Positions 1 through 64,000 of a DNA stretch of 64,000 nt are shown here, piece after piece (position 1 is the first letter of the stretch; the number at the start of each line of letters is the position of its first letter). The stretch is from the NCBI GenBank assembly GCA_040220235.1, contig JAVJTO010000102.1. One strand, written 5' to 3'. Source of the stretch: Coleofasciculus sp. B1-GNL1-01. Lineage in GTDB: Bacteria; Cyanobacteriota; Cyanobacteriia; Cyanobacteriales; Coleofasciculaceae. The notes under the pieces were generated by a model. The model was not told the DNA's origin, made no database searches, and saw only the letters and a list, made by a program, of their open reading frames with translations. Both the position numbers and the translations under genes were made by a program.

Positions 1-462
1 CGCCTTTTGCACCGCTACTCGTTCACAAAAATTCAAAAATGAATTGAGTAATGTTAACTTTGGATACTTTTCGATAAGCTGCTGTGCTAGAGAAGAATCC
101 ATGTCATATACATAGGGAAGCTTGCAGAATAGATTCAGCATTAAGGCAATAAAGACCGATTCCTCTCCGGCATGAACCAAATCGTAGCGCTTACGGGACA
201 TCAAACCGATGACTTTAAAAATCATGAAAAAATCACAGACTAATTTCTTCCAGGAGAAACCCGGTCTAATGTTGTGAACAAAGGGTAGCCGTGGCGTCCG
301 GTGTATGGTTACGTTGGGATACTGAATATCACGTCCTTCTGGATAAGTTACCATGTCAACCTGGTCTCCTCGTTCAGATAACACCCTTAAAACCAAGTTC
401 ACGGCAATGGGTGTACCCCGGTTTTGGTAAAAGGGGTGAGGGGCTAATAATAGAACATTCAT
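1..462 (-). CDS. Glycosyltransferase family 4 protein, N-terminal part (runs off the window edge; absent from ORF track)
   Basis: Manual translation from ATG at 462: MNVLLLAPHPFYQNRGTPIAVNLVLRVLSERGDQVDMVTY...YDLVHAGEESVFIA...PYVYDMDSSL. Open to position 1 and typical of a GT4 N-terminal domain. Confidence 0.85.
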   Translation of the reverse strand, partial: MNVLLLAPHPFYQNRGTPIAVNLVLRVLSERGDQVDMVTYPEGRDIQYPNVTIHRTPRLPFVHNIRPGFSWKKLVCDFFMIFKVIGLMSRKRYDLVHAGEESVFIALMLNLFCKLPYVYDMDSSLAQQLIEKYPKLTLLNSFLNFCERVAVQKA

Positions 463-1643
463 CTGATGGGGACTGTTCTTTGAGCCAGATACAGTCCTTT
501 TCTGAAAGCGACTTTTCTTAACCGAGCGTTTTTTTACTCTCGTCAGAAGTTTTTGGTTAATTAGAAACATTTCTTGCTCCTTTTTTACGTCGATACTCAG
601 AAATAATTTATAGTTGTCGCTGGAACTATAGAGGTAAAAGTTTCTTTACACTCTCTCTAGGAGATACAAATCTTTACCTGAATTTATTCTCCTACTCCTA
701 TTGCATATAAAAGAGATAACATGTATGAATGAAATTTTTCTATGCTTGAAGAAAAAATTTATGAGAACTTTAAATTCTGGTTTATAAGCAAAAATTATAT
801 TAAATCTTGGCGGGAGGTAATTTCGGATGCTCATCCGACTATCCCACTCTCTTACCTGGCTTCATTTAGTTCAGAAGATCGGCGCTTACCCACTTAGAGG
901 ACATCTAATTCGACACATTCTCCTGATCCCAGCGACTGTATCAGAACTATCAATCCAACAATTATAAGAAAACTTTATACCTCTTAAGGCATAAGCCTAT
1001 AGGCTTACTTCATACAAGCTTTATACAGCGAAGGAAAATATCCTTCGTGAAAGAAAGTAGAAATACTTATAACCCAGACTCCGCACTTCAAGTTGAAGTA
1101 CAAGAAGCTACATATCCAATCAAGGGAAAAAGTCTGAAAAATTTACCCCTTGAATATCTTTTCAGGAAACCGTAATTCTTTTGGAGATTCTTGTGAGCTT
1201 TTTTAAGCAGCAGAAATTGAAGAGTATCTACTCTCCTTAAACGAATTTATCCATGCTCAAAAAATTCTCCAATTGCCACGAAGGTGAGTCAAAAAAATCA
1301 CAGATAATATTTTTGACAAGAGGAGGGCAAGAAGTTCAAAATAAATTGAATTTTATCCGTTAAGTTAACTATCTGTTTGACTCCATTAATAACTACTGCA
1401 TGAATCCCTTTAAAACATTGAAATATCCACCGTAATGTTGGATGATTGGTCAATTTACCCACTTGATTTTGGCTCTCCCGTACTTAGTGTGATAATATTT
1501 ACGGAGGACTCCTGGAGGACTAGCACTGACCTGAATCCTTACGAATTCGGAATCAACTGTTCAGTTATAGCTCAACTCTAGCTTAATGTCTAGTTTATTT
1601 TATGTCAAGCCTACTATTAGTTTATGGATGTATAAATCACTTC

Positions 1644-2417
1644 TTACTTGAGAGCCACCCAGGAAATAAAGTTATGTAATTTAATCAGAGAATCAATCTG
1701 CTTAAAGCCACTATCATACAACATTTGCACCTGCTGGGCTTCTGTTAACGGCACTAAAACATTCTCTAGCGCCTCCTTTTTGCGTTCGATTTCAGTACGG
1801 GCATAGCCATTATGAGCTTTAAAGGCTTCATAGTGTCGGGTGATTGTCTCTTGAAATTGGGGATAGGGTGACTTGACCTTTTCACTGATGAAGAGTAAGC
1901 CTCCTGGAACCAATCCCTCGTAGATAGTCTGGAGCAAGAGTTGACGCACCTGTAGCGGCAAAAATTGCAACGTGTAGTTAATCACGACAACACTACTATT
2001 CTCAAATGAACAGTTTTCTGCCTTGTCACAGATGAATTCAATCTTATGGATCTGTTTAATCTGAACTAACTTATGCTCGGCTTTCTCTAGCATAGGTTGA
2101 GAATTATCAATCCCAACCAGCGTAGCGTTTTGCTTTAATAAACGTCCCAGTAGTTCCAAAAATGTCCCCGTAGAACAGCCCACATCAATGATCCGCGTTC
2201 CCGGTTGATAATACTCTCTCGCCCAATGAGCGGCACAGGTTAGTACCTCTTGGTACAAAGGAACGGAACGGGATATCATATTATCGAAAACATTAACCAC
2301 ATCCTGGTTAAAAGCAAATGGTTTGGGCCACACTCCTTTTTCAAAGAGTTCATCTTTTTCAGGACTCAGATAAAGTTTTGTGTGATCAAGTTCTGAATCG
2401 AGTTTGTCGTAATTCAT
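1644..2417 (-). CDS. cmoA: Carboxy-S-adenosyl-L-methionine synthase (tRNA cmo5U pathway)
   Basis: Motifs FAFNQDVVNVFDNMISRSVPLY, DVGCSTG, GIDNSQPM, NYTLQFL, ISEK and EIERKKEALENVLVP are characteristic of CmoA. Confidence 0.9.
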   Translation of the reverse strand: MNYDKLDSELDHTKLYLSPEKDELFEKGVWPKPFAFNQDVVNVFDNMISRSVPLYQEVLTCAAHWAREYYQPGTRIIDVGCSTGTFLELLGRLLKQNATLVGIDNSQPMLEKAEHKLVQIKQIHKIEFICDKAENCSFENSSVVVINYTLQFLPLQVRQLLLQTIYEGLVPGGLLFISEKVKSPYPQFQETITRHYEAFKAHNGYARTEIERKKEALENVLVPLTEAQQVQMLYDSGFKQIDSLIKLHNFISWVALK

Positions 2418-2425
2418 CAGTCAAT

Positions 2426-2664
2426 TGTAGGGGCAAATTTAGGGACTGTAGAGGCGGATTTAGGGACTGTATGGACGGGTTTAGGAACTGTAGGGGTAGG
2501 TTTAGGGACTGTATGGACGAGTTTAGGGACAATTGTAGGGGCGGGTTTAGGGAATCAATTCAGCTAGTCACCGATAAATGAACAACAAAACCCGCCCTCC
2601 CCACCAATAATGGATAATGGAACAACAAAACCCGCCCTCCTCACCAATAACGGAACAACAAAAC
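2426..2664. repeat. Tandem array of REP-like arms: six 21-bp units (TGTAGGGGCGGGTTTAGGGAC-like) plus duplicated opposite arms AACAACAAAACCCGCCCTCC
   Basis: Units start at 2426, 2447, 2468, 2489, 2510 and 2534; opposite arms at 2581-2600 and 2621-2640. Confidence 0.85.
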
Positions 2665-2821
2665 TTAATAGACAGTCTAGGACAGTACGAGATAGCATAG
2701 CATTCTGTAAATTGTTGTGTAAATTACAGGTGAAGGTTCAGCACGACTCCTTTCAGGTGGATCGCAATCATAAGCTGTATTTTCTCCCCCCCGTCCGAAA
2801 GCACCTATCTCAAAGCCTTAT

Positions 2822-3748
2822 TTAGCAAAAACCTGAAAATAGAACCCCAGAAATACGATCATGAATTGATTTCCATTCATTCGCTAAAGCTGTTTCTCCA
2901 CTGCGGATTTCACGCCCATTTAACTCAGGATGACGAGCATAGAAAACCGCATCAGCTAATTTATCACGAACACTTACATTGTTCACGCTAGCTTGATCCT
3001 GGTCAGAACTTGCAGAGCCACAGTTACTTTCAATCCACCCCACCCAATTCTTTACGACCCCGCGCAGGGCATTCCATTCTCGAACATAAAGTTCTTGAGA
3101 CGGATCAATACTCCTCCCTTCCATGTCTGGATGAACCGCATAAAAGAAGGTATCTGTCCAATCATCGACCTCCTCTTTGCGTGACGATGATGACGATGAT
3201 GTCGAAACTTCTGTTAACTCTGTACCATCCCAGACGTAATAACTGGTTTCCATCCAATCAGGTCTTTTTCCCGGAGTATTTTCGGGCGGATTAACCACGA
3301 GTAGCCGACTATCCAACTTATGCTTCACACCCGCTTCAGCCACAATACCTGGCATATAAACCGAGCCAGTTTCAGCGTCAATAATGGCAACAGATTGACA
3401 GCTTGTGCCACATCCCCAAGTCACCACCGTATATTTTCCGGCAAAATTGGGTCCGGTTTGTGCGCCCTCTCGTAAAACAGTGCGGAATCTTCTAGCATCA
3501 GGGTCACTGCTTAAGTCAACGGGTGCAGGATTACCTGAGAAAGATTCGGTTGCTGGATAATCATTGAAGTCTGGAGGAGATGCTTGCTTGGTGTGGCTTA
3601 CTTGTGATGCAATTGTTTCCCTATTCGTGTCGAGGGTGTTAGCTTGCTGGGAGAAAGATTCATGGGCAGACAGTGGGGAAGAGCTAAAACCAAGTGCTAA
3701 TGTTAGAGTAAGTCCTGAAATTATACGGGTTTTCATGTTATTATTCAT
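2822..3748 (-). CDS. Hypothetical secreted protein
   Basis: 308 aa ORF with signal peptide (LSA-HE), a GPNFAGKYTVVTWGCGTSC domain and two C-terminal D-x-x-FYAxHP repeats. Confidence 0.75.
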   Translation of the reverse strand: MNNNMKTRIISGLTLTLALGFSSSPLSAHESFSQQANTLDTNRETIASQVSHTKQASPPDFNDYPATESFSGNPAPVDLSSDPDARRFRTVLREGAQTGPNFAGKYTVVTWGCGTSCQSVAIIDAETGSVYMPGIVAEAGVKHKLDSRLLVVNPPENTPGKRPDWMETSYYVWDGTELTEVSTSSSSSSRKEEVDDWTDTFFYAVHPDMEGRSIDPSQELYVREWNALRGVVKNWVGWIESNCGSASSDQDQASVNNVSVRDKLADAVFYARHPELNGREIRSGETALANEWKSIHDRISGVLFSGFC

Positions 3749-3963
3749 TGCTTTTTGCTTTTAGCTTCACCTAAAGGGTAAACAGAGGCTGCCACTCTTT
3801 CATCCCTCTAAAGTGTGTCATCTGAAAACTTTAGTAGGCGTGGGTTACGCCATAACCCGAAGCCTAGCTATCACGCTTTTGACTGTTCCCCTAGAAAAAA
3901 ATCACTACATTAACCTCTTCCTTGTTGTTATCCTTCATCCAGGCAGGGAAAACGGTGAGTACA

Positions 3964-4578
3964 TTAACTTTTTTGAGGAACCGTGAACTGAACCGAATCG
4001 CGTTCGTGTAACTTATTGAACCAATCTCTTAAGTGAATATATTTTAATTGCCAATCTTCATCTAGGCGCAAACTGTAGTAGCCTAGGGAACATAAGCCAG
4101 CTACATCGGCGGCTGTCCAGGTTTCATCCCCCAACAAGTAGTTAGACTTAGCTAACTGTTGATCAAAAACTGGCAAAAGGCGATTAATTGACGTTTCTAA
4201 TCTTGTCCGATAACGAGTGTCGGTGAAATTATTTTTCAAATTTAGTATCCATAAATTGATGATAGTATCACCTAAATAATCCGCGAGTTCTTCCCATTTA
4301 CGACACTCAAGCCGTGTCCGAGGCTCACTGGGGTAAAACCTCGGCTGTGGATAGGTTTCGTCCAGATACTCCGCAATTAATGTAGAATCCCAAATCACCG
4401 TGCCATCTTCATCGACAAACACAGGGACTTTACCAATAGGAGAAAGATTGATAAATTCCGGGGGCTTATCAAGCAGATTGATTTCTCTTAGTTTGCACTC
4501 TATATTTTTCTCAGCTAACAGAATTCGGATTTTCCGAGAAAAGTGGGATTGTTGATGATAATACAATATTCTATTCAT
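3964..4578 (-). CDS. Glutathione S-transferase family protein
   Basis: SHFSRKIRILLAEK, INLSPIGKVPVF, IWDSTLIAEYLDE and WTAADVA motifs. ATG at 4578 is preferred over the longer start at 4611. Confidence 0.9.
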   Translation of the reverse strand: MNRILYYHQQSHFSRKIRILLAEKNIECKLREINLLDKPPEFINLSPIGKVPVFVDEDGTVIWDSTLIAEYLDETYPQPRFYPSEPRTRLECRKWEELADYLGDTIINLWILNLKNNFTDTRYRTRLETSINRLLPVFDQQLAKSNYLLGDETWTAADVAGLCSLGYYSLRLDEDWQLKYIHLRDWFNKLHERDSVQFTVPQKS

Positions 4579-4769
4579 TAGATATCTCCCGACATTCCGG
4601 TTGGTAATCAAACAACCATCTAAACTGCGATTCAGCTAACCAAGTTGGGGTAAGTTTGTAGATCCAATTTCGCAGCAATGCGTAACTTTTGTTGGTAGGC
4701 AATACCCACCCTACGGTATATCATAGGTTTCGGCGACCCCAAAATGCACGCTTTTCAGCGCCATTCGGC

Positions 4770-5060
4770 TTAATAAGGCATTTCAGTCTCTTCTACATCT
4801 GCTGGAGCGTCTGTCAATCCCATGCGATCGAGGGCGATGACAACCCCTACAGATACCAATCCTCCTAAAAGTAAACCCATAATCAGAAGCATAATATAGA
4901 TGCGCTTCAGAGATTTTTTTGTCGCTTTTATATGCTCTGGCGATAGATTAGGGTCAAGGCTTTCCTGTTCAGTGTCTGGAGATGTCTCATCTGCCCCATC
5001 TCGTTGGGGATTGGGAAAGCCGTCATGCTCGAATTCTGGGGGATTTTGATTATTCCACAT
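4770..5060 (-). CDS. Small single-pass membrane hypothetical protein
   Basis: 96 aa, acidic N-terminus and one hydrophobic helix (IYIMLLIMGLLLGGLVSVGVVIAL). Confidence 0.7.
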   Translation of the reverse strand: MWNNQNPPEFEHDGFPNPQRDGADETSPDTEQESLDPNLSPEHIKATKKSLKRIYIMLLIMGLLLGGLVSVGVVIALDRMGLTDAPADVEETEMPY

Positions 5061-5229
5061 ATCTCTAGTTTGATTATGATTGGCAGGATTCTCATCAGCC
5101 TAAAGTTAGACTGATTCTCGGTAACGAGTTTCACGATCCAAAATTTGGAAGCAATGACATTGGGTTGCGTTCCTCAACCCAACCTATACAGTTGACATGC
5201 ACCCGGCTCATATCTAGAGTTATAACAAT

Positions 5230-5360
5230 TAAGTGGGTGGACACAATTAAAGTTAACGGTTGAGATTAGGAAACAGGGAACAGGGAACAGGGAACAGTAG
5301 GGGTTTGAGGCTTGTTTACATGACTTAATCTAGTTAAGTTTATTTCCACCAACCTACTTA
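5230..5360. mobile_element. MITE-like element family A (ends TAAGTRGGTGG / CCACCRACCTACTTA) with an internal STRR heptamer tract
   Basis: Closely related copy at 14056-14179; diverged or partial copies near 51145-51273, 54007-54088, 16062-16082 and 36350-36380. Confidence 0.7.
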
Positions 5361-5389
5361 ACCTATTCTTATAAATATAAACAGTTTAA

Positions 5390-6100
5390 TTAATATTTCA
5401 AGTAAAAGTCTTTAATCAAGCTAATAAATTCAGGAGTATAAACCCGTCTAGTAGCTTCTATCGTGAGAATGTTTTCCTGAGAGGATAACTGATGTTTCCC
5501 AAATTCCAGTACAATCCGTTTAGCTGGACTAGCTAAAGTTGGTTTAACCGAGAGTTTCCTGTGGCAAAAAAAACCAAAGGCTTCGGCTTTGTCTTGGAAG
5601 ATTTGGGCTGCCTCAGTGGGGTAAATTACAGCTAGCATGCCATTCTCTCCCAAAAGCTGTTCCGCCACTTGTAATAGATCCAATTGCTTCAAAGAATCAC
5701 TATGTCGTGCTACGGTTCTCGCCTTGTGTGACGCTTTACTGGCATTGTCAAAAAAGGGAGGATTAGACACAATCAGATCATAGCGCTTTGAGCAAGTCGT
5801 GGCATAATCTTGCACAGAACTCAGGTACACCTGAATGCGATCGCGCCATGGTGATTTCGCCACATTCTCCCGCGCCTGAATGCCAGCCTCTGCGTCAATT
5901 TCCACGGCGTCGATGTGCGCCTGCGATCGCTGTGCCAACATCAGCGCCACCAAACCCGTCCCTGTGCCGATATCCAGAATGCTTTTTACGCCCGTTATAT
6001 CCGTCCATGCCCCTAACAGTGTACCATCTGTGCCGACCTTCATTGCACAGCGATCGTGAAAGACGGTGAATTGCTTGAAGCGAAAGTATGGATTAGACAT
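5390..6100 (-). CDS. trmN6: tRNA1(Val) (adenine(37)-N6)-methyltransferase (YfiC/TrmN6 family)
   Basis: FRFKQFTVFHDRCAMKVGTDG, LDIGTGTG, IVSNPPFF and LIKDFYL motifs. Confidence 0.85.
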   Translation of the reverse strand: MSNPYFRFKQFTVFHDRCAMKVGTDGTLLGAWTDITGVKSILDIGTGTGLVALMLAQRSQAHIDAVEIDAEAGIQARENVAKSPWRDRIQVYLSSVQDYATTCSKRYDLIVSNPPFFDNASKASHKARTVARHSDSLKQLDLLQVAEQLLGENGMLAVIYPTEAAQIFQDKAEAFGFFCHRKLSVKPTLASPAKRIVLEFGKHQLSSQENILTIEATRRVYTPEFISLIKDFYLKY

Positions 6101-6193
6101 TCTCTGTGGTTGATCATGAACAGCTTCCCCCTAACCTACTAATTTAGTAGAAATTAGTATATTTTTAGTAGATAGAGTACAAACGGCGTTCAG

Positions 6194-7528
6194 ATGAAAA
6201 TGCCTCGGTTGCCCAAGCCTTTGCCGCAGTTGTTGGCTGAAGTCTCAGCCTCTGGTCGTTTGGCGGATATCTTAGTCCTATATGATACCTCGCCAAAACG
6301 TCTGGACTACCTACACTGGGATGAAATCCGTTATCGGCAACCCCCAGAGGGATTATCCACGGAAGAATGGTGGCTGGCAATTAAGTTGCAGCGAAAGGCA
6401 TCCTATCAAGATATACCCCTTGTCGATACTCATGGGAATTTATTTCGATTCTGTGTTCCTGATTTTGTCGCTGAGCAGTTGCATCAAATTGACCGAGGGG
6501 CAGGAACATTAATTGGGATACAGCATCCCATTACTAATCCGCAAACCCGTGATCGCTATCTAGTACGCTCTTTAATAGAGGAGGCAATTACCTCCAGTCA
6601 ACTAGAAGGTGCAGTAACAACACGAGAAGTTGCCAAAGCCATGTTAAGTAGTGGTCGTCAACCCCGCAACCGGAGTGAACAGATGATCCTCAACAACTAC
6701 CGGACAATGCAGCACATTCGGGAACTCAAAGAGACACCACTTACGCCAGAAATTGTGCTGGATATTCACAGGATTATTAGCCAAGATGCTCTCGATAATC
6801 CAGATGCTACAGGACGATTACGTAGGCAAGACGAACCGATAGAAATTTCCGATGACGAGGGTAATATTTTTTATATTCCTCCTCCATCCGCTCAACTGCC
6901 TGAGCGTCTCGCCGCAATGTGTTGCTTTGCCAATAGTGAAACTCCTGATACCTTTATCCATCCTATTATTCGGGCAATTTTATTGCATTTTTGGCTTGCT
7001 TATGAGCATCCTTTCATTGATGGAAATGGCAGAACAGCAAGAGCATTATTTTATTGGAAAATCTTGAGAAGCGACTATTGGTTATTTGAGTTCATCTCGA
7101 TTTCACAGATTATTCTCAAAGCACCAATACAGTATTATCGTTCTTTTCTATACACGGAAACAGACAATAATGATTTAACCTACTTTTTGATTCATCAAAC
7201 AAAGGTTATTCGTCGAGCATTACAGGAGTTACATAACTACATTACTCAGAAAAGTCGAGAAGTTGAGGAAACAACAGCGTTATTGAATCAATTCAATAGG
7301 CTGAATCACCGCCAACAGGCATTATTAGCTCACGCTTTGAAGCACCCAGGATACAAATATACAGTATCTGAGCATCAAGGTAGACATGCAGTTGTTTATC
7401 AAACCGCAAGAGTAGATTTGCTCACATTAGCTGAAACGGGCTTACTGGAACAGAGAAAGCAGGGAAAAGCCTATATTTTTATGGCACCTGTGGATTTAGC
7501 TAAACGATTGAGAAATTTGGACAATTAA
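6194..7528 (+). CDS. Fic family protein (class II-like) with C-terminal HTH
   Basis: Canonical Fic motif HPFIDGNGRTAR, N-terminal inhibitory motif SSQLEG and C-terminal YQTARVDLLTL wHTH. Confidence 0.9.
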   Translation: MKMPRLPKPLPQLLAEVSASGRLADILVLYDTSPKRLDYLHWDEIRYRQPPEGLSTEEWWLAIKLQRKASYQDIPLVDTHGNLFRFCVPDFVAEQLHQIDRGAGTLIGIQHPITNPQTRDRYLVRSLIEEAITSSQLEGAVTTREVAKAMLSSGRQPRNRSEQMILNNYRTMQHIRELKETPLTPEIVLDIHRIISQDALDNPDATGRLRRQDEPIEISDDEGNIFYIPPPSAQLPERLAAMCCFANSETPDTFIHPIIRAILLHFWLAYEHPFIDGNGRTARALFYWKILRSDYWLFEFISISQIILKAPIQYYRSFLYTETDNNDLTYFLIHQTKVIRRALQELHNYITQKSREVEETTALLNQFNRLNHRQQALLAHALKHPGYKYTVSEHQGRHAVVYQTARVDLLTLAETGLLEQRKQGKAYIFMAPVDLAKRLRNLDN

Positions 7529-7592
7529 TGATAAAAGTGCGTTTTTTAGGACTGCTATATCGATCAAACCCGTCCCTACATGTCTGAATTAA

Positions 7593-8801
7593 TCAAGACA
7601 TTTTACCCAGAAGTAATGCTCCCGGAACAGCTTTTTTAATCCAATCAGTCACTAAAAGTTGTTCTGGTTCAAAGGTATCAACAGGTTCGCCGTTTATGGT
7701 GCGAAAAATAACGTCTTGGGGAACAATCTCTTCACCCGTTGGTAAAACCATACCTTGAATCTGTGAACTATCAAAGGAACGCCAGGTGTAAAAAACTACA
7801 TATTTACCACTTTCGCCAGCCAGAACTTCCGCTAAACAGGCATCATTCCGGTATTCAGATAGTTTTGATTTCATCCGGGGAAATAATGCTGTGGTGCGGT
7901 TCGCTTTGAAAAAAGGAGCGCGTGTTTCCCGGAACCAGTTTCCCCGTAATTTTGCCGGATTTTCTAACACCTGGCGACAAATTTTATCAAAATCAATAGC
8001 AACATTGTCCTCCTGACTCAGATGCCGTAAGTCCAGACGTACTGTATGTAAACCCGCATCACGTAACCCATCTAACCGATCCAGAATAAACTGATCTTTG
8101 TCTAAGAACATAAATGTGCCATGGGCAGTTTCTAATGTTGGGAAATGGCGATTAGGATTATCAGCAAAAGCCGCCGTCGCTTCTAAGTAGAGAGGGGAGT
8201 TTGGGTTGAATCGGTATAGCGAATCAATGTCTTCTGTTGTTTCTTTATTCTGGCTTTCCAGCAACGGGTTTACTAAGAGCGATCGCGGCGAGTAAAATAA
8301 GAGAATGGGTCCCACACCCAGCAGTTCACAGGGAACCGATAAGGTTTGGCAGTATTCAATTAGCTTTTCTTCCGGTAGTTCAATCGATAATACTAACCGT
8401 TCCAAGGATTCCGAAAAAATCTCGCACCATCCCTGCAACGCCTCCAGATTGTGATTTCCTGTCTCAACAATTAACTGGATAGGTATCTGAGGATAATGGG
8501 TTTTAAGCCAATAAGCAGCGCCCGGATCACACACACGAATGGCACCAAAGAGATTGAGTTGCCAAGCCTTTAGCTGATCACAAATGGTTTTCATGACTCG
8601 TTCTGGCATTAATACATCCCAGACGAGTACCGGGCGCAGTTCGTTTTGCCAAGTGTGTTTGGCTAAATCATGTACCTTCGCCTTTGATAATTGTCCCTGT
8701 CGTGCTAAGACTATTGGTTCTAATAATACTTCATGTAAATGGGGCGCATTAACACAGCGTTCTAAATCTTCAATTGAGGAAACAAAGGTATTAAATTGCA
8801 T
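7593..8801 (-). CDS. Peptidase U32 family protein lacking the Cys cluster (TrhP1/YrrN-like partner subunit)
   Basis: ETGNHN, RLVLSIEL and LLFYSPRSLL motifs; directly downstream of a canonical U32 gene. Confidence 0.7.
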   Translation of the reverse strand: MQFNTFVSSIEDLERCVNAPHLHEVLLEPIVLARQGQLSKAKVHDLAKHTWQNELRPVLVWDVLMPERVMKTICDQLKAWQLNLFGAIRVCDPGAAYWLKTHYPQIPIQLIVETGNHNLEALQGWCEIFSESLERLVLSIELPEEKLIEYCQTLSVPCELLGVGPILLFYSPRSLLVNPLLESQNKETTEDIDSLYRFNPNSPLYLEATAAFADNPNRHFPTLETAHGTFMFLDKDQFILDRLDGLRDAGLHTVRLDLRHLSQEDNVAIDFDKICRQVLENPAKLRGNWFRETRAPFFKANRTTALFPRMKSKLSEYRNDACLAEVLAGESGKYVVFYTWRSFDSSQIQGMVLPTGEEIVPQDVIFRTINGEPVDTFEPEQLLVTDWIKKAVPGALLLGKMS

Positions 8802-8855
8802 TTGTCATTTGTCAGGGAACAGGGAACAGGAAACAGGAAACAGGGAATTCATAAT

Positions 8856-10085
8856 TCAGACTTCACTAGCAACGGTTACAGGGGAACGGGTGAATCGAAC
8901 GACATTTAATTTGGTGATATTGTGCGATCGCATGGAGTCATCCGGTTTGGGTAAGCGCACAATACTGTCCTTTCGCATCGACTCTAACCGTTCACCTGTC
9001 ATCGAAAAAATCTGATTAACATTCCAGCATATCGGTTTTCCTTGAAACGGGATAATTTCAATTTTATCACCGACAGCTAACGGTTCAAGTAACCGTAAAA
9101 TAATCTCTTGGGACGTCGTATCCATAACCATGCCGAAATATTGGTGAGTTCCTGTATTAATTCCCGATAACTGTCCAAAGACTGAATCCTTATCGGCTGG
9201 TGTGTCTAAGGAACCGGAAAAATAGTCTCGGTTAGGAATCGATTGTAGTTCGGCTGAGGCTTGGCTGAGTAGCTGTTCATCTAATCTCCCAGCAGCATAA
9301 GCATCAATTAATTGGCGATAAACCTTGCAGGTGAGGGCGACATAGAATGATGATTTCATCCGCCCTTCGATTTTTAATGAGCAAATATTATGGTTGAAGA
9401 ACTCACCAATCTGATAAATTCCCCACAAATCTCTGGACGACATGAAGCTAACTAAATCATCCGGTTGCTTATCCTGATGTTGTAAGTGATAGGGTAATCG
9501 ACAGGATTGAATACATCCGCCCCGATTAGAATCGCGACCTGCGGTAAAATTAGAAATGGTGCAATGACCCGAATACGCCATACACATTGCACCATGGGTA
9601 AACATCTCCACGTCAATACCGGATTCTTCTCCAATTAAACCCGCTTCAGCAATACTGAGTTCTCGACCAACAATTAAGCGTTTTACTCCCATTTCTTTCC
9701 ACAAACGGGCGCTATAGGAATTGAGACAAGAGGCTTGAGTGGAAAGGTGAATCGGTAGAGTTGAACTCCTTTTAATAACTCGGATAACTCCTAAATCAGA
9801 GACAATCACCCCATCAACGCCAATAGATTCCAGAAACTGGCAATAGTCAGGGAGTCCCTGAAAGTCTGCATCGTGGAGAAAAGCATTCAGCGTGACATAA
9901 ATTTTGGCATCATGGTGATGGGCATATTCGACTCCGTGGGCTAACTCAGAATCCGTAAAATTATCCGCACGCGCCCGCAATCCATAATTTTGTCCCCCTA
10001 GATACACCGCATCTGCACCATAAGCAATGGCGACTTTTAACCGTTCCAGATTCTTCGCTGGGGCGAGGAGTTCAGGTTTGAGCAT
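8856..10085 (-). CDS. Peptidase U32 family Fe-S protein (TrhP/YegQ/YrrO-like tRNA hydroxylase)
   Basis: PELLAPA, GADAVYLGG, HLSTQAS, HGAMCMAYSGHC, RDSNRGGCIQSCR and SLKIEGRMKS motifs with all four Cys present. Confidence 0.9.
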   Translation of the reverse strand: MLKPELLAPAKNLERLKVAIAYGADAVYLGGQNYGLRARADNFTDSELAHGVEYAHHHDAKIYVTLNAFLHDADFQGLPDYCQFLESIGVDGVIVSDLGVIRVIKRSSTLPIHLSTQASCLNSYSARLWKEMGVKRLIVGRELSIAEAGLIGEESGIDVEMFTHGAMCMAYSGHCTISNFTAGRDSNRGGCIQSCRLPYHLQHQDKQPDDLVSFMSSRDLWGIYQIGEFFNHNICSLKIEGRMKSSFYVALTCKVYRQLIDAYAAGRLDEQLLSQASAELQSIPNRDYFSGSLDTPADKDSVFGQLSGINTGTHQYFGMVMDTTSQEIILRLLEPLAVGDKIEIIPFQGKPICWNVNQIFSMTGERLESMRKDSIVRLPKPDDSMRSHNITKLNVVRFTRSPVTVASEV

Positions 10086-10195
10086 GTCTGGGTTTAAGGA
10101 TAAACGGGAACAGCCCTAATTTAACATTCGTAGCGCGATCGCATCCAGAAAACTGCTGAATCTACACACACAAGACACACAAGGGGATATCGGTC

Positions 10196-10263
10196 AAGAA
10201 ACCGGGTTTCTTGTGAGGATGACAACGCAATATCAACCTTTCACCCAAAGAAACCCGGTTTCT
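10196..10263. repeat. REP-like doublet AGAAACCGGGTTTCT ... AGAAACCCGGTTTCT
   Basis: Two palindromic units in inverted arrangement. Confidence 0.65.
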
Positions 10264-10424
10264 AGGAATGTCAATCGCCTCGCACCTCCGTAGAAACCCG
10301 GAGGCTGGAGTTGAATGGCTGCAAATCTCAGTATTTTTCCCGTAGTTTTCACAGCAACGCCACTGTAATCATAAAGTAACATCTACGACGACTAACCCGC
10401 CTGTCTTGGAGAACGCCATCAGCC

Positions 10425-10763
10425 ATGATTGATTTCGGTTTGCAATTTATTGCCCATCGCACGGGAGACTTTTTACTGCAAAATTCTTTTTTGGCATTAC
10501 GCAAGAAGAAGGATTGGCAAGTGGCTGTTTTGCATGGATTAGTCTACACGTTGCCCTTCTGTCTGTTAACCAACAAGTTAGAATCCCTGATTATTATTTG
10601 TGGCACTCATATTATTATTGATTTTTTCAATATATCCAGTTTGTGGGTTCGTACTTATAATTGGGACTGGAAAACTGAGGTTCCCCAGGTTCCGTTATGG
10701 GTAATGGTGGAAGTCGATCAAACTCTACATTACGCGATTAATTATTTTGCCTTACTCCTTTGA
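10425..10763 (+). CDS. DUF3307-like small membrane protein
   Basis: AHRTGDFLLQ, HGLVYT, HIIIDF and DQTLH His/Asp pattern. Confidence 0.8.
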   Translation: MIDFGLQFIAHRTGDFLLQNSFLALRKKKDWQVAVLHGLVYTLPFCLLTNKLESLIIICGTHIIIDFFNISSLWVRTYNWDWKTEVPQVPLWVMVEVDQTLHYAINYFALLL

Positions 10764-11199
10764 AGTCTGTTTGTTGTCTGAAACCATCTGCCATCTGCCT
10801 TGTCCCACCCATCAAAGGGGTAGTCAATCCTGATTGAGTATGAGAATGAGGCAGGGCATACCGATGACCAATGACAATCTTGTTGAAAGCTTTACAATGG
10901 ATCGACTCAACTTGTTACTATCTTTACAGATTTTCTCTTATAACAGAAGTAACAGACAAGTGGACTTAAGGGTAATGGGAACGCCCCTTCGCACTGCTTG
11001 GCTTGTACCCAGATCGCTGGGTCAAAAGCATCTAGTCAGCAAATTCCAGTAGAGATAGATTTCAGAGGCGCGAAGTATCGCGTCTCTTCTCATTGTTCGC
11101 AGCAATTTGATCCATCTCAACTAGAGGCTAGCCTTTAACGTCCGGATCAGATAGTCTGCTAAGTGTTAGTTTGATCGGAGGATAAGCAACAATCTGATT

Positions 11200-11934
11200 A
11201 TGTGTGAGACCCCGAAGCCGTTCCCTGTCATGGGACTACCTGTTCACCGACTCCAAGAGTACGATCGCTGGCTGGGTAATCGCCTTCAGCAAAACCTGGG
11301 GTGTCATGTGGTGACGTTGAATGCAGAAATGGTGATGCAGGCGGAGTGTAATCCAACTTTGGCAAGTTCAATCCGACAAGCGGAATTAGTTGTCCCGGAT
11401 GGTGCAGGTGTCATCCTTTACTTACTCCTCCACGGTATTCGACAGCAGCGTTGTCCGGGAATTGAGTTGGCAGAATCGTTACTGCGACAGGCGGGAGAAT
11501 TAGGTGAGTCTTATCCAGTTTTTTTCTATGGAGGTAAACCGGGTATTGCCCAAACAGCAGCGAAGATATGGCAAGAACAATACCCGAAACTGGCGATCGC
11601 AGGAATTGAAGATGGCTATCTGTCCCCAGACGCCGAAGAGCAACTCAAAGTCAGGTTGGAAAAAGAACAACCGCCATTAATTTTTGTCGGTTTAGGGGTT
11701 CCCCGTCAAGAGTTGTGGATTGCCCAAAATCGGCATTTGTGTCCTCAAGCGATTTGGATTGGTGTTGGCGGTAGCTTTGATATCTGGGCTGGGGTTAAAT
11801 CCCGTGCGCCTGTCTGGTTGCGGAATAATCATTTGGAATGGCTGTATCGACTCTATCAAGAACCTTGGCGCTGGCGGCGGATGATGGCGTTACCGCAGTT
11901 TGCTCTCAAAGCGATCGGACAACGTTTGGCTTAG
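11200..11934 (+). CDS. WecB/TagA/CpsF family glycosyltransferase
   Basis: VVTLNAE, VPDGAGV, VGLGVPRQE, GVGGSFD and LEWLYRLYQEPWRWRR motifs. Confidence 0.92.
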   Translation: MCETPKPFPVMGLPVHRLQEYDRWLGNRLQQNLGCHVVTLNAEMVMQAECNPTLASSIRQAELVVPDGAGVILYLLLHGIRQQRCPGIELAESLLRQAGELGESYPVFFYGGKPGIAQTAAKIWQEQYPKLAIAGIEDGYLSPDAEEQLKVRLEKEQPPLIFVGLGVPRQELWIAQNRHLCPQAIWIGVGGSFDIWAGVKSRAPVWLRNNHLEWLYRLYQEPWRWRRMMALPQFALKAIGQRLA

Positions 11935-12078
11935 TCATTTGTCTGATGTCATTCGTCATTCGTCATTTGTTAGGGAACAGGGAACAGGGAATAGGGAACA
12001 GGATAATAGGCTATAGAAATTTTGTCTCCCATCTCCCTCATCTTCCCCATCTCCCCCATCTCCCCCATCTCCCTATCC
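11935..12078. repeat. Mixed STRR / short tandem repeat tract (TCATTYG, GGGAACA, CCCCATCTC)
   Basis: Visible 7-mer and 9-mer tandem runs between convergent genes. Confidence 0.85.
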
Positions 12079-12092
12079 CTTGCAGGATTCCA

Positions 12093-13949
12093 CTAACTGT
12101 TATTACTGGATCGACGTTCTAGCCGATTTAGTACACGGGTAATCAGTTCAGCTTCCACAATGGGTTTTTTTATATAGTCATCTGCACCAACGGTAAAAAC
12201 TTGCTGCACTGTTTGTACTTCGGTATGGGCGGAGAGAAATAACACGGGCAACTTACTCCAGCGTAAGTCATGACGGACAACTTGACATAACTCAATGCCA
12301 CTATATTCCGGCATTTCTACGTCTAAAATTAGTAAGTCAGGAGATACAGCTTCTAGGACATCCCAGAAGCGTTGGGGATGTGCCAACGTGGTGACGTTTA
12401 GTCCCCAAGGTTGTAGTAAATGGCGCAGCAGGGCGAGGATTTGTGGGTCATCATCCACAACTAAGACGTTAGATTCTCCCGATTTCTGCTGATTAATCGC
12501 TTGAGTCACCGCTTGCAAAATTTCTGGGGGAGTCATGGGTTTCTGTAAAAAGGTAGCAGCGCCTAAACGGGCGGCTTTGACTCGACTGCTTAAATGATTT
12601 TGACTGGAAAAGATTAAAACGGGAATGTTGGAGTGTTGGTTAGCAAGTTCTGCTAAGAGTTCAAAGCCATTTTCTTGGGTGTCAGCAAAGGTGAGATCCA
12701 ACAAAATTACATTGGGAGGATGTAGCGCGATCGCTCGTTTGGCGGCTTGGAGATGGGGGGCGCTATCTACCTGTAATCCCCAGGCTTTTGCTTCAATTTC
12801 GATATGTTGGCTGAGGATCTGATCATCATCAATGATTAATAGTCGGGCTGGGGAAGTAGAAGCCGAGGGCAGATCACTGGCGGGGGGCGTAACCTGATCA
12901 AGGGTGGATTTGGTGGCGATCGCCTGTTGCAGGGAGTCGATTAAATGCTTTAGCTTATGGGCGTTTTGGGGCGTTGCTGGGGTTGGAGTCTGCAGAAGCT
13001 GTTCAATTTCGCGGGCGATTTTAGACCCCTCTGCACAACCAAACGATCCTAATGAACCCACTAATCGGTGGGCTTCCATTTTGGCGTTCTCACAAAGTTG
13101 TTGATTTAGGCTTCCTGTCGCCAACGTTACACTCACTTGCCTAAATACGTCTATTTTTTCCGGGAGGCTTTCTTTGAACGTTTGCCAAATTTTGGCAACC
13201 GCCGCCATAAGTTTCGCTTCAGACGTGCCATCTGCTACTTTTTCCCTGACTTGTTTGTTCTCTTGTTCCTGAATGGGTGCATCTTTGAGGCGATACCCTA
13301 AGCCGTATACTGTCTCAATTAAATTAATTTTGATCCCAGCCGCTTTTAGCTTTTGTCGCAACCCTTTAATTTGGGTGGTTACGGCTTCCTCACCGGGAAA
13401 TTCATCACTCGACCAAATGTGATCAAGGATCGCACTACGGCTAAAAATACGTCGAGGATGACGCAGGAATAGTTCTAGCAATCCGTATTCTTTGGGCGTT
13501 AGGTGTAATGATTCGCCTTTATAGGTTACTTCACCTGTATCCGGTTCTAGCCGCAGCTTCTCCCAAGTCAACACCTTGGATACCGTGGAGTTACGCCGCC
13601 GCAATAATGCTCGAATTCGCGCCATCAATTCGCACAGATCATAGGGTTTAATCACATAATCATCCGCACCTGCTTCTAATCCACGAATGCGATCGGCGCT
13701 ACTTCCTTTGGCGCTGAGGAGGAGAATCGGCATTTGAGCATCTTGATGGCGCAGTTTTTGACACAGATGAATACCATCTAGGTTTTGGGGGGTAACATCC
13801 AAGACAGCTAAGTCATAGTGAGAGGTTTGAGCGAGTTCTAATCCATTTTCAGGGTTAGTTGCGGCTTCAACGGTGTAGTGATGACTGGTGAGGGCTTCAA
13901 TTAGGGGTGAAGCTGTCGCTGGATCATCATCGACTATCAAAATCTTCAT
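12093..13949 (-). CDS. Multi-domain response regulator REC-wHTH-HPt-REC-REC (RcaC-like)
   Basis: N-terminal REC, OmpR wHTH (IETVYGLGYRL), HPt (AHRLVGSLGSFG) and two further REC domains. Confidence 0.9.
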   Translation of the reverse strand: MKILIVDDDPATASPLIEALTSHHYTVEAATNPENGLELAQTSHYDLAVLDVTPQNLDGIHLCQKLRHQDAQMPILLLSAKGSSADRIRGLEAGADDYVIKPYDLCELMARIRALLRRRNSTVSKVLTWEKLRLEPDTGEVTYKGESLHLTPKEYGLLELFLRHPRRIFSRSAILDHIWSSDEFPGEEAVTTQIKGLRQKLKAAGIKINLIETVYGLGYRLKDAPIQEQENKQVREKVADGTSEAKLMAAVAKIWQTFKESLPEKIDVFRQVSVTLATGSLNQQLCENAKMEAHRLVGSLGSFGCAEGSKIAREIEQLLQTPTPATPQNAHKLKHLIDSLQQAIATKSTLDQVTPPASDLPSASTSPARLLIIDDDQILSQHIEIEAKAWGLQVDSAPHLQAAKRAIALHPPNVILLDLTFADTQENGFELLAELANQHSNIPVLIFSSQNHLSSRVKAARLGAATFLQKPMTPPEILQAVTQAINQQKSGESNVLVVDDDPQILALLRHLLQPWGLNVTTLAHPQRFWDVLEAVSPDLLILDVEMPEYSGIELCQVVRHDLRWSKLPVLFLSAHTEVQTVQQVFTVGADDYIKKPIVEAELITRVLNRLERRSSNNS

Positions 13950-14055
13950 GGGAAACGGGAGAATGGGGAATGGGATAATTCTGTATTCCCTTTGATCTTC
14001 ACCTGTTTCTCATGGATTCTTGAATGAAACGTACATAATCCTCAATAAAATTTAA

Positions 14056-14179
14056 TAAGTAGGTGGGGACAATTAAAGTTAACGGTTGAGATTAGGGAAC
14101 AGGGAACAGGGAACAGTAAGGGTTTGAGGAACATTCACAGAACTTAACATAGTTCGCTTTATTTCCACCGACCTACTTA
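14056..14179. mobile_element. MITE-like element family A copy
   Basis: TAAGTAGGTGGGGACAATTAAAGTTAACGG...ATTTCCACCGACCTACTTA, closely similar to 5230-5360. Confidence 0.72.
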
Positions 14180-14220
14180 GTAAGGGTTTGGTGACCAAAC
14201 CCCTACTCCAAACATTAAAT

Positions 14221-15969
14221 TTAAATACATTCCTTAAACGCAACCCAACGGCTGGCGATGGGCATCCGCCAACCTGTGCCAAACGCCCGATCCGTAATCT
14301 TTAATCCGGGTGGTGCTTGGCGGCGCTTAAATTCTGCCCGCGCTACCATTCGCATCACTTTATGGACAATTTCTGGATCATGTCCGGCGTCGATGATTTG
14401 GGGGGCAGATTGATGGTCATGAATCAGACGTTGTAAGATATCATCCAAGATGTCATAAGACGGTAACGAGTCTTGGTCAGTTTGATCCGGTTTGAGTTCA
14501 GCGCTGGGAGGTTTGGCTAAGACATTCGCGGGTATAATTTCCGCTTGGATATCTGATAATTGTTCGGGGGTGACTTGGCTTTCCTGTTCTTTCGCTTTAG
14601 TGGAATTCAGCCATTGACACAGGGAATACACACGGGTTTTGGGAACATCTGCGATCGCGGCTAATCCACCGTTCATGTCCCCATAGAGAGTACAGTACCC
14701 TACCGCCATCTCTGACTTATTCCCCGTCGAGATCAGCAGATAGTCAAACTTATTCGCGATCGCCATTAACAAGTTTCCCCGAATCCGGGCTTGAATATTC
14801 TCCTCGGCTGTGCCAAATTCCGTTCCGGCAAATAGGGGTTCTAAGGTTTGGTCATACCCCTGCATCAACTCGCCAATGGGCAAGGTATGGGTTTTAATCT
14901 CTAAGTTTTTGGCTAAGGCGAGGGCATCATTAATCGAGTGTTCAGAGGTATGGGGAGATGGCATAAGCACACCGAGTACATTTTCCCTGCCTAAGGCTTC
15001 CGTGGCAAGGGCAGCAACCAGGGATGAATCAATTCCCCCACTCAACCCAATCACCACTCGTTTAAAGCCACATTTGCGGGCATAGTCTTGGATTCCTAGA
15101 ACTAAAGCAGACCAAATTTGAGCATTAGTACTTTCGGGGGCGGGTGCGATCGCACTCTTGAGTAAATCTCCTTGGACTGGATCAAAGTCTACCAGCAAAA
15201 CCTCGGTGGCAAACGCTGGGGCGCGACAAACCATTTCCCCGACGCGGTTAAATCCTACACTACTCCCATCAAAGATTAAGTCGTCATTTCCCCCCACCTG
15301 ATTGGCGTAGAGAATCGGTTGCTGGTAACGTTTAGCACTATGTTGCAACATAGCTTCCCGCAGTTGCTGCTTGCCCACACTATAGGGCGAGGCGGAGAGA
15401 TTGACGATCAAATCAACATTCTGCTGGATTAAGTCGGTAATCGGATTGAACTGATACGTGCGCTTTCCCCAAAACTCCTCATCGTTCCAGAGATCCTCGC
15501 AAATTGTCACACCAATTTTAATCGGGGTAGCTGACTCTGCCTCTAAGGTAAAGGAATTACTCTGGACTCCAGCTTCAAAATAACGGTTCTCATCAAAGAC
15601 ATCATAGGTGGGCAACAAGCGCTTATGAAACACCTGCTGCACCTTACCACCCTCCAACAGGGCAATACTATTAAATAACGGTTTACCTCCCGAACTCTCC
15701 GCTTTGGAATTCGCTGTCACTGTTCCCACTAAAACTGCTAGGCTTGAGGGTGACTGTTCGGCTAAGTTGTCCAGACAGTCTGCCATGGACTCCATAAAAC
15801 TGGGATTTAAGAGTAAATCTCGCGGCGGATACCCACAGAGGGAGAGTTCTGGCGTCAATAAGAGGCGGACACCCTGACGCGCTGCTTGATTTGCCGCATC
15901 AAGGATTTTTTGGGCATTGCTGGTTAAGTCGCCAATCGTGGGATTGAGTTGTGCGATCGCAAGTTTCAT
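14221..15969 (-). CDS. nadE: Glutamine-dependent NAD+ synthetase
   Basis: Nitrilase domain (TPELSLCGYPP, KRLLPTYDVFDE, TICEDLW) plus synthetase domain (GLSGGIDS, ENIQARIRG, TGNKSE, KPPSAEL). Alternative GTG start at 15978. Confidence 0.95.
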   Translation of the reverse strand: MKLAIAQLNPTIGDLTSNAQKILDAANQAARQGVRLLLTPELSLCGYPPRDLLLNPSFMESMADCLDNLAEQSPSSLAVLVGTVTANSKAESSGGKPLFNSIALLEGGKVQQVFHKRLLPTYDVFDENRYFEAGVQSNSFTLEAESATPIKIGVTICEDLWNDEEFWGKRTYQFNPITDLIQQNVDLIVNLSASPYSVGKQQLREAMLQHSAKRYQQPILYANQVGGNDDLIFDGSSVGFNRVGEMVCRAPAFATEVLLVDFDPVQGDLLKSAIAPAPESTNAQIWSALVLGIQDYARKCGFKRVVIGLSGGIDSSLVAALATEALGRENVLGVLMPSPHTSEHSINDALALAKNLEIKTHTLPIGELMQGYDQTLEPLFAGTEFGTAEENIQARIRGNLLMAIANKFDYLLISTGNKSEMAVGYCTLYGDMNGGLAAIADVPKTRVYSLCQWLNSTKAKEQESQVTPEQLSDIQAEIIPANVLAKPPSAELKPDQTDQDSLPSYDILDDILQRLIHDHQSAPQIIDAGHDPEIVHKVMRMVARAEFKRRQAPPGLKITDRAFGTGWRMPIASRWVAFKECI

Positions 15970-16450
15970 GGGAGACACACAATAGGCTAGCTAGGTTCAA
16001 GCTAACATGTCATTAGGGGTTAGTCATTAGTCTTTGGTCTAATAGCAAAATATAGTTGAGGTTATTTCCACCAACCTACTTAGTGAACCCGGATTCACGA
16101 TAATACGGTGTCAGTCTGGCTTTTTTCGCTTCCCTCAAACTTCCGCCACAAAATAAAATATAGACAGGCAGGTACATTGAAACAGTCTTGCCCGGGGTGG
16201 GTAAAACTCAAGTTGAATCACAGGCTTTTGCTGACCTGTCAAAACTGATGACAGGAACTTGCGGTGGCGGTAGCTGTCATGCATTGGAGTCAATGACCCT
16301 CGGTTACTCCGTTAAACCGAGGACTTGGACAAGTCAGCTTCCAACGTAAGCATTGTCTACCTCATTGAGTCTAACGTTGGACTCCCGCGAATCATGTTGA
16401 AAGTGACTGTGGCAATAGATCCCAGGATTAGATTAGGAGAACATTAAAGC

Positions 16451-17290
16451 ATGGGTGGTCTCAAACATTTTACCTACCTCGGTGGGATGACGCTAACGGT
16501 CGGGTTAGCGTTGGCTTTCACCGCACCTCAACTCAAAGCACAGTCGTTCGATATTAGTTTAGAGTTTCCTGAAGGAGAAGATATTGGTGCCCCTGAGAGG
16601 ACTGGCGGGGGAGGACAAAGAGGTATACCGAATATACCTTGTGTTACCGGAAATACAAGATTAACGGCGCTAACGCCAACGAATAATCTAATTACCACCA
16701 TATCCCCCAACCCTAAATTATTTTGGTATGTTCCCCCTACGACAGCCCAGTCAGCCGATTTTCTACTTTTGGACGAGCAAAACCAGGAAATTTATTATAC
16801 GAGGATACCCCTAACCCATAGAGCTGGTATCGTAGAACTCAAGCTTCCTGATCACATATCTCTGACAACGGAAAAACGGTATCTTTGGACATTTGCCTTG
16901 GTGTGTAATCCCGATGATCGCAGTCAGGATTATTTTGTTCGAGGCTGGATTCAGCGTCAACCCATTCAGACGGGAATCGCCCCACCCGAAGAACTGAACA
17001 CTCTTCTTGATCAACTCGTTTATGAACCCGAAGGGATCAAAAAACGTCTCCAAGACGAAGGATCTAACTATGCTCAAGAAAGGATTTGGGCAGAAACGCT
17101 GATGATTTTAGCTCGACTCTATCAGCAATTTCCCAATGACTCCGCGATCGCAGATGAGATGAAAGAATTGTTAACGTCGGTTGAGTTGGATAATATTCCA
17201 GTTAACTGTTGGGTTCACTCCTGTTCGGTTGAGACTCAAGATGCTGAGGAGACTCAAGATGCTGAGGCGATGAGAGAACTAAACGATTAA
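16451..17290 (+). CDS. DUF928 domain secreted protein
   Basis: Signal peptide, GGGQRG..C, PKLFWYVP and YLWTFALVCNPDDRS...GWIQR; 18-bp tandem duplication near the C-terminus (ETQDAE x2). Confidence 0.85.
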   Translation: MGGLKHFTYLGGMTLTVGLALAFTAPQLKAQSFDISLEFPEGEDIGAPERTGGGGQRGIPNIPCVTGNTRLTALTPTNNLITTISPNPKLFWYVPPTTAQSADFLLLDEQNQEIYYTRIPLTHRAGIVELKLPDHISLTTEKRYLWTFALVCNPDDRSQDYFVRGWIQRQPIQTGIAPPEELNTLLDQLVYEPEGIKKRLQDEGSNYAQERIWAETLMILARLYQQFPNDSAIADEMKELLTSVELDNIPVNCWVHSCSVETQDAEETQDAEAMRELND

Positions 17291-17304
17291 ATCTCTCAAA
17301 CTTA

Positions 17305-17367
17305 GTCGGGGTGGGTTTAGTCACATCAGAGTGACAACAAACGATAATGGTGAAACCCGCCCCTACA
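17305..17367. repeat. REP-like palindromic element GGGGYGGGTTT...AAACCCGCCCCTAC
   Basis: Related copies at 32431-32496, 29973-30041, 61072-61280 and 19778-19990. Confidence 0.75.
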
Positions 17368-17418
17368 GAGACGTCATGGCACATCTGGAACATTACACAC
17401 TCAAAACTCAAAACTCAG

Positions 17419-19731
17419 ATGTACAAATCCTGTAAGCGGTGGCTTTGGCAATGGCGCGGCGTTTGGATAGTTACCCCAACAGTTACGGGTTTAATCATTC
17501 TCCTGCGGTGGACTGGGATGCTGCAAACTTGGGAATGGACAGCTTATGACCAATATATGCGTTGGCGTCCCTCTGAACCCTTGGATCAGCGAATTGGAAT
17601 CGTGGGGATTGATGAGGCGGATGTGAAAAAAATTGGGCAACTTTCTCGATCTATTCTTCCCGATCAGATTTATGCCCAAGCTATTGCTAAACTCAAAACC
17701 CATAACCCTAAAGCCATTGGTCTGGATGTTTATCGGGATTTACCCGTACAACCGGGACATCAGGAATTAGTCCAAGTCTTTGAAACAACCCCCAATCTGG
17801 TGGGGATTGAGAAAGTGGTTGGCGATAAGCGCCAGGATGCTGTCGCCGCCCCCCCAGCCTTGAAAGCCAAAGGACAAGTGGGCGCTAATGATGTCATCTT
17901 TGATGCTGATACTAAAGTCCGACGGGCACTCTTACAAGTTGAAGATACCAATGGAGATGTTATTCCCAGTTTCGGATTTTATCTAGCACTTCTCTATCTT
18001 GATGCTCAAGGAATTAGCCCCAAACCAATACCAGGGGAACCCAATACCTGGCGGTTGGGAAAAAGCACGTTTTCTCGCTTCCAAAAAAATGATGGGGGTT
18101 ATGTCCGCACCGATGCTGGTGGCTACCAAATCTTATTAAATTATCGAGGGAGCAAGGAACATTTTGAAACGATCTCATTGCATGATCTTCTAGAGGATCG
18201 TATCCCTCCAGATTGGGGACGCGATCGCATTATTCTGATCGGCTTTGTCGGGGAGAGTTTCCAAGACTGGATTTTTACACCCTACAGTAGTAGTTGGTTT
18301 GCTTTGCCCGAACGCATGTCTGGGGTGGAATTACATGCTAATATTACCAGTCAAATCCTTAGTGCGGCTTTAGAAGGACGTCCCCTCATTCAAACTTGGT
18401 CTCAACGGCAAGAAAGCCTTTGGATTTTTTTCTGGTCTACTGTAGGCGCTATTGTAACCTGGCAGGGACGCTATCAGAAGAAAAGGCGACGGGTATCTGT
18501 GCAACGATTTTTGAGGCTGATCCTGGCAGGGGGTGTCCTGTTGGCTAGTACTTATGGGGCGTTTTTAATTGGGTGGTGGATTCCTGTCGTTCCGCCTCTT
18601 TTGGCTTTATCGGGTTCAGTGGTGGCGATTACCAGTTATCTTGCCCATCAAGGGAGTAAAATCCGCGAAACCTTTGGACGTTATCTCACCAATGAAGTTG
18701 TGGCGAATGTTTTAGAAAATCCTGAAGGGGCTAAATTAGGTGGTGAACGGCGCACGATTACTATCTTAACGTCAGATTTAAGAGGGTTTACTGCCCTGAC
18801 TGAACGTTTAATGCCAGAAGAAGTGGTGAATATTCTCAACTTTTATTTTGGCACGATGACGGATGTGATTACTCAATACCAAGGAACAATTGATGAATTT
18901 CTTGGGGATGGAATTTTGGTTTTGTTTGGTGCGCCGACGCTTCGTGAAGATGACGCCCAACGTGCGATCGCTTGTGCCGTGGCGATGCAGTTGGCGATGA
19001 CATCGGTCAATGAACGCATGAAACATCTGGGTTTACCTCCGTTGACTATGGGCATTGGGATTAATACGGGAGATGTTGTAGTCGGAAATATTGGGTCATC
19101 GAAACGAACAAAATATGGAGTAGTGGGTTCTCAGGTTAATTTAGCCTATCGCATCGAATCCTATACGACAGACAGTCAAATTTTTATCTCTCAGTCTACT
19201 CTAAATGCTGCGGGAACTTGGGTGAGAATTGATGGCAAGATACGGGTTCAACCTAAAGGATTACCCGAACCTATTCCCATTTATCAAGTGGGAGGAATTG
19301 GCAAACCTTACTACTTGTTTTTAGCTAAACCTGACGAGCATTTTCTGCCGTTGGTTGAGCCTATTCGTTTACATTACACTTTTTTGGAAGGTAAGCATGT
19401 CAGTGATCTGTTTTTTCGGGGGAGTTTAGTAAAACTGTCTGCCAAAGGTGGCGAAATCCGCTCAGAACAAGTCATGACTCCTTTGACAAATATAAAAATA
19501 AATTTACAGGTTGATGATCGGTTAATCTCAGTAAGTGAAGATATTTATGCCAAAGTGTTAGATCAGCCCAGCGATGAGCATTCGTTTTATATTCACTTCA
19601 CTTTTTTGCCGCCGAATGTAGAAGCGATGTTATCTAATTGCTATAAGTTACTGCGTCAACTTCAGGACGAAAGTTCGGAACCGGAAACAGGGAACAGAGA
19701 ACAGGACAATAAAAGTTCTTCTATTTTATGA
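17419..19731 (+). CDS. CHASE2-domain class III nucleotidyl cyclase (Cya2-like, probable guanylate cyclase)
   Basis: CHASE2 (IGIVGIDEAD, AIGLDVYRD, GVELHAN), TM helices and cyclase domain (SDLRGFT, IDEFLGDGIL, GSQVNLAYRIES). The longer ORF start lies inside a REP element, so ATG 17419 is preferred. Confidence 0.88.
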   Translation: MYKSCKRWLWQWRGVWIVTPTVTGLIILLRWTGMLQTWEWTAYDQYMRWRPSEPLDQRIGIVGIDEADVKKIGQLSRSILPDQIYAQAIAKLKTHNPKAIGLDVYRDLPVQPGHQELVQVFETTPNLVGIEKVVGDKRQDAVAAPPALKAKGQVGANDVIFDADTKVRRALLQVEDTNGDVIPSFGFYLALLYLDAQGISPKPIPGEPNTWRLGKSTFSRFQKNDGGYVRTDAGGYQILLNYRGSKEHFETISLHDLLEDRIPPDWGRDRIILIGFVGESFQDWIFTPYSSSWFALPERMSGVELHANITSQILSAALEGRPLIQTWSQRQESLWIFFWSTVGAIVTWQGRYQKKRRRVSVQRFLRLILAGGVLLASTYGAFLIGWWIPVVPPLLALSGSVVAITSYLAHQGSKIRETFGRYLTNEVVANVLENPEGAKLGGERRTITILTSDLRGFTALTERLMPEEVVNILNFYFGTMTDVITQYQGTIDEFLGDGILVLFGAPTLREDDAQRAIACAVAMQLAMTSVNERMKHLGLPPLTMGIGINTGDVVVGNIGSSKRTKYGVVGSQVNLAYRIESYTTDSQIFISQSTLNAAGTWVRIDGKIRVQPKGLPEPIPIYQVGGIGKPYYLFLAKPDEHFLPLVEPIRLHYTFLEGKHVSDLFFRGSLVKLSAKGGEIRSEQVMTPLTNIKINLQVDDRLISVSEDIYAKVLDQPSDEHSFYIHFTFLPPNVEAMLSNCYKLLRQLQDESSEPETGNREQDNKSSSIL

Positions 19732-19806
19732 CTTATGAATGAGGGTGAGTTGAGTTTCTCCGTTATTGGTAACAAGCAAGGGCGGGTTTTGTTGTTCAGT
19801 TGTTGG

Positions 19807-19934
19807 TAAGCTGTTCGGCATTTAAACCTTAATATCAATAACGGCGAAAGCCTTGTAGTGCGTTTAGCGAAGCCATGCCGCAGGCTTTGCATCTTGCTCG
19901 CTACTAATACCCAATTTAAATGCATGACAGCTTA
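19807..19934. mobile_element. MITE-like element family B (128 bp; ends TAAGCTGT..GCATTTAAA / TTTAAATGC..ACAGCTTA)
   Basis: Near-identical copy at 30394-30521 and a solo end at 41057-41092. Confidence 0.8.
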
Positions 19935-20033
19935 ACAAGCTTGCTTTAGTGGCTAAACCCGCCCCTACAGTGGCTAAACCCGCCCCTACAGTGTTACTCT
20001 TTCCCTTCTGCCCTCTGCCTTATTTCCAGCAAA

Positions 20034-20852
20034 TTAAAAAATAGGTGTTCGCTTAAGAATCGGGGTAGGCTTCCCTAAGTAAAACCCTTGGGCATAATCC
20101 ACACCTAACGCCTGCAATTGTTCCAGAATTGCCACATTCTCCACATATTCAGCAATCGTCTTGATTTGCTTCGCCTTAGCCATTTGTACAATCGCCGAGA
20201 CAATCGCTTCAGAGATAGGATTATGCACGACATCCCGCACAAACATGCCATCAATTTTGACAAAATCTAACGGTAATTCCTTCAGATAGGCTAAACTGGA
20301 CATGCCTGTACCAAAATCATCCAAAGCAAACTGACAACCCAGGTTTTGCAAACGCTGGATAAATTGCCGGGTTCTGTCTAGATTGATTAAGGCTACCGTT
20401 TCAGTAATCTCGAAGACTAAACTACTGGGAGGAACCGGATGATTAATCACGGCGTTTTCCAGAAAATCGAGAAAGCCGTCATCATTGACGCTGGAACCGG
20501 ACAGGTTAAACGCAATAATACACCCACAATAATAATCCCTTGCCCAACAACCCATACATTTACTAGGGTGGTAAATGCCATTAAAAAAGGATTCCAACAC
20601 CCAACGATCAATGGATGGCATTAATCCTGATTCTTCGGCACAGGGAAGAAAGTAATTGGGTGAGATAATTCTACCATCTTGTCCCACCATTCGGATTAAA
20701 ATTTCCTTGTGAACATGACCCTTGTCTCCCTGAAGAAGAGGGAAAATCGGTTGAAAGTATAAGCAAAACCTATCTTCTATAAGGGCAGTTTGTAAGGCTT
20801 TACGACTGGTTGATTCTTGACAGAGATTTTGTTGCACATTTTTCACCTCCAA
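20034..20852 (-). CDS. Stand-alone EAL-domain c-di-GMP phosphodiesterase
   Basis: FQPI, EILIR, FNLS, FEITET, LDDFGTGMSS, VKIDG, AEYVE and QGFY motifs. The TTG start is uncertain. Confidence 0.85.
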   Translation of the reverse strand: MEVKNVQQNLCQESTSRKALQTALIEDRFCLYFQPIFPLLQGDKGHVHKEILIRMVGQDGRIISPNYFLPCAEESGLMPSIDRWVLESFFNGIYHPSKCMGCWARDYYCGCIIAFNLSGSSVNDDGFLDFLENAVINHPVPPSSLVFEITETVALINLDRTRQFIQRLQNLGCQFALDDFGTGMSSLAYLKELPLDFVKIDGMFVRDVVHNPISEAIVSAIVQMAKAKQIKTIAEYVENVAILEQLQALGVDYAQGFYLGKPTPILKRTPIF

Positions 20853-21052
20853 TTTACCACCTGCTGCTCTTTACCTAAATGCTACCAGAAAGGTGGTTTG
20901 AGAACAGGTTATAGGGATAACAGTTAAGCGTGAATGAGGGGCGAAACAAACTGATGTAGCAATTATCAATGAGTTCTGGAATCTTCTGTTTTCAGTTAAG
21001 CGTTCCTTTTACTCACTAAAATTTTTACGACTCAAGTCGAATCGCTATCGAT

Positions 21053-22237
21053 TTATTGTTGGGATAAGCGTTTAACGGTTGCACCCCCTAAGCGCTGATC
21101 CGCATCTTCCAGTAAAATAGGAATTGTATCAGCATGGGGACTCCGGTGTAAACATGCCTGAAGATTGATTTTTCTGATTTGATTAGCTTTAGCACCTGGA
21201 AACCAGTGTCCCGCATTGGTTAAGAGGTTGTAACGCATTTTAGCATATTCAACCATATCATAGGCGATCGCTAAATTTCTCAGCCATAAAATTACCGGGA
21301 TATTCACACCCCCAGGGGTTTCCTCATGGCTGGGTAAACCGATGTGCCAGGTTTTGAACCAGTCTTCTCCCAGGCGTGCGATCGCGGCGGCTTCTAATCG
21401 TGCCACAATCGGGGGTAATATTTCATCAACCTGATCCAATAATTCAACGGCTTTCAAATGTTCATCAAAATCGCTAGGGCGAGATGCACCTAAACTCAAG
21501 GTATGCACCTGGGGATGAGACAGGCAAAACAAGTTATTAAATACCATTGGACTCAAGGGTTTACAAAGTTCAACTAATCGCTGTGGCGGTTTATACAGCA
21601 TTCCCCCTTTATCCGACGGACTAATAATAAAAACACCCATATCGTGACGAATTGCGGCTTCAATTGCCGCCCAATTAAATTGATTAATATAGTACCAGTG
21701 CAAATTTACATAATCAAACTGATCCATCTCAATAGTTTTGATAATTAAATCCGTAGCACCGTGGGTAGAAAAGCCAATAAACCGCACTTTGCCTTGGGCT
21801 TGCAACTGACGCGCCACATCCATACAGCCTCCCGGACGAATGCTATCATGAAGCAATTGCGGCGTGTTTATCCCATGAACTCCCAGCAAATCAACATAGT
21901 CAAGGTTGAGGAATTTCAACGATTGCTCAAACTGGCGTCGAAATTCTTTGGGATCTGATTTAGGACTGACTTTTGTCTGGACAATTAATTGATCACGGGG
22001 GAATTTGGGCAAAATTTTACCTAACTGCATTTCTGACGTGCCGTAACCCCGTGCTGTTTCAATATGATTAATACCGACTTCAATCGAGCGACGAATTGTT
22101 GCTTCTAAGTTGCTTTGATTATCTTTAGGAATTAACCAGGCGGGCATATCTTTCCACTTGAATTGGTATCGCATTCCGCCACAGGAGAATACTGGCATTT
22201 GTAGTTCAGTGCGTCCAAATCGTCTGTACTGCATCAT
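21053..22237 (-). CDS. Aldo/keto reductase
   Basis: RRFGRTEL, HIETARGYGTSE, IGFSTHG and ISPSDKGG motifs; conserved cyanobacterial AKR type. Confidence 0.9.
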   Translation of the reverse strand: MMQYRRFGRTELQMPVFSCGGMRYQFKWKDMPAWLIPKDNQSNLEATIRRSIEVGINHIETARGYGTSEMQLGKILPKFPRDQLIVQTKVSPKSDPKEFRRQFEQSLKFLNLDYVDLLGVHGINTPQLLHDSIRPGGCMDVARQLQAQGKVRFIGFSTHGATDLIIKTIEMDQFDYVNLHWYYINQFNWAAIEAAIRHDMGVFIISPSDKGGMLYKPPQRLVELCKPLSPMVFNNLFCLSHPQVHTLSLGASRPSDFDEHLKAVELLDQVDEILPPIVARLEAAAIARLGEDWFKTWHIGLPSHEETPGGVNIPVILWLRNLAIAYDMVEYAKMRYNLLTNAGHWFPGAKANQIRKINLQACLHRSPHADTIPILLEDADQRLGGATVKRLSQQ

Positions 22238-22463
22238 AAGTATGATTAGAAGTCAAGTGCTTGAATGGTGAATTTTAGACCTATTCTCACTTTAGCCAAA
22301 ATCAAAATATCTAGCAGTTCGTAGTCGGCACTTTAGCGCCTCTGACTGGAGGACTAAAGTCCTCACTACAACCTAGGATGGGGGCGCACTGGCGCTTTAC
22401 TCATCAGACGCGCTTCACGACTATCAACTGAAAACGGAACATATTATCACCTCTTTCCCACGC

Positions 22464-24254
22464 TTACGCCAAGCGATCGCGAAAATATTGTTGATACAAT
22501 TGACACCTAGGTGTGCAATCATTACCAAAGAGTTTTACCAGTCCCATACTGTTTAATTTAAACGCCTGTTGCGAGGGTAAACGGACTGGCGTCGATGCCA
22601 TTACTATGGCTTTCATGGCGTCCAATAATTCCGGATAGGTTTGCAAATTCCACAAATGGCGGCGCAAATGATCACTATAAATTCCTGCTTCCGTGGGCGC
22701 GGTTTGCTGGATGTCCTCTAATGCCATATCCTGACGGGCAATATGATAAAGTGCCAGTCTCACCAAATAAGGATGTCCACCGACTAAGGTAACGAGAGAA
22801 TCTACCGTTTCAATCGACCATTCTAATCCATGGCGTCTGGCTAATTCCATCACCTGTTCCTGATTAAACTCTGGCAATTCAATCGGTAATCCTACATTAA
22901 AGGGCGATTTATTCATATCCAAGGGAACATAGACTTCCGTGGAATGCACTACTACTAACCGGAATTTTTGCCAAATCTCGCGCCGTTTCGCTTCCTCATG
23001 CAATGCCCGTAATAACCCGAAAAAGTCATCGGCAATTTCCGGAGAGGCAAAGAGGCGATCCACTTCATCTAAGCCTAATGTCAATGAAGTAGAAATATGG
23101 GGCAGTAAATACTGTTCAAAATAGGCTTTACAGCTTTGATTGCTGCCAATCATATCCGCTAACTGGGCATACTTTGCCAGTTGTTCGGGATCGAGTCGCC
23201 CCAAAGCTAAACTGATACTGGCACAAAACCATTCTAAGAATGTATTAGAATTTGCCAATATCCGCTGATTTGCCAGTTGTAAACTTAATGCCACAGTTTG
23301 AGATCCCTGCTGTTCAGCATGACGCAGAATTCGCGCCATTAACGAGGTTTTTCCCATTTGTCGCGGCGCTTTGATTCGGATTAAGGAACCCGGTCGAGTT
23401 ATGGTTTCATAACAAACCGATTCAATGGGCGGGCGATTGATGTAAAAGGTAGAGTCAAGATCGACTTGTCCTTCTGGTAATTCCGGTGCAGCGACGGGGA
23501 GAGGCGCATAAAGTGATGTATTTTTCTGGGTTTGGGGAGTCAGTTTACTCCAAGAAATCGCCAATTGATGATCCGTTGGCAAAGCGGTGCGCCCTTGGCT
23601 GAGAACCTGGAGAACTTCTGAGGCGAGAATCGTCGGATCATCATGACAACGCCAGTGCCAGGGTTGAGTGCCTTGGAGATAGCCGAGTAAATCGAAAGGT
23701 AAGGGGGTACTCGCGCCGTTTCCATTCTGACAAACGTCCACTAAAATCGGCAAAATGGCGGGTTTTTGGGGTGTGATGTGGTGTAATGCCTTAGCCAGCC
23801 GAACTTGTTCGAGTACCATTTCGCTAACGGCGGTGGTTTTGGATAATAGCAGCAGTAAGTAATCGGATAGCTTTAAATAGTTATCCAGGGCGGTGTTCTG
23901 CTGCGCCAAAAACACGTCATGACCCGCTTGACAAATTGCCTGTTGTATTGTCTGCGTCAGATTAAAATGGGGCGGGTATCCACTCATCAGCACTTTGGCT
24001 CTCATCTCCTGTATTTCATCGGCGTGAGAAGGCGTCTCTAAATCAGCAATATCCCGCCATTCCTGCCCTAATGCGGCGCACAGTTCCACAAAATTGATAT
24101 AATCCACGGGTTTGCCGTTGAGGAAGTTGCTCACGGTGGATTGGGAGAGACTCAAGGCTTCCGCCAAAAGCTTCTGACTGGGAAAGCCATTCCGCAACAG
24201 GGACGATTTAACGCGGGAAACGGAGTGAGAGTGAACTTGGAGCGATCGCGGCAT
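22464..24254 (-). CDS. HTH-TIR-like-AAA_35 NTPase
   Basis: N-terminal XRE-like HTH (SQKLLAEALSLSQSTVSNFLNG), TIR-like middle domain, Walker A KAPRQMGKTS, Walker B LGLDEVD, SPFNVG and GGHPYL. Confidence 0.85.
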   Translation of the reverse strand: MPRSLQVHSHSVSRVKSSLLRNGFPSQKLLAEALSLSQSTVSNFLNGKPVDYINFVELCAALGQEWRDIADLETPSHADEIQEMRAKVLMSGYPPHFNLTQTIQQAICQAGHDVFLAQQNTALDNYLKLSDYLLLLLSKTTAVSEMVLEQVRLAKALHHITPQKPAILPILVDVCQNGNGASTPLPFDLLGYLQGTQPWHWRCHDDPTILASEVLQVLSQGRTALPTDHQLAISWSKLTPQTQKNTSLYAPLPVAAPELPEGQVDLDSTFYINRPPIESVCYETITRPGSLIRIKAPRQMGKTSLMARILRHAEQQGSQTVALSLQLANQRILANSNTFLEWFCASISLALGRLDPEQLAKYAQLADMIGSNQSCKAYFEQYLLPHISTSLTLGLDEVDRLFASPEIADDFFGLLRALHEEAKRREIWQKFRLVVVHSTEVYVPLDMNKSPFNVGLPIELPEFNQEQVMELARRHGLEWSIETVDSLVTLVGGHPYLVRLALYHIARQDMALEDIQQTAPTEAGIYSDHLRRHLWNLQTYPELLDAMKAIVMASTPVRLPSQQAFKLNSMGLVKLFGNDCTPRCQLYQQYFRDRLA

Positions 24255-24417
24255 TGTTTAAACCAGCTTGTGATCCTGCATTGATCATAAATGCCAATCC
24301 CCGTAAAAGTCGATAGGAGATACGGTTTGGGGATTTTGGGGAGGGATGCGATCGCAAAGCTAATAGAACATGGCTTTAACTGCCCCAGCCCTAACTGACA
24401 GCCAAACTAGGAAAACG

Positions 24418-24458
24418 AAAAAACAATACTCTAAGGAAAAGTACTTTTCCCTAGAGTA
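24418..24458 (-). terminator. Probable intrinsic terminator of the PEP-CTERM gene
   Basis: Stem TACTCTA-GGAAAA / TTTTCC-TAGAGTA followed by a T-rich run on the minus strand. Confidence 0.55.
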
Positions 24459-24495
24459 GATTGTTACTAAGAACTCTCGTCCTAGTGTTCAGAGA

Positions 24496-25326
24496 CTACG
24501 ACAAATTCTTGTTGCGCTTGCGTAAACCTAAAGCACCCATCAACCCTAACGCACCTAAGCCAAGAGTGGTTGTCGGTTCAGGTATGTCTATACCTTCTTT
24601 CTCTAGGTCAAAGTCAACTCCATCACCTGTTTCACCGTCTACTGGACTGTCTTGACCCAATTTTAGTGTGATAAAGCTTACGTCTTTCCAGATTTGGTAA
24701 GAGATATTACCATTTGCACCTGGAACAATAGGATTAGAGCCTGTATCTAATACCCCGTCAGTGTCCAGAACACCGCCAAAATCAGGAACTCCTGTTGTAC
24801 CACTCGACTCTGTATCGAAATAGGCAATTTTCAGTTCAGGAATCACCTTCGTAAAATGGAACTCGTAAGTTCCGACTTCTAACCGTCCTTGTTCTTCACC
24901 TTGTCCTGTGACTTCACGTTCTGATGGACGGAACCAAAAGCCTTCTGGAACTGTCCCAGCATCTCCAGCTTTCAAGTGTACAAATGGGAGACTATCGGGT
25001 TCACCGTACCAATTTTCAGTGGCAAGATTGTCTACAAACAAGCGGCTAAGAGTCCCACTTGTCTCATCTTCTAGGCTGACTATGTGATCTATCCAGTAAT
25101 CGTTAAGATTAGTTAAACATTGAGTTGGGTCTATGCAACCTAGTGGCTGCTCATTCTCGCCATAAAGCAAAATTTCAGTTTCTCCTACATCTTTTCCTAT
25201 CGACTGAGCCAAGGAAATAGCTGAAGCAGATGGAGCCATAAACCCTGTAGCTACTGTAGCCGCAGCGACGAGTGAGGCAATTGCACCAGTATGGCGGAAA
25301 AAAGTGGAAATTTTTTGAGTATTCAT
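24496..25326 (-). CDS. LEVG-family PEP-CTERM surface protein
   Basis: Signal peptide (ASA-IS), GRLEVG motif, C-terminal IPEPTTTLGLGALGLMGALGLRKR. Confidence 0.88.
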   Translation of the reverse strand: MNTQKISTFFRHTGAIASLVAAATVATGFMAPSASAISLAQSIGKDVGETEILLYGENEQPLGCIDPTQCLTNLNDYWIDHIVSLEDETSGTLSRLFVDNLATENWYGEPDSLPFVHLKAGDAGTVPEGFWFRPSEREVTGQGEEQGRLEVGTYEFHFTKVIPELKIAYFDTESSGTTGVPDFGGVLDTDGVLDTGSNPIVPGANGNISYQIWKDVSFITLKLGQDSPVDGETGDGVDFDLEKEGIDIPEPTTTLGLGALGLMGALGLRKRNKNLS

Positions 25327-25741
25327 GGAGATGCTCTCCTTTTGTTGTTGCACTAGATTGAGTTAAATGTTACAGGACTAAAACTCAAGAGATAGTGTTG
25401 GTGAATAGGGGGACAGTCCTCAATTAGCGGAAGGCGGAGAAAAATATGTCGTTGTTTATACTAAACTTGACTATATTTTTTAAGGTGAGTGAGCTGACCT
25501 CTATGTGACCAACAGCACATTCTGAGTCTAAACAGGTCGGTTTTTATCTGGCTATAATTTAATTCTAAGGGCAAACCTGTTCAGGGATAGTATCCAATCA
25601 ATATCTTCATTAAATCTTTAAATAGTCCTCCTTTTATTGGGCGTTATTGTAAATCTTGTATAAAGTTTAGGGTTAATTCCTGAACCATCCCCATGAAAAC
25701 AATAAAAATTTACATTTTTAGGGACAATGCTCACATTTGTA

Positions 25742-27331
25742 TTAATTTTTGTAATGTATTGTCTGATACTCTTCCAACGCTGCCAGCAGTACATTGACTA
25801 AAGGATGATCAATCAATTCTTTTAATACCTCAGTCTGCACGCCTTTTAAGCCTTCAACGACTGAAGCTTTCAGCATCGGATTCTGCTCAATCCTCTCTAG
25901 CACCTCGATAACCACCCGTTGTTTTTCCAGAGGCGTATTCGTGGGATAGGTTTGATCGAGCTGCTGGAGTAACTTTTGAATTTTGGTCGCAGTATCAGTC
26001 AGTCGTTGCTTTTGTTCTAGGGTATAAGCGGGTGCGATCGCCGAGTTCCCAGACAGGCAACTTTCCACGGACTCACCCTGATTAGACGGGTAAGGCGTGA
26101 GGGGTTCAACTAACCGTCTTGCCTCTACATTAATCGTTTCACCAGGATGCACGGTTTTCTCCGCCAACCGTTGCAGAACCTCGGTTAAGTTGGCACTCTG
26201 CTGACGATAGGTAGCCACTTGCTCATATTTCACCTGTAACTGATAACGATAGTCTTTATCAATCATCTCAAGTTGGGCATCGTACTCACGATTAAGGAAA
26301 TGCTCAATCTCCAACCGATTGGCATCGATAGGAATGGCAATCCGGATGGTTAATACCCCATCAGGGTGATTTTCTAAGGATTGAATCGTGAGGATGTTAC
26401 TCCCATCCTGGGCTTGACAGGCGTGAAAGGCGGCAAAGAATGCTTGCCAATCAATACCATTGCGGAAAATTAAATTAACCGTCTCTAAGGGAACTTGAAA
26501 AACCCTCGTGAATTCTCCCGGGGCAAATGTTCCCTGATGGGGACGGCGTTCGTGTTGATCGGTTTGTAAGTAAACATACTCACAAATCACCTCGGCTAAA
26601 TTTGTCCCGCTATTGATGTGCCAGTCTTCCAGACAGGCGGCGGTGAATATGGCTTGGTAAAAATTGGTGTTGAAGGCTTTGCAACGTTGTAAGTTGACGT
26701 TCCGCAGATTGGCTTGACTACAATTAGCACCCTTGAGGTTCGTCCCCCTGAGGTTTGCACCGACAAGGTGGGCACCACTGAGATTCGCCCCACTGAGATT
26801 CGCCCCACTGAGATTGGTTCCACTCAGTTTAGCGCCAATCAGTTTTGCTCCCACTAAATCAGCACCACTGAGGTTGGCTTTAGTCAAATCAGCACCACTA
26901 AGATAGATGTTATTCAGGTTCGCACCAATGAGATTGGCACTAATTAAGTCAGCATTTCTCAGATCGGCTGCCATGAGGTTTGCACCGATCAAATCCGCCT
27001 CACTTAAATATGCCTCACTCAAATATGCTTCACTCAGGTTTGCGCCAATCAGATCCGCTTTACTCAAATCTGCCTGACTTAGATTTGCCCGACTCAAATC
27101 AACGCCACTGAGTTTCGCCCCTTGGATAGCAACGCCTTTGCCTGTAGCAAAGCTGAGATTGGGTCGGATATCTGGGTGGTGCGCTTTCCACGCATTCCAT
27201 ACCTCCACCCCTTGCCTGAGCAAGGCAAGATAGTCTTCATTCGTCTGTGGAGACATAAAATCGTTAGACAAGCTCCGCTTTACGCATCCGTTATAGATGG
27301 AAGAAACACAATTAACGCCAAATGCTTCCAT
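25742..27331 (-). CDS. Pentapeptide repeat protein with helical C-terminal domain
   Basis: GVEVWNAWK followed by about 30 A(D/N)LxG-type pentapeptides, then ACLEDW and FAPGEF. Start may be at 27256. Confidence 0.9.
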   Translation of the reverse strand: MEAFGVNCVSSIYNGCVKRSLSNDFMSPQTNEDYLALLRQGVEVWNAWKAHHPDIRPNLSFATGKGVAIQGAKLSGVDLSRANLSQADLSKADLIGANLSEAYLSEAYLSEADLIGANLMAADLRNADLISANLIGANLNNIYLSGADLTKANLSGADLVGAKLIGAKLSGTNLSGANLSGANLSGAHLVGANLRGTNLKGANCSQANLRNVNLQRCKAFNTNFYQAIFTAACLEDWHINSGTNLAEVICEYVYLQTDQHERRPHQGTFAPGEFTRVFQVPLETVNLIFRNGIDWQAFFAAFHACQAQDGSNILTIQSLENHPDGVLTIRIAIPIDANRLEIEHFLNREYDAQLEMIDKDYRYQLQVKYEQVATYRQQSANLTEVLQRLAEKTVHPGETINVEARRLVEPLTPYPSNQGESVESCLSGNSAIAPAYTLEQKQRLTDTATKIQKLLQQLDQTYPTNTPLEKQRVVIEVLERIEQNPMLKASVVEGLKGVQTEVLKELIDHPLVNVLLAALEEYQTIHYKN

Positions 27332-27527
27332 AATAAGGGTTTGGTGAATGGGTTGCCTAGAACTATGAACCAGGAAGTCTCATCAGTAATGAAATGATGG
27401 GAATCCCCAACCTCAATCGACCATTGGAAGATAGGTTGGGGAGGATATCAAGCCAAAAAACAAACGGCGAGGACTTATCCCCACCGTTTCTTAAATCTTA
27501 TCGGATGAACATTGTCCATCCTTATAC

Positions 27528-28106
27528 CTATACCCTGCTACCCATTTGAGGATTGGTATTGGCGCCAGGTGCATTATAGATAGCCCAGTCCTGAATTCCT
27601 CGATTTTGGAAAATGGGTTGCATATTCAGGATCTCGGTTTCTGTACCCTCTACAATCACCACATAATCGCCGACGGAAACTCGTTCGTCATAATATTTAG
27701 CAGCATCTTCGGGGATTCCCCAACCAATCAAGGCACCGACTAAACCGCCGCCAGCACCACCGATAACGCCTCCTAAGAGAGTATTCGCTAAAACGACTCC
27801 TAGTTCTGTAGCTGCACCGACTCCAGGAATTGCCAATACGCCTAGACCACCAATTAAGCCCAGGAAACCGCCTACCGTACCGCCAGCAGCCGCACCAGCT
27901 TTGGCACCTTCTCCCGCTTGGTTACCACCGCTTTTATGGAGATCAGTACCACCAATTTTCTCATTGAGACTGGCGTCTTTAGCAATCACGGAAACTCGAT
28001 CCAGATCAAATCCTCTATCTCTGAGTTCCATGAGCGCATTTTCTGCCTGTTGACGACTAGGAAAGACGCCAATTGCATGTCTTAATTGTGATTGTGCTAC
28101 AGCCAT
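27528..28106 (-). CDS. General stress protein (YflT-like) membrane protein
   Basis: AIGVFPSRQQAE, Gly-zipper TM region and GIPEDAAKYYDERV. Confidence 0.8.
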   Translation of the reverse strand: MAVAQSQLRHAIGVFPSRQQAENALMELRDRGFDLDRVSVIAKDASLNEKIGGTDLHKSGGNQAGEGAKAGAAAGGTVGGFLGLIGGLGVLAIPGVGAATELGVVLANTLLGGVIGGAGGGLVGALIGWGIPEDAAKYYDERVSVGDYVVIVEGTETEILNMQPIFQNRGIQDWAIYNAPGANTNPQMGSRV

Positions 28107-28249
28107 ATTTTTTCTCCCTATACTTCAAAACCGATTAACCTGTCAGAATGCAGGACTTCGGATTATTGTTGCGTTGTTATTCTCCTTTCTATTTTGGGAA
28201 AAGAACACAAGAGATTCATCAGTCTGTAGAGAGAAGCTGTTGATAGGCA

Positions 28250-28350
28250 ATAGGGAATAGAGAGATGGGGAAGCTGGGGAAGCTGGGGGAGCTGAGGGAG
28301 ATGGGGGAGCTGGGGAAGAGGATGAACAATGAACTATCAACAATCAACAA
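28250..28350. repeat. STRR / 9-mer tandem tract (GGGGAAGCT, AATAGGG, ACAATSA)
   Basis: Visible tandem short repeats. Confidence 0.75.
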
Positions 28351-28469
28351 ATGATATCAAGTCCGATAAATTACCCACAATAGCAATGCTGTAACAGCAA
28401 AGGTTTCAGGTTTTTTTAGTAGGGGTGATTTGCCGGACATCATCTGACCAATGACCAATGACAAATCTC

Positions 28470-29228
28470 CTAAAACAATCCGTCTAGCTCAATTTCCTCA
28501 ATCATCTGTAAGGCACGGGGATCGCCCACTCTCAACAGGGCAGCTTTTGCATCTTCCTGCACGCCCATATCTTCATCTTCGGCAAAGGCTTCAATTAAAC
28601 CGTCAACCGCACCTGCATAGATAGCATTCGAGGGGAGTTCTCGACAAAGCTGTCCTAATGACCAGGCACAGTTACTGCGTACTGCTGCCATGGGATCTTG
28701 CTTTAAGGCAGTAATTAACGGGGGAATACAGGCAACGATATCGTCATAGTCTAACTTCGCCATCTGTGCCAGGGAACTTGCTGCCCACAAACGCACAGCA
28801 GAGATATCTGTACATAAGGCATCAATCAAGCTGGGCAATGCTTTGCGATCGCGGCAATTACCTAATGCCCAAACGACTCCTTTACGCACATACCCATTCC
28901 AATCCCGGTTCAGTTGCTCTATCAAAGGATCGACGGCTGTTGGATCAGGATTACGTCCTAATGCATACGCTGCACTAACCCGTACCAAGGGACAGACATC
29001 GTTTAACAAATTAATCAGATGGGGAATTGCCCGTTCATCTTGAAGTTCACAAAAAGCCCGCGCCGCCAGCATCCGTTGGGGTGTTTCTGGGGCGGTTAGC
29101 AGAGCCAGCATCGCTTCTGGATCGGGTTGAGTCTCTTCTGAGTGGTCATCAATTGGCTCGATTTCATCCAGAGGGCTATCTAGCTCACCTGCCGCCTCGA
29201 TTAATCTTAGCTCGTTATTATCATACAT
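28470..29228 (-). CDS. HEAT-repeat (PBS lyase HEAT-like) protein
   Basis: Repeated VRxxAAxALG units. Confidence 0.88.
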   Translation of the reverse strand: MYDNNELRLIEAAGELDSPLDEIEPIDDHSEETQPDPEAMLALLTAPETPQRMLAARAFCELQDERAIPHLINLLNDVCPLVRVSAAYALGRNPDPTAVDPLIEQLNRDWNGYVRKGVVWALGNCRDRKALPSLIDALCTDISAVRLWAASSLAQMAKLDYDDIVACIPPLITALKQDPMAAVRSNCAWSLGQLCRELPSNAIYAGAVDGLIEAFAEDEDMGVQEDAKAALLRVGDPRALQMIEEIELDGLF

Positions 29229-29372
29229 ACTTAAAAAAATATCTTATTCAGCGGTTATTTGTCCTATGTCCTTTGTTATTTGTTATTTTTCCTTTGTCAA
29301 CTTATCCATTTGAACATTCTCGCACTCAAAAGTATGCCCTGGGAAAAAGTGAAGCGTCAACACTCAGAACTC

Positions 29373-29864
29373 TTATCCAGACAGCGGTTTCACCATCCAA
29401 AGGGACTGGGTTTGGAACCCTAACTTATCGTAAAGGCGCACAGCCGATGGATTTGACTCAAACACTTGCAACCCAATTTGGCGATCGCCCCGAACTCTAG
29501 CCCAGTTTTCAGCATGGCACATCAGCGCTGAACCAATACCCCGACGCCGATGCTCTGGCATCACGTAGAGTAAAAAAACATGGGCATGGCGATCCCCACT
29601 TACCTGATCAATGGCATTTCCCAGCCATAAACCAGCGACAGGTTGATTTGATGGTGCGGCGTCACCCTCAGGATTGGCTAAGTCTACCCACCATAACGGT
29701 GTGTCTTGACAAAAATACCGTCGTACTGTCTCGTCTAAATGAGAAAAATCTTGCTGTTGCGGGAAAAGCTCTTGGTAACTCAGTTGGAGAAACTTCAACA
29801 AGGTTGCCTTCTCCAGTCGAGAGCCAACTCGTAGCTGATAGCCCGGTATTAACAATGTATGCAT
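29373..29864 (-). CDS. GNAT family N-acetyltransferase
   Basis: LYVMPEHRRRGIGSALM and NPSAVRLYDKLGF motifs. Confidence 0.9.
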   Translation of the reverse strand: MHTLLIPGYQLRVGSRLEKATLLKFLQLSYQELFPQQQDFSHLDETVRRYFCQDTPLWWVDLANPEGDAAPSNQPVAGLWLGNAIDQVSGDRHAHVFLLYVMPEHRRRGIGSALMCHAENWARVRGDRQIGLQVFESNPSAVRLYDKLGFQTQSLWMVKPLSG

Positions 29865-30052
29865 TTAACAAAGTAGGTTGAGGCAGCAAGGAAGTTGGGG
29901 TGCGGGAAGCTGGGGAAGCTAGGGAAGCCAAACGATGCCCTCGAAGGTCATGAAGGGTCAACACTCGAAACGTAGTCAGGGCGGGTTTTGAACAAAAGTT
30001 ATCATGAACAGCAAGACGAAAGCCCCTAAACCCGCCCCTACACACTCAACAC

Positions 30053-30217
30053 TCAAAGCGTCTCCAATCCCCTCATACTCACCGAATTCGTATCTTCAAT
30101 AGGTGCAGGCGCTGCCATATCATTGGGTAAAAAGATGCGAGCGCTGACGGCAAGTAACGCGACGACAAAGACTAAGACGATTAGGAACGGAGCAATATAT
30201 TGGCGAAAAATAGACAT
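30053..30217 (-). CDS. Small (54 aa) membrane protein missed by the ORF track
   Basis: Manual translation MSIFRQYIAPFLIVLVFVVALLAVSARIFLPNDMAAPAPIEDTNSVSMRGLETL; one TM helix; resembles a conserved cyanobacterial small protein. Confidence 0.75.
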   Translation of the reverse strand: MSIFRQYIAPFLIVLVFVVALLAVSARIFLPNDMAAPAPIEDTNSVSMRGLETL

Positions 30218-30393
30218 GGGTATCCAAGGGGAGCAAAAGTAACGATAGTCTTATCTATCTTAGAATTACGTGACATCCTCTGACTTATCTGAGTCCATGT
30301 ATCCCAACGCCAACATCGAGCGAAGTCGAGATGAGCGAAGCCAAGATGTATAGCGTGGGACTTATAGCTCCTCAACTTCTCATTAGTTAAGTT

Positions 30394-30521
30394 TAAGCTG
30401 TTCGGCATTTAAACCTTAATGTCAACAATGACGAAATCCTTGTAGTGCGTTTAGCGAAGCCATGCCGCAGGCTTTGCATCTTGCTCGCTACTAATACCCA
30501 ATTTAAATGCATTACAGCTTA
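30394..30521. mobile_element. MITE-like element family B copy
   Basis: Near-identical to 19807-19934. Confidence 0.8.
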
Positions 30522-30536
30522 GAAGTTGTCTCTACT

Positions 30537-32327
30537 CTAAGAATCGTAATCCCGATCATCTAATCCCGGTCTGGGCATTGGTACAGCTTTTTTCCGATTA
30601 AGCTGACGTAGCAACATTGCCCCCACCACAGCGATGACGAGGAACACCCAACCCGTCAGGGGTTGTAGCAGCAAAAAGCCTCCGATCGCAAACATAGCAC
30701 CAAACAACAATAAAATGGCGGCAAATACCCGTTGAATATCCTGTCTCAGGTTTTGAACAGGTAATAACCCCGTACTTTCCTGTTGACGTTGCCAACCCGG
30801 ACCTGCTGGACGCACCCGACGATAAAATTCATCTAGAGTTGCCTCAGATTCTGGCGGCGTCACTAACATGGCTGTAATCCATAACCCACTGGTAATAATT
30901 GTCGTTACCAGTAGACGCAAACCAAACTCCTCAATCTGGATAATTGGGACGATACTGGTGGTTAACCCGACAATAAATCCACCCACCATTGCCGTCAGTT
31001 CAGCTATGGCGTTAATTCGCCACCAAAACCAGCGTAAGATTAAGACTAAGCCAGGACCGGTGCCAATGGCAATCACTAACCGAAAAACGGTTGCCACATC
31101 CTGAGAAAAGAACGCCGCCATCGCCCCTAATGCCGTCACCACCACTGAAGCAATCCGCCCCGCTAATACCAACTCTGACTGTTGAGCATTCGGTCTGATA
31201 AAGCGCTGATACAGGTCATTGGTTAAATAAGACGCGCCCCAGTTAATCGATGTAGACACCGTACTCATAAACGCAGCCAGTAGGGATGTGACGACTAACC
31301 CCAACATCACCGGGGGAAGGAAATCCAGCATCAATTTAGGATACCCCAATTCTCGGTCGGATAAATCGGGATAGACGACAATCGCCACCAGCGCCACGAG
31401 TATCCAGGGCCAAGTTCTGATCACATAATGGAGAATATTAAATAACCACGCGGCTTTCTCGGCTTCCGCTTCATCCTTAGACGCCGCCAGACGCTGCACA
31501 AATTCCCCACCACCATCACTCCGACGAAATGTCCACCACTGGAGGAAGATATAGGCAAAAAAGGTACTGGCGGTAATTCCCGCTGTTTCACTCCAGCGAA
31601 AATTATCAGTTATTGGAAAAAAAGATAAAATATCATGTCCAGTCATCTGCTGCACTTCTGGCACAAGGACATGAATTCCACCGACATGATTGACCGCCGC
31701 GATCGCGACAACAATTGCCCCAAATAGTGCTAAAAAGAATTGGAAAAAATCGGTAGTTACCACACCCCAAAGCCCCGCAAAACCTGAGTAAATTAAAACT
31801 AAAACGCTAACACCAACCACACTCCAAATTTTCAGATTTTCCTCTGGTTCAATCCCCAAACTCTGCCAAAGTTCCAAGGCATCCACCACTTTAATCATGG
31901 CAAGCATAGCGTAGCCAATAGCAATACAGTTAATCGGTACGGCAAATAAAAATGCTTTGGTTCCCCGTAAAATTGCGGCTGTTCGTCCGCCATAACGCAG
32001 TTCAGTCAATTCCGCGTCGGTGACAATTTCCGAACGTCGCCACAATCGGGCAAAGATATAAATCATCACCAGATGGGCGATGCCAAAACTCCACCATTCC
32101 CAGTTTCCGGCAATGCCTCGATTACCCACCACCCCAGCAATATAAAGGGGTGTATCAATAGAAAACGTTGTCGCTGCCATACTTGTACCCGCTAACCACC
32201 AAGGAAGTGATCGCCCAGAGACGAAAAAATCGACCAAACTCCCTGATGCTTTGCGTGAGAGATAAAGTCCTAAGCCCATTGAACCAATCAGGTAGAGCAG
32301 GACAATCAGCCAATCAACCTGTTGCAT
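30537..32327 (-). CDS. Sodium:solute symporter family protein
   Basis: DFFVSGRSLPWW, SMAATTFS, ELRYG, VVTTDFFQF and LAAFMSTVST motifs; many TM helices. Confidence 0.92.
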   Translation of the reverse strand: MQQVDWLIVLLYLIGSMGLGLYLSRKASGSLVDFFVSGRSLPWWLAGTSMAATTFSIDTPLYIAGVVGNRGIAGNWEWWSFGIAHLVMIYIFARLWRRSEIVTDAELTELRYGGRTAAILRGTKAFLFAVPINCIAIGYAMLAMIKVVDALELWQSLGIEPEENLKIWSVVGVSVLVLIYSGFAGLWGVVTTDFFQFFLALFGAIVVAIAAVNHVGGIHVLVPEVQQMTGHDILSFFPITDNFRWSETAGITASTFFAYIFLQWWTFRRSDGGGEFVQRLAASKDEAEAEKAAWLFNILHYVIRTWPWILVALVAIVVYPDLSDRELGYPKLMLDFLPPVMLGLVVTSLLAAFMSTVSTSINWGASYLTNDLYQRFIRPNAQQSELVLAGRIASVVVTALGAMAAFFSQDVATVFRLVIAIGTGPGLVLILRWFWWRINAIAELTAMVGGFIVGLTTSIVPIIQIEEFGLRLLVTTIITSGLWITAMLVTPPESEATLDEFYRRVRPAGPGWQRQQESTGLLPVQNLRQDIQRVFAAILLLFGAMFAIGGFLLLQPLTGWVFLVIAVVGAMLLRQLNRKKAVPMPRPGLDDRDYDS

Positions 32328-32614
32328 GCTTTTGCGATAACGTTTGACCTGAATTTGATATGATACATCGCTTTTAGGTCAGATAATTTTAGAGGTTAGA
32401 TTTTCATGTTTGATCAACCTCTCTCAACTTAGTCGGGGCGGGTTTATTCATATCTGGGTGAGGTAAAAAACGATAATAGTGAAACCCGCCCCTACACAGA
32501 TTGTGTCAGATAGAAAGGTGGCACATCGGTTGGAACTCCACAGGTTTAGCCTTGGTCAGGTTAACCAAACGTAAGACAATTTTCACTAACGAACGGACGA
32601 TTGAGGCTAATTTT

Positions 32615-34573
32615 ATGCTATATAGAGCGGTTGCCTTTTCCACTTTGGCTGTGCTGGTGGGTAGCGATTTAACTCAGCCAGCGATGGCGACTCCCGATTC
32701 CCCGACAACCAACCCACCATCGGAAACCAGAAACTATGTTGTCCCCACAGAAGCCACCTCAGCCACGCCTTCCCCTAGAACAGTCGCCGCTCCAGAAGCG
32801 ACGCCAACCCCAGAATTTGCCCAATCTGTTCCCACCCTAAATCAATCTCAACGGTCTAACGATTTAGTTGTTCTCGCCACAGACGTGCAAGTCGTTGGTG
32901 TGTCGGAAGAATTGCAGCAGCTTGTCTTAAAAACGATTAGCACTCGTCCAGGGGGTCAAACCAGTCAAAGCCAATTGGATCAGGATATTCAAGCGATTTT
33001 AAATACAGGGTTCTTTGCTAACGTCAGTGTCACGCCAACCGCTAATTCCACGGGTTGGGCGGTGGTTTATCAGGTTGAACCCGTTATCGCGCGATCGCTC
33101 GAACTATCCGGTAACCAGGTTCTCACCCCAGATGTGGCTAATTCTATTTTTAATCCGCAATTGGGTCAACCCGTTAGTCCCGCTAACCTACGTCAAGGGA
33201 TACAACAGTTAGAACAATGGTATGAAGACAATGGTTATATCTTGGCACAGGTTTTAGACGTGCGATCGACACCGGATGGCGTGATAATCGTTGACGTGGC
33301 GGAAGGTGTAGTCAGTGACATTAATTTCCGCTTCCTTGATGAAGAAGGTGAACCCACGGAAGGACGAACTCGCGAGGATTTTATCAATCGTGAATTGAAC
33401 CTACAACCGGGTCAAGTCTTTAATGTAGAGGTTGTCCGCCAAGACTTGCAACAGCTTTACCAATTGGGATTATTTGATCAAGTAGACATTTCTCTCAATG
33501 GTGATGCTAGAAATGTCGATGTTATTTATAATCTGATTGAACGATCAGCCCGTGGGGTAAATGCTGGTGCTGGATATAGCAATGACAGTGGTGTTTTTGG
33601 CACTCTCAGCTATAACGACTTCAATCTCGGCGGTGTGAACCAGAAACTGGGATTGAATATACAGTTTAGCCGTCGTGATTTCCAGTTTGATGGAAATTAT
33701 GGTAGACCCTATCGGGCTAGTAATCCAGAACAACCAGGATATAACGTAAATACATTTCGGCGGCGTACTGTATCCCAGACGTTCGATGAAGATGTTGATC
33801 TCGCCAATGGGGATGATCCCCGTGAAGGACAGTTTGGCGGCGGCGTCACCTTATCCAAACCCGTGAATCAGGAATGGGATGCGTCGGTAGGCGTCAACTA
33901 TACCCGTACCAGTATCCGCGATAGTGACGGCGACATTAATGCGGTTGATGAATTCGGGAATCGTCTCTCCTTCAGTGATAAAGGAATTGATGATTTAGTT
34001 ACCGTTTCTGCTGGAGTGACGCGGGATAAACGAGACAATCCAGTCAATCCCACCCAAGGTTCTCTGGTGCGTCTGAGTACGGAACAGTCTGTACCGATTG
34101 GTAATGGTAGTATTTTGATGAATCGGCTGGAGGCAAATTACTCCCAATATGTTCCCGTTGATGTATTTAAGGGTAATAGTCAAGAAGTCTTGGCATTTAA
34201 CGTTCAGGGAGGAACCACGATTGGTGATTTACCCCCCTACAACGCCTTTAACCTCGGCGGTCAAAATTCGGTGCGAGGCTACGGTACAGGGGATGTCGGA
34301 ACAGGGCGCAGTTATGTGTTAGCGTCGGCGGAGTATCGGATTCCCATCTTCAATCCAGTAGGTGCGGTTGTTTTTGCTGACTTTGCATCGGATTTGGGTT
34401 CGAGTGAAACCGTACCGGGAGAACCGGGTGTGGTGCGGGGTAAACCGGGAAGTGGGTTTGGTTACGGTGCGGGATTGCGCGTCAATTCCCCTGTGGGTAT
34501 CATCCGCGCCGATTTAGGATTTAATGACCAAGGAGATAGCCGAGTCCAGTTTGGTTTGGGTCAACGATTTTAA
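32615..34573 (+). CDS. Omp85/BamA-family outer-membrane protein (POTRA + beta-barrel)
   Basis: Signal peptide, POTRA repeats, LGGQNSVRGY motif and terminal FGLGQRF. Confidence 0.92.
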   Translation: MLYRAVAFSTLAVLVGSDLTQPAMATPDSPTTNPPSETRNYVVPTEATSATPSPRTVAAPEATPTPEFAQSVPTLNQSQRSNDLVVLATDVQVVGVSEELQQLVLKTISTRPGGQTSQSQLDQDIQAILNTGFFANVSVTPTANSTGWAVVYQVEPVIARSLELSGNQVLTPDVANSIFNPQLGQPVSPANLRQGIQQLEQWYEDNGYILAQVLDVRSTPDGVIIVDVAEGVVSDINFRFLDEEGEPTEGRTREDFINRELNLQPGQVFNVEVVRQDLQQLYQLGLFDQVDISLNGDARNVDVIYNLIERSARGVNAGAGYSNDSGVFGTLSYNDFNLGGVNQKLGLNIQFSRRDFQFDGNYGRPYRASNPEQPGYNVNTFRRRTVSQTFDEDVDLANGDDPREGQFGGGVTLSKPVNQEWDASVGVNYTRTSIRDSDGDINAVDEFGNRLSFSDKGIDDLVTVSAGVTRDKRDNPVNPTQGSLVRLSTEQSVPIGNGSILMNRLEANYSQYVPVDVFKGNSQEVLAFNVQGGTTIGDLPPYNAFNLGGQNSVRGYGTGDVGTGRSYVLASAEYRIPIFNPVGAVVFADFASDLGSSETVPGEPGVVRGKPGSGFGYGAGLRVNSPVGIIRADLGFNDQGDSRVQFGLGQRF

Positions 34574-34859
34574 GCCTTAAAATGGTGTCCAAGAAGGGCG
34601 GGTTTAGTTACCTTTGTCATGATTGTCGGGATTATTGGGATTATTGGGATTATCGCGGTTGTAGGGGCGAGTCGCTGCACATAGTAGGCAGTGTGAGAAT
34701 TAACTTGTCTCGACTCGCCCTTTTCTAAATGCGGTGTTAGATAATTCCCGATAGCGGGCGGAGGGCGACCCGATCAAATTAAGGGTTGGATGGTGTTAAT
34801 TGTGTGCGGCGGGTCGCCCCCACGAGAACACCAACGCCTGTTATAAATCAAGGCTATAA

Positions 34860-35213
34860 TTATTCCAATTCCAACTTTAATCCTGGCATTAATCGCTGTA
34901 AATTCTTTAACGATTTTCCTTGCCAAGGAATTTTATCGGAGCCTTTAATTTCAATCTGGATCGTCTTCTTTTTGCGTACATTCAAGACAAATTTAGACAA
35001 CATGCTAATTCCCGAACTATTGAGGAATTCTAGCTCCCGCAGGTTTAACGTAATCAGGGAAGGGTCTTGCTGAATCATCTCATCGAAGATTTTGATGATC
35101 GGTTCGTACTCCTTCATTCCACCCAGTCGCAGTGACCCTTCAAAATATACAGTTGCTGTTTCTGGATCACCGATTACTTGGTAATTTTCACCCTGAACCT
35201 TTTGTTTTTCCAT
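34860..35213 (-). CDS. STAS-like Slr1659-superfamily regulator
   Basis: LNLRELEFLNSSGI phospho-Ser motif and PWQGKSLKNLQRL. Confidence 0.85.
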   Translation of the reverse strand: MEKQKVQGENYQVIGDPETATVYFEGSLRLGGMKEYEPIIKIFDEMIQQDPSLITLNLRELEFLNSSGISMLSKFVLNVRKKKTIQIEIKGSDKIPWQGKSLKNLQRLMPGLKLELE

Positions 35214-35271
35214 GAATAATTTAGCTCCTAAAACTACAAATCGTTGATAATACTTATTGAAGGGTTTGAAT

Positions 35272-35871
35272 CTATACCTTAAGTTGTACCATCGTTGTCA
35301 CCGTAACCACCTCAGGTTCTTTTTGAACAGTTTCAAATTTCCAACCCAACTTGGCAAAATAATCATTTTTCATGGTTAATAACCCCAATCCAGAAGTCCC
35401 CCCGGTTTCATCTTCAGCACTTTTTTCCAACTGACGGATATAGAGTTCATCCAGATCGGAGTCTAGTAATTCCTGAATGAAGGATTGAAACTTATTAATA
35501 GATTGTTGAGACACACTATTAGTTGCCAATAAAACTAAAGTTATTTCGGTCGCAATGTCTAAAATATGCAACCCAAATTTAATCGGATAGGATGAATTAT
35601 CGTCATTAAACTTCATCGCATTTTCCAGTAACTCATTAGCGATATAACTCACCGCTCCTTTTATTTCAACTCGCTTTCCCTCAGGGTCTGGATCTTCGTC
35701 AATAGCGGGAAAAAAGGTAGTCAAGTAATCAGCGACAAAATCAGCCGATAAACCATTATTGCGCCAGCGTTGCTGAATGGGAATGGAACTCGGTGAGAAT
35801 CCAAGTATTAAAAACTCTTGTTCATTAGACAGATTTTCTTGAAATTCTCCAAATATCTTTTGCATAGCCAT
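35272..35871 (-). CDS. Slr1658-superfamily HATPase-like (anti-sigma / SiaB-like) regulator
   Basis: WRNNGLSADF, ANELLENAMKF and SGLGLLTM motifs. Confidence 0.85.
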   Translation of the reverse strand: MAMQKIFGEFQENLSNEQEFLILGFSPSSIPIQQRWRNNGLSADFVADYLTTFFPAIDEDPDPEGKRVEIKGAVSYIANELLENAMKFNDDNSSYPIKFGLHILDIATEITLVLLATNSVSQQSINKFQSFIQELLDSDLDELYIRQLEKSAEDETGGTSGLGLLTMKNDYFAKLGWKFETVQKEPEVVTVTTMVQLKV

Positions 35872-36536
35872 TATGTCCAATCAAACGTTATTATTTTTTC
35901 ACAACTTGTCCAATAAGGTGATAATAATTTTGGCGGTAGAATCGGCATGATATTTGACTAAAGAATAGACAGTGGTCACTAGGGAATCGGTTCGTTTCAT
36001 GAATAAATATCATCTGTATAACTTGCTAATCCGTTAATCTACTTGAGATCTCACAGCTCCTTAAATTGCAGCAGCTTTGCCGGAGCAAGCTTATTTCTAG
36101 GATCTCACAAAACTGCTCGCTTTTATACCCTTTTTGTGGGAAATTATCAGCAGCAATTATTTTATCTGTATAGAGCAAAATTCTGTCCTCAACGTCTACT
36201 ATCATGTCCGGTTGAATACTTATACTATCAAAGGATTCTAAGCAAGTGGATGGAAATAAACTTAGCTAGATTAACTTTTGTAAACACATCTCAAACCCTT
36301 ACCTAAAATGTCGCTTGCTTCTCCAGGGAAGCGAGTATGACGATCCCTACCGTTAACTTCAATTGTCCCTACATACTTAATGGTCGTTTGTGCCATCAGC
36401 ATGACCACACAACTTTATAACCCATGTTCCACTACCCAATAGCCACAACATCATCGTAATGAAGAATATCATAATAGTCTCCTTCCACTTCGTCAACAGG
36501 TTCCATAAATCTCGCCATATCTAACTTCCCCTAAAT

Positions 36537-38129
36537 CTATTTCTGTTTCATCACGAGCAACGTAATATCATCATAGATTTTTTGATTGCCAATATAGTGC
36601 AAGACATCGGCAATTACCGCCTCTTGAATAGCCGTTGCGCTTAAATGTCGATTCCATTGAATCACCTGACACAGCCGTTCTAGTCCATAAAACGTGCCGT
36701 TAATATCTTCCGACTCCGTAATGCCATCCGTATAAAGCACGGCGACATCTTGCGAATTTAACTGAACAGAGATTTGATTGATAAACTGAGAAATTTCTGC
36801 ATCTAAACCAATCGGAAATCCTAAATCTATCGTATCAATCCGTTCCAGTTGACCGGATGAGCGAACGACGATCATTTCTTCATGCTGTCCACTCACACTC
36901 AGTCGTCCGCCTGCATAGTTAGCAATAGCTAGCGTCAAATTTTTGTCTGAGTTCATCCGCTCAACATTGCGGTAAATTGTGCGATTGAGAACATCAAGAA
37001 ATTTTATTGGATCGGTTTCTTGCATTTCTTTTAAGGTTCTAATCGCCGTTTGTACCATGATCATTACCATGCCACTTTCCAACCCATGTCCGGTGACATC
37101 ACCAATGCCAATGGTGACAATTCCATTATAGTTGAGGATATCATAGTAATCGCCGCCAACTTCATCAGCCGATTTCATAAATCCAGCAACATCTAAGCCT
37201 TCAATTGAGGTTAGTTCCTCCGGTTTAGGCAGAATCATTTGCTGCATTTTGCGAGCAATATCCAGTTCGGCACTCATCCGCATATTTTCCAATTGAAGCT
37301 GATCATTCAGCCGCAAAATCTCTTCATTCGCCTGCACTAAATCAATGGTTCGTTCTCTAACTTGTTGCTGTAATTGTCTGGAGTGTTGCCGCAATCGACG
37401 GATTGATAAAGCTAATCCAGAAATGCCAACAATCGATAAACCACCTAACATTAAAAATGTTTCCTGCAATCCGGTACGAGTTTGAGTTTTAAACTGCTCC
37501 AAAGATTGGGTAATTTCCAACACTCCGCGTACATCTCCCACTTGCCAATCCGTTTTAGGCGTACCGGGATACGTATTGTGACAAGCCACACAGCTTGGTG
37601 TCATCACATCAGCTTCAGCGTAGAGTAGTGTGGGTTTACCGCCAAAGGTTTCAACTCGGAAATAGGATTGATTTGGATTCACTTTTAAATAGTTTAGGGC
37701 TTCCCATTCAAATTGATTTTTTGGTCCCCCTTCGTTACGTCGCCAAGGAAAAGGATAATCGCTGTAGAGTCGAACAGACATATCTGTTTTATTTTCTCGA
37801 ATTTTACGACTCAGTTCGAGTAAGTAGGTTGCGGGTAGAGGAATCGCTCCCTCTTGATTCAAATAGTCATGAGTGACGCTAATCCCATCCACTGTTTCGG
37901 CTCGACTTACTATTTCTGAGCTATAAACGGTTCGGGCTTTTTTCATCAGTTGTGCATAAACTTTAGCATTCTGGAGTGCTTGTGATTCGACTAATTGAAA
38001 CGAAAGATGGGACATACTTAATAAAGCCCCCAATACTCCCGCACAAAACAAAATTGTCAAAACAGTAATAATTCGCTTATAAAGAATTGAAATAAACTTA
38101 TTCCATACTTTTCGCCATATATGATTCAT
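36537..38129 (-). CDS. Membrane SpoIIE/PP2C phosphatase with extracytoplasmic c-type heme (DUF3365/Tll0287-like) sensor
   Basis: TM, LPAT, SDYPF and CVACH heme motif, TM, then VGGDYYD, GDVTGHG, YTDGITE and DDITL. Confidence 0.9.
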   Translation of the reverse strand: MNHIWRKVWNKFISILYKRIITVLTILFCAGVLGALLSMSHLSFQLVESQALQNAKVYAQLMKKARTVYSSEIVSRAETVDGISVTHDYLNQEGAIPLPATYLLELSRKIRENKTDMSVRLYSDYPFPWRRNEGGPKNQFEWEALNYLKVNPNQSYFRVETFGGKPTLLYAEADVMTPSCVACHNTYPGTPKTDWQVGDVRGVLEITQSLEQFKTQTRTGLQETFLMLGGLSIVGISGLALSIRRLRQHSRQLQQQVRERTIDLVQANEEILRLNDQLQLENMRMSAELDIARKMQQMILPKPEELTSIEGLDVAGFMKSADEVGGDYYDILNYNGIVTIGIGDVTGHGLESGMVMIMVQTAIRTLKEMQETDPIKFLDVLNRTIYRNVERMNSDKNLTLAIANYAGGRLSVSGQHEEMIVVRSSGQLERIDTIDLGFPIGLDAEISQFINQISVQLNSQDVAVLYTDGITESEDINGTFYGLERLCQVIQWNRHLSATAIQEAVIADVLHYIGNQKIYDDITLLVMKQK

Positions 38130-38467
38130 GGTTGGCTCCTTTTTTTTGCCAGATAAGGAAAGAAAAATGGAAAAAGCAGAACATTTAGAGTAAATTTAAA
38201 CTGTTATTATTAATGTGCCAATAAAACTTGTCAAATTTCACAAAATTCTGAAAGCTAGAGAGCAAGTTGTGCCATTCAAATAACTCAAACCAGCCCTTGC
38301 ATCTCATCCTGCGTCAGTCATGGATTAGATTAACCTACAGGGATATGGCGTAGGATACTGCTTACTGTAGCGCTTATCTGAAAGATATGGCAGTCAGTGA
38401 TGGAAAGAACTGTCTCAGACGTTTGGCGAGAGGGTAACAAACAAATCTGCACTTGGTTTGGCAACGC

Positions 38468-38599
38468 TATAGCGGTACTAAGACATGTTAGGACATTCTT
38501 TACTGTTCCCTGTTCCCTGTGACACACCGAGCGAAGTCGAGGTGTTCCCTGTTCCCTATTGGACTAACTGATGTTCTAACGTATCCTCGTAGTGCTATA
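38468..38599. mobile_element. MITE-like element family C (TATAGC...TTAGGACA...STRR...TGTYCTAAC...GTAGTGCTATA)
   Basis: Related copy at 45050-45150; this copy carries a CGAGCGAAGTCGAG insert inside its STRR tract. Confidence 0.6.
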
Positions 38600-38634
38600 C
38601 CAGCAAAACTAACTTCGTTAGCCTCTGGGTGGGT

Positions 38635-38660
38635 AAAAAAAAACCTGCTGACGCAGGTTC
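38635..38660 (-). terminator. Intrinsic terminator
   Basis: Minus strand GAACCTGCGTCAGCAGGTTTTTTTTT, downstream of 38698. Confidence 0.75.
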
Positions 38661-38697
38661 ATAGTATAGTAATGAATAACGAACAATATTGAAGTGA

Positions 38698-39219
38698 TTA
38701 GCGACGATGTCCGAACCATTTTGAGGCAATTGCCCCCATAACCGCCCCCACTAAGGGATTGCTGAGGAATTTGACAATGGCAGGTTGATCGGCTAGAACG
38801 TCCTGAAAGATATCCGGATGAGAATGATAAGTAAACGCAGCGAGTTTAGCCACATCATCCTCCTTCATCCGACTGGCGTGATGAGTTGAAAGTCCCAGTT
38901 GCTTTTCCAAGTCGCGATCGCTCAATCCGCGTTTCTTGAGTTGCTTGAAAAATTCACGCGCTACATCATCCCGTTCCTTGGGCTTAATGTGAGCGATCGC
39001 CTGTCGCAGTTCCGGTTCCATCTGACTGGGAGGTATGCGATCAGGATGCAGGGATCTGCCAAATAATTGGCGTCGTTCATCTCGCGAAGAACGTTGAGCA
39101 AAGTCATCAAAGTTTTGATACTCTTGTTCTGGTGTTTCTGGAACAGGTTCCAGAGATTCGGTATTACCACCCGCCAAATCCTTCATGATCTGACGTTTAT
39201 ACTGGTCGCTTGTTGCCAT
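38698..39219 (-). CDS. Conserved hypothetical protein
   Basis: 173 aa ORF with RBS (AGGAGA), co-oriented with the lipoprotein and csbD genes. Confidence 0.75.
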   Translation of the reverse strand: MATSDQYKRQIMKDLAGGNTESLEPVPETPEQEYQNFDDFAQRSSRDERRQLFGRSLHPDRIPPSQMEPELRQAIAHIKPKERDDVAREFFKQLKKRGLSDRDLEKQLGLSTHHASRMKEDDVAKLAAFTYHSHPDIFQDVLADQPAIVKFLSNPLVGAVMGAIASKWFGHRR

Positions 39220-39241
39220 CTTTTATTATCTCCTTTTTTTT

Positions 39242-39670
39242 CTATTGATACGTAACTTGATTGGACTGATTATTGTAATTCGCTGTTACAATAAGTTCTT
39301 TATCCGGGGCGTATACCAAGACTTTCAGATCTCGATTCGGAAAATTTTGGTGGAACCCTTGAACTAAAGATCGGGCTAAATCCTTAACCTCTGGCGGACG
39401 AACTTGAGGAGTAATTACAATCCCTAACTTATTGTTATCGCGCACGTAGGCGTCACTAACTAATCCCTTTGCCGTTTGCACCACCCAATTGCCAAACTCT
39501 TGACCGGATGCCGTATTGCCTCGTTCTAATTGTTGATAGGTTACACTGGGATTCAATGCCGTTGGCGCTTTTGCTTTGGTTTGGTTTGCTTGGCAAGCCG
39601 ATGTGGTCGCTAGGACTAAAATCAAAGCCAAAGCTGTGAAAAACTGGCGAGTTTTTTTACCTAAACTCAC
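39242..39670 (-). CDS. Hypothetical lipoprotein
   Basis: Lipobox TSAC; GGAGG RBS before the GTG start. Confidence 0.75.
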   Translation of the reverse strand: MSLGKKTRQFFTALALILVLATTSACQANQTKAKAPTALNPSVTYQQLERGNTASGQEFGNWVVQTAKGLVSDAYVRDNNKLGIVITPQVRPPEVKDLARSLVQGFHQNFPNRDLKVLVYAPDKELIVTANYNNQSNQVTYQ

Positions 39671-39860
39671 AGCAACCTCCTGATGAAACTATTAGTGGAT
39701 TTTCAATAAATAACCAGAAGGTCTAGATCAAGACTGCCTAGACCTTCTGATTCTAGTAAGGCAGGTAGAAATAAATCAGCCAATTCAAATCAGATACGGC
39801 TTTTTTGGCGTTCCCAATCGCGCAAAATTATCAACCTGCTTACTATTCCTGACAATGCAA

Positions 39861-40043
39861 TTAGTCAATGACTTGTTTGGCTTTGTCTTTCACATCTTCA
39901 ACAGCGTGACGAGCTTCAGCTTCATTTTGCTTTGCCTTACCTTCTGTCTTATCTTCAGGATCACCTGTGACATTACTCATGGCTTCCTGTGCCTTACCTT
40001 CTAGGTTTTTGGCAGTGGCTTTAGCTCTATCTTCAGTACTCAT
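39861..40043 (-). CDS. csbD: CsbD family stress protein
   Basis: KATAKNLEGKAQEAMSNVTGD..KTEGKAKQ pattern. Confidence 0.85.
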   Translation of the reverse strand: MSTEDRAKATAKNLEGKAQEAMSNVTGDPEDKTEGKAKQNEAEARHAVEDVKDKAKQVID

Positions 40044-40327
40044 ATCTTCAAATTCTCCAAATTATGATGATTATGAATTCGTCCCTAAAATAAAGAATGA
40101 ATAATTTTGGGGACAATTTCTTTTCCGTTGATGTCCACTATATCTGTATTTTTTATCAGAAGCGTCAATCTACAGGTAGATTAGCCTGATCCCCGCTTTA
40201 TGTCTAAAGTAGGAATTGGTTATACCTTCTCTGGGTTGACGACTCATTTTTTAGAGACTTCCATACAAAATTGTAGATACGTTGCATGAACGTATCTACA
40301 ACCTGGACGATAGATTTTCACTACCAG

Positions 40328-40798
40328 TTAATCCAGATAACCCATCATTTCATCAACTTCTTCCATGACATTGGAAGCGATGGGACGGTTTCCCAGAATC
40401 ATTTCTGTGTTCTCAAGATGCAAGGTACTCACAGAAATCGGACGATTTCCAGACACAACCATAACATCTCGGATTTGCATGTCACTCGCTGCGATCGGGC
40501 GCTCACCCATGGATGAAAGTGTGCCAACAACTTGTAAATCGCTGGTATCAACAGGACGTATCCCCCTTATTGAACCTTGATCACTCACTTTTAGCGAACT
40601 GCTAGCTATGGGACGATTTCCGGGTAGAGGGATTGAAGGTTCAACCAGAGAAACTTCTCCAGCTTGCTGCTTTTGAATAGCTAGCTTTGTTGATTGCGTT
40701 TCCTTATCGTTTGCCATGGTTGTTTCCTCGCTTTTTTTAGGGGTACGGCTATTCGTTTTACTATTAGCTTTTCTCTGGCTAGTGGCGTTATTTGCCAT
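40328..40798 (-). CDS. Hypothetical protein with five G-x-RP(I/V) repeats
   Basis: GNRPIASS, GIRPVDTS, GERPIAAS, GNRPISVS and GNRPIASN. Confidence 0.75.
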   Translation of the reverse strand: MANNATSQRKANSKTNSRTPKKSEETTMANDKETQSTKLAIQKQQAGEVSLVEPSIPLPGNRPIASSSLKVSDQGSIRGIRPVDTSDLQVVGTLSSMGERPIAASDMQIRDVMVVSGNRPISVSTLHLENTEMILGNRPIASNVMEEVDEMMGYLD

Positions 40799-41109
40799 AA
40801 ACAATTCCTTTAAATTTCTAACGGCATTGGTTAGGGCGTAGGAGACTTAACCCCCTTTGGGGCATTGTCACTACTCTGACTCAGATTTTTAAAATTATTA
40901 TAAACGTATATCTATCTTAACGAATAGGTATAAAACAATACAATCTTGTAAAGATTTGCAAAGATAGATAGAGAGAACTCGACTGTGACCATTGAGGCTC
41001 GCGTCAGTTCTGTATCCTATTGAATAGATACTCACACTACCACAAGGATGGGAGCCATTATTGACATTAAGGTTTAAATGCCGAACAGCTTATCACCCAG
41101 GTTACTTCT

Positions 41110-42234
41110 ATGACTGATCCCAAAGCGGTTAAATTCATCATTCAACAAGGAATGCGCTGTTTGCAGGGGGGAGACTTTGACGCCGCCGTCGCCCTATTCC
41201 AGGATGCGGTGAAGCTTACCCCTGACAATGGGGAGGCTTGGACAGGGCTAGGACTCGCCCTGGGACATCTACAGCGCTATGAAGAGTCGATCGCGAGTTT
41301 TGACCAAGCGGGGGTGTTAAATCCCCAGGATGCGAGTATATGGCTGAATCGAGGCATAGTTTTGTCAGACTGGGGAAAGCATGAAGCCGCGATCGCGAGT
41401 TTTGATCAAGTGATCGAACGAGAAGCCGCCCATCCCGAAGCGTGGAATTCTCGCGGAACCTCCCTAATGATTTTGGGACGCCACAAAGAAGCCCTCGCCA
41501 GTTTCGATCAAGCGATCGCCTGTAATCCTAATTATGATAAAGCCTGGAGTAATCGCGGTAACGTCTTAACCAATCTCGGACGCCACAAAGCCGCCCTCAA
41601 GAGTTTTGACAAAGCCCTGCAAATTAGTCCTAATCATCCAGAAATCTGGTACAACCAAGGCTGTCTGTTGATGCAACTCCAGAAACGAGACGATGCGATC
41701 GCGTCTTTTAACAAAGCCCTAGAACTCAAACCTAATCATATCGGAAGTTGGATTAATAAAGGGATAGTCATTTCGGAAATGGGTCGTGAAAAAGAGGCAT
41801 TACTCTACTACGAGAAAGCGTTAGAATTCGACCCCAACGAAACTCATTGCTGGAATAATCGAGGACTTACTATGCGGCGATTGGGACGTTTAAAAGATGC
41901 TGTCGCTAGCTATGATCGGGCGTTAGAATGTATGCCTGAAAATTATGAAGCGTGGGATAATCGTGGCTATGCTTTAGTCAAGATGGGACGCTATCGGGAG
42001 GCGATGGCAAGTTTTGACAAGGCTTTGGAAGTGAATCCTGATCATGTGAATGCGGTTTATAACAAGGGGTATTGTTATGCCGCCCAGGGTAAGGTGACGT
42101 TAGCGGTGAATTATATTGAACAAGCGATCAAGGTGAATCCACAGAAATATCTACCAGTGGCGAAAACTGACCCGGATTTGGAACGGTTGCGGAAAAATAA
42201 GCGATTTCAGAAGATGATTGGAGGTGGGAAGTAA
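41110..42234 (+). CDS. TPR repeat protein
   Basis: About ten 34-aa TPRs ending in an AKTDPDL..LR...RFQ cap. Confidence 0.92.
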   Translation: MTDPKAVKFIIQQGMRCLQGGDFDAAVALFQDAVKLTPDNGEAWTGLGLALGHLQRYEESIASFDQAGVLNPQDASIWLNRGIVLSDWGKHEAAIASFDQVIEREAAHPEAWNSRGTSLMILGRHKEALASFDQAIACNPNYDKAWSNRGNVLTNLGRHKAALKSFDKALQISPNHPEIWYNQGCLLMQLQKRDDAIASFNKALELKPNHIGSWINKGIVISEMGREKEALLYYEKALEFDPNETHCWNNRGLTMRRLGRLKDAVASYDRALECMPENYEAWDNRGYALVKMGRYREAMASFDKALEVNPDHVNAVYNKGYCYAAQGKVTLAVNYIEQAIKVNPQKYLPVAKTDPDLERLRKNKRFQKMIGGGK

Positions 42235-42469
42235 GCGGGGAACTCAAGTTCCGGCTTAAAGCTAAAACCCGTTTAAACGGGTTTTAACACTTTCTTAGTT
42301 AGGGCTTGCTGCATGAGTGTGGAAGGCACACCAAATAAGGGTTTCAATCCATTTTTTCACCTAACAAGTGCAAGGTTTTGATACCTAGACAGTCTTGCAT
42401 CTTAGGATTAGTCGCCCTACTATTGACAAACAACAAATTTTCCTTTGGCTGCTTGTCTGAACTAAATGC

Positions 42470-43354
42470 CTATACTTTTCTTGCAAAACGTAGCAAAGCG
42501 GGAGACAATATATTAATTATTTTCCTGATCTTAACTTTTTTAGTATCCCACTTTTTTCGACTAGCATATACTTGATGAATTGCCATAAGTATTTCTTTCA
42601 AATAATAGCTTCTACTTTTAGAGGGGAACTCTAAGTCAACAGTAAAGTCCGAACCTAATCTATAGAGAGGTTGCCATGCAGCACTTACATCAAAATTAGT
42701 ACGTACATTTTCTCCATGGGCAATCATGAGCCATACAGGTTTAGTTATTATTTGACGATTTTTATGATTTTTAATCACAGTATGACCATACTGAAGAACT
42801 GTTTTAAAATTATTCACGTTTTCTACTAATGTATAGAAAGGAGAAGTCAGCCATTCTCTTAGATAGAGATTTTGTTCCTTGATTCGATACAAATAACCAA
42901 AAGGAAAATTAATAAACTCAAAGTCTTGGTTATTAAAGTTTTCTTGAATTAAGGAAACAAAGTTTTGGCTAATTGCATCGTCACTATCAATACTGGTTGT
43001 AATTAAATACGGTGTCTCACTGCTTATATTTTGCTGGATTATTTCTCGGACAGTATTTAACAATGTCGTTTTACTTTGAATATAAACGGGTATAATTTTA
43101 ATTGTTGATGAATTAGAGCAGTAACTTTCCACCTTCTGCTTAAAGCCAATGGGTAAAGCCGCATCAAATAAAATTAGCCACGTAAAATTCTTATTTTTTT
43201 GGCTTAAAACTGAGGGATAGCAAATTGATTCAAACAAATTAAATCTATGAATTAAAAAATCGTAACTATTCCGATCATGCCGATGCCTTGACAAGTTCCA
43301 ATCAACATTCATTCGAGTAATAATAAAATGTTTAAACATTATAGAGGCTTCCAT
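42470..43354 (-). CDS. Putative glycosyltransferase (rhamnosyltransferase-like), AT-rich
   Basis: HFIITRMN, RFNLFESICYPSVLSQ..NFTWLILFD and TTSIDSDDAI motifs. Confidence 0.8.
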   Translation of the reverse strand: MEASIMFKHFIITRMNVDWNLSRHRHDRNSYDFLIHRFNLFESICYPSVLSQKNKNFTWLILFDAALPIGFKQKVESYCSNSSTIKIIPVYIQSKTTLLNTVREIIQQNISSETPYLITTSIDSDDAISQNFVSLIQENFNNQDFEFINFPFGYLYRIKEQNLYLREWLTSPFYTLVENVNNFKTVLQYGHTVIKNHKNRQIITKPVWLMIAHGENVRTNFDVSAAWQPLYRLGSDFTVDLEFPSKSRSYYLKEILMAIHQVYASRKKWDTKKVKIRKIINILSPALLRFARKV

Positions 43355-43844
43355 TTATTTTATACTTCCATCTTAGGTTAATACTCACTATCATACTTTT
43401 ATTTTCTAATCCAGCTAAGAAACTGTCAAGTTTTCTCGTAACCAAGTCACTCATAAATAGCGAATATAAGCCGTCAACAAGGGATCGCCGTTGTTTGTCC
43501 CGGAACCAGCACCACAACCCTGATAACCCGCACCATCGGGAAACTGCATCACACCAGCCTTGGTATCTGCTAGATGAATCCTTCCATCATACCTGTCCAT
43601 ACTGATCCGGATTTAAGGGAGTTGGGGAAGAATAAGCAAGTAAAGGCGTTGATTAAACAAGTGAGGAGATAACCCTAAGCCGTGAACGATCGCGGTTCTG
43701 ATTGCCCTACCCTAAACCCTAAACCTCCCATTCTTTCCCAACTCAGAATGTATTGCACTCAATCGAGAATCGTGAGAACGTTCCCCCTCAACGCTACAAC
43801 CTGTAAACCCAGGTTAAAAGCCTCTCATAGCAAAAAATACATCG

Positions 43845-44912
43845 ATGAGTACTCTCCTTCTAGAAAACCCTCAAGCCGCAAACGTTAGCTACAACCACCC
43901 CTTGGAAGTCACAACCCACGAAGCGTGGTATAACTTGGGTATTATACTGATCCAGTCCGGACAGTTTGAAGAAGCGATCGCGACAGTTGACCAAGTTTTA
44001 GAACGTGAACCGGATTTATATCAACTGTGGTATAACCGGGGAATTGCGCTGGATAAGGCGGGACGCCATGAAGAGGCGATCGCCAGCTATGACAAGGCTG
44101 TAAAATTGCAACCAGACTTTTATCCGGCTTGGTATAATCGGGGCAATGCGTTGGTGAATTTAAAACAATATGAAGCGGCAAGAGTTAGCTATGATCATGC
44201 TTTAAATCTTAAACCTAACCTGCATCAAGCTTGGTACAACCGAGGTAATGTTCTGTTTAGCTTACAACGCTTTATCGAAGCTATCACTAGCTATCAAGAC
44301 GCCCTAAAAATTAAGCCAGATAAATACGAAGCTTGGTACAATCAAGGACATGCTTGGGTACACTTAAAACAGTTCCAAGAAGCCATCGCTAGCTATGACG
44401 AAGCCCTAAAAATTAAACCCGATGCTCACGAAGCTTGGAATAACCGAGGAGGGGCGCTGTATCGCCTTGACCGTTTTCCAGAAGCCGTGGCGAGTTATAA
44501 TGAAGCCCTGAAACTTAAGTATCAACAACCCAGTTCTTGGTATTATCGGGGCAATGCACTTGTGAATTTAAGATACTTTCAAGATGCTGTAGCGAGTTAC
44601 GACGAAGCCCTGAAAATTAAGCCCGAAAAATATGAGGCTTGGTATAATCGAGGGTATGCGTTTTTGCAATTGGGAGACTATCCAGAAGCCTTGGCTAGTT
44701 TCGACAAAACGATAGAGTTTAAACCCGACAATGCTAATGCTTTTTACAACAAAGCTTGCTGTTATGCTTTGCAGGGCAATGTTGACCTAGCTATCGAAAA
44801 TCTGCAAAAAACCCTCAATCTGAATCCTGATCAATACCGAGAGTTAGCCAAAAATGACTCTGATTTGGCTAGTATCCGGCATGATAAGCGGTTTCAGAAA
44901 TTAATCTATTGA
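43845..44912 (+). CDS. TPR repeat protein
   Basis: Repeated AWYNRG TPRs ending in an AKNDSDL..IR...RFQ cap. Confidence 0.92.
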   Translation: MSTLLLENPQAANVSYNHPLEVTTHEAWYNLGIILIQSGQFEEAIATVDQVLEREPDLYQLWYNRGIALDKAGRHEEAIASYDKAVKLQPDFYPAWYNRGNALVNLKQYEAARVSYDHALNLKPNLHQAWYNRGNVLFSLQRFIEAITSYQDALKIKPDKYEAWYNQGHAWVHLKQFQEAIASYDEALKIKPDAHEAWNNRGGALYRLDRFPEAVASYNEALKLKYQQPSSWYYRGNALVNLRYFQDAVASYDEALKIKPEKYEAWYNRGYAFLQLGDYPEALASFDKTIEFKPDNANAFYNKACCYALQGNVDLAIENLQKTLNLNPDQYRELAKNDSDLASIRHDKRFQKLIY

Positions 44913-45005
44913 TACTCATTTGGTTAAACATGCCCTCGAACGAAGTGAAGGAACGCGGATGATTTTTTCGTCATAGGAAGCCAGAGTTTTACATCTACAC
45001 AGACA

Positions 45006-45037
45006 GATCCCCGACTTCTTCAAGAAGTCGGGGATCT
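45006..45037. repeat. Perfect palindrome AGATCCCCGACTTCTT-C-AAGAAGTCGGGGATCT (REP-like / terminator)
   Basis: Long perfect inverted repeat between convergent genes. Confidence 0.7.
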
Positions 45038-45320
45038 TGCTTAAGGCTGTATAGACCTACGGGCATACATTAGGACATTTTTCTATTGCCTATTGCCTAT
45101 TGCCGCGTACACCTAATTTTATTGTCCTAACCTGAATGCGTAGTGCTATACTTCATCAACCTGAAATCTGCTGTAGCTTTATTCCCAGAAAGCTTAACCA
45201 CCGTATGCCCTACAGCTTCTAGTCCATTAGTTTACCATAAAAACGGTTTTAATACTTAAAAATATTGGCGAATAAATTCGCTATTAACTAGAGATGTTAA
45301 CCGTTTCGACTCTATTTCAA

Positions 45321-45644
45321 TTATAAAAAAACAGCCACACTGTTCATTTCAGAGGGCTGGACAGCCGTGTTCAATGATAATTCAGCACCATTCTGTTCAG
45401 ATTCTTCGCTCGATAAACAAGCAATCGCTGGCTTGTTAATACAAAGAGATGGCATTGTTGCCAAGAGATGCTGATTCTCACTATACACTTCTACATCCGT
45501 GAGAGTTATAAAATTACGAGAACTATTCAACAGATCCGAAATATTAAAACTGGAACGATAGTAATTTAAGGAGGTACTAATGGTCAGTATCCCTATAATT
45601 TGAAGGTTATTGACTGTTAAAAGTTTAACTCTCAGTTCTCTCAT
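45321..45644 (-). CDS. Hypothetical protein (DUF6812-like)
   Basis: IIGILTI..ISDLLN...FITLTDVEVY..LCINK pattern; its start overlaps the stop of the upstream ORF. Confidence 0.7.
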   Translation of the reverse strand: MRELRVKLLTVNNLQIIGILTISTSLNYYRSSFNISDLLNSSRNFITLTDVEVYSENQHLLATMPSLCINKPAIACLSSEESEQNGAELSLNTAVQPSEMNSVAVFL

Positions 45645-45901
45645 TAACTCACTCCTGCCAAATCAACAATTACCGTATTATCATCCCTGAAAATCAAGAG
45701 GTTGTCTGGAAAAGGGCGGGACTCTTGTTGCACCTGACCCTCCATTACAGCATTTTGCAAATTCATGAACGCTTGGAGGTCTTGTGAGTCATATTTGCTT
45801 CTAAGTAGCTGTCGCAGTTGGTCTTCAGCTTCTCTGGTGAGATAGCGTGTCTTTAGTGCCTGTTGAACAATCTCACGAATCAACATGATTCTAGTCCCCA
45901 T
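45644..45901 (-). CDS. Conserved small cyanobacterial hypothetical protein
   Basis: LIREIVQQAL..YLT.EAE.QLRQLL...DLQAFMNLQ.A.M.G.V.QESR pattern. Confidence 0.75.
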   Translation of the reverse strand: MGTRIMLIREIVQQALKTRYLTREAEDQLRQLLRSKYDSQDLQAFMNLQNAVMEGQVQQESRPFPDNLLIFRDDNTVIVDLAGVS

Positions 45902-45962
45902 CTTACCCTTTCATTAGGTTCTCAACTTCAGCAGGTGCATTTTATGCAAAAGTCGGATATTT

Positions 45963-45980
45963 GTTACAAATCTTTACATA
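45963..45980. promoter_or_regulatory. HLR1 motif (RpaB-type binding site) GTTACAAA-TC-TTTACATA
   Basis: Perfect match to (G/T)TTACA(T/A)(T/A)-N2-(G/T)TTACA(T/A)(T/A); second HLR1-like site in opposite orientation at about 46126-46154. Confidence 0.6.
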
Positions 45981-46260
45981 AGTCATTTGTCATTTGTCCT
46001 TGGCTACCCCATCTCCCTGCTCCCCCTGCTCCCCCTGCTCCCCCTGCTACCCCTGCTACCCCTGCTTCCAAACGTTCCACCGGAACGTCGCTGCAACCCC
46101 TGCTTCGCACCTCCATACCGCCGCTTTTGTTAAAATTTTGTAAAGATTTGTTCCACCTTGCATAAAATCGCCCCTGAGTTCGTGAGACCTCTATGAACAG
46201 AGTGAAGTCGGTGTATCAACGCAATCCCATGTAACTGATGTACCAACCCTACCGCTATCG

Positions 46261-46911
46261 ATGAATGTCATAGACCAACAGTTAAAGCAACTGGCACAGG
46301 AAGCACAGCAGCATCCTCCCCGTAGTAAACAACGACAGCAAGCTTTAGCCAAGCTATTGGGTGCCATTCAGCAGTCAGGTAAACTGACTCGTCCCTATCC
46401 CGGACAATTCCATGGATTTTATGAGGATATTTATGATGAAGCCAAGCAACGCCTATTTTGTTATATTTGCGAAAGGATTGACGACTATAATCCCAGTTTT
46501 GAAGTTTTACAATGGGTAAACTTTCTGCTCAAGCAACGATTCTTCATGGAAGCCAGTCGTTCTATGATGCCAACCGTGCATAAAGGAATCGATGCCAAAC
46601 AAGTCAAGCGTTTAACCTTGGATGACTTAGAGAAAAACAATCCAGCCGAAGTTAACCCGCAGTTGACGCCTTCCTTGTCCCAAGAAATCATTCACTACCT
46701 AGAAACTGACCCCGAAGGACTCTTTAATCAAACCTATACGTCAAATCAACCTGCCGCCAACTTCCAATTTTTAGCTTTGAAACTTTTATCCGGTTATTCC
46801 TGGAAAGAAATTTCTGAAGAACTCGGAATTAAGATTTCAACCTTAAGCAGTTTCTACCAGCGTTGCTTAACTAAATTTAGTCCCAAGTTAAGAGAATACT
46901 TATCATCATAA
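46261..46911 (+). CDS. Sigma-70/ECF-like RNA polymerase sigma factor
   Basis: Region-2-like DIYDEAKQRLFCYICERIDDYNP..VLQWVNF and region-4 HTH GYSWKEISEELGIKISTLSSFYQRC. Confidence 0.8.
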   Translation: MNVIDQQLKQLAQEAQQHPPRSKQRQQALAKLLGAIQQSGKLTRPYPGQFHGFYEDIYDEAKQRLFCYICERIDDYNPSFEVLQWVNFLLKQRFFMEASRSMMPTVHKGIDAKQVKRLTLDDLEKNNPAEVNPQLTPSLSQEIIHYLETDPEGLFNQTYTSNQPAANFQFLALKLLSGYSWKEISEELGIKISTLSSFYQRCLTKFSPKLREYLSS

Positions 46912-46931
46912 TCCCTGAGGCACAGAATACA

Positions 46932-47873
46932 ATGTTCCACACCACGAATGAACCCCTAATACTGACCGTACCCCTGACGTTAGAAGCCCATCAAATCGCT
47001 CAACAGTTTCACCAAAAGCATTGCCCCCAAAAGGCAAAACAAGTTTACCTAAATACGTTAGCCGTTTATGCTGTCAAAACCTCTTTACAATGCCTAGAAA
47101 TTCCGACAAACTGGCAGGCGAGTGATAGTTGGAATCCAATTATGCAAACCCTGACTAATACAGCCGACTTATTGATTAAAGATCTGGGCAAATTAGAATG
47201 CCGTCCTGTCTTACCCAACGCGGCTAGCTGTCATATCCCCGCAGACGTATGGTCTGACCGGATTGGGTATGTCGCGGTTGAGTTGAATCAAACCTTAACG
47301 GAAGCCAAGTTACTGGGATTTTTACCCAGCGTTAAAACCGAGGAAGTCCCCCTAACTCAACTTATATCACTGGAACATTTATTAGACCATCTTAACCCAT
47401 CTCAACAACCAATACAACTTAGTCAATGGCTACAAAATATTTTTGATGCGGGTTGGCAGACTGTCGAAACATTATTCGACTCCTCGCCAACAGAACTCGC
47501 TTTTAATTTTAGAACATATACGCAAATAGCCACCCACTTATCCGAACCATCCGATCTGAAAATCACACGTGGGAAGCGGCTGACATTAGGACGACGATAT
47601 GATGATGAACAAGTCATATTAGTCATAAATTTGACACCACTTTCCGTATCAGAACTCGATATTTCGGTTGAAATATATCCAACGAACGGTCAAACCTATT
47701 TACCTAAAAATTTGCGGCTGATGATTCTCGATGACACGGGAGAAACCGTGATGCAAGCTGAAGCCAGAAGCACTAAGCAAATTCAATTACAGTTTAGTGG
47801 AGAACCTGGAGAATGCTTCAAAGTTAGGGTAGCGTTAGCTGATATCAGCATGACGGAAACCTTTATCATTTGA
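46932..47873 (+). CDS. DUF1822 family protein (candidate anti-sigma factor)
   Basis: KAKQVYLNTLAVYAV, GKLECRPV, DRIGYVAV, LSQWLQNIFDAGWQ and QFSGEPGECF motifs. Confidence 0.88.
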   Translation: MFHTTNEPLILTVPLTLEAHQIAQQFHQKHCPQKAKQVYLNTLAVYAVKTSLQCLEIPTNWQASDSWNPIMQTLTNTADLLIKDLGKLECRPVLPNAASCHIPADVWSDRIGYVAVELNQTLTEAKLLGFLPSVKTEEVPLTQLISLEHLLDHLNPSQQPIQLSQWLQNIFDAGWQTVETLFDSSPTELAFNFRTYTQIATHLSEPSDLKITRGKRLTLGRRYDDEQVILVINLTPLSVSELDISVEIYPTNGQTYLPKNLRLMILDDTGETVMQAEARSTKQIQLQFSGEPGECFKVRVALADISMTETFII

Positions 47874-48013
47874 ATAGACCCTTCGCTAGGACATATCCAG
47901 AAAAATTCAAATCGCTTGATCCTGAGCGAAGTCGAAGGGTCAATCCCTTGTAAGGTAAGCTTTTGTCTTCACTATTGCCTATTGCCTGTTCCCTGTTCCC
48001 TGTTCCCTGAAAA

Positions 48014-50353
48014 ATGACAAATGACACCACCCACAAAAAATTAGTAACTTTGAAACTCGATGGTGATTTTCAAAGCCATGGATTTCGGGTCACATTAGCC
48101 ATTGGTTGGGATGGCGCACCCCCAGATATTGAACTCAAAGGAGTATTAGACGCAGCGCCTGAATTTGCCGATCGCATCCAGTCTCATTGGCAGCATAAGT
48201 ATCGGTGCATTAGCGCCCCCTATCGAATTAAACCGAAAAAAATTATCTATGATGGTTCAGTAAGTCAGCGGCTGAGAGACTGTCAAGACTCCGCCAATGA
48301 ATTAGGCGATCGCTTGCGAACCTGGTTAGACGGGGAAGGGTTTCGCCCCCTGGATCGGCGGTTACGGGAATCCCTCAGTCGTCAGGATACGATTCGCTTC
48401 TTAGTCAGCACCACTGATCCGCACCTGCAAAAACTTCCTTGGCATTTGTGGGATTTTTTTGACCATTATCCGAAAGCGGAACTCGCCTTAACTGATCCTC
48501 AGTTTGAACGTCCGTCCCAATTCACCTCAAATCAGCGCACGCCTAAGGTAAAAATTTTAGCCATTCTCGGTCATAGCCAGGGAATTGATATTGAAAGCGA
48601 TCGCCAGTTACTTGAAAGTTTACCCCATACCGATATTAAATTTTTAGTCGAAAAAAGCCGCCGAGAGATTAATGACCAACTTTGGGAAAAACAGTGGGAC
48701 ATCATTTTTTTTGCCGGACATAGTGAAACCGAAGGGGAAACCGGGCGGATTTATATTAATCAAACCGATAGTTTAACCATTGATGAACTCTGGTATGCGT
48801 TAAGAAAAGCCGTAGAACGAGGGTTAAAACTTGCTATTTTCAACTCCTGCGATGGCTTAGGATTAGCCCGACAACTGGATGATATCCAAATTCCGCAAAT
48901 GATTGTCATGCGGGAGTTAGTTCCCGATCGCGTGGCGCAAGAGTTCTTGAAGTATTTTCTCACTGCCTTTGCTCAAGGTCAACCCTTCTATCTAGCCGTC
49001 AGAGACGCCAGAGAACGATTACAGGGATTAGAAAGTCAATTTCCTTGTGCGAGTTGGTTACCCGTAATTGTCCAGAATCCCACCCAAGTTCCGCCCAGTT
49101 GGAACGACTGGATTAGCGACACTACCGCCAAACCCGTTAAGCGGAGACGGCGAGGTTGGCAATTGGTACTGGGTGCGAGTGTCATGGTTACCAGTTTAGT
49201 CATGGGAGTGCGATCGCTAGGTTGGTTGCAATCGGTAGAACAGCAAGCCTTTGACCAACTCTTGGAAATGCGTCCCACACCCTCCCTTGATCCTCGGTTA
49301 TTGATAGTTGAGGTAACGGCTAAAGATATCAACAATTTAGGGGGTGAATATCCGCTACACGATCGCACCCTGCTCAAACTATTACAAAAACTGGACACCT
49401 ATCAACCCCGCGCCATCGGCTTAGATATCTTTCGCGATCGCCCAGAGGGGGAAGGGCGGGATGAATTGGTACAATATCTGCAAACGAGCGATCGCGTGAT
49501 TCCCATTTGTGTTATCCCCTCTCCCCAAATCCCCGAAGGCGTTGCTGCGCCCCCTGAAGTCCCCAAGGAACGCTTAGGATTTGCTGATATTGTTGTTGAT
49601 CCAGATGGGATTGTGCGGCGTCATCTCATCGCCATGAAACCGCCCGCCGTATCCTCTTGTTCCACTTTCTATTCCCTGAGTTTTCAATTAGCCCTACGAT
49701 ATCTACAAACCGAGGGAATCTCACCTGAATTTATTTCCGAAGATCGCTGGCAATTGGGTTCAGTGACGTTAACCAATTTAAATGCCAACCCCGGATTTTA
49801 CCAGCGCGGTGTCGGATTGGAAGGATTTCAACTCTTACTTAATTACCGTTCCCCAGAATTGGCAAAAACCATGGTAGAACGAGTAACGCTGAGTGATATT
49901 TTTGCCAATCGCGTGAATCCTGATTTTTTGCAGGATAAAATTATTTTAATTGGCATAACTGATCCCACAATTAAAGATGAATTCCAAACGCCTGGTAATC
50001 ATGAAATGCGGGGGCTATTCCTGCATAGTCAGATGGTCAGTCAGATTATTAGTGCGGCTGTGGGAGAACGCCCCTTGCTGGCGTTTTTCCCTCTATGGGG
50101 GGATCTCGTCTGTGTTGGGATTGGGTCAGTTATTGGAGGTGCGATCGCATGGCGCTATCGAGAGTCCCTGTTACGCCTGGGATTAGCCGTGGGAGTCTCT
50201 ATGATAACGATTAATGGTATTAGCTGGTTTATTTTCATTCAAACTGGGAGTATATTATCCATGGTTCCAGTAATGCTAGCTGTAGTTGCCACAAGTGGAA
50301 GTCTAGTGGCTTACCAGGCATTTAAAACGTCGCGATCCGATCAAACCCCTTAA
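48014..50353 (+). CDS. CHAT (caspase-like protease)-CHASE2 membrane protein
   Basis: LPWHLW, catalytic His FFAGHS and Cys IFNSCDG, TM, CHASE2 (AIGLDIFRD, DPDGIVRRHL) and three C-terminal TMs. Confidence 0.9.
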   Translation: MTNDTTHKKLVTLKLDGDFQSHGFRVTLAIGWDGAPPDIELKGVLDAAPEFADRIQSHWQHKYRCISAPYRIKPKKIIYDGSVSQRLRDCQDSANELGDRLRTWLDGEGFRPLDRRLRESLSRQDTIRFLVSTTDPHLQKLPWHLWDFFDHYPKAELALTDPQFERPSQFTSNQRTPKVKILAILGHSQGIDIESDRQLLESLPHTDIKFLVEKSRREINDQLWEKQWDIIFFAGHSETEGETGRIYINQTDSLTIDELWYALRKAVERGLKLAIFNSCDGLGLARQLDDIQIPQMIVMRELVPDRVAQEFLKYFLTAFAQGQPFYLAVRDARERLQGLESQFPCASWLPVIVQNPTQVPPSWNDWISDTTAKPVKRRRRGWQLVLGASVMVTSLVMGVRSLGWLQSVEQQAFDQLLEMRPTPSLDPRLLIVEVTAKDINNLGGEYPLHDRTLLKLLQKLDTYQPRAIGLDIFRDRPEGEGRDELVQYLQTSDRVIPICVIPSPQIPEGVAAPPEVPKERLGFADIVVDPDGIVRRHLIAMKPPAVSSCSTFYSLSFQLALRYLQTEGISPEFISEDRWQLGSVTLTNLNANPGFYQRGVGLEGFQLLLNYRSPELAKTMVERVTLSDIFANRVNPDFLQDKIILIGITDPTIKDEFQTPGNHEMRGLFLHSQMVSQIISAAVGERPLLAFFPLWGDLVCVGIGSVIGGAIAWRYRESLLRLGLAVGVSMITINGISWFIFIQTGSILSMVPVMLAVVATSGSLVAYQAFKTSRSDQTP

Positions 50354-50357
50354 ACCT

Positions 50358-51125
50358 ATGATTGCACTAAAATTTGCTTTAATCCTGGCGATAACCGTTC
50401 TTGAATTGACAATTCATCGACCACTGGTTCAAGCACATCCGATTCAAAAAATAGCAAGTCTTAAACAAGATCCACCCGTTTGGGATAGACCGAATGATGA
50501 TCGCAAACCTGCCGGAACTCGTGGACCTTGTGAACAGACCGAACAACCGTTTACACCGTTATTACCCATTACCGACTCTGACTACAAGTTTTCTGGCTTT
50601 ACATTAAAAGCTTACCCCACATTTTGGTTTTATATTCCCTATCCGAGTAACACAATTAATCGAGGATCATTCGTTATCAAAGATTCACAGGATGAGACTC
50701 GAAACTATCAGGTTAGTTTCCAGCTTCCAGAAACACCAGGTTTTGTCAAAATTAGCTTGCCGATTACTGCCATTCCCCTAGAATTGAATAAACAATATCG
50801 TTGGCAGTTCACCCTATATTGTACATCCAATGATCCGACGGATTTATCTCAAAGCATTTGGCATAACGGCTCAATTGAACGCCTTGATCCTCAGCGTTTA
50901 GAACCTCAGACAGCAACAGCCTTGGTAATGGATCAGATGAAGTTTTATCAAGATAATCGTCTTTGGTACGATATTTCAGCCGATTTAGTCCAAATCTATG
51001 ACTTTCCTCTGGCTTGGCGTTATTTATTAAGAACGATAGATTTGGAGGAACTCAAAAAAGAACCGATCGCAGGTTCAGTTCAGCCTATTGGTGATTCTAA
51101 TGAAATCTTAGGAAACCGGGAATAG
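50358..51125 (+). CDS. DUF928 domain secreted protein
   Basis: Signal peptide, AGTRGPC, YPTFWFYIPY, YRWQFTLYC and LWYD motifs. Confidence 0.85.
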   Translation: MIALKFALILAITVLELTIHRPLVQAHPIQKIASLKQDPPVWDRPNDDRKPAGTRGPCEQTEQPFTPLLPITDSDYKFSGFTLKAYPTFWFYIPYPSNTINRGSFVIKDSQDETRNYQVSFQLPETPGFVKISLPITAIPLELNKQYRWQFTLYCTSNDPTDLSQSIWHNGSIERLDPQRLEPQTATALVMDQMKFYQDNRLWYDISADLVQIYDFPLAWRYLLRTIDLEELKKEPIAGSVQPIGDSNEILGNRE

Positions 51126-51323
51126 GGAATCTGGGGGAGTCAGGTAAGTAGGTGGACACAATAAAAGCTAACGGTGCAGATTGTCATTCGTCATTTGTCA
51201 TTTATCCTTTGTAAGGGTTTGAGGCTTGTTTTCAAAACTTTGTACAGTGTCGTTTTCTTTTGTCCGACTCCTTAGAGACGCGCCATAGCGCCTCTGGAAG
51301 CTGGGGAAGCTATTTGTTATAAG

Positions 51324-52307
51324 TTAACGAACAATACAAACACCCCCGACTTGTACGGTACAAGCTTCTGGTTTCTTAACAGGTTCTAAACTCTGGGTAC
51401 TGGCGTTGTAAGTATATTCCCCCGCCGGAAAAACTCGGTTAGGATCGGTACAATAGCGATAGGTTTGTCCACCTTCGGGATAGGAGATAACGACTAAAGA
51501 ACTGGTTGCTGGAGGACAGGTATCGAGTACATTTAATCCATACTCGTCTTCCAATTTTTCTTGGCGAGGATCGGTCGTTTGATTGGCGGCGGTTTGAGTT
51601 CCCGGACGTCCCGGCTTTAAGGTTTCCGTACTTGCGTCGTAGGTATACTGTCCAGCTTGCAGGAAACGGTTAGGATTGGCGCAATAGGTATAGGTTTGAT
51701 CCGATTCCGGAAACGACACAACCACTAACGAACCCGTCGCCGCTGGACAGTTTTCCAAGACTCTCAATCCATATTCATTTTGTAGCAGTTGTTTTCGTTT
51801 ATCTGGGGTTTGATTTGAAGCGGAGGGTTGATTTGAGGGATTATTAACGATAACTCCCGGTGTAATTCCGGAAAGGGAAACCGTATATCTGCCTCTGGTA
51901 TTATTGTCACCTAAGACGAGGAGTTTATATTCGCCACTGATGGGGACTTGATAAACTAACAGATTGGTTTTGTCATTGTAGGCAACTTGGTTGCCCGTTT
52001 GTGAGGAACTCAGGACTAAAATGGGTGAGAGAGTACTACCTTCTTCGGGTTTAACGCTGATGCGAACGGTATCCCCTTGTTGGGCATTAAATCGGTATTC
52101 TTCACCAGCAGCAGTTTCCAGGGGGGCGTTGGGTACTAAATCGTTGCGATAGCGGAAGCTGGAAGAGTTGGTTTGGATAAACCCCCTAATGCTATCATTA
52201 TTGTCTAGCATCGTGGCGGCGGTGGCGGTATGGGTAAGAATGGATAAGATGAATCCGCTGATAGCGAATGGGGTAGCGATTCGGTTAATAACGGTTTGGG
52301 TAAACAT
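51324..52307 (-). CDS. Secreted protein with PPC-like domain and two Cys-containing repeats
   Basis: Signal peptide, EYRFNAQQGDTVRI..GEYKLLV..GRYTVSL, and duplicated EYGL.VL..CP.AT.SLVV.S.PE..QTY.YC..PNR. Confidence 0.78.
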   Translation of the reverse strand: MFTQTVINRIATPFAISGFILSILTHTATAATMLDNNDSIRGFIQTNSSSFRYRNDLVPNAPLETAAGEEYRFNAQQGDTVRISVKPEEGSTLSPILVLSSSQTGNQVAYNDKTNLLVYQVPISGEYKLLVLGDNNTRGRYTVSLSGITPGVIVNNPSNQPSASNQTPDKRKQLLQNEYGLRVLENCPAATGSLVVVSFPESDQTYTYCANPNRFLQAGQYTYDASTETLKPGRPGTQTAANQTTDPRQEKLEDEYGLNVLDTCPPATSSLVVISYPEGGQTYRYCTDPNRVFPAGEYTYNASTQSLEPVKKPEACTVQVGGVCIVR

Positions 52308-52574
52308 GGACGCTGAAAATGCTCAACTTTAGGTACGGAAAGATTCTATCAAAGAAAAAGTCTTATTTTAAATGTCGTAGGGTGGGTTAGGCGGGAGTTT
52401 AATTAAGGTACTCATCTTTTAATGAATAATCCAACCTAACCCACCGATATTCAGGTCGAAACTATTTTTGAATAGATTAAAAACGTTGGGGTCAAAGGCG
52501 TCATTGAATAAAGGGCGCACGTCGGTGCGCCCCTACAGGGATTGAATGGCGGGTTGGGTTATGGGAAATAGGGA

Positions 52575-53906
<1,332 letters not shown>

Positions 53907-54164
53907 TCAGGATACGTCTGAAGTCGTGGACAAACAAGCGTACTTAAGGAAGTTTTCGATCCCCAGCGCTGGTATCCGGACTTATGATAATGTATGCGAT
54001 CGCTCTGTAAGTAGGTGAGGTGGACACAATTAACGTTAAAGGTGGAGCTCGTCATTCGTCATTCGTCATTCGTCATTCGTCATTCGTCACCCGCTTGTAC
54101 TAATTAGCAATCTCCCATCCGTTCAATGGGGTCGGGTCACCCTCTTTTATTAATTTGGCTAATT

Positions 54165-54425
54165 AATGCTAAAACAACAGCAGCATTTCAGTTCTACTAG
54201 CTGAGTGATTTCCTGTTCTTGATGATTCTTTGTGGAGTTGCACTGAATTCAACTTTCAGTTGCCTTGCTCCCCATTGACTAACTTAGGAAATATCAGCGT
54301 TCAAATGGCTTGCTGCTGCTGTTTTCAGATGAGACAGATTTATTGATTTAGCCAGCGTTTTTACCTCTTCTTTTGAATCTAAACGTTGCTTTTGTATCTG
54401 TCCGGTGAAGCTTTATTTGCTTCAT
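54165..54425 (-). ncRNA. Putative structured ncRNA, copy 1 (unknown family)
   Basis: Three hairpins conserved with copy 2, upstream promoter TTGTCC-16-TAAAGT with extended TG, and no conserved ORF. Confidence 0.55.
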
Positions 54426-54431
54426 AGTTCT

Positions 54432-54459
54432 ACTTTAGCACCTTTGATTTAAAGGACAA
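54432..54459 (-). promoter_or_regulatory. Sigma70-type promoter of ncRNA copy 1
   Basis: Minus strand: -35 TTGTCC, 16 bp spacer ending TGC, -10 TAAAGT. Same layout in copy 2. Confidence 0.5.
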
Positions 54460-54674
54460 GGAAATGATACGTAAGTTTACATTAATCGGGAAAAGGTTGA
54501 GTTAAATTAATGCATCCCCGATTCAGACCTCTCGGTGGACATTCCCAGGAGTGCGATCGCGTTCCTGTTTAGAAATGCAAGATTAACCACCTGTAGGGGC
54601 GACCCGCTTGCATCAATTAAAAACTCCCATCCATTCAATTGGGTCGGGTCGCCCTCTCCTATTAATTTGGCTCG

Positions 54675-54937
54675 AAATGCTAAAACAACAGCAGCACGTC
54701 CGATTGACTTACTGAGTGATTTCCTTCTTTTGGTAATTCTATCTGGAGTTGCACTGAATTCAAGTTTCAGTTGCCTTGCTCCCTATTAATTAGCTTAGGA
54801 AATATCAGCGTCTAAATGGTTTGCTGCTGTTGTTTTTAGAGAAGACAGATTGATTGATTTAGCCAGCGTTTTTACCTCTTTCTTTGAATCTAAACGTTGC
54901 TTTTTTTATCTGTCCGATGAAGCTTTATTTGCTTCAT
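54675..54937 (-). ncRNA. Putative structured ncRNA, copy 2 (unknown family)
   Basis: Paralog of 54165-54425 at a 512-bp offset; 15-bp closing stem 54682-54696 / 54822-54836. Confidence 0.55.
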
Positions 54938-54943
54938 ACTTTT

Positions 54944-54971
54944 ACTTTACCACTCTCAAATTAAAAGACAA
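54944..54971 (-). promoter_or_regulatory. Sigma70-type promoter of ncRNA copy 2
   Basis: Minus strand: -35 TTGTCT, 16 bp spacer ending TGG, -10 TAAAGT. Confidence 0.5.
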
Positions 54972-55334
54972 GGGAATGACATAGAAGTTAACATTTGCCC
55001 GAAAAATATTAAGTTAGGTTACGATTATGGGCAACGATTGATGAACAGGTACTCATCCTGCACCTGTAGAAAACAGGATTAAATTTAACGGTTGAGTCTC
55101 TGGATTAAGTGAAAATACTTAGAGACTATGTGCAGAACACATAATTTGTAGGGTGAGGCTGGGTTTTACTAGGGGGTTATCAATGGAATGCATTGATTTT
55201 TCTCTAAGCTGCCCCTACTGACGCTGTACTTGCTGTATACCGATCGCGACTGAACTGGCAAGTGATTAGATGATGGGGTTAGTATAGCAGGGGGTATTTT
55301 TACAAAAGTTCATTTTTTAGACTCAGAAATTTCC

Positions 55335-56090
55335 ATGACGGATAGGGTAACAACGATGTCGAACGATGTTGATGCGAAGACAGATACAGATATCGAGGCG
55401 AAGACAACAGAAAAAGAGAAAGAAATCCGCTTACTGCTTTACTTGTGGGATATGGGGGGTTCGGATGTTAAGAGGGGTGAACTGACGAAACGACTGAAAC
55501 GGAAGAAGGAGACAGCCGCCGATTATAAGGAGAGTTATCAGCAGCTAGAAGAAGACGGTGCGATCGCGCTTTCTCGGTATAAGGTGTCTCTGGTACAGCC
55601 CAAGGGATTGCAGATGCTGGAAGCAGGGCTGAAGAGTCAGGCGTTTGAGTTTGAGAGTCAGATTGGCGCAAGAACCGCGAATGCGTTACTTAAATGGATT
55701 CGAGAACAAGCTATGTCGGCGGGTACTGTTGGTGATGGGGCGGTTGCAGCCGGGAAGACTGGGGAGAGTGCGATTGAGCAAAGCTCAGCGCCAAAGGCGA
55801 TCGCGTCTTATGATCAGTTTAAGCAGGTGGCGCTGGATGTCTACGATCAGCTTAACCGCGACTATAACTTGGATTATATGGTGCCGATTTATCGGATACG
55901 GCGAACCATTGGCGATCGCGTCTCTCGTTCCCAGTTCAACGACTGGATGCTGGAAATGCAGGCGAATGACATCTTACAGTTAATGGGGGGAGAGGTTTTA
56001 AACGTTACCCCTGATCAATTAGAGGACTCAATCACTCCGCCAGTCGGCAAATTGCGTTACTTTGCCAAGCTTGTGAATGCTGAAGCCTAA
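55335..56090 (+). CDS. Hypothetical protein with probable winged-helix domains
   Basis: 251 aa; VPIYRIRRTIGDRVSRSQFNDWMLEMQANDILQL C-terminal domain; first gene of a tight three-gene operon. Confidence 0.8.
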   Translation: MTDRVTTMSNDVDAKTDTDIEAKTTEKEKEIRLLLYLWDMGGSDVKRGELTKRLKRKKETAADYKESYQQLEEDGAIALSRYKVSLVQPKGLQMLEAGLKSQAFEFESQIGARTANALLKWIREQAMSAGTVGDGAVAAGKTGESAIEQSSAPKAIASYDQFKQVALDVYDQLNRDYNLDYMVPIYRIRRTIGDRVSRSQFNDWMLEMQANDILQLMGGEVLNVTPDQLEDSITPPVGKLRYFAKLVNAEA

Positions 56091-56123
56091 TTGAAACTAC
56101 TTGCTGTTTGTTCCTTCACCTGA

Positions 56124-58157
56124 ATGATCATGACTGATTTATCCGTTTCACCGATTGAAGAAATCAACGCCGCCATCGAAGACTACAATCCATTCAACAG
56201 TGCAGCTATTGATAAAGTCCAAAGTGTTTGGGGTAAAGGATTCCCTGATTTAAATACTCTCAATGCTCACGCTTCTCAAAAAGTATTGGAGATAATCAAG
56301 CAGGTTAAAACCAGTCCAGATAGTAAAGATAAGGTAGCTACTTTAGTTTTGACTGGCGATATCGGTTCAGGGAAAACTCAACTCATTGGTCGTCTGCGCC
56401 GTCGTGTCATTGGTGATGGTAGTGCCTTATTTATCTATGCTAATGGTAGTAAGTATGGTGACTTAAATCTGTTGAGACATCAATTTCTGCAAACGTTGGT
56501 CGAGAACTTGGCGCGAGTTGGCAGTCAAGGAGTTACACAATGGCAGGAAGTGGCGGCAGCGATGGCAAATGCCAGTAATTCCAGTGGTCAAAAAACAGCC
56601 GCAGCAACAATCGTTAAGAATTTTGATAAAGCCTATGATAAAGCTTTACAGAATAACCAAAATCTGCTCAAAAAATTGAGTAGCCAGATTCTCAAAATCA
56701 AGCCGGATGCTGACCCTTATATTCTCAGGGCGATTTTGTGGACTCTTTCAGAAATGTACGCCCCCTATACCCTTGAATGGTTAGCTGGTAATGAGCTAGA
56801 TCAAGAAACGGCTAACTCTATAGGTTTGCCAACCAATGCTGGAAAGACATCTCAGGAACAAGAAGCAGAAGCTCTGGGTAATATACAACAAATATTACGG
56901 TTAGTGAGTGACCATAAACCTGTGCTGATTTGTTTTGATGAATTGGAAACCCAAGGAATATTATCGGAAGATGGGTTTACGAAAGCACAGGTAATTGTGC
57001 GCTTAGTTAAAGACCTTTACGATAATCTAGAACAGTCAGGTATTGGCAAAGGTATTGTCATGTTGACGGTAATGTTCGGGTCAACTTGGGCTGGAGAAAT
57101 AGCCTCTGCTATCACTGGCACTGCAACTGTGAATAAGATTGGTGGTGGTGTGGGAGATCGGTTGTCAACAGCAACTCAAGGAAAACCAATAAGTTTAAAA
57201 CCTCTAGATAGTCAATCTATTGTTGATTTAGTTGCCTTATGGTTGCAAAAAGAGCTATATGAGCCTCGTGGTTTAAAACCTCATGATCCAGTTTATCCGT
57301 TTGCAGAAAGTCAACTCAGAGATATCGGTAAAGGCAAGCCGACTGTACGGGAAGTCTTGGATTGGTGTGCTAAGAACTATAACCGTAAGGCTATCCCTCC
57401 AGAAGAGAGATTTAAAATAGCCGCTAAAGCCGCAAACGAGGCAGACATTGGAGATTATTTAGAGGACAATGATAAAATCGCTGATGCTCTATGTTTTGGC
57501 TTTGAGCAGTTGATCGGTGAAGCCTTGGAAGGGGAAACTTCAACCGGACAAAAATTACGGCAACTAACAATTGAACGTGTTGATACTGATATCCAAGTCA
57601 TCAACTCAAAGGCGACTCCCAAGAATCTTTCAAACCAAGGTTACATTAATTTTAAGGTTATTGGCAATGAAGATAACAAAAATTTTGTCATTGGTGTAGC
57701 CGTGATTCAAAAAGGCAACGCAGCTGCACTAGGCGCTGGATTAAAGCGCTTAACGGCATACGAAAGATTTGGTTTAACTCGCGGTTGTTTAGTTCGCGAT
57801 AAAAGCAAAAAAATAAACAACAAGACACAGGCTTATAAGTTACTGGAGAAACTTATATCTCAAGATCAGGGAGGAGAATGGGCGTATCTGGAAGCTGAAC
57901 AGATTAGACCTCTGATTGACCTTTATACTGTTTATCAAAACTGCGAGACATATCAGCTTACTCAAAAGCAGGTGGCAGAATTCTCAAAACCCCAAATCTT
58001 AGAGAATCAGCTACTGCGAGAAATCCTCAGTGATCCCTCTGGTGAAATTGATTCAGAGACTATCGAAGAGGAAGAACTCTTTGGGACGCTGTTCGACGAA
58101 TCTAGTGCTGATGATACAGCCAATGATGACAACCTAAATGACCTATTCGTAGCATAG
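56124..58157 (+). CDS. P-loop NTPase (AAA+-like ATP-binding protein)
   Basis: Walker A GDIGSGKT, Walker B LICFDELE, VYPF..R motif and acidic tail. Confidence 0.85.
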   Translation: MIMTDLSVSPIEEINAAIEDYNPFNSAAIDKVQSVWGKGFPDLNTLNAHASQKVLEIIKQVKTSPDSKDKVATLVLTGDIGSGKTQLIGRLRRRVIGDGSALFIYANGSKYGDLNLLRHQFLQTLVENLARVGSQGVTQWQEVAAAMANASNSSGQKTAAATIVKNFDKAYDKALQNNQNLLKKLSSQILKIKPDADPYILRAILWTLSEMYAPYTLEWLAGNELDQETANSIGLPTNAGKTSQEQEAEALGNIQQILRLVSDHKPVLICFDELETQGILSEDGFTKAQVIVRLVKDLYDNLEQSGIGKGIVMLTVMFGSTWAGEIASAITGTATVNKIGGGVGDRLSTATQGKPISLKPLDSQSIVDLVALWLQKELYEPRGLKPHDPVYPFAESQLRDIGKGKPTVREVLDWCAKNYNRKAIPPEERFKIAAKAANEADIGDYLEDNDKIADALCFGFEQLIGEALEGETSTGQKLRQLTIERVDTDIQVINSKATPKNLSNQGYINFKVIGNEDNKNFVIGVAVIQKGNAAALGAGLKRLTAYERFGLTRGCLVRDKSKKINNKTQAYKLLEKLISQDQGGEWAYLEAEQIRPLIDLYTVYQNCETYQLTQKQVAEFSKPQILENQLLREILSDPSGEIDSETIEEEELFGTLFDESSADDTANDDNLNDLFVA

Positions 58158-58168
58158 GAACATAAATT

Positions 58169-59638
58169 ATGCTGCAAATCGCCCTACGTCTACCAGTCCC
58201 AGATATTGAAGCCTTAATCGAAGGACGCTCAATTGCCATTATCCCCAGGATATTTGTCAATCCGGGACGACAATTTGCTCTCTATCCCTCAGATACATCC
58301 ACTAACGCTCTGCCTATCGAACAATATTATCGCTCTAACTTCATCCCCACCGCCCAAAAAAGTCTGGCTGAACTCGGTTCTGAAACCGTTATAATTAAAG
58401 CCTGGGCAAAATGCGAACGTTGTAAAGTCTTGGATAATTCAGAATCCCTGGATTTTCTATCCCAGCTAACTGTATGGACAAAAGCCGGATTAGAGCAAAC
58501 TCGTGTCAAACGGGGTCATATTTTTTTAGCCTACCTGCGGGTTTATCGACTCCCACAACCGATGGAAATTCCTGTAAATTCGAGTCCCCGATTTATTCCA
58601 CTTCCCCAACCTTTAACGGTTACTCAAGACACACCTGTTTTGAGTCAGACACGCTTTGAACAGTGCTGTCGCCAGATGGAACAACGACAGCCTCCCCAGC
58701 ATCCAGAATTGGAAGAATTACAGAGTGCGATAGCGAAGCGCTGCTGCTTACAGCAGATCGCGTCATTATCAAATAATAATTTAGCGGCTAAAGAACTTGA
58801 CCAAGATATCAAACAATTCTTAGGCTGGAGTAGCCAATCAATCGGGAGATTTGACTCTGATTTCATCTGGATTAAAACAATCGCTGATGTCGGTAACTCT
58901 AGCGATGGCAATGAATTTGAAAAACTGGTGCGAAAAAGCTTAATGAAACTAGGATTTACTAACTCTAGAAATGACCCAAGAGCCAGCCTAAATCCAGAAG
59001 CCACTGGCGGTGCTGGCGGGATCGATTTTTATGCGGATGCACCTTATCCCATTGTTGGCGAATGCAAAGCTACCAAAAGTGAAAAAGTCCCCAGTAGAAC
59101 TCCGGGACAATTAATCCAACTGGGTAAAAACCATCTGCAACAAGACTATGATCCTTGTATCAAACTCATTGTCGTCGCTGGTGAATTAACTCCAGACGCT
59201 TTACGAACAACTTTAAATAATCAGATTAGCGTGATTCGTCCAGAAACTCTCCAACATCTCGTAGAATTGCAAGCCCAGTATAAAGGTGCTATTGACTTAC
59301 TGAAACTCAAAGCCTGCTTGCAAGATGCTTATGGGTTAGCCGATGATAAAATTGAGCAATACCTGGTAGACGTGCGTCAAGACATCGCCGTGCGATCGCA
59401 CATTGTCCAATCCGTTAAATCCTTTCAGGAAAATGCAGGGTTAGGCGAAGTGGGAGTTGATGCAATTTATGGGGCGTATATTGGTTCGAGTCCCCCCAAA
59501 CCCTTAATGCCAAACGAATTACGTGATATTCTTATTGAACTATCCTCGCCGTTAACAGGCTACTTAGGGCGGAGTAAGGGTAATGAATTGAACCGCGATC
59601 GCTTCTATTTCCTGCGCGATTTACCTCTAATTCATTAA
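58169..59638 (+). CDS. DUF1802-like domain fused to a PD-(D/E)XK restriction-endonuclease-like domain
   Basis: N-terminus resembles DUF1802 (IEALIEGR..FALYP..IKAWA..LRVYRL); C-terminus EFEKLVRKSLMKLGF..GGIDF..VGECKA..QL is Mrr-cat-like. Confidence 0.8.
   Translation: MLQIALRLPVPDIEALIEGRSIAIIPRIFVNPGRQFALYPSDTSTNALPIEQYYRSNFIPTAQKSLAELGSETVIIKAWAKCERCKVLDNSESLDFLSQLTVWTKAGLEQTRVKRGHIFLAYLRVYRLPQPMEIPVNSSPRFIPLPQPLTVTQDTPVLSQTRFEQCCRQMEQRQPPQHPELEELQSAIAKRCCLQQIASLSNNNLAAKELDQDIKQFLGWSSQSIGRFDSDFIWIKTIADVGNSSDGNEFEKLVRKSLMKLGFTNSRNDPRASLNPEATGGAGGIDFYADAPYPIVGECKATKSEKVPSRTPGQLIQLGKNHLQQDYDPCIKLIVVAGELTPDALRTTLNNQISVIRPETLQHLVELQAQYKGAIDLLKLKACLQDAYGLADDKIEQYLVDVRQDIAVRSHIVQSVKSFQENAGLGEVGVDAIYGAYIGSSPPKPLMPNELRDILIELSSPLTGYLGRSKGNELNRDRFYFLRDLPLIH
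58727..58761. mobile_element. SDR5-like small dispersed repeat inserted in a HIP1 site (27 bp, in frame)
   Basis: GCGAT-AGCGAAGCGCT-G-CTGCTTACAGCAG-ATCGC; adds KRCCLQQIA to the protein. Confidence 0.7.
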
Positions 59639-59705
59639 ACGCCTTTGATCAGCCCAAAGTTCGGTAATATCAAAGACTAGCGATCGCACAATAACTTCTT
59701 CATTC

Positions 59706-61034
59706 ATGACCTACTACATCGCGCCCAGCTTCCAGGATAAACTAGCGGTTCACATTACCAAAAACTATCTAGAGTTAGAGGGGGTACGGGTTCCTCTGAT
59801 TCTCGGTATTCATGGACGCAAAGGAGAAGGCAAATCCTTCCAATGCGAGTTAGTCTTTGAGCAAATGGGGATTGGTGTCATCCATATCTCTGGCGGTGAA
59901 CTGGAAAGTCCGGATGCGGGTGATCCAGCCCGTCTGATTCGCCTGCGTTATCGAGAAGCCGCCGAAATGATTAAGGTGCAGGGGAAAATGTGCGCCTTAA
60001 TGATTAATGACTTGGATGCAGGGGTTGGACGTTTTGACAGCGCGACTCAATACACTGTCAATACTCAACTCGTCAGCGCCACATTAATGAATATTGCCGA
60101 TCATCCCACCGACGTGCAACTCCCTGGGAGTTATGACGCCAATCCCCTGCATCGCGTCCCGATTATCGTCACCGGGAATGACTTCTCCACCCTCTATGCG
60201 CCGTTAATTCGAGAGGGTCGTATGGAAAAATATTACTGGGAACCGAATCGAGAGGAACGCATTGGCATTGTTGGCGGGATTTTCGCTACCGATGGACTAT
60301 CGCGACGAGACATCGAACAACTGGTGGATCAGTTTCCCAATCAAGCCATTGACTTTTTCAGCGCCTTGCGATCGCGGATTTATGATCAACAGATTCTCCA
60401 CTTCATCCATGATGTCGGACTCGATCAAGTTTCCTTTCGGGTGGTTCGCAGTACCGAAGCGCCGCCGGAATTTGAAAAGCCGAAATTTGAACTATCTCAC
60501 TTAATCGAATTCGGTCAGGTGATGATTGGCGAACAAAGACAAGTTGAACAGACGGGATTAGTTCGAGAATATAATAAGGCACTGCGCGAAAGTCCTACCC
60601 TTGAGTTACCTCCAGCACGGCAAATACCCGGTCAAAATAACACCCAGACGTACAGACAGGGAAAGGGTTTAGCCAAAGAACCCCGCACCCTTGATCAGGG
60701 ATCAGCCAATCAAGCCACTACTGAGAATAGAGTTAACCTTAAGACACCTCAGCCGTTAGAACTGATCGCGTCCATAGATTTAGATATCCAGCAGCAGATC
60801 CGCGAACTCTTAGCCCAAGGCTATCGTCTAAGTTTAGAATATGCCAATGAGCGGCGTTTTCGCACCAATGCCTGGAAAAGTGATGGCACATTTCAAGGAA
60901 ATGAAGCATCAGAGGTGATCCTGACCTTAGCCGAACGCCTTGCGGAGCATAATAACGAATACGTGCGATTAATTGGCATTGACCCCAAAGCCAAGCGGCG
61001 AGTTCTGGAAAAGCTCATCCAGCGACCGCGTTAG
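59706..61034 (+). CDS. rca: Rubisco activase (cyanobacterial Rca/ALC) with C-terminal RbcS-like domain
   Basis: GIHGRKGEGKSF, INDLDAG, TGNDFSTLYAPLIREGRMEK, and SSUL domain EYANERRFRTNAW..EYVRLIGIDPKAKRRVLE..IQRP. Confidence 0.93.
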   Translation: MTYYIAPSFQDKLAVHITKNYLELEGVRVPLILGIHGRKGEGKSFQCELVFEQMGIGVIHISGGELESPDAGDPARLIRLRYREAAEMIKVQGKMCALMINDLDAGVGRFDSATQYTVNTQLVSATLMNIADHPTDVQLPGSYDANPLHRVPIIVTGNDFSTLYAPLIREGRMEKYYWEPNREERIGIVGGIFATDGLSRRDIEQLVDQFPNQAIDFFSALRSRIYDQQILHFIHDVGLDQVSFRVVRSTEAPPEFEKPKFELSHLIEFGQVMIGEQRQVEQTGLVREYNKALRESPTLELPPARQIPGQNNTQTYRQGKGLAKEPRTLDQGSANQATTENRVNLKTPQPLELIASIDLDIQQQIRELLAQGYRLSLEYANERRFRTNAWKSDGTFQGNEASEVILTLAERLAEHNNEYVRLIGIDPKAKRRVLEKLIQRPR

Positions 61035-61071
61035 GATGGGGGAACCCTTTACGACCTTTGAGGGCATGATT

Positions 61072-61280
61072 TGTAGGGGCGGGTTTATGTGCTTTCGTTT
61101 CGCTATTGATGATAACCTTACTTCAAACCCGCCCTTTCTAAATGTAGGGGCGAGTTTCACTATCATCGTTTCTTTCCTCACCCAGATGCGACTAAACCCG
61201 CCCCAACCTAGGTATAAGGGCGGGTTTTGTTGATTACTTATTGGTGACAAACCCATTGAATGGCTAAACCCGCCCCTACA
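61072..61280. repeat. Cluster of three REP-like palindromic units (BIME-like)
   Basis: GTAGGGGCGGGTTT..AAACCCGCCC units back to back with different spacers. Confidence 0.78.
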
Positions 61281-61478
61281 TTTGATTTAATTCCCCATCT
61301 TCCATCTTTCCCAGCTTCCCCCACTCCATCCTCCCTCAGACACGCTAAATTGTAATGTAGAAGTTCTTAGGCAACGGATAGGTTTAACTCTCCCGAACAA
61401 CGTGATGAACGACGAACAATGAACCATGAACGCTCGCACCAGGAAAAAGAGACCCGATTTAATACCATCCACTAGGAT

Positions 61479-63719
61479 ATGAATTCTCCCAAACCTCCCC
61501 AACCGCCGAAAACTATTCTGGGTCAGTTGACTCAGGCTGTTCAGACGATTCAAGCCAGAGTTAACTTTGAAGCGCTGGCGCTGAAGCCAAATGCCAAAGT
61601 TCCAGAACTGTGGGTGCAAGATGCGGGTGCGGATAAGGCGGAAGTATACCCCCTCTTAGGCGATCGCTATTTGCTGGGACGTAGTTCTAAATCCTGCGAT
61701 ATTGTGGTGCGAAACCCAGTGGTGAGTCAGGTTCATTTGTCCTTGGAACGCTATGGGCGATCAGGTAGAACCTTTATTATTAAAGATGAAAATTCCACCA
61801 ATGGTATTTATCGAGGTAAACGCCGCCTGCCATCCTTAGCCTTGCGTCATGGCGATATTCTCACCATCGGTCCACCCGAATTAGCCGCCTCAGTTAAGCT
61901 GCAATATGTTGATCCGCCGCCTTGGTATATTCTCGGTATTCGTTACAGCCTCTATGGGGTGGGTGGATTAACCGCGTTAATTGCTTTAATTATTGGCATT
62001 GAATGGCTGAAAGTCCCAGTACGACCCCTACCCGTTGGAGTTCAAGGACCCGTTGTCGTCTATTCTCGTGACCAAGTGCCTTTGCGTCAACCGCGTACTG
62101 AGGTTCACCGAGAACTGAAACGGTTATCGGATTTTTCCCCCTATCTCCCAAAAGCCTTAGTTGCTTCGGAAGATAGTCGCTATTATTGGCATTTTGGTGT
62201 CGATCCCTATGGAATTTTGCGGGCATTAGTCCGGAATATTCGGGGGGGTGGAATTAAAGAAGGGGCAAGTACAATTAGTCAACAGGTGGCTCGTAGTTTA
62301 TTTACCGAATATGTCGGGCGAGATAATAGTGCCGCCCGTAAACTGCGGGAAGCAATTGTAGCCATGAAACTGGAGACATTTTATAGTAAAGATGAGATTT
62401 TAAAGACCTATTTAAATCGCATCTATCTAGGGGTAGAAGCTTATGGGTTTGAAGATGCTGCCCAATTTTATTTTGATAAATCGGCACAAGATTTAACCCT
62501 TTCCGAAGCCGCGACTCTGGTGGCAATTTTGCCAGCACCCAATAGTTACAATCCAGTGCAGGATTATGATACGGCGTTGGCGTTGCGAAATCGGGTAATT
62601 AACCGGATGCGGGCAATGGGGATGATTAGTGATGAGGAAGCCAAACGAGCCAGGCGATCGCGCATTGAGGTGAGCCCGAAAGCCCGTGAATTCCTGAATA
62701 GCACCAAAGCTCCCTATTTCTATAATTACGTGTTTGAGGAACTGCGGGATCTGCTGGGTACGGAGTTGGCGCAAGAAGGGAACTTTATTGTCGAAACCAG
62801 TCTCGATTTGCAGACTCAGGCGAAGGCGCAATCAGAACTACGTAATTTTGTCAATACCACGGGCAGCCAATTACGCTTTTCTCAAGGGGCGATAGTCACC
62901 CTAAATACCACAGATAGCTCAATCCGAGCGATGGTGGGGGGTGTGGATTACCAAGAAAGTCAGTTTAATCGGGCAACCCAAGCCCAACGACAACCCGGTT
63001 CAACCTTTAAACTGTTTGAATACGCCGCCGCCTTAGACCAAAGAATTCCACCAGGAAAAACCTACTCCTGCGCCCCAGCTTATGGCTTGCGCGGGTGTGA
63101 ACGTTCCGGGGGTTCGGTAAATATGTACACAGGTTTGGCACTATCGGAAAACGTGATTGCGGTGCGGGTAGCCATGGATGTGGGATTAGGGAATGTGATC
63201 GAAACGGCGCGACGATTAGGGATTCGCTCGAAGCTTGATCCGGTTCCCCGCTTGGCAATTGGACAAAGTGAAGTGAATGTGTTAGAGATTACCGGGTCTT
63301 ACAGCGCGATCGCGAATAATGGAGTGTGGAATCGTCCCCATGGGATTGAACGGATTCTCGATAGCGGGGATTGTGTCGATGAGAATGATCCGAAAACCTG
63401 TCGGGTGATCTATGAGTTTGAGGAAAATGGGGAAGGGGGGGTTCAAGCGGTAGCCCCTGCGGTTGCCCAGACGATGACCACAATGTTACGGGGGGTTGTG
63501 AGCAATGGCACAGGCGGTTCCGCCGCGATCGGATTTGGAGAAGCGGGGAAAACCGGAACCACTGACCGCAATGTTGATTTGTGGTTTATTGGTTTTATAC
63601 CCAGTCAGGAGTTAGTCACCGGGATTTGGTTAGGTAATGACGATAACTCACCCACGCGGGGAAGCAGCGCCCAAGCTGCACAATTGTGGGGGAGTTATAT
63701 GCGGGATGTGGTGCAGTAA
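61479..63719 (+). CDS. FHA-domain class A penicillin-binding protein (transglycosylase/transpeptidase)
   Basis: FHA (LLGRS, VSQVH, STNG), TM, GT51 (SEDSRY, GASTISQQ, RKLRE, YLN) and transpeptidase (STFK, SEN, KTGT). Confidence 0.92.
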   Translation: MNSPKPPQPPKTILGQLTQAVQTIQARVNFEALALKPNAKVPELWVQDAGADKAEVYPLLGDRYLLGRSSKSCDIVVRNPVVSQVHLSLERYGRSGRTFIIKDENSTNGIYRGKRRLPSLALRHGDILTIGPPELAASVKLQYVDPPPWYILGIRYSLYGVGGLTALIALIIGIEWLKVPVRPLPVGVQGPVVVYSRDQVPLRQPRTEVHRELKRLSDFSPYLPKALVASEDSRYYWHFGVDPYGILRALVRNIRGGGIKEGASTISQQVARSLFTEYVGRDNSAARKLREAIVAMKLETFYSKDEILKTYLNRIYLGVEAYGFEDAAQFYFDKSAQDLTLSEAATLVAILPAPNSYNPVQDYDTALALRNRVINRMRAMGMISDEEAKRARRSRIEVSPKAREFLNSTKAPYFYNYVFEELRDLLGTELAQEGNFIVETSLDLQTQAKAQSELRNFVNTTGSQLRFSQGAIVTLNTTDSSIRAMVGGVDYQESQFNRATQAQRQPGSTFKLFEYAAALDQRIPPGKTYSCAPAYGLRGCERSGGSVNMYTGLALSENVIAVRVAMDVGLGNVIETARRLGIRSKLDPVPRLAIGQSEVNVLEITGSYSAIANNGVWNRPHGIERILDSGDCVDENDPKTCRVIYEFEENGEGGVQAVAPAVAQTMTTMLRGVVSNGTGGSAAIGFGEAGKTGTTDRNVDLWFIGFIPSQELVTGIWLGNDDNSPTRGSSAQAAQLWGSYMRDVVQ

Positions 63720-64000
63720 TTGTTCGTAGTAGGCACTTTAGTGCCTTAAAAGCCTTGATTTCTAAGCACTATAGCACCAGTTTCACCAATCGCCTTGGGT
63801 TCAAACCCAAGGAACCAAAAGCTCAAGTCAGAAGAGAGCTGACTAAATAGGGGCTGCTGAATAAGTCTTGTGGTGGGGAGAGGCAATAGGGAATAGGCAA
63901 TGGGCAATGGTTTTAACATCTCGACTTCGCTCGATGTTGACCCTCTGTCGAGGTAAAATTTGGTGCTGTTGTCGGCGAAAATTCCAGGATGCAAGACGGT

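What the first reader, a model, noticed from the sequence alone, without database searches (positions are those of the whole stretch)
46261..51125. Sigma factor / DUF1822 / CHAT-CHASE2 / DUF928 operon: putative caspase-like-protease trans-membrane signalling cascade
Seen: four co-oriented genes (gaps 20, 140 and 4 bp). They encode a sigma-70-like protein, a DUF1822 protein, a cytoplasmic CHAT domain with intact His (FAGHS) and Cys (FNSCDG) joined through a TM to an extracytoplasmic CHASE2 sensor, and a secreted DUF928 protein. Established: CHAT proteases release regulators by cleaving an inhibitor in the Csx29/Csx30/CASP-sigma (type III-E CRISPR) system and in the HetF/PatU3/HetZ system. Inference: DUF928 or a ligand activates CHASE2, CHAT cleaves DUF1822 (anti-sigma) and the sigma factor is freed. 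This would be a CRISPR-independent, receptor-linked proteolytic sigma switch.
Basis: partly seen in the sequence, partly recalled or inferred. Interest (0 to 1): 0.75.

Follow-up and report, generated by a model that had tools for sequence, protein, structure and literature searches.

The report
Caspase-gated sigma switch with swappable sensors
Four neighbouring cyanobacterial genes, a set catalogued by computer in 2021 but apparently never tested, encode a membrane sensor fused to a caspase-like protease, a sigma-type transcription factor and a partner predicted to hold that factor inactive; the protease likely cuts the partner at one conserved arginine, which would let an outside signal control a few genes, mostly for secreted proteins.

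Summary
Kaur et al. 2021 catalogued EACC2-caspase(CHAT)-CHASE2 genes beside an ECF sigma and DUF1822 and proposed self-cleavage. This scan noted the cassette before on other DNA. I found no experimental test. Evidence here: gene 1 folds as an ECF sigma. A complex model clamps sigma regions 2 and 4 with the DUF1822 N-domain (0.84, best control 0.00). In a distant family that domain caps membrane proteins beside ECF sigmas, without CHAT. DUF1822 has a near-invariant Arg (118 of 133) in a disordered linker, placed like the HetF cut site of PatU3, and this CHAT is close to HetF. The sensor is swappable: six triads in this genome carry CHASE2, binding-protein or TPR modules. DUF928 follows CHASE2, not the triad. 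A bipartite promoter-like motif precedes the sigma gene, a divergent two-gene unit and secreted-protein genes. Best model (0.55): signal-gated cut after Arg194, degradation of the fragment, sigma release. Cleavage, signal and sign of control are untested.

The parts
46261..46911 (+). Divergent ECF-type sigma factor (216 aa; region 2 about 1-100, region 4 about 135-216)
   Evidence: AF2 pLDDT 85.2; best structural match SigC region 2, Z 10.1, rmsd 2.0, 83 aligned, and rows 1-7 are all sigma factors; sub-threshold HMM hits
46932..47873 (+). DUF1822, predicted soluble anti-sigma: N-terminal alpha/beta domain (about 9-185, restriction-endonuclease-like fold), disordered linker 189-204, C-terminal Ig-like beta-sandwich (about 210-313)
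   Evidence: Pfam; AF2 pLDDT 90.9; fold searches; complex with sigma
47511..47513 (+). Codon of DUF1822 Arg194 (context AFNFR-T), candidate P1 residue for the CHAT cut
   Evidence: Arg in 118 of 133 and 61 of 64 homologues while neighbours vary; pLDDT under 50; parallels PatU3 Tyr116-Arg117/Ser118
48014..50353 (+). Membrane receptor-protease: N-terminal alpha+beta region (EACC2 by position), CHAT domain (His236 at 48719-48721, Cys279 at 48848-48850), TM 384-402, CHASE2, C-terminal TM helices
   Evidence: Pfam; His and Cys in 80 of 80 homologues, Cys partly by the search pattern; profile vs this genome's HetF 98.7%, E 2e-16; hydropathy
48224..48226 (+). Codon of Arg71, an almost invariant Arg in a variable loop of the N-terminal region; candidate self-cleavage or auto-inhibitory (pseudo-substrate) residue
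   Evidence: 79 of 80 homologues, 37 of 38 after dereplication; followed by Pro in 14 of 80
50358..51125 (+). DUF928, probably exported accessory of the CHASE2 sensor, not part of the three-gene core
   Evidence: Pfam; hydrophobic N-terminus; next to 54 of 68 CHASE2 forms and 0 of 6 others; within 1 kb of 14 of 24 CHASE2 hits genome-wide
46158..46198 (+). Predicted autoregulated promoter: TTGCATAAAA, 16 nt, GAGA, 62 bp before the sigma start
   Evidence: Motif found de novo upstream of 56 dereplicated sigma genes; this site was in the training set
45909..45949 (-). Second copy of the motif, back-to-back, aimed at the divergent genes
   Evidence: 27.4 bits, not in the training strand; kept in 7 same-genus genomes and 4 close metagenome contigs; similar back-to-back sites in other genera
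45644..45901 (-). 85-aa conserved cyanobacterial protein of no Pfam family; candidate target gene
   Evidence: ORF; no family; a homologue also follows a back-to-back site in L038
45321..45644 (-). 107-aa DUF6812 protein, overlapping the 85-aa gene by one base; candidate target gene
   Evidence: Pfam DUF6812 E 4e-10

Best explanation
The locus encodes an ECF-fold sigma factor, a partner predicted to hold it inactive (DUF1822) and a membrane CHASE2 sensor fused to an intact caspase-like CHAT domain that likely cuts the partner after Arg194 when the sensor's state changes, which would free the sigma. Steps: (1) shown: gene order, folds by model, intact dyad, interchangeable sensor modules among six paralogous triads. 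(2) Predicted: the DUF1822 N-domain clamps sigma regions 2 and 4. (3) Inferred: the C-terminal beta-sandwich docks on the protease and the disordered F-R/S linker is cut, as HetF cuts PatU3 after Arg117. (4) Inferred by analogy with CalpT and Csx30: the N-fragment is degraded, releasing sigma. (5) Predicted: sigma reads TTGC(A/G)TAAAA-N16-GAG(A/T)-N7-AGA promoters, driving its own operon, the divergent 85-aa/DUF6812 pair and secreted-protein genes (haem peroxidase with a PEP-CTERM-like tail; TpsA and TPR-CHAT genes in other genera). DUF928 likely tunes the CHASE2 input; Arg71 may gate the protease.
For: Complex model sigma:DUF1822 scored 0.84, best of 3 controls 0.00; this mark was reached by 116 of 157 solved and 2 of 215 mismatched pairs; runs agree in at least 76% of contacts; partner pLDDT at least 80; my own alignments were used. 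The interface is DUF1822 9-155 on sigma 20-71, 115-143 and 172-214. Independent context: in 5 of 5 fetched loci of a distant small-genome family, the DUF1822 N-domain caps a 930-1220 aa single-TM protein followed directly by an ECF sigma, with no CHAT hit in 9 kb. Two different sigma clades (about 216 aa and about 400 aa) pair with DUF1822; sigma lies upstream in 21 of 21 DUF1822-anchored metagenome loci, several redundant. Arg194: 118 of 133; 46 of 49 beside CHAT genes, the other 3 with FR/LR shifted by alignment. The CHAT profile matches HetF, an Arg-specific protease. PatU has an invariant Arg (30 of 30; 141 residues from the end in 11, as for PatU3 Arg117) ahead of a beta-rich domain weakly similar to DUF1822's (E 0.002; score 24.5 vs at most 20.0 in 60 shuffles). 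Promoter motif: 34 of 56 in approximate leave-one-out above the 99th percentile of 599 controls; 35 further sites in the loci, 33 outside long ORFs, 11 of them the same same-genus site; strict pattern 17 matches in 13 of 21 genomes vs 0 for the reversed pattern. Sequence distances: sigma tracks the DUF1822 N-domain better than the C-domain (r 0.57 vs 0.33); CHAT tracks the C-domain slightly better (0.57 vs 0.49); kinship inflates all of these.
Against: No cleavage, binding or transcription is shown. Ten of 64 loci have DUF1822 without an adjacent sigma, five of them with a TPR-CHAT gene in its place. One paralogue in this genome has Met at the Arg194 column, with an RF just upstream. Only 3 of this genome's 6 short-type sigma genes carry a strong upstream site, and at 14-20 bits genome-wide hits do not exceed column permutations. 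The DUF1822-PatU profile match is weak (probability 4-12%, N-terminal halves unmatched), and the Atlas scores (0.83) are leads only. The DUF1822 N-domain keeps Asp79, Glu89 and Arg91 on a nuclease-like fold, which a pure anti-sigma would not need. In Anabaena HetF cleavage is constitutive, so the sign of control is open.
Confidence: 0.55

Rival explanations
1. Self-cleavage model (Kaur 2021): the receptor's CHAT processes itself, for example at Arg71, and DUF1822 is an uncut adaptor that releases or hands over the sigma by a change of partner.
For: Proposed in PMC8195603 section 9. Arg71 is almost invariant in a variable loop (79 of 80). The predicted sigma interface does not include Arg194.
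Against: It does not explain the invariant Arg in DUF1822's disordered linker or its PatU3-like placement. Arg71 is followed by Pro in 14 of 80, which proteases rarely cut (established knowledge), fitting an inhibitory plug better. The two sites are not exclusive.
Confidence: 0.17
2. Same parts, opposite sign: the CHAT cuts DUF1822 constitutively and keeps sigma on; ligand or DUF928 binding to CHASE2 shuts the protease off.
For: PatU3 is undetectable in wild type because HetF cuts it continually (PMC9457339 passages). No sequence feature fixes the sign.
Against: A dedicated autoregulated ECF with six paralogous sensor-fused copies fits inducible responses better (inference). A candidate auto-inhibitory Arg71 suggests a resting off state.
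Confidence: 0.13
3. Conflict or cell-death system: the DUF1822 N-domain is a PD-(D/E)xK-fold nuclease unleashed by the cut, and the sigma is its inhibitor or a secondary output.
For: Best fold matches of the N-domain are I-Ssp6803I (Z 9.2, rmsd 2.9, 113 aligned) and Holliday junction resolvases (Z 8.0). Asp79 127 of 133, Glu89 131 of 133. Kaur et al. frame EACC2 systems as counter-invader systems.
Against: The catalytic Lys position is Arg (115 of 133), and Z 8-9 is near the level common arrangements reach. The same domain sits on membrane proteins beside ECF sigmas. The predicted targets are secreted or envelope proteins. Loci are conserved in the genus rather than hypervariable.
Confidence: 0.08
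4. The genes are merely co-transcribed; the CHAT has another substrate and the sigma is controlled otherwise.
For: Six of 73 CHAT loci lack DUF1822, and this genome has a sigma paralogue (C47) and a DUF1822 gene (C17) with no CHAT beside them.
Against: The triad is kept through sensor swaps, inversions (7 loci) and replacement of the sigma clade; the complex model passes.
Confidence: 0.05

Closest known systems
EACC2-caspase neighbourhoods with ECF sigma and DUF1822 (Kaur, Iyer, Burroughs, Aravind 2021, PMC8195603; section 9 read whole, supplement rows seen)
   Same: Constant alpha+beta plus caspase module, variable C-terminal sensor including CHASE2 with TM helices, adjacent ECF sigma and DUF1822 genes, cyanobacterial range. 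The supplement lists 'EACC2+CASPASE+CHASE2+TM+TM' after DUF1822-family genes.
   Different: The paper proposes autopeptidase activation, calls DUF1822 a TPR protein and names no substrate, cut site, promoter or DUF928. The model here gives DUF1822 an alpha/beta plus beta-sandwich architecture with no helical repeats.
HetF - PatU3 - HetZ of Anabaena PCC 7120 (PMC9457339 and PMC13342950; first 10,000 characters and passages read)
   Same: Membrane-anchored cytoplasmic CHAT; Arg-specific cut in a soluble inhibitor encoded right after an ECF-type sigma; similar aromatic-Arg/Ser site ahead of a beta-rich C-domain.
   Different: Not orthologues: this genome has its own hetZ, patU and hetF elsewhere. 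Here the protease is in the operon and carries CHASE2 or binding-protein sensors; the sigma is 216 aa without HetZ's insertions; the promoter differs from HetZ's TCCGGA.
Type III-E Csx29 - Csx30 - CASP-sigma (PMC10028731, passages)
   Same: CHAT protease, two-domain inhibitor whose N-terminal domain binds an ECF sigma and which is cut downstream, positive autoregulation.
   Different: Triggered by target RNA through Cas7-11; no membrane sensor; no PADLOC hit or sequence similarity seen here.
CalpL - CalpT - CalpS (bioRxiv 10.1101/2024.05.08.593097, passages)
   Same: Anti-sigma cut in an unstructured linker; the N-fragment must be degraded before sigma is released.
   Different: Lon-type protease switched by cyclic oligoadenylate; the CalpT N-domain is MazF-like.
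Myxococcus DdvA - DdvS (PMC11506125, passages)
   Same: CHAT domain, membrane and ECF sigma in one pathway.
   Different: The CHAT is periplasmic and part of a transmembrane anti-sigma; here it is cytoplasmic and the inhibitor is soluble.

Membership tests
EACC2-caspase neighbourhood (Kaur 2021) | Caspase/CHAT domain with catalytic His-Cys | tested here: met
   Pfam CHAT above cut-off; His236 and Cys279 present
EACC2-caspase neighbourhood (Kaur 2021) | N-terminal EACC2 alpha+beta domain before the caspase | tested here: inconclusive
   A conserved 120-residue region precedes the CHAT in the paralogues and homologues, but no EACC2 profile or alignment was available (no Pfam hit; none among the supplement's alignment files)
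EACC2-caspase neighbourhood (Kaur 2021) | Variable C-terminal sensor, such as CHASE2 with TM helices | tested here: met
   CHASE2 here; binding-protein, PstS-like, TPR, STAND-WD40 and kinase-CHASE2 forms in paralogues and homologues
EACC2-caspase neighbourhood (Kaur 2021) | Adjacent ECF sigma and DUF1822 genes | tested here: met
ECF (group 4) sigma factors | Only regions 2 and 4, joined by a short linker | tested here: met
   Model has both domains, matched to ECF sigmas; HMM scores are below cut-off
ECF (group 4) sigma factors | Binds core RNA polymerase and directs transcription from a bipartite promoter | not testable with these tools
   Only a candidate promoter motif
HetF-PatU3-HetZ | Orthology to hetZ, patU and hetF | tested here: not met
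   No HetZ model hit for gene 1 and HetF model 23.6 vs 1200 bits; better orthologues lie on C154 and C74
HetF-PatU3-HetZ | Inhibitor homologous to PatU | tested here: inconclusive
   C-domain profile match E 0.002-0.01, probability 4-12%, above all shuffles; N halves unmatched; reciprocal Atlas leads at 0.83
Protease-gated anti-sigma systems (works-like) | Inhibitor binds sigma regions 2 and 4 | tested here: met
   By model only: score 0.84, best control 0.00
Protease-gated anti-sigma systems (works-like) | Cognate protease cuts the inhibitor and frees sigma | not testable with these tools
   Indirect: conserved linker Arg and HetF-like CHAT
Type III-E Craspase locus | Cas7-11/CRISPR association and Csx29/Csx30 homology | tested here: not met
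   No PADLOC hit for the six genes; no cas gene among the ORFs of 38-60 kb by inspection

The most novel reading that the evidence does not exclude
Cyanobacteria run a large, modular class of one-step transmembrane signalling: receptor-fused caspases with plug-in sensors cut a soluble anti-sigma of a new structural class (a nuclease-fold domain) at one arginine. DUF1822 and PatU share an ancestor, so the heterocyst-patterning circuit HetF-PatU3-HetZ is a specialised offshoot of this family. Arg71 is a built-in plug that keeps the protease off until the sensor moves it.
Probability: 0.3. Interest if true: 0.8.

Novelty: new member of a known kind. Interest (0 to 1): 0.52.

Why it matters
DUF1822 has over 2,000 clusters at 50% identity and up to nine matches per genome, with no function in print that my searches found. 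If the model holds, it gives CHAT-sensor proteases a substrate and output outside CRISPR. It also names a new anti-sigma domain, offers a reporter (the promoter) for finding CHASE2 and DUF928 ligands, and points to an origin for the HetF-PatU3-HetZ developmental switch. The predictions are residue-level and cheap to test.

Tried and rejected
Expression: three metatranscriptome runs and one unlabelled run cover the operon, but only as contigs, with flat depth over intergenic and opposite-strand DNA and records up to 109 kb, so DNA carry-over cannot be excluded; not used. Sequence searches of the PDB found no solved relative of the sigma or the CHAT region. Foldseek on DUF1822 gave only generic Ig-like matches; CalpT, Csx30 and TRADD-N were not listed, which excludes nothing. 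My first idea that the N-domain is MazF-like, as in CalpT, was not borne out. The 'TPR protein' label for DUF1822 does not fit the model. The sigma-70 promoter and terminator scan was at chance level. Genome-wide motif counts at 14-20 bits did not exceed permutations; only sites of 24 bits or more did (6, one of them a training site and one inside an ORF, vs at most 1 in 20 permutations). PatU could not be folded (both jobs used), and no CHAT:DUF1822 or CHASE2:DUF928 model was run (one complex job). Whether Kaur's 'TM+beta_rich+TPRs' gene after the CHASE2 gene is DUF928 was not checked; supplement file 13 was not searched and file 4 is cut. Literature searches: DUF1822 (2 papers), DUF928 (8, 1), HetF/PatU3/HetZ/CHAT/sigma, EACC2 (16), CalpT terms, CHASE2+caspase+cyanobacteria, CHAT+anti-sigma+PatU3 (103), Csx30 terms, CHASE2 ligand, ECF+caspase+anti-sigma. 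None showed an experimental study of this cassette; subscription papers are largely outside the library.
Full report
Observation. Pfam confirms DUF1822, CHAT, CHASE2 and DUF928 above cut-off. Gene 1 scores below the sigma cut-offs, but its model has ECF regions 2 and 4: best match SigC region 2, Z 10.1, rmsd 2.0 over 83 residues, with Foldseek ranking ECF sigmas first though none at E under 0.001. The closest named relatives are filamentous cyanobacteria of the Coleofasciculaceae.

What is already in print. Kaur et al. 2021 (PMC8195603, section 9 read whole) describe a constant EACC2-plus-caspase module with variable C-termini, CHASE2 with TM helices among them, mostly beside an ECF sigma and a DUF1822 gene. 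They propose autopeptidase activation, and their supplement lists such operons. HetF cuts PatU3 between Arg117 and Ser118 (PMC9457339, passages). HetZ is an ECF sigma and PatU3 its potential anti-sigma (PMC13342950, passages). Ten searches, listed under Tried and rejected, found no experiment on this cassette. Earlier notes of this scan report the same cassette in at least 12 genomes; they prompted my tests of the linker Arg and the promoter.

Core and accessory. This genome holds six sigma-DUF1822-CHAT triads. Three carry CHASE2, each followed by DUF928; the others carry a branched-chain-amino-acid-type binding protein, a PstS-like domain, or TPRs. Among the best 80 of 598 CHAT relatives, biased to close CHASE2 forms, DUF1822 lies upstream in 67 of 73 loci with enough flank and a sigma is next to it in 54 of 70. 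DUF928 accompanies 54 of 68 CHASE2 forms and 0 of 6 others, and all four genes occur in 33 of 61. Seven loci have the sigma-DUF1822 pair inverted, and a second sigma clade of about 400 aa replaces the short one in many. Genome-wide, 14 of 24 CHASE2 hits have DUF928 within 1 kb (chance about 1.6%), 11 of them without CHAT. So the core is three genes, and CHASE2 plus DUF928 is a plug-in input.

DUF1822 as anti-sigma. The model (pLDDT 90.9) shows an N-terminal alpha/beta domain, a disordered linker (189-204) and an Ig-like sandwich. With paired alignments of 64 and 63 rows, the sigma:DUF1822 complex scored 0.84 against a best control of 0.00. That mark was reached by 116 of 157 solved and 2 of 215 mismatched pairs; the runs agree in at least 76% of contacts and partner pLDDT is at least 80. 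The interface uses DUF1822 9-155 and both sigma domains, including the region 4 helix-turn-helix. This is support, not proof. Independent context agrees. In one distant family of 1.6-2.3 Mb genomes (35 of 40 with a match; probably non-photosynthetic relatives, my inference), 5 of 5 fetched loci have the DUF1822 N-domain at the head of a single-TM protein directly followed by an ECF sigma, with no CHAT hit nearby. A TonB-C-like end was seen in 2 of 4 scanned, and 3 of 3 sigmas scanned pass TIGR02937.

The likely cut. Arg194 is kept in 118 of 133 and 61 of 64 homologues in an otherwise variable, disordered linker, usually as F-R-S. The CHAT dyad is intact in 80 of 80, Cys partly by selection, and the profile matches this genome's HetF at 98.7%, E 2e-16. 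PatU, found behind this genome's own hetZ, has an invariant Arg in 30 of 30 loci. It lies 141 residues from the end in 11 of them, with SYR-SPET in two, matching the mapped PatU3 site. The beta-rich C-domains of PatU and DUF1822 align weakly (E 0.002-0.01, probability 4-12%) but above all 100 and 60 block shuffles. Each family is the other's top Atlas lead at 0.83, below the trust line. I rate common ancestry at about even odds. Because the sigma interface ends before Arg194, release probably needs degradation of the N-fragment, as shown for CalpT and suggested for Csx30. A second Arg, Arg71 of the receptor, is kept in 79 of 80 and followed by Pro in 14, which fits either self-processing or an inhibitory plug.

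The likely output. A bipartite motif, TTGC(A/G)TAAAA-N16-GAG(A/T)-N7-AGA, emerged upstream of 56 dereplicated sigma genes (of 88). In an approximate leave-one-out test 34 of 56 exceed the 99th percentile of 599 random upstream regions. The window has one copy 62 bp before the sigma gene and a second, back-to-back, aimed at an 85-aa gene and a DUF6812 gene. In 1.13 Mb of loci, 35 of 85 sites lie away from sigma genes, 33 of them outside long ORFs, and 11 are the same same-genus site. Others precede TpsA, TPR-CHAT, PPC-domain and RTX-repeat genes. A strict pattern matched 17 times in 13 of 21 related genomes and never when reversed; 7 matches precede a secreted haem peroxidase. Weak sites are not enriched genome-wide, and only 3 of this genome's 6 short-type sigma genes have a strong site. 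Which paralogue reads which site is open.

Against. Nothing is shown at the bench, and the RNA data were uninformative. Ten loci have DUF1822 without an adjacent sigma. The N-domain resembles PD-(D/E)xK nucleases (Z 9.2 and 8.0) and keeps two acidic residues, though Arg replaces the catalytic Lys. HetF acts constitutively, so the sign of control may be inverted.

Verdict. A real, conserved locus and a member of a neighbourhood catalogued in 2021. It most likely works like HetF-PatU3-HetZ without being its orthologue: receptor-gated, Arg-specific cleavage of a soluble anti-sigma (0.55). Rivals are self-cleavage with an uncut adaptor (0.17), inverted sign (0.13), nuclease effector (0.08) and mere co-transcription (0.05). 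Interest 0.52: not a new gene set, but an untested, widespread signalling class with residue-level predictions.

Noticed in passing
window 16451-19731 (+): A second DUF928 gene directly before a CHASE2-adenylate/guanylate cyclase gene, with no CHAT fusion.
   Followed up: partly
L186-L190 (e.g. L186:3122-6590): In small-genome relatives the DUF1822 N-domain heads a 930-1220 aa protein with a very acidic linker, one TM helix and a TonB-C-like end, followed by an ECF sigma: a candidate undescribed transmembrane anti-sigma type.
   Followed up: partly
L179:679-2484 (-), G000 C94: A strong motif site lies 465 bp before an ECF-like sigma gene followed by a 258-aa gene whose 'PGEIW' start recalls MazF/PemK folds (recalled, no family hit). 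It could be a CalpS/CalpT-like pair outside CRISPR and a second tier of the cascade.
   Followed up: partly
window 45966-45981 and 46136-46151: A 16-nt element (94% complementary inverted pair) sits upstream of each of the two divergent motif sites, about one helical turn different in spacing; possible shared regulator site.
   Followed up: no
L001:4332-8737 (G000 C47): An orphan sigma paralogue (59% identical), kept across the genus without an adjacent DUF1822; about 3 kb away is a gene holding only the DUF1822 linker and C-domain.
   Followed up: no
L003:5199-6127 and L004:4516-5426: Two sigma paralogues of about 305 aa carry a duplicated N-terminal region 2.
   Followed up: no
L094:130-2706; L184:1377-3137: The short sigma domain is fused to NACHT-HEAT repeats in one genome and embedded in a 580-aa protein behind a VWA-like gene (motif recalled) in this genome.
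   Followed up: no
L102, L103, L106, L110, L117: A TPR-CHAT gene takes the place of the sigma gene directly upstream of DUF1822.
   Followed up: no
L142:1462-3742 (G000 C154) and L008:2823-5237: This genome carries hetZ-patU and a hetF-like gene, plus two further HetZ-related genes.
   Followed up: partly
window 51324-52307 (-): A 327-aa protein with a signal-peptide-like start, a repeated C-terminal Cys-containing unit and no clear family converges on the operon end.
   Followed up: no
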